Shown here piece after piece: positions 1 to 35,408 of a stretch of 35,408 nt of DNA (the stretch's first letter is position 1; the number at the start of each line of letters is the position of its first letter). The position numbers and the translations under genes were made by a program. The notes under the pieces are model-generated. The model did not search any database, was not told the origin of the DNA, and saw nothing but the letters and a program-made list of their open reading frames with translations. The stretch covers positions 1-35,408 of the forward strand of contig LPNZ01008298.1 of the NCBI GenBank assembly GCA_001655205.1, written 5' to 3'. Origin of the DNA: Lenisia limosa (lineage: Eukaryota > Protista > Breviatea).

Positions 1-42
1 CTAATAATTCCATGCTGTACTCAAAAGATCCTACTGCTGGCT

Positions 43-408
43 TTGGTGACGATGATAATGAATGTGGTAATTGAAAGAGGTCAAAATATTGTCCCAATCA
101 TTACAGAGGAGGAAGCATTTAGAGAAATTGTGAAGAAACGGATTCAAGAAGAGGCTGATAAAGCTAAAGAAGACAGAAGGAAGAAAAACCGACTGAATGA
201 TGCTGATGGAATTGAGGAAGGTGCTAAACGTGCTAATGCTATTGTAAACGATGTTGCTATTGGAAGAACTCGCGGTCGTGGGGGGAGAGGAAGAGGAAGA
301 GGTACTGCTGCTGTGATTGTTGATGAAAATTCTCCTGTAACTGCTCGCGGTCGAGGTCGTGGAGTTCGCGGAAAGAGAGGGGTGGGCACCCGTGCTCGTG
401 GTCGCTAG
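43..408 (+). CDS. C-terminal part of a K/R- and RG-rich protein, possibly the tail of a pogo-like transposase cut by the window start
   Basis: Open frame ITEEEAFREIVKKRIQEEADKAKEDRRKK...RGRGG ends in TAG. It resembles the charged C-terminal tails of the DDE_1 transposases elsewhere in the window. No catalytic motif is visible. Confidence 0.35.
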   Translation: MVTMIMNVVIERGQNIVPIITEEEAFREIVKKRIQEEADKAKEDRRKKNRLNDADGIEEGAKRANAIVNDVAIGRTRGRGGRGRGRGTAAVIVDENSPVTARGRGRGVRGKRGVGTRARGR

Positions 409-718
409 TCTTGTTTCAATACATTTTTTTTTGAAGATTATCTTTAGGTGCCTTTCCAATCAACAAGTAATGAAATGTCATTTTNNNNNNNNNNNNNNNN
501 NNNNNNNNNNNNNNNNNNNNNNNNNNNNNNNNNNNNNNNNNNNNNNNNNNNNNNNNNNNNNNNNNNNNNNNNNNNNNNNNNNNNNNNNNNNNNNNNNNNN
601 NNNNNNNNNNNNNNNNNNNNNNNNNNNNNNNNNNNNNNNNNNNNNNNNNNNNNNNNNNNNNNNNNNNNNNNNNNNTATTGGTGTTCACACTCAGATAGGG
701 CGCCTTATATATGCATAT

Positions 719-1186
719 GCCTGGACGGGTAAACCCGATAAAACCCGATAATTTTTTTTGTTCTTTTGGTTTGAAGATTATACCTGGAACATTTATTAAA
801 ACCGATGGCTGAGATTAAAGATCATCAAAAAACAAATACTTTCAGACACAATAATATATTTGAGTCCAATAATACTCAGAGAAATTCAATAAAATGTCAA
901 GTGGAAAAAAATATTTTTTGGGAAAATACAAATGCAATTAAGTTTAAATGTAGTTCCTTAGGGGAACTCTTGGTTTCGAAAGAGGCAGATAAAGAAGGTG
1001 ATGGAAGGGACAAAAAACAAAAAAAGTTTGGAGATCAATAAAAAAAAAATTGTGCCCCCCAAAAATATGAAATTTTTAATGTCCTTTTTTTTTCTTATCC
1101 AAGCTCTCTTGAGTACTCTGAAGAAGAAGTTTATACATAGTTAAGAACATTGTGCAAGATGGAAGCAGGTGACGAGCAGTCAATCG
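719..1186 (+). repeat. Element terminus (3' end of piggyBac-like element 1), near-identical to 34942-35408
   Basis: Starts GCCTGGACGGGTAAACCCGATAAAACCCGATAA. The two copies differ by a handful of substitutions and a 3-bp indel. Similarity stops just outside a shared ATAT. Confidence 0.95.
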
Positions 1187-2130
1187 CTGTCAAGCCCCTC
1201 TCTGAAAAACAGTTAGAAAAGTGCTCAAGAGGAAATAAGCCTGTTTTACCAGTAGACTACCACGCATTTGAATACCTTAACGCAAAAGAAGTGAATCGTT
1301 ACCTCAGAAGCGCAATAGTGAACTTTCACAACCAAACTCTCCTCTCTGATGCCCTCCCAAGGGATGCATTCCGTCGCATTGACACTGATAGTGAAGTTTC
1401 TATTGTGTTCTCGTCAATGCACCTCAAAAGAGCTCTTACCCGCTTCCTCCTGGATCAAAACGCAACCCTCTACTCTCCTCTTGCAGGTCGCCTTCTGCTG
1501 TTTATTGAAAGAGAACATGTAACCATTGTCCATGTTCAAGCTCCATACCATCATTCCTTCCTTAATCGGTTTGTTCTTCTGAACCGTTTTTGGTCCAAAA
1601 TTTCCGTAATACATTAACATTTGCTCGTCTAGTGCTAAGTATTCAGAAGAAAAAGTTGAGCGGCACTGTTCCTCAAATAATTTAATAAAGTTTGAAAATT
1701 TGCTGTGATGCTCATTAGTTTCCTCATTAGATCTGAAAGATGTAGAATTGCATGAACTGAGTCATATTCAGGACGTGGCATGATTGCTGCAACAATTGGG
1801 GATCCCGACAAAGAATTACTCGACCACATATTGTCAACTGAGCCAGTGTTTTTAATACCATAACCTTTTTCAATGCATACCTGTCTAACTTATCAATTGT
1901 AAGAGGTGTAGCATCTGAAAGAACTTTAGAGGGCCAATTACCAGTCACATAACTGGGCTTGGGAGTTGCAGGTCCATGACTTTATCTTTGTACAAATGTG
2001 AATTTTCCACAATCATTGATTTCATTTCATCCGTAAACATGAGATTGAAAAACTAAATTTTCATCCGTAAACATGAGATTGAAAAACTAAATTTAGGCAG
2101 AACCACTTTTATATCTGTATTACACATACT
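1130..2130 (-). pseudogene. piggyBac-family DDD transposase relic (frameshifted, internally deleted)
   Basis: Minus-strand motifs in canonical order: FFNLMFTDEMKSMIVENSHLY; PLTIDKLDRY..MGIK; NMWSS..PIVAAIMPR..ILHLSD; EYLALDEQMLMYYG (first catalytic Asp, ~1618-1638); KNKPIKEGMMVWSLNMDNGYMFSF. The second and third Asp regions are not found. Confidence 0.85.
2025..2092 (+). repeat. Perfect 34-bp tandem duplication
   Basis: TTTCATCCGTAAACATGAGATTGAAAAACTAAAT x2. It frameshifts the piggyBac N-terminal coding region. Confidence 0.95.
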
Positions 2131-2149
2131 ATGTTAATAGCATACAGTA

Positions 2150-3700
2150 GGACATGGTATCAAAATAGATCAATACAATGCTGCATGTGAAGATAATGTC
2201 ANNNNNNNNNNNNNNNNNNNNNNNNNNNNNNNNNNNNNNNNNNNNNNNNNNNNNNNNNNNNNNNNNNNNNNNNNNNNNNNNNNNNNNNNNNNNNNNNNNN
2301 NNNNNNNNNNNNNNNNNNNNNNNNNNNNNNNNNNNNNNNNNNNNNNNNNNNNNNNNNNNNNNNNNNNNNNNNAGAGATTGCGCTGTGTGGGACATTTACA
2401 CTCCATGATGAAGAGATTATTATTATCCAAGATAAACGCGTCAGGGGACATGCACATAACCTCGTCAGTGTCCCAACTGGCCAGAGCTGCCGTCACAAGA
2501 TCACATCTGATGACCTATTTAGGCTAATTCGGGATAAGATTCCCAAAAGAAAAAAAAAATGAGCGGAAGAATACTTAATAATAATAACACAACAAACATA
2601 ATAACACCAGTTCTACCTTTACTGAGGGGGAGAATGCCGTCTTGATAAACTTTTCAACACAAGTATATACAGCGTTTGCTTCGTTTTCAATGCCATGTTG
2701 CATGGGAGTTTTTGTCTTCTCGTTCCCGCTTTTGTTTTCACCACGTATCTCAGTTCGTTCTTTGTTGTAGTCAGCTGTGACACTATTAACAACATGACGC
2801 TGTCAAGCCCACCAATTGGCTTAATATGACAATATTGGATTAAGTACGTGTTGATACTCTTTTGAACGAGTCGGTGCTTAGCCACTTTAGTGGGTGATAC
2901 GGAAGAGATCAGAAAGCCAAGACGCACTAACTCGTCCAAATTTTCCACAAAACCAAGCATCAGTACCTTGTTGCACCGAAAAGAGATCAATGGGGGAGCT
3001 TTTGGACAGGTTACTAAAGGGAGCAGTGATCAAGCATTTCTTCAGTTCATAAGCAACAGGCCATTTAAGAGACATGACCTTGGTAACTTCGGTGAGAGGA
3101 TGATTGGTAATTGTGACAGGTGTAAAATTTTGAGCATTCAGTATAATTGGTCCATTATGTAAAGGTAGAAGGAAACTACTTATCCTTGCTCTTTCTAATT
3201 TCCTGCAGTTAAGATGGTGCTGAGAACATTCCCCTTCGAAAACAAGGAGTAAGTGGGTAGTGGTTTTCAATTGCATTTACCATTAATTATTGGATTGCTG
3301 TTTTAATCACCGGCACCTTTCTTCTTCTCTCTTCATAATGGGTTTAAATCCCCGAAAAATGAAGACAATTCAATATTATGTGTCCTGTACCTTGTGTTAA
3401 TTGTATTCTGGACGTTCTGTTTTGCAGTTTTGATGGATAGATTTTCTCTGAAGACGTTATTCCAGTATTTGAGAGGGTATGTGTTACAATTTTGCTTTTT
3501 TATTTAGTGACCGATGAGGTTTGTACTGTTCGTATTTTAAGACAAGCCTACACCCAATGCAGAGTCGTTTCGGCCTGTATGACTTTTTTTGCGTTCCCCC
3601 GTTTGTTTTCCGAGTAATCTACAGAATATTCTTTCTTCTTGTCCACTGTAACTTTCTGAAATCCAAACCCAACTTTTAATCATACTGATTAATTTAGACT
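2150..3700 (-). CDS. YqaJ-like viral recombinase / lambda-exonuclease (PD-(D/E)xK) domain gene, intron-containing; ends approximate
   Basis: Motifs QQGTDAWFCGKFGRVSAS (~2920-2975), TPMQHGIENEANAVY (~2665-2710), MSPDAFILD..FIMECKCP (~2388-2452) and HYLHMQH after the gap. Putative GT-AG introns at 2877-2900, 2800-2847 and 2515-2616 remove the in-frame stops between motifs. Confidence 0.75.
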
Positions 3701-4078
3701 TTCTCCGAACAAGACCTCATGCACATACAGCATATCCACAACATGAGAGTCCAAGCTTTGCGGTGGAATCTGCCCGGAAACAGTCAAGATTACAGGTACG
3801 TTGCATACACTATACTGTATATTACTAATATTAAGAAAAGACAACATTACTTAATTTCTGCATACCTCCTATCTTCAGCCGGTGTTTATGAATCAAGCTT
3901 TTTTTGTTGTTGTTTTTGTGTCTGTTGTTTTTGTCATTGTTTTGAGCAGTTATATACACCTATTGTAACAGTTTAGTCATCATCACTTGGCTTGCCATTC
4001 ACCCCACAAAAGCAACCACCCACGGTTTGTCGTCCACTAATAGCAATAATAAACGTACAGTATAGTATATATCATAGA

Positions 4079-4790
4079 GGTTGGTGTTTAAAACCGCGAA
4101 AATGATTAAAACCGCGAACATGATTAAAACCGCGAACAAGCCTTTTTTTTATATACCCCTTTTAATCAAGCTATTCATGACAAAGCCATAACAAGACGTA
4201 ACACTATGAGGTCTTTTCTCATTCACGCATTGAAAACATATAGTAGAAGTTGGAAGCTGGAAATAAGAAAGAATAAAGGAAATAGTAATGTACAACATAA
4301 GAACATAAGGAAACATAAAAGCTACTTCGCCTTCTTCTGTACGGGTGATTCTGAAAAATGAGAAAACGACACTCTCTCAAAGTAACATACTTTTGGCTGC
4401 CTTTTTTGGGGAGGTAGCTTTCTTTTTTGGGGATACCTTGTTTTGACGAACAGCTGGGAGGACATTATCAATTAATCAAGTGATTTTTTAGAATAGAAAA
4501 ATACATGAAACGCAAAGTCAAACCCCTTCTCACCTTGAGCCTCAGCCTTCTTCTTTTTCTTGATATCTTCAAGAAGACGCTCTTCCCAGAAGGCAGGGTC
4601 ATGGGGAATGGCCTGGCTCTCGGTACCGACCTCGAATGGAAGCTCCTCTTCAGTTGCAGGGGCAGCCTCGACAATAAAGATGTCCCAGGGAAATGTGGTT
4701 GGATTTTTGTGGAAGAAACTGACCTCAGCATCAGTGAGAGCTTGATGATAATTGGCAATAGCCATCCAAGCACCCTTCGCANNNNNNNNN
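4079..4790 (-). mobile_element. pogo/Tigger-like element family A, copy 1 (3' TIR plus C-terminal coding part)
   Basis: TIR GGTTGGTGTTTAAAACCGCG with three 18-bp units TTAAAACCGCGAACATGA. Homologous to 5164-5880. Confidence 0.8.
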
Positions 4791-5163
4791 NCGATGATTA
4801 GTAAAAGTCTGTCGTCAGTTCTCGTCACAAATTTACTTACAAATCAAATAAAATGCAGGAAAATCCATAAAATTGTTGTGGCTATCAGACTGTATACTTT
4901 TTATCAAGGGGTAAAATATCACTTTTCTATCAAAAAATTGTCGCTGTTCAAAAAAAAAAAAATCGGGCTTATAAAGGGGAAAAAAATCAATTCACGGATT
5001 TTTTGAAAAATTGCAAAAATGATTTTTGAGCAGTTCTGAACACTTTTCATTTTTTTGAAAAATATCACATTTCCAAAAAATATCACATTTCTGGACTCTA
5101 CAGATATGTAGGTATTATATACATATGTAGGTATATTTATCGATCATATACATGTATATATTA

Positions 5164-6565
5164 GGTGTTTAAAACCGCGAACATTATTAAAACCGCGAAC
5201 AAGTCTTTGTTTTTTTTATGTACCCCTTTTAATCAAGCTAATCATGACAAAGCTGTTTTCCCATTACAAGACGTAACACTATGAGGTCGTTTCTCATTCA
5301 CGCATTGAAAACATATATTAGAAGTTGGAAGCTGGAAATAAGAAAGAATAAAGGAAATAGTAATGTACAACATTAGAACATAAGGAAGCATAAAAGCTAC
5401 TTCGCCTTCTTCTTTACAGGTGATTCTGAAAAATGAGAAAACGACACTCTCTCAAAGTAACATACTTTTGGTTGCCTTTTTGGGGGAGGTAGCTTTCTTT
5501 TTTGGGGAAACCTTGTTTTGACGAGCAGCTGGGAGGACATTATCAATAAATCAAGTGATTTTTTAGAATAGAACAATACATGAAACGCAAAGTCAAACCC
5601 CTTCTCACCTTGAGCCTCAGCCTTCTTCTTTTTCTTGATATCTTCAAGAAGACGCTCTTCCCAGAAGGCAGGGTCATGGGGGGCAATGGCCTGGCGCTCG
5701 GTACCGACCTCGAATGGAAGCTCCTCTTCAGTTGCAGGGGCTTTTTGTGGAAGAAATCGACCTCAGCATCAGTGAGAGCAATTGGCAATAGCCATCCAAG
5801 CACCCTTCGCAGCCTCGGCATCACCTCCTTTAGCCACCTTGATAAGGTCGATAAGCTCCTGGGTATTCAGGATGCATGAANNNNNNNNNNNNNNNNNNNN
5901 NNNNNNNNNNNNNNNNNNNNNNNNNNNNNNNNNNNNNNNNNNNNNNNNNNNNNNNNNNNNNNNNNNNNNNNNNNNNNNNNNNNNNNNNNNNNNNNNNNNN
6001 NNNNNNNNNNNNNNNNNNNNNNNNNNNNNNNNNNNNNNNNNNNNGGTGAGGGAAACAGCTTGACCTGGATACCAGAGTTTTTGAAGGCATTGAGGGTGTT
6101 GGTGGGTTCAGCAGCCTGGTTGTAGGCCTTCAGGGTAGAAAGAAGAACATGACAACGAAGAAGAGCAGCAGAAGAGATACCTTCAACAACCTGGGGGGAC
6201 TTCTTGAGAAGGGATGTGAGAGTGGAGCGGAGGATAGCCTTGAAGATAGCGAAAGTAATGTGATCAAGGGCCTGAGTAACTTGAGAGGTATGGGAGGGGA
6301 GCAGGTAGAGGTCAATGTTATGTGCCTTGAGAAGGGCAAGGGCAACAACTGAGTATCGAGATNNNNNNNNNNNNNNNNNNNNNNNNNNNNNNNNNNNNNN
6401 NNNNNNNNNNNNNNNNNNNNNNNNNNNNNNNNNNNNNNGTTGTACGTTCCAATATACTCCAGAAAGGTGTCACATGTCTAGAAGAGAGTAAGATATCAAA
6501 AATATCGTTTACTAACCTGCCATCCATTAGGTGCGTAAATTGAAGCAGCGGCATATCTGGACACA
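5164..6565 (-). mobile_element. pogo-like family A, copy 2 (3' TIR to mid-DDE domain)
   Basis: Same TIR units. Encodes ..HNIDLYLLP..QALDHITFAIFKA and SCILNTQELIDLIK. Segment 6438-6565 matches 8636-8765. Confidence 0.85.
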
Positions 6566-6569
6566 ATAT

Positions 6570-7900
6570 TAACTCAAAGTGTTTCCTAAAAAGTCGCAAG
6601 ACGCGAACCCAAACAGTTCGATGCACATCTAGCTTTAAATTGACACCGTAAGAAGAGGCAAAGGAACGAAAAAAGACAGTTTTTGTGGGCCGCCTTTCGG
6701 CCATTTTAGTGCTCAGAGCCTGCTTGTGAGACCTTGCCTTTCTTGTGCTCATTTAGTTTCTACATATGATATATTCAAATGACAAATTCATTTTTCGAAT
6801 AATTCAAAAAACCGCAGCGGCTTGAAAAGTAAGACTGTTCTCTCACAGACATGTCTTCTTCTGCATCTTTTGTATTATACTATTAGTTATTCCGTCTTTA
6901 CCTGGCGAGGTGTTTTTGGCATTAGAAAAATAAGACTTTACTTTCGAGGGGCGAAGTAAGGCTTTCTAGAGGTTTTCGTTCCCGAAGTTGTCTCGATCAT
7001 TTTTTGACCCATATAGGTAAGATGGAAGGTGGTATCTTCTCTTGCTTTTTCTTTGATTCCAGAGCTGATCCAGTTTAGGAGGTTTCGTTCATGTGTAAAG
7101 GTTCTGATATTACTTCAACTTTCTATTCAGTGGTCTGAATGTGCCATTTGGTTTCAAGCACTAATGACACAGGCCGATCCGATTAAGAGAAAGGTGGGAT
7201 GGATATGATCTGAAATGTTACCATCGTCATAGTTTACGACCCGCCTTAGACTTATTCAAGCAAGGCTCAGACTTGGTGAAAACTCAGCCCTAATGTGAAA
7301 GTGTGAAATAGCCTGAAAATACAGTCAAAAATGGGAACTTAGTGACAAGAGCCTTATATAACCTGCATTGTAACTCCAACCATGATGAAGCACAAGTCCA
7401 AATAAATACCCGGCAACTGATATCAAGTAAAGTAAATGACTGTAGCGCGCAATTACCTCAAGATCAAATGAAATTGCCGTTCGAAACTACAACCAGACTG
7501 CTTTAGGAGTAGTAAGTACGTGAAACAAACGATGTGGACGGGGAATTACTCAATGTCCATATTACTACACCCCCACTATTCCATTGCTTCCCCCCCGTTA
7601 TTCCGGTTCTCCCTTCAGTGCTTCCTCCCGCTATTCCAATCAATGCTTCCCCTCGCTATTCAAAAGTGTCCTCTACATATACATATAGTATTTGCGAGAG
7701 TGTTACTGATTGATTATATTGTTAGATGGTGTGTCATAAGTTGATCCATGAACCACCAGACATATTTAGTTTGAAGGTTCTTTGTTATTCTCAGTGATTA
7801 TTCCTAGATGTGCGCACCACTGGTTCTACCAAAAGATATCATATTAATTGACCCATAATTTATTAAATACCACCTGACAAGACCATGAATGGAGCCTTAG
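6570..7900 (-). pseudogene. Degenerate non-LTR retrotransposon (APE-type LINE) ORF2 fragment
   Basis: Minus strand VKSYFSNAKNTSPGKDGITNSIIQKM (~6870-6930) matches the KSPGPDG motif preceding LINE RT. Followed by HKKGK and NCLGSRLATF-like segments; upstream ICRGHF* may be a decayed GDFN. Many stops. Confidence 0.6.
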
Positions 7901-8065
7901 CTTTTTTTGTTTCACGATGCAATGACTAAAATAAATTACTTTTTTTCTTTTTTTCAGAAGCACATTGTTAATATACATATTATAACACAAATATCATACA
8001 ATGTACATTTTTCTTACTTATGTACTTTCTACATATTAAAAATATATATGATATCATATCATATA

Positions 8066-10150
8066 GGTTGGTGGTTAAAACCGCGAACATGATTAAAACC
8101 GCGAACAAGCCAAAANNNNNNNNNNAGAAAAGCTTCTGGGTATTCAGGATGCATGAATAAAGGGCAGTGCGGTGGGGAGGAAGGAGAAGAGCAGAAAATA
8201 CTGAAGCAGAGTCTGGGAAATGGGAGGCAAGAGTGGATGGGGTGATGGTGACGGATNNNNNNNNNNNNNNNNNNNNNNNNNNNNNNNNNNNNNNNNNNNN
8301 NNNNNNNNNNNNNNNNNNNNNNNNNNNNNNNNNNNNNNNNNNNNNNNNNNNNNNNNNNNNNNNNNNNNNNNNNNNNNNNNNNNNNNNNNNNNNNNNNNNN
8401 NNNNNNNNNNNNNNNNNNNNNNTGGAGGATAGCCTTGAAGATAGCGAAAGTAATGCAATCAAGGGCCTGAGTAACTTGAGAGGTATGGGAGGGGAGTAGG
8501 TAGAGGTCAATGTTATGTGCCTTGAGAAGGGCAAGGGCAACAACTGAGTATCGAGATGAGTGTCCATCAGTAATCAGCAGGGCACGAGCAGTTGAAGGAA
8601 GTCCAAGAGCCTTGCGGTGAGCCTCCACAGCTGGAATATAGTACGTTCCAATGTACTCCAGAAAGGTGTCACATGTCTAGAAGAGAGTAAGATATCAAAA
8701 ATATCGTTAACTAACCTGCCATCCATTAGGTGCGTGAATTGAAGCAGCGGCATATCTGGACAGAATCTCAGATTCTTCTCTAATTGTCTTCTGATTGAGA
8801 AGAAGAACGGGAGTGATGGGACTAAGGCTTGAACTACAAAGTGAGATTGTGAAAACTTAAAAAAATAGTTGTGTGTCTTTTTTCACAATGAACTCATACC
8901 TGATGGCACCAACAATTAAAAAAAAAAAGGGTAATGTGCTGAATTTGTGTCCTTCTTTGGCATATGCACGCTTAGCCTCCTCAAGAGTAACAACCTTTCT
9001 CTGCTTCATTCCTGAGATTTGAACCATAGTCTCATCCATGTTGGTGATCAAAGATGGGTGGCATTGCTTGATGGCATGTGAAAGTGCAGAGAGGTGTTGG
9101 GTGACTGTTGATAAAGCCCAATGCCCATGTTCTTGAAAATGACACCTTTTGAGATTGATGGCGGTAAACCTCTTGAGCAGCCTAACATTTATTAGTCTTT
9201 TTTTGTTTGGTGATGAATATAATTTTGTTTCCCCCAGATATAATAGTCGTTAATTTTTGAATACTATAAATCACAGCAACAGTATCCCCCGAACAAGCGC
9301 AACAAACCATATTTTGAACATCTCTGATCGTAGGTGGAGTTCTGTCTAAGATAGCATCAAAGATGCTTGAGAGGAGGTTTGGTTCAAGGTCTGAATTGAA
9401 CTTGAGGGGTCTTCCACCATTTTCAGACTGAGGGGATCCTCCATTCTTGTACTTTTGTACAAAAGTGGGTTTAATCTAGAAATAGATGAATCTTGAGCGA
9501 CATTCTATTGTATCACATGGTATTATTTGGAAATATTATCAATATATGCTCAAATAAGAAAGACTTTTCATCAAACCTTTAGGAAGTCGGCAGCTGATCG
9601 AACGGTGATGGTTTGGTTCATCGAATCAGAAATATTAAACACAGATGTAACCTTTTCACAATCGGTCAGGGAGGACCATTGAGGAAAGTGACGCAGTTCG
9701 GTAGTCAGCCAATTCATCTAAATTAATAAGAAGAGCAGACTTAAATAATCTAGTTTACATCAATAGGCGGTAGGGGAAAGGAATAATGAGTTACTATGTA
9801 GCATCTACTTCACTGAAATCTGAAAAGCACAAAGAGAAAGGAAACAACGAAAAACAGTATTTCATCCCATGATAACACCAGTTCAGTTAATACAATTACG
9901 TATTTTATTAAAATAATAAGGATAAGAAGAGGAAAAGGTGCATTCAGAGAGGCAGGAGATGAGGGAGCAAATAACGGTTTTTAGTGATCACCCTCATAAA
10001 TGAAAACTTGTTCACCTTTCGTTACTTTCGCTTCGCTTTTGACTGTAATTATACTAAATACAACAAATGATTCCTTAAACTATTCAAAAGGGGGAAAGGA
10101 AGGGAAAATGGACAAATTAACTTTTAATGATTTGTGCCCAAAAAAATGAT
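8066..10150 (-). mobile_element. pogo-like family A, copy 3, near-complete intron-containing transposase (CENP-B/Tc5 HTH + DDE_1), ATG ~9717
   Basis: GGRPLKFNSDLEPNLL..FSRTWALGFIN (HTH), ITNMDET, NGWQ/TCDTFLEY, LLITDGHSSR, LLPSHTSQVTQALDC. TA-flanked TIR at 8066; no 5' TIR seen. Confidence 0.9.
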
Positions 10151-10186
10151 TTTTTTTTTTTTTTTTTTTTTTTTNNNNNNNNNNAA

Positions 10187-11300
10187 CGGATGGTGAGGGA
10201 AGCAGATGACCTGGATACCAGAGTTTTTGAAGGCAGGGTGTTGGTGGGTTCAGCAGCCTGGTTGTAGGCCTTCAGGGTGGAAAGAAGAACATGACAACGA
10301 AGAAGAGCAGTAGAAGAGATACCTTCAACAACCTGGGGGGACTTCTTGAGGAAATGTGAGAGTGGAGCGGAGGATAGCCTTGAAGATAGCGAAAGTTATG
10401 CGATCCAGGGCTTCCCCCAGATACAATAGTCGTTAATTTTTGAATACTATAAATCACAGCAACAGCATCTCCCTAACAAGCGCAACAAACCATATTTTGG
10501 ACATCTTTGATCGTAGGTGGAGTTCTGTCTAAGATAGCATCAAAGATTCTTGAGAGGAGGTTTGGTTCAAGATCTGAATTGAACTTGAGGGGTCTTCCAC
10601 CCTTTTCAGACTGAGGGGATCCTCCATTCTTGTACTTTTGTACAAAAGTGGGTTTCATCTAGAAATAGATGAATCTTGAGCGACATTCGACTGTAAGATG
10701 GTATTGTTTGGAAATATTATCAATATGTGCTCAAATAAGAAAGTCTTTTCATCAACCCTTAAGGAAGTCGGCAGCTGATCAAACGGTGATGGTTTGGTTC
10801 ATCGAATCAGCAATATTAAACACAGCTGTAACCTTTTCACAATCGGTCAGAGAGGACCATTGAGGAAAGTGACGCAGTTCGGTTGTCAGCCAATTTATCT
10901 AAATTAATAAGAAGAGCAGACTTAAATAATCTAGTTTACATTCAATAGGCGGTAGGGGGAAGGAATATTGAGTTACTATGAAGCATCTACTTCACTGAAA
11001 TATGAAAAGCACAAAGAGAAAGGAAACAACGTAAAACAGTCTTTCATCCCATAATAACCAGTTCAGGTAATACAATTACGTATTTTATTAAAATAATAAA
11101 GATAAGAAGAAGAAAAGGTGCATTCAGAGAGGCAGGAGATGAGGGAAATAACGGTTTTTAGTGATCACCCTCACATTTCGTTACTTTCGCTTCGCTTTTG
11201 ACTGTACAACAAATGATTCCTTCTACTATTCAAAAGGGGGAAAGGAAGGGGAAATGGACAAATTAATTTTTAATGATTTGTGCCCAAAAAATATGATTTA
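10187..11300 (-). mobile_element. pogo-like family A, copy 4, internally deleted
   Basis: 10187-10405 matches 6045-6270; 10410-11300 matches 9230-10150. The junction near 10410 removes about 750 bp containing the first two catalytic Asp motifs. Confidence 0.85.
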
Positions 11301-11415
11301 TTGTATTTTTTTAATCAACTGCATTTAACTACCCTTCTGCACCATGTTAAACATGTTAGTTCTAAATGTTCATAAAGTTAGGTGAGGATAACCTTAGGCG
11401 AATTNNNNNNNNNNT

Positions 11416-11548
11416 TCCGATACTTTTTCAATGAACAATTGTCTTGAAAGAGCATCATATAAAAATGTATATCATAAACTATTATATAATATACTGTGTC
11501 ATAATGAACAAATGTCTTGAAAGAGCATCATAATTTTGGACCTTCAGC
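11416..11548 (+). repeat. Direct repeat of 13020-13140 with internal AATGAACAATTGTCTTGAAAGAGCATCATA units
   Basis: Sequence match seen by eye. This copy ends in GGACCTTCAGCA|TA, resembling the MITE TIR at 15787-15798. Confidence 0.85.
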
Positions 11549-11766
11549 ATATATTATAATTATCTACAAAATACTCAGATCTTACTGTTGATCTCCAGCA
11601 AAATGATACACAATCGGTAGTGTCATGTTATTAATGTCGTAGCCGTGGCCATACAACGCCAACACTCCATGTAAACACCTTGGATGTTAAACAGGAACAT
11701 AAAAGTGACCCAGTATCAATTACTGATGGATCAAAGGTGTCTGTGATTGAAATAGGCCTCCACCCC

Positions 11767-11832
11767 TTCCTACCTGTAGTTAATAGACCGACCATGCCAC
11801 TTCCTACCTGTAGTTAATAGACCGATCATGCC
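11767..11832 (+). repeat. 33-bp tandem duplication
   Basis: CTTCCTACCTGTAGTTAATAGACCGA(C/T)CATGCC x2. Confidence 0.9.
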
Positions 11833-13019
11833 CCTTCGTAACATAGACGACTTCCTCACGGCACGCTGATAGTCTCGGACCTTGCTCAATCTGGATATTA
11901 GATAGAATAGATCCTCATTCTTTTGGTTTATTTATCAATCCCTTATTACGTTGACAAATCTTGTGTTTTGATACACTACCCCCAACCTGACTAATGATCT
12001 GCTGCGCCACCGCATCTAGTTGACCTGGGTTGAAGCCGGTTTGCATGGCGTCATAGATCATCGCAAACGCCTCAACCTTTGAGCCCCTATAGTGTCAAGA
12101 AGCCAGCTACCTCAATACTTGGTTCTCCTTTCAGTCAATAATATCTTTATCATTTAAGGTCCTCCAAAGCCTTCCTAATAGCTCCTGTGATTTCATTTGT
12201 GTTCATTCTCTTGTGTTTTCTGCATGTATAGCTTTAGGGTTAACTGCGCCCCCNNNNNNNNNNCCGGTTTTAACTATACTATATTATATGCAATATTATT
12301 ATTACCCTTTTTATATTTATTTCTCCAATCTCTTCGAGTTCCACTATTGACTGAGTCCCACGCACTTCCCAAGCCAAGGAGGAGTTACACCAGCGCATTT
12401 ACCTGAGATATAATATGAAGAATATACTCATTATCTATTATACGGTACACGCTACATCACGACTTATGATGTCAAATATACTTCATATTGATGAAGAAAA
12501 TCCCAGCCTAAGCCAAATTTTTGAAAGAGACTGTCAGGATCAGGGTATTTGGCCCTGCGGAGGTCGTGTCGAGCAGCAATAAACCATGTAGCTTGTTTAC
12601 AGATCCATGGCCAGTCCACTTGTCAGCTGACGCCACCGTGGCTGTGTCCCAAATGATGTTCGCATTTTCTGCAATATCAATATTGCAATGTGAACAGAGA
12701 AAACCCCGTTCACATTATTACAATTATAAAAGCATTGCCCTCCCCCGCACTCCCTTGGTACGCCAATACCGTATGCAATGCCAAAGACATGAGAACCGTC
12801 TGCTGATTGGTAGAGGTAATTGTCGTTGATTCTGGGGGAAGGGGGTAAAATGTGAAAAAACAACATAACCGCTTCTTATCAACTCAATGTATCCAATTCC
12901 AATAATATGAAACAGTGTAAATAAAAAATGTTACAAAATATGATATGGAACACAAATAGGTAGTATCAATATGCAATTATTATTAATCATAAAGCTATGT
13001 CATATTGCAAAAGAAAGGT

Positions 13020-13140
13020 CCGATACTTTTTCAATGAACAATTGTCTTGAAAGATCATCATATAAAAATATCATAAACTATTATAAAATAACTGTGTCAT
13101 AACTTTTTCAATGAACAATTCTTGAAAGAGCATCATATCA
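13020..13140 (+). repeat. Direct repeat of 11416-11540
   Basis: TCCGATACTTTTTCAATGAACAATTGTCTTGAAAGA... shared. Confidence 0.85.
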
Positions 13141-13204
13141 TATTATATGATATAAATATTATATAATATACTCTATCATATGTAGTAGTATATCATATGA
13201 TATA

Positions 13205-14679
13205 CAGTGCCCGACATAAACATTGGCAAAAAGATTTTTTTGATAACTTTTCGCAATTTCCACTGTTTTTAGTCAAAAAGTAACCATTTTGTACAAAAAA
13301 AGTGTTTTATTTAGTTTATAAACATATCAATCAAATATATATGTAACATATATGGTAACTCCTGGAAGAATTACAAAAATCATATATATTTTGAAAATAC
13401 CTAAATTGGACATGTCAAAACCATCAAAAACATCAATTTAGTCGGTCCACCATTAGCGTCAATAACTGCTTGGCAACGTCTTCCCATGGACGAAATAAGG
13501 TTCTGAGTCTCAGCGGTGGTGGTTTGGGACCATGCCGCTTGCAGTTTCTCCATCATGTCGGCCTCAGATGTTAGTTTGACACTAGATGCACGAAGTTTGG
13601 CGTCCAGAAGCTGCCAGGTATGTTCAATGGGGTTGAGGTCTTGTTGAACAATAGCACGCTTCAGTTGGATATGAGAGATACACATCTGAAATAATTACAA
13701 ATTTTCTTTAAATTTTGTGATAATATCAGAATGATTTTGTCAAGTCATATTAAGAGAACCAGACAATGAAAAACGACTTTATGAAAACAGTTAAAGCTAG
13801 GCTTTTCAAAAAGTACAGGATTACTCAAATCAACTTCGTATTGATGCAATTGAAGCTGAAGGTATTTTCGTCACTGAGATGCTTATGCGGCGCCGACTCA
13901 ACAATGCTGACTTCTATTGTTTCAAAGCTCGTAAGAAGCCATGGATCTCCCAAAAGAACCGTCTACACCGTCTTCAGTGGTCTCGTGAAAGAGTGAACTG
14001 GACCAATGCTCAGTGGTAGAGTCATGTGGACTGATGAGTCCAAGTTCCAACTTTTCAAGCCAGATGGAAATACCCGCGTGTGGAGAAAGAAGGGTACTGC
14101 CTGGGATATCGTTCACATCATCCCAACTGTCAATTAGGTGGACGTGTTCTCGTCTGGGGTGCAATCGGCAAAGGAGGCGTTGGCAAGTTGTACCAGATTA
14201 AGGGCATTATGAATAAAGAAGTGTATCGTCAAGTCAAGGATGTATTACCACTTCGAAATTGTTTAACCCAACGATAGACACTTCGTTGTGAAATTTCATG
14301 GACAGAATTCTTGATAATTCTCCAAATTTTGGCAGGATTCAAGCCAGCTCGGCATAAACCGCAAACTTCCCCCTTAACAATATGGTGACTAACTGATGAA
14401 TATTTCCCCATATTTGAGTGAAAATGTAAAATATGGAATGAAATCAAAACAGAAAACTGTTATACTCAGGATGATGAAGATATTCATGTTAGTATTTTGG
14501 AAAATATTATATATTTCAAAAAGTGCAGTTAGAATTTCACAAAAAAATGGTCCAAAAAAGTGCAAAATAAAAATTTGCGAAAGGTCACCCTATTAATTTT
14601 GTATTTTCTGATTTTTTTAAAAAATATAAAATCTAACACTTTTTTGTACAAAATGGTTGCTTTTTGACTAAAAACGGTG
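13205..14679 (-). mobile_element. Tc1-family transposon relic with the middle of the transposase inverted
   Basis: Left end TA|CAGTGCCC. Inner TIR 13261-13310 is inverted at 14635-14679. N-terminal HTH on minus (14411-14232), KARKKPWISQKNRLHRL..VMWTDESKF..GRVLVWGAI on plus (~13750-14232), QQDLNPIEHTW..SMGRRCQAVIDANGGPTK on minus (13738-13438). Confidence 0.9.
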
Positions 14680-14747
14680 TAGGTATTCCACGCTATTCTG
14701 AAAAAATATCATATGATATAATATTACATATGATATATATATATATA

Positions 14748-15644
14748 GTTAAAACCGCGAACATGATTAAAACCGCGAACAAAAAGGAGGCTTNNNNNNN
14801 NNNNNNNNNNNNNNNNNNNNNNNNNNNNNNNNNNNNNNNNNNNNNNNNNNNNNNNNNNNNNNNNNNNNNNNNNNNNNNNNNNNNNNNNNNNNNNNNNNNN
14901 NNNNNTCAGTAAAAACACTGATTATGGGCCAAGAATGTCCCTGCGATAATGTAAAGACGTTCTTGCACCATGAGATTTGATTTTTTCCACTCTTGAGTAA
15001 CCTAGAGGCATTTAAGTAGAGAATACGAGACAAATTGGGCAAAAAATGAGCGTAAATTACCGATAAATGGGCGAAAATATGATAGAAGATGTTAATAAAT
15101 CAAGCGAATTTAACTCTTACCTTTTGTGCCGTTCCAGAACGGTAAATGGGTTATTGACGCAGTATATACTTTAATCAGACGTCTATTTCGTCCATTGGCT
15201 CTATTATAGAGACTGAACAAGGAAAACTCTTGAAAAAACCGTTACAAAAGTTGACTTAAATACCTCAAAACCACTACATTTTCTCCAAAAATGGACTTCA
15301 GATTCGAATTCTCCTTAAAAAATCGCGTTTCTATGGTGGGGCACTTTAATAGGCTCAAAATGCTATTATTCTGAAAGAGGGGGGTTTCAAAAAATATTTT
15401 CGCGTAAAAGAAACTGGGTGACCCTGACCGGGTCGATTCTGATCAAAAGATCTTTTTTTTTCGATTTTTTTATCTCCTCTTTTTTTTTTTCTTTTTGCTC
15501 ATAATTTCTTTGTTTTGATGTTATTGATAGTCTAGTACTCAAAACTGCCGAATTTCACACTAAAAAGGGTGTTATTGAAGCGATTTATGTCGATTTTTGG
15601 CTTGTTCGCGGTTTTAATCATGTTCGCGGTTTTAACCACCAACC
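14748..15644. mobile_element. Non-autonomous or deleted element bounded by inverted family-A TIRs
   Basis: GTTAAAACCGCGAACATGATTAAAACCGCGAACAA at 14748 and its reverse complement ending ...AACCACCAACC|TA at 15644. An N gap at 14793-14905 lies inside. Confidence 0.7.
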
Positions 15645-15676
15645 TATATTATATATTAGTATATATAATTATTATA

Positions 15677-15798
15677 TGCTCGAGTTCCTAAACTATGTCG
15701 TTAATTCGAACTGTTTTAAAGGGGAATAGCTGATTTGGCGATCGTAATTAATTAACGACATTAATTCGAATTAACAACAGAATTTTGGACCTTGAGCA
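15677..15798. mobile_element. 122-bp TA-flanked MITE
   Basis: TA|TGCTCGAGTTCCTAAACTATGTCGTTAATT ... AATTAACAACAGAATTTTGGACCTTGAGCA|TA, imperfect TIRs. Confidence 0.7.
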
Positions 15799-16316
15799 TA
15801 TGATATACTATATGAAAGGTGACATTGAGTTTCAAAAGTTGATCGTGTCTTCAAAGTTGTCAACTTCACTTTTGCCTTTTTCCTCCAAGCTTGATACCCA
15901 CTCTTCCCGTTCTCCACCCGCAACCATTTTGAAACAGGAAATAGAAAAGAATGCAACAGGTAAGGGCAAAAGGGTTGATGAGCTGACATTAATTGGTTAG
16001 ATTATTAAGGCTATCTAAAGTCGAAAAGACCAGAATTTGCCAGAACCATATAAATAGGACTTGTTTAAAACGCGGAGAGAGACAAAGGTGAAATGTTGAA
16101 GCAGTTGAAAAACACTATCAGAAGACTTAGTACATCTAGCCCAGTAGAATGAACCCCAATTTCTCTTACAGGATAACAATGGTCAGCCAACNNNNNNNNN
16201 NNNNNNNNNNNNNNNNNNNNNNNNNNNNNNNNNNNNNNNNNNNNNNNNNNNNNNNNNNNNNNNNNNNNNNNNNNNNNNNNNNNNNNNNNNNNNNNNNNNN
16301 NNNNNNNNNNNNNNNC

Positions 16317-16391
16317 TGCACTCAGTCTCTGCCCGGCCTACTGCTTGTTGGAAACTCCAACGGCTCGATAGAGGTCCTCAAGCAGGCATAA
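16317..16391 (+). CDS. Possible last exon of a WD40-like protein
   Basis: PGLLLVGNSNGSIEVLKQA* resembles a WD40 blade. Upstream sequence is in an N gap; a candidate 28-nt GT-AG intron lies at 16144-16171. Confidence 0.3.
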   Translation, partial: CTQSLPGLLLVGNSNGSIEVLKQA

Positions 16392-17109
16392 ATTCTAAGG
16401 TTTATCTTTTTTCGATTGATACCCCCGAGTGGGGGGATGTTTTTTTCTAGTTTTCTACGCACTCCATTTGTTCGATTTTGTGGTATTGTTGTTAGCCAGT
16501 GTATTGTATTTATTCGAGATGTCGAGATGTTGATGCATTTCCTTCTATTTCTTGGAAGCGGGGGTGAGGGAAGAACAATTTGGAGGCCTTGGTAGCGGGG
16601 GATTCTCTTGCACTTGCTTGAAACTTGAGAACGCGGAAAAGTCGGTTTGACAACTTTCCGGGTCTGGAACCAGAGAGGAGGACCCGGCGGCGGATCGGGA
16701 AAAATGTACTTGCTAAGAAGAATAAACACACTTGTTTCAATAACTGGTCATAATCACATACCTCCTTTTTGGGACCTCATTCGACCATGTTACACTGTTC
16801 TGAAAGTGGCTCTCTATTTTCATAGTTGTAGTTAAAATCACACATTATACTCGAAACCGGTATTTTTTAAAAGAAATTACGATGTAATCAGCAAAATAAG
16901 ACCCCTTTTTACACTGGTACAAGTTCCCCAACCCCAGACCCCAGGGCCACCCCCCTGTGGTTTTGGTGGTTTTGGTGTGGTTTGCTCGTTTGCTTTGGGT
17001 TGAGTTGTTGAGTTTGTGTTCAGGTTGTGTTCAAAGTGTTCAAGTTGTGTTGCAGTTGGGCAGTTGGGTCCGAATTGGGTGTGAGTCTGTGAGTTGGGTT
17101 TCAGCAAGA

Positions 17110-17771
17110 ATGAGAACCAGAGCAACATCTCAGTTTCGTATTTTTTACGAAAGAGGAGATCTGCCAATTGCTGTTGAGCATAGAGCTCTTGGTAATAAAG
17201 TGTGCCAACTTTTTTTGTTATTTAGATTCAGTGGAAGGTCGAAATTGAAAAGCTTGATTATCACCATTATTTGCCAATATTCTTTGATGGGCTGAGGGAA
17301 ACAGATGTACCAGAATGTTTTATTATTATTTAGGAGCCATACAAGTTCCTTGCAAGACAAGGAGTTGAAGATTTGCTCAACAATGGGGGGCAAAAGATTG
17401 AGCTTGTGATTCCTCAACTTATCATTCCATTGAAACAGGCATTGAATTCAAAAAATATTCATATCATTTGTTCAACCCTCCAAGTTATTCAACAACTTGT
17501 TCTGAGTAGTGAAATGGTGGGAAGATTACTGGTGTCGTACTACAGACAGCTACTACCTGTTTTCAACGTTTTTAAGAACAGTAATAAAAATATTGGTTTT
17601 TTTTCAAAGTTCTTATTTGGGGACAATATTGACTACAGTCAACAAAAACGAGAAAATGTTGGTGACTTGATCCAAGAGACCCTTGAGCTACTTGAACTTC
17701 ATGGGGGTGAAGACGCTTTTATAAACATTAAGTACATGGTCCCAACATATGAAAGTGTTGTCCTCAACTAA
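17110..17771 (+). CDS. PACRG: Parkin co-regulated gene protein (axonemal inner-junction protein), 3 introns: 17200-17225, 17307-17333, 17596-17619
   Basis: Spliced product [136 protein letters not shown]. An upstream exon is not excluded. Confidence 0.97.
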
Positions 17772-19419
17772 TCTTTTGTATATTCTTCAATGTAGAAAAA
17801 ATGTGATATTTTGAGCAATTTTTTTTGAAAGAGGGTTACACCATACTGAAATGGAAAGATAACAGTGTATCGGAAACAAATCGAAACAAACTGGCCACTC
17901 TCTACATAAATTGATAAAATAAGTACGTTTCAACCCCAAAAATTGCCAAACAAAAAAACATGGTGATGTGATCACTAGACATTGGTGGTTAGCCAGTACC
18001 CCCAGCTGCTGCTGGGTTCTCGGCACTTCCCTGGACGCCGGCGGGTATATTCTCGGAAAATTAGTCTCTTCCGCTCAAGTTACTTATTTCGTAGTTTTTA
18101 CACTCTATATTTCTAATTCCCTTCTCAGCTAGTTCTCTGGGCTTGTCATAAAAGACATGTTTGGTTGGGGAATCCCTCTTCATGACTTCCCTATCGTATT
18201 CTGTTGTTAATTGTCAACACTTACGTCAAATTCTACAGGCTCTCCTCCCTCACGATTGTTTCCTTTGTGATCTCTCCTTTTTTTCCTAACCTCATCACCG
18301 CAGGTCATTGAGGGACCTCAATTTGAGGACCCGGTCCCCATATGCTTCGATGGAGGTTGTTTAATGCCTAGACTTCCAGGACTGCATTCTGTAGACCACG
18401 AAGGCAAGTCACCCTCTTCCCCATCGACTCAAATGTTATTCTTTCGTTTCTTCAAATGTTACTCCACCCCCGCCAGACCTTTTGTAATCAATATTATATC
18501 TTTGTGATTAATTATAATATTTGTATTATCATACAAACATGTACCTTTCTCTCTCTACTCTGATACGTTAGGTTCAAGTAGCTCCGCACCTTTTGCCGAA
18601 TTGCGTGCATGGTGCACCGTGACTCCTCCAGACAGAAGGTCCTCTTTCTAAGCGATGACTATGTTACTCGGCGAGAATGGTGAGAAAAGACTATGCTTAC
18701 CTGGATTTTATATTTAGTATTCTTTATTCATTTTTTTTAGCTCCGAAGATAGCAACTGACCGTCAAATTAAATTTTTCAATGATCTCCTCAAGAAGCTCG
18801 CTGAAACGTCGCTAAAAGTTAGTTTTCAGATGTTTGGGGTGTCACTTTTTTGTGTGCTTATATGAATGGATTGGAGCTTTTGTTGATAATATTCCCGGTA
18901 GGCACATCGTGGATCGAAAGAGCCGTTCGCTTATAAGCTGCCTCATTGACGTCTTGGACACAGCGCGGGCTCTGATGGGGCAGTTTGGTATCAAAGGTTA
19001 GCCGTATCAAAGTGGGGTTAAAGCGCCTTTTTTAGTAGCCAAGTAGGACAAGGATCAGTTTAAGTCGGTTTTTGGGAATGGTCAAATATTTTTTTTAAAA
19101 AAAGGAATTCTCATTTTCTTGAGTAATCACCCTTCATTTTCTTTTCTCTCTGTACTCTTCATTTAAGAGGTATCAGTCGCCTAACCCATATCCAAACAAC
19201 AATACTTACAACTTGTATATGATATATAATATAGATTTACGCATCAGAAGTAAGCTGAAAGATACACTATTTGAAAAATCGTTCTTTTCTGATCTTGCCC
19301 CTCTTCCCCTTCTCGGCAGTCTTTTAGAAATAGAAAAAGGGAAGACTTTTTTTGCAAGTATCGAGAAAATTCCCAAATAAGCCATTTAATTTAACCCCGC
19401 TTAAATGAACACTTATAGT

Positions 19420-21480
19420 TTTAGAAGAATCTGAAGGCAACAGAAACCGGATGGGCAAGCTTGTGCAGTTCAAGGTCCCTGCCACAGAAGGCACAGTCGC
19501 AGCGTCTACAGCTAATGCCAACAGTGCGGTGACGTATGCTGTCGTACGTTCCCTTTTGGCTTGTAGCGTTCTTCCGCTTGACGATCCGAGCTTCGATGCT
19601 GACGCGGATGGAGTTTACATGGGAATAATCTTCTCTTTTGCGTTTGCTGTAGCAAATGATACTTCTGCTAACACTTCAGACTTGTTTAGGTAGGTATCAG
19701 CCATTCTTCCGTGATTCCTTTTTTTAAAAAACTTAATCAACTAGAGATGTAATTGTCTGGTTTGTATTACTTGTGTGAATGATGGAGACGTGCCATCGTT
19801 TCGTGTTTTATGTTTTTCCTGTACCAGTAGTAATGTTAATGTTTGTGTTCTTCCATTTCAAGAAGCATTGTGTAGAGTTCAATTCCANNNNNNNNNNCTA
19901 CATGAATACTACAGCGCTAAATATTATTGATGAATCTGCTCATGTTGCCCCTTCCCAATACTTTTTGCGTCCTGCAAGCAATGGAATGATCGCCTTGTTG
20001 GCGAACTCAATATTGTCACGATCTCCACCCTAAGGCAGGTAACACTCAATAAAGCCGAGGATATGTCAGCAAAATCCCCACCCCCCCCCTCTACACAATC
20101 TATCTATTGGACTTACAAAAACTATTTACCTTGATAGCAAGCATGAAATTGGTAAAGTGCAGGGAAAGCAAGCGGCCTGAAGGGGTATCCCGAACTGAGT
20201 AGCCACTGGCCACATGGGCAATGGGGAATTTGGCAAAGTGGAGTTTTGAAAGTCTTGAATTAGTATAATACACATACAGAACTTTGTTAGTGACACTCTA
20301 GCAGTATTAAGGATCATCACCATCCTGTCATATTTCGGCATTTTGTTCCCGTCGAACTCCATAGGCCCCCCATTGGCGGAGCAGACATTGAAGAGCAAAT
20401 CTGGTTACATCAAAAAAGGAACCTTCGTATTCTCTGCAGATACCTGCCCCAAAGTGCCAAAGGGTGTGGAAGAGCCCCAAGCCCGACTTTGTCAAAAAAA
20501 AAATAACTTTAGTGGGCTGGCACACATCCTTGCCCTGGACAACCTTGGCGGACTCCTCAATTGACATGGAGCCCACATCACCAATTCTACTCTATTAGAC
20601 ACCGCCCCCAATGTAATATGAATACCTACCCCCCAACCGGATGGGAAGTGACCCAAGGGCGGATATCGATTCCGCAAGGGATTTGATCAGCTGGTTGAGC
20701 TTGATTGAGCCTGGGGAAAGATGTGGTTATATCCAAAGAATGAAACAGCATACCGTTAATTGTCCCTTCATTCTCATGAATGAGAGCTTGGTTGCGAATG
20801 AGGGTTTGTTTTGAGCTTTGGGTGTTGAAGTAGTGAGCTGAACAATTACTCTTTGGAATCCGATAAGAGTATAACAATTACGTTGAGGGTGATAAAGTTC
20901 CAAAATCATACGATATAATGGTAAAATATGATGAGTGATAAACTATTTGTGTGATCTTCTAAATATACTAATAAGCATAATTACACAACCAACTTTGAAA
21001 TGAAGCTCTGGTTCACATTCCAAATCATTAGTGTCCTTTATTTCACCATCTTTGGGCATCTGACTTGTTATGAAGGATGTAAATGGCTTGAATAATGATC
21101 ATTATACCAGTGACAATCCTTTCGCTTAGTTATTATTATGAAGTTGGTTGTTGTCATGTAGGTCGGTTGGTGGTGGTGGGGAGCAAGGGGAGTGAAAGTG
21201 CCTTTAAAAAGTAATACACCCCCTACTTTGAATTTTCTGAACCAGCCTTTGATATACCCTGTTATACAGCCTCACGGCTGAATCACTGTTCTTTTTAGAA
21301 TTTGTTGAATGTACAGTCCACAAATTTATCCTTGTTTCTGCTAATCTCTATAGCCACCGTTGACAAAGCTACTCTTGCCAAAGAAGCTGGAGATTATCTC
21401 AAAACACTCGGTGAAGCGACCATCAAAGTAAGACTTGAGGTCATGATGCTCTCTTGCCAATCATAATGCTGCATGAGGCT
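19420..21480 (-). pseudogene. Second, heavily decayed piggyBac-like transposase
   Basis: Minus-strand remnants in expected order: FEIISSFF, LYHPQRNCYT-LIGFQ..QNKPSFATKL, KVIFF(D), GGDRDN..RKKYW, and a C-terminal SCRRCDCAFCGRDLELH Cys/His cluster. Many stops and frameshifts. Confidence 0.5.
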
Positions 21481-23456
21481 CCCACAAGAACCTCTTATTT
21501 TCATTTTAGAAATATCTCCAAAAAGTCCAACTGTTCTTCAAATATGTCAACAGAAAGCGATGCGCTAGTCTGGTAGATTATATACAATATTTATTTCTTT
21601 GCGGGACCGGCAAACCCCTCTAAAACCCAATCATTTTTTATAATATTTTTTTTTTGCTTTTTTCTTAGTTTAAATCTCCTTTTCAGCATATTTTCCACCT
21701 GTTTGATCTCCAAAATGGGAATATTCAATTATGGTCCTGGTTATAACGAAGAGTTAAGCCTCAAATGGGCTCCCCCCCAATAATCATTGTTTTTATTGTG
21801 TCTCCCCCCCACACTCAAAATGGGCTTTTTTATGAGCATTGTTTTGATTGTGTTTTCTTTGTAGATACAGACCCAACAAGTAATCAGAGTAGAGACAACA
21901 AACAAAACATGTCAGCTTGGACAAAACTCATTAAATATAATATGTATCCCAATCATTATTCGAAGAGAAACATGTATATTCTACCATCAATAGAGCACAA
22001 AACAAAAAAAAATAAGACCCCCATTTCTTCTTCTTCTTTGGGTTAATAGCCCTGGCCTTAGCTACACGGCACTTGGCATTAGTTGTCAGTTCCTTGACAC
22101 CCTCCACATTCTCAAAGAAAAACTAATATAATCAATACAAATTTTATAAACCTTTGGGCCGCAGGAGAGGCCATGAGCAGAATCAATTCGTTTTTTGCGA
22201 AGCACAGTCTCCTTTAGGTCATCTTCGGCAGCAACGAGTTCGCCCGGCTTCAGTAAAAAAACGCTCTCGCCCTACTCAAATGATGTAAATCAATACTAAA
22301 TACAAATATTTACTGGGGATAAGAACTATGGCATAGAAAATAAGACCAACAACGACACCACAAAAAACCTACCAGCAGCGTTCATGCTCCGGACAAGGTC
22401 CATTCGGTGCAAGAATCTTGAGAATAATGAGGGGTGGGGGAGGGGCATATCATTCACAACCAGAAAACTGAGCATACCAGTAGCCTCAATCTCAGCCTTC
22501 GCCTGACCAACTGCCTGTTTCCTCTCAACATCTAGTATCTCTCTCTCCTCCGAGCACCGTTCCGCCAATGATGCCATGCTACGACGTCGGCAGATTTCGA
22601 CAGCGTGGCATGTTTTCAATGACGGAAGCTACATCAGTCAACATCGTTAGCCACCACAAATCCAAAACTTGAAGTTCCTTATTATTTAGAAAAATTAAAC
22701 TGTGTGAATTGGTACAAATTTGTTCTCCGCGAGAGACATAAAAGGTGCTTACCTCTTCTGGAAGAACCGATAGCGGACTGTCCGGGCGAAGCCTGAGATC
22801 GTTTTGATCTTTGACCAACAACAAAATGTCAAAGGCGTCCACACCATCACAATATGAAGAGATATTGGATTATAGTATTTCCCAATCCTTCTAATACATA
22901 ATATACACATTATATCTTACAAACCTTCGGCGGCAGAGTTGGCCCTTCTGACTATGGGCCTTCAAAAGCTCAAATCAAAGGTTCCTTACTTTCCAACATC
23001 ATTGTGGTCAACGTTATCGCCTGAAAGAAGTCAACGGAGGCTTTCGAATAAAAATTGACAACATAGTTGTGTGTGGCTTCATGTCTCAGGGTCCTCAGGA
23101 GATAGGCTGGAGTGTGGGATTCGATAAAATGAGGAATGATATCCTTTGATACAGCATCTGTGAATACTATCTCTACACTAATAACACTGAACTAATAAAA
23201 TAATCAGCTTATATCTATATTCTCGTTTTTCCACCGGTTTTCCTGTTTTCTTTCCTTTTTAATATTAATTAATCTTTTTTCGCCAAAAGGAGTAAGAGGG
23301 GTGATTTTTGGCAAAAGCAGGAAAAGTGGTGGGGGAACGCCGCCAGATCCGTAACCAGATCCCTGGATCCCATCAATTTCTGGGAGTTTCAGCCCCTTTG
23401 GGGTTTGGGTTCAGTTTGGGTTGTTTAGTACATGCTTTCCAGAAAAACTGAATACT

Positions 23457-23723
23457 ATGGCAAGGAGGAGAAGAAAAGCCCAATCTTCTGGTAAAGTTAA
23501 GAGCCCCGGTTTATTGCAATTGTTTGATTGTCCATGGTGTAATTTTGAAGCCACTGTTACTACTTACTTGTTTGTTTTTGCTTTTTTAACTTGAAATTAT
23601 TCAACTAAGATCGGCAGTATTGAATGTTCTGCTTGTGGAGAGTGCTTTAAATGTGCTATTAGTGAATTATCTCAACCAATTGACGTTTTTTCTGAATGGA
23701 TAGATGTTTTTGATATCCAATAA
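23457..23723 (+). CDS. ELF1: Transcription elongation factor Elf1 (zinc ribbon), 80 aa, one intron (best fit 23570-23593)
   Basis: MARRRRKAQ..LFDCPWCNFEATVTTYL|NYSTKIGSIECSACGECFKCAISELSQPIDVFSEWID..* has two CxxC pairs and the conserved L..PIDV(F/Y)S.WID tail. Missed by the ORF track. Confidence 0.93.
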
Positions 23724-24279
23724 ATAATTTCTCACACTAAAACTCCTTCCATTTTGCAAACCCAGACTTTACATGCGAGTTTGAGCGGATGGTTGAAGGA
23801 TTACGATATTTCAAACTTTTAAGTTTGTATTTCAGTTGTATTTGGCTTAAATACAACTAGGTTGTTGGGGATTCTAGTGTTTGAACAAGTGTCCACAAAC
23901 CATCTCAGAATTTCAAATTCCAGAATATTTCAGCTCAGGTTTTGGAACTTTCGACTTTTGATTGGAATTTTTGAATTGGTTACACCTTATGCCTTGGGGA
24001 GCTACCTGAGATCTGCCTGAGGTTGGCTGATTGGCCTTGGCCCCAAGGCCCCAAACTTGGCCCAACATGAAGGTAAAGTGGTAAAGTAATTTCTGAACAA
24101 TTTTTACTCCATGGGCGCAAAATGGAGGTAAAAAAGATCAGGGATGGGGGTCTGACCTGGAGGCATATACAAGGCATATATATCCAAGGGGCCGCGGATC
24201 TCGGTAAAGTGACGACCTCCAACTCCAGTCCTCCCCGGATCTCCACGAACTTCGTCCGATCTTGGCCTGATCTTTTTTT

Positions 24280-24720
24280 TGGGTCGGCTTGCCATGGGGT
24301 GGTGCCCCGAGGGTAAATTACTAGACAATTTTGGTCTCGTACAAAATTTTATCGTTCACAGTTTCAAAATCTCTATCATCGGATTTAGTTAGTCCGCAGT
24401 TTTATTATTATATATTCCGTAAGCGGAAGGCAATTTACCATCACAGTCTCGAGATAAGTGTACCTTGGTTCACCCCCACTAGAGTTCCGTTCTATTCCGG
24501 TTGCAAAAGGCATCAGTTTGCGTTGAAAACACCTGTAAGCGGCGTTAGACCTTCATATTTATGGGACTCTTTCAGGAGTCTTGTCAACCTCAATTCTTTT
24601 CTCTTCCCCGTTTTCATGTACATCTGACCATTATAAATGCAAATAGGGCGCATATAAAACGCATTCACCAAAAAATCTCTTTTTGCGCGCCTTTTCACCC
24701 GCCAATTCTATTTCATACTT
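24280..24720 (+). repeat. Dispersed non-coding repeat, homologous to 32790-33140 (-) and 33440-33640 (+)
   Basis: Shared blocks GGTGGTGC..AGGGTAAATTACTA, GGCAATTT(A/G)CCATCACAGTCTCGAG, CTAGAGTTCCGTTC(T/G)ATTCCGG, ACACCTGTAAG..TTAGACCTTCATAT. Confidence 0.8.
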
Positions 24721-24789
24721 TTGTTTTGCTAGTATTACATACCTCCCACCTTCCGCGTCATTATGTGTAGTTTACTCTTGGTATTCGAT

Positions 24790-25560
24790 AAAATTGCTCT
24801 CCTGAGGTGTCATGTGCTCTTATCCACCCTTAAGGCCTACAATCAAGCTGCTGANNNNNNNNNNNNNNNNNNNNNNNNNNNNNNNNNNNNNNNNNNNNNN
24901 NNNNNNNNNNNNNNNNNNNNNNNNNNNNNNNNNNNNNNNNNNNNNNNNNNNNNNNNNNNNNNNNNNNNNNNNNNNNNNNNNNNNNNNNNNNNNNNNNNNN
25001 NNNNNNNNNNNNNNNNNNNNNNNNNNNNNNNNNNNNNNNNNNNNNNNNNNNNNNNNNNNNNNNNNNNNNNNNNNNNNGTGCATCCTCAATACCGACACGT
25101 TGATTGACCTTATCCGTGAGGCAAAAGGTAATGATCCTGACAGAGCAAAAGCAGCCTGGGTCAACATTGCTGAATATCACCAAGCTTTGACTGACACTGA
25201 AATCGAATTCTTTGATTCCAATCCTGATACTCTTCCTNNNNNNNNNNNNNNNNNNNNNNNNNNNNNNNNNNNNNNNNNNNNNNNNNNNNNNNNNNNNNNN
25301 NNNNNNNNNNNNNNNNNNNNNNNNNNNNNNNNNNNNNNNNNNNNNNNNNNNNNNNNNNNNNNNNNNNNNNNNNNNNNNNNNNNNNNNNNNNNNNNNNNNN
25401 NNNNNNNNNNNNNNNNNNNNNNNNNNNNNNNNNNNNNNNNNNNNNNNNNNNNNNNNNNNNNNNNNNNNNNNNNNNNNNNNNNNNNNNNNNNNNNNNNNNN
25501 NNNNNNNNNNNNNNNNNNNNNNNNNNNNNNNNNCAAAAAGCCCACAAAAGTTTGATAACT
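24790..25560 (+). mobile_element. Divergent relative of pogo family A (C-terminal coding fragments between gaps)
   Basis: CILNTDTLIDLIREAKGNDPDRAKAAWVNIAEYHQALTDTEIEFF aligns with family-A CILNTQELIDLIKVAKGGDAEAAKGAWMAIANYHQALTDAEVSFF. Confidence 0.8.
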
Positions 25561-28500
25561 TAGTCTTGTTTTGCATCACCAGGAACTGAAAAGGGGGTGA
25601 ACTGAACTTCCGACACTTCCGTTTTTTTTTTTATTGTTTTTTGCTAATTTTTACTTTCTACTGGTTTGAATAGTAAAATAATGAATTCTTGTGGTGTTAT
25701 GACGCCGTTTATTCAATAATGACGGGATATCCCAATAATGACGGGGTTTTGGCGCGGGAGCATATATTGTTTTTTGATTGATTTGAATTCATCGTTTAAT
25801 GAAAAGCCAATTTTTTGATTGAGGGAATACCACGAAGATTTAAATACTTCCAGACTTGCAAAGTGTTACTCTGCTCTCCAAAATGCCAAGCGCTTTAGCT
25901 GATGGGATCACCTTCCATCACTAAGGTTTGTGACATTTTGGTTGCTTGTACATAATCTGTATATCATATAAGTTTATTGAATTCTGTAAGACATACCAGT
26001 TCTCATACATACATGAATATTATACAATATCTTGCCTATTATTGTTATAGCATATTGTTAAAGCGTAATCAAGATCAGAAAAAGGACTCCCTCGTTGGGC
26101 CTCAGATTGAAGCTGCTATGGTGCTGGCCATGCACCTCAAGTGGAAGCCTCTATATGAGGTACGTACTCCAATTTGAATGACTTCATTTTTTCTCATTTT
26201 TGGCGAGTGTTACAAAATGAAAAGAGTTTCTCCACCATTTATTGCAGCATATCCAGGTCTGTGCTTGCTAGAAATCAGATGAAGAGCTCCCTATTCATTA
26301 GTATCCTTTTTTCATGGGTTTTATTTTCTTGCCCTTTTTTAAAAAAAACATTGGGAAAACAATTATACCCCCCTTCACCTACAAGACCCCCCGATCGTGC
26401 AAGAACAAGTGGGTAAACGTGAAATAAAATGGCATAATTCTGTTTATCACTATTGAGAAAAATATTTTGCCTTCTGGACTATCGGGGAAGATGTAGATAG
26501 AATCTATAACAAATACTATCTCTCGTTATCTCAATTGGCCTAGAAAGACAACAGCCTGCAGGCGGCAACTGCCAATTATGCAAATGGGATGCCTCTTCAG
26601 TATGAGGACCCATCGGTATGTTGCGCACAACACCCCTTCCATGTCTAATAGCAATTTAGATTAAAAATGTCATCAATGCTGGTCGTCTCCCAGCACCAAA
26701 GGCCAAAGGGCTGAAAGCAATGGTAATACTACTGCGCGCATTCTCATATTCTTTTAGTTTCACCAAAATGGAACAACAACTGCTGTGGTATTGACTCTGT
26801 ATTTGTCAGCAAATGTTACACTTTGAGACCATCCGCATTGAACACAGGTATTTTGATTCTTCTTTGATTTCATTTTGCTACAGACCCCTTGGCGTGTCGG
26901 ACTTGGTCCTGCTGGCGAGGCAGGAAGCCGTCAATGGCAGGCGCCACCCCGACAAATCCGGTCGTCTCTAACGATCTTTAATTCTTGGCTCCACCCAATA
27001 CCCGGTTTCTCGTCCTCCAGGTAGTGCTGTCATACATTAGTTATTTTACTCCATGTTCTTATATATCTAGCTTCAAGATATGTAGACACACTCCAAACAG
27101 GTCAATCCGTTTCCCTTGCCCCTGTCCTCAAGAAGGTGAATTCTGGCATTTCATTTTCTGTTTTGGTGTTTTAGCAGAACCAGACAGCGTGTTTGGGAAT
27201 GCCCTTTCTTGTAAACTTGTCTCAAGGTACGATTGCTGCCAGAAGGGAGTTCTACCTATTCTTGGCACCTCAAGCTGGTCTTATTGACGTTGAACATGTA
27301 TGAAAATATGTTATTCCCCTCTGTGGGTCGCCCAGATTGTTTAAGAAAATACCGCCCTGGAAAGGTCTACCAGAATGAAAGACCGTCCCTGTTAATACAG
27401 CACGGACCAAGGCTTGACTGTGTTGAGATGTAAGAAAGCTAAAATGGTTGTGTTCATAATTTTATTACTCTGTCCAACCATTCGTATTAGTATAGTGTCT
27501 GGCACCTAGAAAGAGAAAAGCTCAGCTCAGGTCATATCTCATGAAAAAACTCTTTGTGAGGAATATTTCAGTTTTCTCTTTCTATTAATACATTTATTAT
27601 CAGTTTTTTTATTATAAGTTGTTTTATTATTATATCACAATATCTAATAAGAAGAATAAAGAAGGAAGGGATGAAGCGCAGACGCAGAAGGAGAGTAATG
27701 ATCTCGAAATCCTTTACAAGAGATGTTCAGATCATATGGAGGTGTTTGAACTTGAACAAAGTGTCTCCTCCTCTGAAAATGCTCCATCTTTAATTAAATA
27801 TGTTGATATTAATTACATACATGTAGATAGAACCAATGGATTCCGTGTTTAGTAACTACCCTGCTAGATCACAAGGTCCCAATACTTTTACGCCATTCTT
27901 GACAAATAAATCCAGCAGAACAGCAATTTTACTGTTTCTATGCTTGAGAATATATTTACTTTAATAATGCGTCTTAATTAAAACGGAAATTAGCGTGTCA
28001 CACGCCAGTCAACGTGAGGCGTACATTCATTAGGCGTAAGAATATTGATGCCCCCTGTTTTCCATCAAATATCTAGAGGGGGGCTGAGGCATTTCGTTGA
28101 GGTTCAAGCCCATGCAACCATATTCGGATGATTGGTGATTCGGCCAGAATTCATACTGCAGCAGAGGTATGAAGCAAGTAATACACAAGAGGGTTCCCTT
28201 ATTAATTTCCCAATGAGTAATTTTATTCTGTATTAGGTAGCAGCTAATGCATTTACGACATATGATATGGTATTATGATCATGACGGAACCAGCTTCAAC
28301 ATCACATTTTCTACCTGGATGTCTTCGAGACAGAGCCACACTTTATTAATCCTACCGCTTGTGAAATCTTCGTCCATTCCGGCTCGGGCTACAGCAACAG
28401 TTTCTGTAACTGAGTATTCCATTTCAAAAGCAACGTTATTTGCTCTTAGGGCTGCTTTGTTGAGTACATCTTTTGACTTCGATTTTGAAGCCGAAACGGA

Positions 28501-28929
28501 GTGGAGAATCTGAGAAGAAACTCTTTCACTGGAGTTCCAGAGTTTAGACATGAAAGCAGTATTTTCCGGCTGAAATATATAAATATATCAAAAGAAATCA
28601 ATGCCAACTTGTGTTGCCATTTGCCGTGGAGCTTCGGAAACTTATGCTCTGCAATGAGAGCTTTGGCAGTTAAATTTCCACCCCTTCCTTTTAGGTACTA
28701 ACAAAAGAAATGGACATATGCTCACNNNNNNNNNNNNNNNNNNNNNNNNNNNNNNNNNNNNNNNNNNNNNNNNNNNNNNNNNNNNNNNNNNNNNNNNNNN
28801 NNNNNNNNNNNNNNNNNNNNNNNNNNNNNNNNNNNNNNNNNNNNNNNNNNNNNNNNNNNNNNNNNNNNNNNNNNNNNNNNNNNNNCAAATGAAAAGAAAA
28901 GGGGGGGATATATCCAAACATACACTCAG

Positions 28930-30330
28930 CTATTTTGCTTTCTTGGCCTCACGTTCAGCAGCTCGCTTGGCTTGGTGCTTGTTTTTGTCAGCCTTGCTCT
29001 TGGTGAGGGCCTTCACACCCCCCCTCTTAACGGCAGTCAAATGGTTAATAATTGCACCATTTGCTGTGTTAATTGCTGTGGCCCGCACAGGCGTGACCTT
29101 GACCTCGGTTTTTTTGAAAATAACCTATAGCAGTAAAAATATGAAGACTCTAAAGTGGGGAACATCCAACAAAAGTTGCAATATAGATCGAAATATTCTT
29201 CTAAAAACGCACCCGGTTAATACTTCTTCTTTGATTTTTTTCTAGCCGCGGCAACGAACGCGCAGACGTCATTGAACATCTGCCAAAAGGACCAACATTA
29301 AACGTGAACTGTGGCCATCCAATTTTACCAAAGCAACAGCATCCTTTCAAAGGTTATGTCTTTTTCTTGCTTTATCCACCAGAGGAATTAGAATCATTTT
29401 TGACCAATCCAAAAACGTATCAGTGCACTAGAGAAATTATGAAGTCAAATACAGAGAAGATAGGCATTTCTCCCCTCAAACCATCCATCCATGAGGCCCA
29501 AAAGCGATTTCAGCTTCATAGTCATCAATGATTTGCTTCTCCACCGACGCATTTTGCTATCCAACAATCACATAAGCTCGAAGGCGACTTCCATCCGACC
29601 TGTAACGTGAAACAAGACGATATATGTCAAAGCAATCAAAAACTCACATGCCTCCTCACATCAATGCAGTGTGCTCGATTTTCCCCAAAGATTTGGTAAA
29701 CCCATCACAATTTCCAGATTTTAAGACTCTACTTTGCTGTCATTAGTAGCGTCATTGAAAGTTTCGTCAGAATTTACTATCAGCAGAGGATTGATATCAT
29801 ATTTTTTAATAGTTTTAAATTCACTAAAAATATTGCTGCAACTTGGCAGGAAGGTCATCGGACATACAATGTATAAGTGGATTCAACAAATACAGCGGTC
29901 TGTGTACTCCAAATTTGATGTCCATATCCCTATTTCTTTCCATAAAGCCATTTAACCATCTTTCAGTGAAATCAAGTACTTTCAAATGCGGGTATAAAGA
30001 ACGATATAATGCCTGAGCCTAAAGATTTATAAATGATACCAGCAACTCTTCACCATCACTCAAAAGTTGTTGTCTTCCACTTTTTTTTTAGATGAAATTC
30101 CAGACTCCAAATGTACATATTTTGAAATTGTCGCTTGACTTAAACCAAAAAGTAAAGAGAGCTTTCGCTGCAAAAACAATTCACCATTAGGTTCAACAAT
30201 TGAACTAAATTATTTTAACCTAAATTGTAAATTCACTGTCATCTCGTCTTACATTATCTGAAAGAATCAAATCCTTGAACGTTTCCTCATTTTTAAGACG
30301 GAGTCCGTTTGGAACTGCCCAAGCAGGAAA
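28930..30330 (-). pseudogene. pogo/Tigger-like transposase family B (HTH + CENP-B HTH + DDE_1), decayed
   Basis: LSLLFGLSQATISKY, SGRQQLLSDGEE, FTERWLNGFMERN, LIVNSDETF, LVKLDGHSSR and basic tail AKRAAEREAKKAK*. Candidate GT-AG intron ~29580-29627. Confidence 0.85.
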
Positions 30331-30592
30331 ACCTTAAAAAAACATTCTTTGACAGAATTGAAATGACAAATTCCTATTCAACACCCAAAGACTTCATAAT
30401 GACGGAAATGGGTTCAGGGGGTAAATTCGAGAATCTCATCGAAATAATCGCTTCTTCAACAGTTTTTAAACAGCCAAAATCATAGTTTTTCCAGAAATCA
30501 TTTAAAAAAGAAAGATTTACTTCAATCTAATATTTAATCAATAATAAAAAAGAAAACCCAGCATATCATTATGTATTTTGAAAAAAAAAAAA

Positions 30593-30663
30593 GCTTGAAG
30601 TTGGATTCGAACCCTTAACTACTACTCCTCAGCGGGATTTTAGACCAACTGGGCCAGACGAGC
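30593..30663 (-). tRNA. tRNA-like pseudogene or tRNA-derived SINE head (Leu/Ser-like D arm, possible GAG anticodon)
   Basis: A box TGGCCCAGTTGG, B box GGTTCGAATCC, immediate T12 terminator. Acceptor, anticodon and T stems pair poorly. Confidence 0.55.
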
Positions 30664-31277
30664 ACGTAAATTATTTCCCGTTTTCAATCGCAAGAGGGAT
30701 TCCAATGTAAAGGAGGCATACTTAAATACCCAAAATCAGTTCAGTTCAGTCGAAGAAGGCCTACTTAGCGAGGAAAATGCCGAGTTCTGGCCGGGGGTGG
30801 AGTCTGCNNNNNNNNNNTATCCTTCAATACCGATGAATATCCTCCTCATACCCCTTCCCCTTCCTTACACATGCATTCTTGCTGACGGTTTAGACTTTCT
30901 GGGGGAATGCTATCGGAAACGGGTGCGGCTGCCCCCCAGGCTGGACGTTTGACTATTCCATAACAGAGGCTTCGTGTGTCCGTGTCCCAAGTAAGCTGGC
31001 AGGTAAATATTGTGTCCACTGGAGAGGTGGCGGCCTTTTGCTTATGAACTGAGCGCAATACTATGTGTACTCATATTTAAAACCAAAGTTGTTTCATCTT
31101 AAATTCCCTACATTTTCGTGTTGTTTTCAAAAAAAATAACCAAGATTGACACGACTTAGTCTCATTAACATTAGAAATTTTGGGTAATATGAGCGCACTC
31201 AGGTGGGTGATCGCACTCATGTTGATGATCGCACTTAGGGGGGACGACTTATAAAGAAATACATGTGATATAAGATA

Positions 31278-31565
31278 TCTCAAGGTCCTAAATTATGTCG
31301 TTAATTCAGTTTTCCGTGACTGTCTCTTTTCCATGTTTAGGTCAACTGTAGAACAATAACTCATAAAAAGGACAAGAGCGTAAAGTCAGAAGGTGAAAAA
31401 AATGCGCGAGCATGGCGCACAAAAATTTTTAAACTGTTTTTTTTTTCTTTGTTTCTCTTCATAAAAAAAATAAAATGTGAATATCAAAGAACTACAGTTT
31501 TAACTAGAAGATTAAATAATTCACGAAATTATTTCAAATTAACGCCATAGTTTAGGACCCTGATG
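31278..31565. mobile_element. ~290-bp MITE related to 15677-15798
   Basis: TA|TCTCAAGGTCCTAAATTATGTCGTTAATT ... AATTAACGCCATAGTTTAGGACCCTGATG|TA. Confidence 0.7.
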
Positions 31566-32565
31566 TACCATATGGTATCTGATAATTACTATAATAGTAA
31601 AATCTATGATATCATATACTAATATATTACAATGTATTATATGTATGTCAACCCATTTTCATTAGATGACCGACTTTCGAGTCGAGAAATCATGAATGAA
31701 GAAGATAAGAGTGTATCAGAGTACCATTAAGACTTGTCGGTCAATTATCATAAGAGTGTTTGTTTATGAGGCATCATATCACTGCGTGGAAAATGACAGT
31801 TCACACGTGTAAAAATGACCCAAAAAGTGATAATAGATATCGATATACTATCATATAGTTACTCATCAAAGAGACGGGCGGATCAGACCTTTTCCGTTTC
31901 ATCTCGAGCGATGATCTGGCATGGTGGTGGTACGCACGTAACAGCGAGTCAGATTGGTCAGCCTGTTGGTTCTGTTGAGGTGTACTACAAACGGACAAAC
32001 AAATGAAACTGGAGTAGAAGCTGGTAGCATATCATAAAGAGCTCATTAGAGAAAAGAGAAAAAAAGCAAAACCGAACGCCCAGCTGACTGAGAAACCGAC
32101 TGCTTCTTCGAAGGTAGGCAAGGCCGAAAACACAGAGACATCGGCAATTACTGATGTTTCAAAACTCACATTCTCAATTCTTCAAGAAGCAAAAAGGGTA
32201 ATCAAAAACGAGTTTAGTACACATCAATTCAACTCAGTTCACCATACTTGCTGAGGTCAGAACCATGGGTTGGGGATCATCTGTGGCGTGGTTGGGGGAT
32301 GGTGATGGTGGTGGTGATGGGGACGGGATTCCAGGCGATTGTGTCAAAGTGCCTTGCTCGGCCAAGGATGAGATAAACGGAGTAATTGTCGAGAAGTGAC
32401 TGTGGTCGGAATAACAGGAGTGAACAGTGTCCCAAATAATTATTATCTAACATGAACATAAAATGATAAATATTTAGTTACCCTTAAGCCCAACGACTAA
32501 TACCAATAGTTTCTATGTCTAAAAATGTTAGTTTTACAGACACGTTACTAAAATAGCTCAAACAT

Positions 32566-32650
32566 CACCCCAAGCAAATGCGCTGCAACCGTAATAAACC
32601 TAAGCAAATAAGCTAAAAGCGTTTAACCCCAAGCAAATGAGTTGCAACCA
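32566..32650 (+). repeat. Three degenerate CCCCAAGCAAATG units
   Basis: CCCCAAGCAAATGCGCTGCAACC / CCTAAGCAAATAAG / CCCCAAGCAAATGAGTTGCAACC. Confidence 0.6.
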
Positions 32651-32983
32651 TGCCCTAATCAAATCATATACACCACTCGTCCTCACCTAGACACACAAAG
32701 TTGGTGTACAGTGGCTGCGTGGCTGCTAGCACCAAGTATAACCTACACATAATGACACAAACGGTAGTTGGTATGTAATACTAGAAAAACAGATGTATGA
32801 ACTAGAATTGGCGGGTAAAAAGTTGCGCAAAAAATGAGTTTATGGTAAATGTGTTTTTGAAAACGGATAGACAAGACTGAAAGTGTCCCATATACATATA
32901 TGAAGGTCTAATGCTACTTACAGGTGTTAAACGCAAACTGAAGCTTTTACAAACCGGAATCGAACGGAACTCTAGAGGGGGTG

Positions 32984-33640
32984 AACCAAAGTGCATTGAA
33001 CTCGAGACTGTGATGGCAAATTGCCTACCGCCTACTGAATATCATATATAATAATAAATACACTAACTAACTAAAACCGATAATAGAGACTTTGAAACCG
33101 TGAACAATAATATTCTGTTCGAAACCTAAAATCATATANNNNNNNNNNGGATGTGTTAATCATTCAAATCCTTAAGCTGATGGCTCAGCTCCTGAACTAC
33201 GCCAGTAACGACCTACAGCGCTACCGGTGTCCGATATCTGACACTTCTTCTTCTCGGTGCACCAAGAGCTGCTCGACCGGCATTCGCGACGACAAGATAT
33301 CGGACACCAGTAGCGCTGTCGGTCATTACTGGCGTAGTTCAGGAGCTGAGCCATCAGCTTCAGGATTTGAATGATTAACACATCAGAAATGATTAAACTC
33401 GGAATTATTGGAACCTGTCAGACCTTCTCGGATTGTGATATTTTGGGTCAGCTCGCCACGAGGTGGTGCTCTAAGGGTAAATTACTATATGATTTTAGGT
33501 TTCGAACAGAATATTATTGTTCACGGTTTCAAAGTCTCTATTATCAGTTTTAGTTAGTTAGTGTATTTATTATTATATATGATATTCGGTAGGCGGTAGG
33601 CAATTTGCCATCACAGTCTCGAGTTCAATGCACTTTGGTT
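32984..33640. repeat. Long fold-back inverted repeat
   Basis: 32984-33138 pairs with 33486-33640 and 33150-33239 pairs with 33295-33384, leaving a 55-nt central spacer. The unpaired 33385-33485 faces a 10-N gap. Confidence 0.95.
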
Positions 33641-34941
33641 TTCGGGGCGGTTGTCAAAACCTTGGATCTGTTGCAATACAATTTACTTTTGACCGACTCG
33701 GCCCAAAAGTGGTCAACCTGAATGGTTGAATGAAAAGACACTATCAAAAACAAACCTGATCTGGAATATCACAATTGGCTACAATTGCCGACACCACAGG
33801 CAGCCCATTAAGACATGTGAGGGAAATTTGTGCGTTTGGGACCGCAAACACAGCGTACTTCGACAGTTTATAGGTGTTGTTTACAGTTAGTTGTTGGCTG
33901 CAATTTGAACAAGATTTGTAATCCTAAAATCAATCGAAAAAATACGGATTCCGGCAATATCCTGGCAATTGATGTTTGCCTGGAAGGGGACGAACTCTGT
34001 CTACAAACATTACAACTGACCTTCGTTGTTTCGCTGCACTCGACCCATGATTTAAATGGCTCTTGGCTACTTTTGTGAATTTTCAGATGAAGAAAAATAT
34101 GTATATATTTGATATGTGGATGTTAAGTTGAACCGTATTATTTTGATTCACTAAATATATTGTGTATGCTGAAAAATGTCAAAGGCCTAAACGAGAAAAA
34201 GCTTCTAACTAGTATCACATTTAGAAGAGATATTGGCTAATAGTATAATTTAACCCAATCATTTATTTTACAACTGAGCACAAGGCCTTTTGGTACCTCC
34301 ACATAGATATGCTATTTACATAATCCCACTATTAAAAATCTTTTTTTTGAGGTTGTATATGGTGGTCCTCGAAGCTCTAGACATTATTTCAATTTTACCA
34401 GACAATTCAAAAAAAATCAGCTTGAAGTTGACTTCCAGAGGACAATATTATTGTGTTTGGAAAAACTACTTTATCCACCAAATATTTCCCGCTTTTTTTT
34501 TTGTTTATTTCAATTTTGAGCAGCTTGTTATTTGGCTCTCCCTTTTGCGAGATTATTTTTTTCTTCTAAATATCACCTCTTTTAGGGTTGAGGAATGCAA
34601 AATTGCTCAATTCTTTACGGATTCCCGTTTGCTTCGGCTATATGATGGTGGATTTTGAGAAAATAAAAAAATGCTGAAAAGAGCAATTTTAACAAGGGCC
34701 TTACACACGTAATTGCCAATTATTCCTTGAATGTGGCTTTTAAAAACGATTTTAGAAGAACATAAAACTTTTATACATCGAAAACAATTCGAGGAGGAGA
34801 AATTTGCTCAAAAAACGTGTCAAAATAAGCTTTTGGGAAAGTTGTTACTTTGCGAGCGTTTTTTTGCGCATAACATCAAATACGGTATTACCACATTCCA
34901 AATTTGACCATAAAGCCACATCTAAGAGGAGTATACTATAT

Positions 34942-35408
34942 GCCTGGACGGGTAAACCCGATAAAACCCGATAAGTTTTTTTGTTCTTTTGGTTTGAAGA
35001 TTATACCTGGAACATTTATTAAAACCGATGGCTGAGATTAAAGATCATCAAAAAACAAATACTTTCAGACACAATAATATATTTGAGTCCAATAATACTC
35101 AGAGAAATTCAATAAAATGTCAAGTGGAAAAAAATATTTTTTGGAAAAATACAAATGCAATTAAGTTTAAATGTAGTTCCTTAGGGGAACTCTTAGTTTC
35201 GAAAGAGGATAAAGAAGGTGATGGAAGGGACAAAAAACAAAAAAAGTTTGGAGATCAGTAAAAAAAAAAATTGTGCCCCCAAAAAATATGAAATTTTTAA
35301 TGTCCTTTTTTTTTTCTTATCCAAGCTCTCTTGAGTACTCTGAAGAACAAGTTTATACATAGTTAAGAACATTGTGCAAGATGGAAGCAGGTGACGAGCA
35401 GTCAATCG
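34942..35408 (+). repeat. Second copy of the piggyBac-1 terminus, running off the window
   Basis: Matches 719-1186; preceded by ATAT. Confidence 0.95.

Follow-up and report, generated by a model that had tools for sequence, protein, structure and literature searches.

Few rules of nuclear splicing are as firm as the terminal AG, and the conserved flagellar gene PACRG of the breviate Lenisia limosa raises the question of whether a very short intron can be removed without it. Near the end of this gene, at 17596-17619 of the window (the whole stretch of DNA analysed here, 35,408 nucleotides), lies a segment of 24 nt that starts with GT and ends with TG. The preliminary description of this DNA offered two readings of the segment: an intron with a TG acceptor or an intron of 3n length that had lost its AG and become exonised. 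The call of an intron stood in our analysis, and between the two readings the evidence leans to the first. We consider the segment to be probably a spliced micro-intron of PACRG in which TG is the sole productive acceptor, with a probability of about 0.75. We lean to the TG acceptor because a sibling element in the ELF1 gene cannot be read through, because the available RNA run misses about the number of sequence words that an excision of 24 nt predicts, and because the element keeps all intron features.

The PACRG gene and its 24-nucleotide insert

The PACRG gene occupies positions 17110-17771 on the plus strand of a repeat-rich, gap-containing eukaryotic scaffold with a GC content of ~37%. 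The last exon matched the Pfam ParcG profile PF10274 (E = 5.3e-52, 177 bits at a cut-off of 22) and 16 PDB PACRG chains (best E = 8.9e-56). By both the profile and the solved chains, the host gene of the 24-nt element is a member of the PACRG / ParcG family. Its layout is as follows:

17110-17199, plus strand: exon 1, ATG at 17110, 30 codons; spliced translation colinear with Pygsuia PACRG
17200-17225, plus strand: intron 1, 26 nt, GT..TTATTTAG, phase 0, T content 0.54; removal joins GNK to IQWKV as in orthologues
17226-17306, plus strand: exon 2, 27 codons; spliced translation colinear with Pygsuia PACRG
17307-17333, plus strand: intron 2, 27 nt, GT..TTATTTAG, phase 0, T content 0.48; removal joins RETD to EPYKF as in orthologues
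17334-17595, plus strand: exon 3a, covered by the Pfam ParcG and PDB PACRG alignments
17596-17619, plus strand: candidate micro-intron, 24 nt, GT..TTATTTG, phase 1 in the Gly codon of GD
17615, plus strand: putative branch-point adenine (CTTAT), 4 nt before the terminal G
17620-17771, plus strand: exon 3b, stop TAA at 17769-17771

Both canonical GT-AG introns are required to join the PACRG exons as in orthologues. The nearest relative in the protein collection was a PACRG from Pygsuia biforma, also a breviate (TSA GCRY01; species assigned through PMC7449678). When the 24 nt were removed together with the two canonical introns, the spliced protein of 194 aa aligned with that of Pygsuia over 193 residues with zero gaps and 79% identity, and it was likewise gap-free against the other best matches. 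Excision restores the conserved motif, as the preliminary description had stated.

The PACRG start lies ~25–30 residues later than that of Pygsuia, and the N-terminal motif PPxAGAFKxR of most orthologues is absent. An upstream coding exon in the GT-rich ORF that runs from 16957 before the ATG was considered and rejected, as the ORF is of low complexity and contains nothing PACRG-like. GT-rich repeats of the TTGGGT type precede both PACRG and ELF1 (16927-17104 and 23385-23425, respectively), ending with GGGTT(T)CAG shortly before the ATG; they may represent a shared promoter or 5'-UTR element. A C-rich run, CCCCAACCCCAGACCCCAGGGCCACCCCCC, was also found 5' of PACRG, at 16927-16955. Upstream of the PACRG ATG, an RNA contig of the poly(A) run X2 (see below) lies on 16974-17097 with a depth of 87.

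The element itself, GTTTTTTTTCAAAGTTCTTATTTG, has 24 nt, keeps the reading frame, and contains no stop codon. Retained in the mRNA, it would add eight residues to the NKNIGDNIDY loop (GFFSKFLFG replaces G). Excision of 17596-17619 joins AAT ATT G to GG GAC and brings back the invariant loop, the resulting junction word being AATATTG/GGGACAAT. The coordinates and the sequence of the GT-TG insert had been given exactly in the preliminary description, and its account of an in-frame, stop-free, T-rich insert was also correct: the translation is clean, and the T fraction is 0.62. The mean T fraction of the PACRG CDS is 0.29, no 24-nt window of the CDS exceeds 0.50, and the three other tiny introns (the two of PACRG and the ELF1 element) have values of 0.48–0.67. 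The 3' end of the element, TTATTTG, is the TTATTTAG of both canonical introns minus one A, precisely the difference noticed earlier. The canonical PACRG micro-introns resemble the element in the GT start, T-richness, and TTATTT core, but they are 26–27 nt long vs. 24 nt and end in AG, whereas the element ends in TG. Its adenine stands at position 20 of 24, i.e., 4 nt before the terminal G (CTTAT), whereas the A nearest to the 3' end in both AG introns of the gene lies 5 nt before the last base (-6), one base further out. The intron call has good support in the composition of the insert, the GT start, the 3' motif similar to that of the gene's own introns, the typical length, and the unique position in an otherwise invariant loop.

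The insert is real DNA and not an assembly slip, as its bases are identical in three assemblies. For the DNA-type run X1, a Logan contig covers 16889-18055 without gaps, the 24 nt included, and an ENA contig assembled independently (L001, ERZ3820729) shows no difference anywhere in PACRG. Over 2.7 kb, the ENA contig differs from the window at just two positions (15567 and 16524). It is a separate assembly because the gap of 124 N in the window (16192-16315) is filled in it: positions 833-945 of L001 supply 113 real bases for it. At a 5% share, no TATTTAG variant was listed in the assembled contigs, which drop rare variants. A repeated mobile element was ruled out, since the window contains no second copy of the 24-mer even with three mismatches allowed. 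Elsewhere in the window, the DNA word depth of run X1 reached 4000–8700 at 14600-15800 vs. ~40 over PACRG, and the region 14600-15800 is a very high-copy repeat in the sample.

Loop length and intron positions among orthologues

The preliminary description had suggested a comparison with orthologues, and in this comparison the eight-residue insert was missing from 11 of 11 aligned relatives. An eight-residue gap at the insert site was present in all four PDB alignments listed (of the 16 PACRG chains matched), and the top-ranked rows of 209 stored PACRG proteins had 7–8 gaps at the site and no insert. A protein-based scan of JGI metagenomes yielded relatives at ≤67% identity. Here, 78 of 80 loci showed the plain eight-residue gap, one had the same gap placed differently, and the loop of the remaining one was just two residues longer. 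On these alignments, the loop is of fixed length in about 290 orthologues, among which the eight-residue insert is unique to Lenisia.

Introns in the PACRG genes of Globomyces (L002), Rozella (L005), Amphimedon, and Dimorphilus were mapped by exact spliced alignment (loci L002-L005). A phase-1 intron in the codon after FKNxN was common to the four genes; it is located 9 nt upstream of the Lenisia element and has the same phase. An intron at the exact Lenisia site was found in none of these four opisthokont genes (chytrid, Rozella, sponge, and annelid). These positions give no ground for calling the element an ancestral intron: no mapped orthologue has an intron at the site, and the four genes have one 9 nt upstream instead. 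It may represent an intron gain or slide. Two further observations concern the gene structure. Intron 1 of Lenisia PACRG precedes another intron, conserved in the same phase, by 12 nt, and a third conserved intron, between PQLIIPIK and NAL, is absent in Lenisia. Near-miss intron positions of this kind in PACRG could result from intron sliding or independent gain. The mapped introns of Rozella and Globomyces were 26–33 nt long and ended in AG in 10 of 10 cases; small intron size alone does not entail non-AG ends.

Splice sites, RNA evidence, and competing readings

A direct repeat of 4 nt, TTGG, occurs on either side of the element, exactly 24 nt apart. Because it flanks both ends, five excisions give one and the same mRNA: TT..AT, TG..TT, GG..TT, GT..TG, and TT..GG. 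A GT donor (17596-17597) is present in just one of them, GT..TG. From this GT, the AG acceptors further on would give an intron of 14 nt, an intron of 43 nt with a frameshift, or an intron of 57 nt that deletes residues of the conserved motif, and so the productive cut is limited to the position after TG. None of the AG-ending alternatives yields an intact PACRG, and a gap-free protein needs the GT..TG excision or its TTGG-slid equivalents. The AG nearest to the TG end lies 19 nt downstream, inside the exon, and its use would frameshift PACRG; by analogy with the human model, this AG may help in early recognition of the intron.

Considered by class, the element has the GT 5' end of a U2-type intron at 17596-17597 and lacks the AG 3' end, with TG at 17618-17619 instead. 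The body is T-rich, and the adenine of CTTAT, 4 nt before the terminal G, is a putative branch site. A U12-type intron was rejected: the donor is GTTTTTTT, without RTATCCTT, and the TCCTTAAC branch motif is absent. U12-type introns share with the element a tolerance of non-AG ends (AT-AC), but the element is far below the known size of U12 introns, lacks their motifs, and is not a member of this class.

The sequencing runs with this DNA (2016) include the DNA-type run X1 and one poly(A) metatranscriptome RNA run, X2. Forty sampled 31-mers of 17334-17772 were looked up in the contig index of each run. All the sampled exon words (40/40, 1.00) were present in the DNA run X1, and 35 of 40 (0.88) in the RNA run X2. 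If 24 nt are excised, 54 of 409 words are lost and 5.3 of the 40 sampled words are expected to be missing; 5 were. The probability of exactly five missing words is 0.195 for the 24-nt cut, 0.122 for the 43-nt cut, and 0.062 for the 57-nt cut; under retention, it is 0.105 with one SNP and 0.172 with two SNPs. The word deficit favours excision without proving it, being also compatible with one or two differences or with a coverage hole in the RNA contigs.

No RNA contig fell on PACRG when contigs of X1 and X2 were placed on 14600-20500 at a likeness threshold of 95%. This likely resulted from the record filter or from the 95% likeness demanded of a contig with three small skips. The protein collection yielded no transcript-derived spliced PACRG of Lenisia among candidates of 80–254 and 123–392 aa, and the only near-identical protein in those searches was an unspliced ORF of 132 aa from an ENA DNA contig. 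A scan of JGI metagenomes for the exon flanks with a gap of 0–24 nt found neither the spliced nor the retained form.

The strongest competing explanation is that of a dead intron, which lost its AG (e.g., by loss of one A from TATTTAG), is no longer recognised, remains in the mRNA, and adds a tolerated insert of eight residues to the protein. Retention would be viable and would escape nonsense-mediated decay, as the element is 3n and stop-free. Only eight residues would be added, in a loop between two helices and in a stretch modelled with low confidence. The AlphaFold model of the last PACRG exon, built from a 12-row alignment, is weak (mean pLDDT of 60.5) and places the insert between the two helices; an insert of this size in the loop seems physically possible, which keeps exonisation alive. 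A junction-spanning read, contig, or protein was obtained neither from the RNA contigs nor from the protein collection or JGI, and TG is not used as a splice site in human AG>TG mutants (PMC2374985), both of which agree with exonisation. Several observations speak against it. The loop length is invariant in the orthologues compared, and the insert is hydrophobic and F-rich. Retention as such predicts zero missing words, whereas run X2 misses 5 of 40. The ELF1 twin, which has the same ends, cannot be retained, and every intron feature is still present in the PACRG element, with no drift. We consider exonisation unlikely.

In a second alternative, TG would be a weak acceptor, and spliced and retained mRNA would be present in similar quantities, with two PACRG isoforms eight residues apart in length. 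This would be compatible with the nature of the element, since 3n stop-free introns are the class in which retention carries no penalty from nonsense-mediated decay, and also with the word share, since assembler contigs keep only the major path and a minor retained form would escape the count. No observation points to two forms, though, and to judge by the words that the RNA contigs lack, the retained path would be no more than minor, which makes such mixed use quite improbable. A third alternative is that the insert has nothing to do with splicing and stems from an error in sequencing or assembly, from polymorphism among strains, or from recent insertion of 24 bp as repair filler with TTGG microhomology. 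This would accord with the flanking 4-nt repeat and its spacing of exactly 24 and with the lack of an intron at the exact site in the four opisthokont genes, but it is very improbable. The three assemblies are identical, chance would have to account for the GT start as well as for the T-richness and the intron-type 3' motif, and a repeat of only 4 nt does not exceed chance and is in part a consequence of the G/GT and G/G splice contexts.

The ELF1 element and a possible rule for the 3' end

The preliminary description had likened the PACRG element to a case in ELF1, and the likeness in length and boundary type was found again: both elements are 24 nt and GT..TG. The ELF1 gene is arranged as follows:

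23458-23569, plus strand: ELF1 exon 1, ATG start, 37 codons and 1 base (split Leu codon), CPWC zinc knuckle
23570-23593, plus strand: ELF1 24-nt GT..TG element, GTTTGTTTTTGCTTTTTTAACTTG; read-through gives a stop codon
23594-23723, plus strand: ELF1 exon 2, stop TAA at 23721-23723; Elf1 profile and PDB matches

Exon 1 alone had no database match. Exon 2 matched positions 41-77 of the 79 positions of the Elf1 profile and residues 45-80 of solved PDB Elf1 chains, and the 37 codons of exon 1 with the split codon fill the first 38–40 profile positions. Because read-through meets a stop codon, the ELF1 element must, on its predicted reading frame, be removed for the gene to be read. The two elements differ in this respect: retention is intolerable in ELF1, whereas in PACRG it keeps the frame. 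The sole adenines of the ELF1 24-mer are at positions 19-20 of 24; as it contains no others, an adenine that serves as its branch point must lie 4–5 nt from the 3' end.

If the TG acceptor is used as we propose, the PACRG element would be a spliceosomal micro-intron with a GT start, a T-rich body, and an A five bases from the end, and it would be cut after the terminal TG. The 3' cut would be set by position, at the first G ~4–5 nt past the branch adenine, and not by an AG dinucleotide. Pairing of the terminal G with the 5' G, known from spliceosome structures, would be preserved, with the -2 position relaxed. Counted from the last A, the four tiny introns in the window read A-TTT-G, A-CTT-G, and, twice, A-TTT-AG, and from these four cases we infer that a cut following the first G past that A fits all of them. 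More generally, the spliceosome of this breviate would need no AG for its shortest introns and would use the first G at a fixed distance, with TG as a sole constitutive acceptor, a generalisation for which we see somewhat better than even chances. In the PACRG element, which is 3n and stop-free, the accuracy of splicing would be upheld by protein function alone, without nonsense-mediated decay.

Ultra-short spliceosomal introns are known from Paramecium (~25 nt), Stentor (15–16 nt), and chlorarachniophyte nucleomorphs (18–21 nt), and these end in AG. The element shares with the ultra-short introns of protists and fungi the length class, the T/A-richness, and the very short presumed distance from the branch site to the 3' end. 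It differs from them in its end, theirs being AG, and it is also 3n and stop-free, a class of introns that is depleted in Paramecium.

TG acceptors have been described in 36 human genes, in which TG is never the sole 3' splice site and needs an AG within 28 nt (PMC2374985, Szafranski et al. 2007). Human GT-TG introns with TG as an alternative 3' splice site were also reported by Parada et al. 2014 (PMC4176328). As is proposed for the PACRG element, the human GT-TG introns are U2-type with a normal GT donor and are cut following TG (PMC2374985). They have a pyrimidine at -3 and a purine at +1; the PACRG element has T at -3 and G at +1. The difference concerns the AG: human TG needs an AG partner, whereas the 24-nt intron of PACRG would have TG as its only productive acceptor. 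Our literature search found no paper on the intron ends of breviates.

If the proposed reading is true, the choice of a 3' splice site could be settled by branch-point distance and a terminal G alone, and such a genome would allow the second catalytic step to be studied in a natural setting. Gene prediction that admits no introns other than GT-AG would leave a spurious insert of eight residues in PACRG and truncate ELF1. The PACRG case is informative because retention keeps the reading frame; unlike frame-breaking introns, it separates "cannot be spliced" from "must be spliced".

The window was also scanned for the motif GT..TTATTT(A)G, which flagged 9551-9576 on the minus strand. This segment was rejected as a further micro-intron, being more likely the start of an ordinary AG intron:

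9476-9576, minus strand: likely AG-ended intron of ~101 nt in a pogo-like transposon gene

Two copies of the pogo-like transposon gene (DDE_1 match) are located on the minus strand, at 7980-9800 and 10080-10950. In each copy, GTCTGCTCTTCTTATTAATTTAG (23 nt, GT-AG) stands directly before the ATG, at 9718-9740 and 10899-10921.

Follow-up and report, generated by a model that had tools for sequence, protein, structure and literature searches.

Here we present a 24-nt stretch within the ELF1 gene of the breviate Lenisia limosa, at positions 23570-23593 of the 35,408-nt piece of DNA analysed as a whole (the window), which is very probably a real and constitutive spliceosomal micro-intron with a GT at its start and a TG at its end. 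With similar confidence we predict that this stretch must leave every functional ELF1 mRNA, the RNA being cut at these very bases. The terminal AG of introns is among the firmest rules of eukaryotic gene structure, and its structural basis is RNA-RNA pairing in the catalytic core (10.1101/212811). If our reading is correct, essential single-copy genes such as ELF1 rely on a sole GT-TG splice, which would mean that position -2 of the 3' splice site can be freed in nature. Furthermore, the organism would offer a natural system for the study of 3' splice-site choice at a branch-to-3' distance of a few bases.

Structure of the ELF1 gene

The ELF1 gene lies on the + strand, from an ATG at 23457-23459 to a TAA stop codon at 23721-23723. 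Exon 1 (23457-23569) begins with the Met codon, includes the first CxxC pair, CPWC, and ends within a Leu codon after its bases TT. Exon 2 (23594-23723, with the TAA included) supplies the third base of this Leu codon, continues with NYSTKIGSIE, and carries the second CxxC pair, CSAC, as well as the SQPIDVFSEWID motif. When the gene is read without splicing, the ORF from the ATG at 23457 gives MARRRRKAQSSGKVKSPGLLQLFDCPWCNFEATVTTYLFVFAFLT and is then ended by a TGA at 23592-23594, as the original prediction had stated; this TGA is in frame with the ATG and lies across the predicted 3' splice junction (TG|A). Beyond the TGA, the same frame reads NYSTKIGSIECSACGECFKCAISELSQPIDVFSEWIDVFDIQ up to the TAA, so that across the whole stretch the unspliced translation is ...TTYLFVFAFLT*NYSTK...

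The predicted micro-intron itself, GTTTGTTTTTGCTTTTTTAACTTG, starts with GTTTG and ends in ...TTAACTTG; its 5' end is GTTTGTTT, with the GT at 23570-23571. It consists of 67% T, as compared with 29-35% in exons (35% in those of ELF1). The only two A residues of the stretch (23588-23589, 4-5 nt from the 3' end) are found inside TTAAC (23586-23590, + strand), a branch-site-like motif of the YTRAY form that may serve as the branch point. At the 3' end there is a TG (23592-23593), so the stretch lacks the AG that ends U2-type introns. Downstream of it, the first AG comes after 16 nt (23608-23609), and its use with the donor at 23570 would produce a 40-nt intron that shifts the reading frame. With the GT-TG splice, the junction expected in the mRNA is ...ACTTACTT|AAATTATTC.

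Family evidence for the splice boundary

The two exons align collinearly with the Pfam Elf1 profile (PF05129): residues 3-35 of exon 1 correspond to profile positions 2-35 (22.3 bits, E=1.5e-4 alone), and residues 3-39 of exon 2 to positions 41-77 (46.3 bits alone, with a cut-off of 29.8). Removal of the 24 nt leaves exactly five residues, T, Y, L, N and Y, for the five profile positions (36-40) that are unmatched. The spliced product then reads C-PW-C NFEATVTTYLNYSTKIGSIE C-SA-C, in which 20 residues separate the cysteine pairs.

An exhaustive HMMER search with exon 2 against 1.84 billion representatives was used to gather 122 representatives of the Elf1 family. Among the 67 that have both cysteine pairs, the CxxC-to-CxxC spacing is 20 residues in 62; it is 18-19 in three, 21 in one, and 26 in one, the last being a mis-match of the pattern. 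None of these 67 representatives has a spacer of 16 or 28 residues. Within the spacer, L or M occupies position 10, and V, I or T position 16. Of 63 relatives, 62 have G at position 17, and 59 have D (48) or N (11) at position 11, where F is found in none. The GT-TG product NFEATVTTYLNYSTKIGSIE agrees with the family at positions 10, 11, 16 and 17, and the four-cysteine zinc ribbon is obtained only after 23570-23593 has been removed. Both elements of the original claim, that this removal restores the 20-residue CxxC spacing and that it places L-(D/N)-x4-IG in register, were thus borne out by the relatives.

The boundary was also assessed with an HMM made from 60 Elf1 representatives, with which all in-frame, stop-free deletions of 15-51 nt near the site (425 variants) were scored. 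The 24-nt deletion 23570-23593 (GT...TG) scored best of the 425 (90.8 bits), tied with 23571-23594 (TT...GA), which encodes the same protein. Lower scores were obtained for the 24-nt GT-AT deletion 23574-23597 (87.5 bits), the unspliced reading frame (77.7 bits, X standing for the stop), the 36-nt GT-AG deletion 23574-23609 (75.7 bits, leaving a 16-residue spacer) and the 48-nt, in-frame GT-AG deletion 23570-23617 (64.8 bits, leaving a 12-residue spacer). The original prediction was right that 23574-23609 has GT-AG ends and shortens the spacer to 16 residues; its further statement that this is the only in-frame GT-AG choice nearby does not stand, given 23570-23617, which scores still worse. 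The AAT (Asn) codon and the 20-residue spacer are both retained only when the deletion ends at 23593 or 23594, and only with an end at 23593 does the deleted stretch start with GT.

In all other respects the spliced ELF1 would be an ordinary, 80-residue member of the Elf1/ELOF1 zinc-ribbon transcription elongation factors, with no notable difference from them. It has in common with the family the basic N-terminus, the S-x-P-I-D-V-(Y/F)-S-(D/E)-W-I-D motif, and the CxxC-20-CxxC arrangement, in which L-(D/N) and I-G fall in register.

A candidate second case in PACRG

A second gene with a predicted GT-TG intron, PACRG, is located 6 kb upstream of ELF1 on the same + strand (17110-17771, with a TAA stop at 17769-17771). 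Its product matches Pfam ParcG with E=5e-52, and the nearest named homologue, at 77% identity, is that of the breviate Pygsuia biforma (EukProt EP00033). The gene is divided into exons at 17110-17199, 17226-17306, 17334-17595 and 17620-17771. Intron 1 (17200-17225, 26 nt, ending in ...GTTATTTAG) and intron 2 (17307-17333, 27 nt, ending in ...ATTATTTAG) are canonical GT-AG introns, and splicing of intron 1 gives a product collinear with the homologues. The candidate intron 3 (17596-17619) is a GT...TG stretch of 24 nt, 62% T, which ends in ...CTTATTTG.

The sequence of this candidate, GTTTTTTTTCAAAGTTCTTATTTG, contains no in-frame stop and codes for the eight residues GFFSKFLF between ...KNI and GDNIDY... 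These residues are missing from all seven aligned homologues, that of Pygsuia included. Deletion of the 24 nt is the top-scoring variant, with 360.4 bits against 347.9 undeleted (+12.5). There are six equal-scoring placements of the 24-nt deletion, and 17596-17619 is the only one that starts with GT, in which case it ends with TG. The GT...AG pair inside the region is 14 nt long and shifts the frame into a stop. That PACRG would show the same event as ELF1, as had been proposed from the sequence, is supported both by the insert without counterpart in the homologues and by the rank of the 24-nt deletion. As an observation apart, the PACRG product, with its start at 17110, begins about 35 residues later than its homologues (compared with Pygsuia); either it has a genuinely short N-terminus or an exon further upstream has been overlooked.

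Features common to the introns

The four introns of ELF1 and PACRG in the window all start with GT and are 24-27 nt in length, and at their 3' ends TTAT or TAAC is followed by TT(A)G. Over the 33,208 window positions examined on each strand, GT...TG 24-mers with at least 14 T occur five times on the + strand and twice on the - strand; two of the five on the + strand are the alignment-defined inserts of ELF1 and PACRG. Because such 24-mers are rare in the window, the T-rich GT...TG stretches of the two genes exceed what chance would provide. No 24-mer in the exons of ELF1 or PACRG has more than 13 T.

Both genes end in TAA, and nothing pointing to a variant genetic code was seen in the window genes. 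A Pfam scan of ten further window ORFs gave only a piggyBac-type transposase fragment and no further host-gene introns, and an Rfam scan of the window returned no snRNA or other RNA family.

Accuracy of the DNA sequence

Two runs of a 2016 study were matched, one DNA-like (X1) and the other a small polyA metatranscriptome (X2). At the ELF1 site, window positions 23250-23950 are reproduced without any difference in a Logan contig of X1 that is 1443 nt long and has a word depth of 46.8. This contig has no inserted or deleted letter near 23590, the only listed indel variants being those at 23272-23331, in the upstream repeat. At the PACRG site, an X1 Logan contig (1167 nt, depth 38.4) aligns with 0 gaps over 16950-18055, and the same 24 nt are present in a separate ENA assembly, ERZ3820729 (NODE_5410, locus L001, 2779 nt). 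Thus neither at ELF1 nor at PACRG is a TTAG found in the separate assemblies of DNA reads, as would be expected had an A been dropped from the window. One set of reads may lie behind the window, the Logan contigs and the ENA assembly alike, so that these comparisons exclude an error of the assembler rather than one of the library. That an A was lost at both sites, at 38-47x depth, is very unlikely. The GT-TG boundary originally predicted for ELF1 is therefore favoured by the Pfam collinearity, the cysteine spacing, the residue at spacer position 11, the first rank among the 425 variants, the PACRG case and the DNA assemblies.

Two further observations were made on these contigs. Just upstream of ELF1, 23298-23393 is a multi-copy repeat with a summed X1 word depth of about 620, as compared with about 47 over the gene, and many short variant contigs terminate in it; no repeat common to the regions upstream of ELF1 and PACRG was found within the window. 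Also, locus L001, which belongs to a public metagenome assembly, fills the window N gap at 16192-16315 with 113 bases of actual sequence.

Searches for transcripts and proteins

The RNA run X2 has no contig on the coding region of ELF1 or PACRG; its coverage is limited to stretches between 18.0 and 19.9 kb that derive from repeats, and to one rich in G/T that lies upstream of PACRG. The latter (16974-17097, just upstream of the PACRG start) is contained in an X2 contig of 156 nt and depth 87, arranged head-to-tail, the letters AG linking 17097 to 16974. This RNA form may come from a G/T-rich transcript that is repeated or circular, or else from a loop of the assembly. Another RNA contig (186 nt, depth 19.5), in the repeat-rich region at 18994-19423, skips 428 nt with GT..AG ends, which could represent either a conventional long intron among the tiny ones or a shorter repeat copy located elsewhere.

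None of the proteins in a collection of 5.8 billion, queried with the exon 1 frame, has the ELF1 N-terminus, and PACRG is present there only as an unspliced ORF fragment. The HMMER search with exon 2 among 1.84 billion representatives returned only family members, at most 58% identical and none of them from this organism. Patterns for the spliced junctions of ELF1 and PACRG were absent from JGI metagenome contigs.

Alternative explanations

The main competitor among canonical introns is that of 36 nt at 23574-23609, which would leave the ELF1 protein with a shortened zinc-ribbon hairpin. On splice signals alone it is plausible, being in frame with a GT start and an AG end, and its TCAAC plus TAAG 3' end resembles the TTAT plus TTAG of the PACRG GT-AG introns. 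However, the score of its product falls below even that of the unspliced frame with X at the stop, its 16-residue spacer occurs in none of the family representatives, and the deletion takes out the near-invariant D/N position. It is also longer than all four window introns, and it leaves PACRG unexplained, where the GT...AG pair offers only a frame-shifting 14 nt. We consider this reading very improbable. We likewise place little weight on a 24-nt intron with other limits, either GT-AT at 23574-23597 (product ...YLFYSTK...) or TT-GA at 23571-23594, although both retain the 20-residue spacer and the second ties for the best score. The GT-AT version places F at spacer position 11 and loses the terminal G, and the TT-GA version lacks the GT that opens both clear GT-AG introns of the window, so that either one is highly unlikely. 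Exceedingly improbable is an error of sequencing or assembly, by which the genome truly has TTAG and an ordinary 25-nt GT-AG intron has been deprived of its A. Such an intron would yield the identical ELF1 product, and ACTTG and ATTTG are each one A away from an AG-ending form such as ATTTAG. Against it, the ELF1 site is the same in a separately made Logan contig of high word depth that has no insertion variant there, the PACRG site is unchanged in both its Logan contig and ERZ3820729, and the same mistake would be needed at two sites of one window.

Alternatively, there may be no splicing at all, with ELF1 a pseudogene broken by a 24-nt insertion, or with the TGA read through or recoded and the eight extra residues kept. 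The absence of X2 RNA contigs on ELF1 agrees with this, and the PACRG stretch, which has no stop, is translatable in principle. The ELF1 ORF is otherwise intact, however, with its four cysteines and the SQPIDVFSEWID motif retained, and the insert is hydrophobic and inside the zinc-ribbon hairpin, where it would create a 28-residue spacer that no relative has. Moreover, two unrelated genes have inserts that are alike in length, composition and ends, and both genes end in TAA, with nothing to suggest a variant code. To the unspliced readings we accord hardly any probability. Several other processes were considered and rejected. A deletion between the ACTTG direct repeats would be of 23 nt and out of frame. 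The 5' splice site of U12-type (minor) introns has the form RTATCCTT, which the ELF1 5' end, GTTTGTTT, does not have. Internal eliminated sequences of the ciliate type are excised at the DNA level between TA repeats, and the segment is then absent from the somatic DNA; in ELF1, the TA pairs are 22 or 33 nt apart; excision between the former would disrupt the frame, excision between the latter would leave a stop (TAA), and the DNA contigs contain the segment at full depth. Programmed translational bypass, as in gene 60 of T4, uses matched take-off and landing codons with resumption in frame. The TTG codons at 23568-23570 and 23591-23593 could form such a pair, but the restart at 23594 would read AAA TTA TTC AAC TAA, out of frame and with a stop after four codons.

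Proposed mechanism

For the GT-TG intron of ELF1, we propose that the GU of the 5' splice site is recognised in the usual way, and that U2 pairs at UUAAC, which holds the sole adenosines of the intron and would provide the branch point. The exons would then be ligated at the G that lies 4 nt past the branch adenosine, behind the U-rich tract. The 3' end is probably set, in a ruler-like manner, by a short fixed distance from the branch in combination with the terminal G. This G would still be able to pair with G+1 at the 5' splice site; the canonical A(-2) would be dispensable.

In the yeast P complex, the 3' splice site pairs through its G(-1) with G(+1) of the 5' splice site and through its A(-2) with the branch adenosine (bioRxiv 10.1101/212811). 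In light of these pairings, an intron that keeps G(-1) and frees position -2 would be relaxed to the least extent possible. In yeast without Prp18, use is made of non-AG "BG" 3' ends that lie close to the branch and follow poly(U) tracts, and a short distance from branch to 3' end renders Prp18 and Slu7 dispensable in yeast (PMC10711555). It is from these two behaviours that our proposal of a fixed distance plus a terminal G is drawn. The minimum branch-to-3'-end distance known in yeast is 10 nt (PMC10711555); since the 4 nt in ELF1 is far under this minimum, our assignment of the branch may be wrong.

The introns of ELF1 and PACRG, the two on which the idea draws here, suggest a spliceosome with relaxed acceptor recognition. 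As a wider hypothesis, which we rate only a little above even, the major spliceosome of this breviate may constitutively remove introns of 21-28 nt that end in any base plus G (TG, CG, GG or AG). The ruler would be a terminal G located 4-5 nt past the branch adenosine behind a U tract, and A(-2), perhaps along with Prp18/Slu7 and U2AF35, would be dispensable.

Comparison with known systems

Tiny introns are found in Paramecium (~25 nt), Stentor (~15 nt) and the nucleomorphs of chlorarachniophytes (18-21 nt). The introns of such genomes fall in a narrow size range of ~15-30 nt, are AT- or T-rich, and have the branch site very near the 3' end. The ELF1 intron is similar to them in size and composition, and would be so in its putative branch site. 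To our knowledge, these tiny-intron genomes keep GT-AG ends. In the literature searched, we found no description of non-AG introns in Lenisia or in other breviates.

In human, the TG 3' splice sites known in U2-type introns are all alternatives to a neighbouring AG, none being an intron's only site (Szafranski et al. 2007, PMC2374985). These human acceptors, like the one predicted for ELF1, belong to U2-type GT introns that end in TG instead of AG (PMC2374985). In ELF1, by contrast, the TG would be the sole productive site of a 24-nt intron, with the next AG 16 nt off and out of frame. A TG-AG tandem acceptor of the human type was rejected, as the ELF1 intron has no nearby AG, the next one, 23608-23609, being frame-shifting.

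The closest match in mechanism is provided by the "BG" sites of yeast without Prp18, where TG, CG and GG ends near the branch point lie behind U-rich tracts and the terminal G contacts the first base of the intron (PMC10711555). Those sites, however, are low-level errors of a mutant (PMC10711555), whereas the TG of ELF1 would be a normal and required site. Non-canonical introns are also found genome-wide in the tunicate Fritillaria borealis, where they have been tied to duplicated U2AF subunits (PMC13326754). In Fritillaria both ends of the introns differ (PMC13326754), whereas in ELF1 and PACRG the 5' GT is kept and position -2 at the 3' end alone varies.

If the hypothesis is true, the organism would parallel in nature the phenotype of yeast from which prp18 has been deleted, and its genome as a whole would be an exception to the AG rule. 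There is also a consequence for annotation, in that gene finders limited to GT-AG introns will overlook such genes or cut them short; in the public protein collection no protein has been called for ELF1, and PACRG is represented by an unspliced fragment. The breviate gene inventories used in studies of eukaryote evolution would then be biased.

Other features of the window

The piggyBac-type transposase fragment mentioned above is located at 1417-1761 on the - strand (Pfam DDE_Tnp_1_7, E=2e-7). The rest of the window is mostly made up of repeats and gaps, with 18 runs of N. Near-identical pairs of ORFs are present at 775-1038 and 34998-35258, at 4475-4843 and 5400-5762, and at 9185-9475 and 10476-10658.
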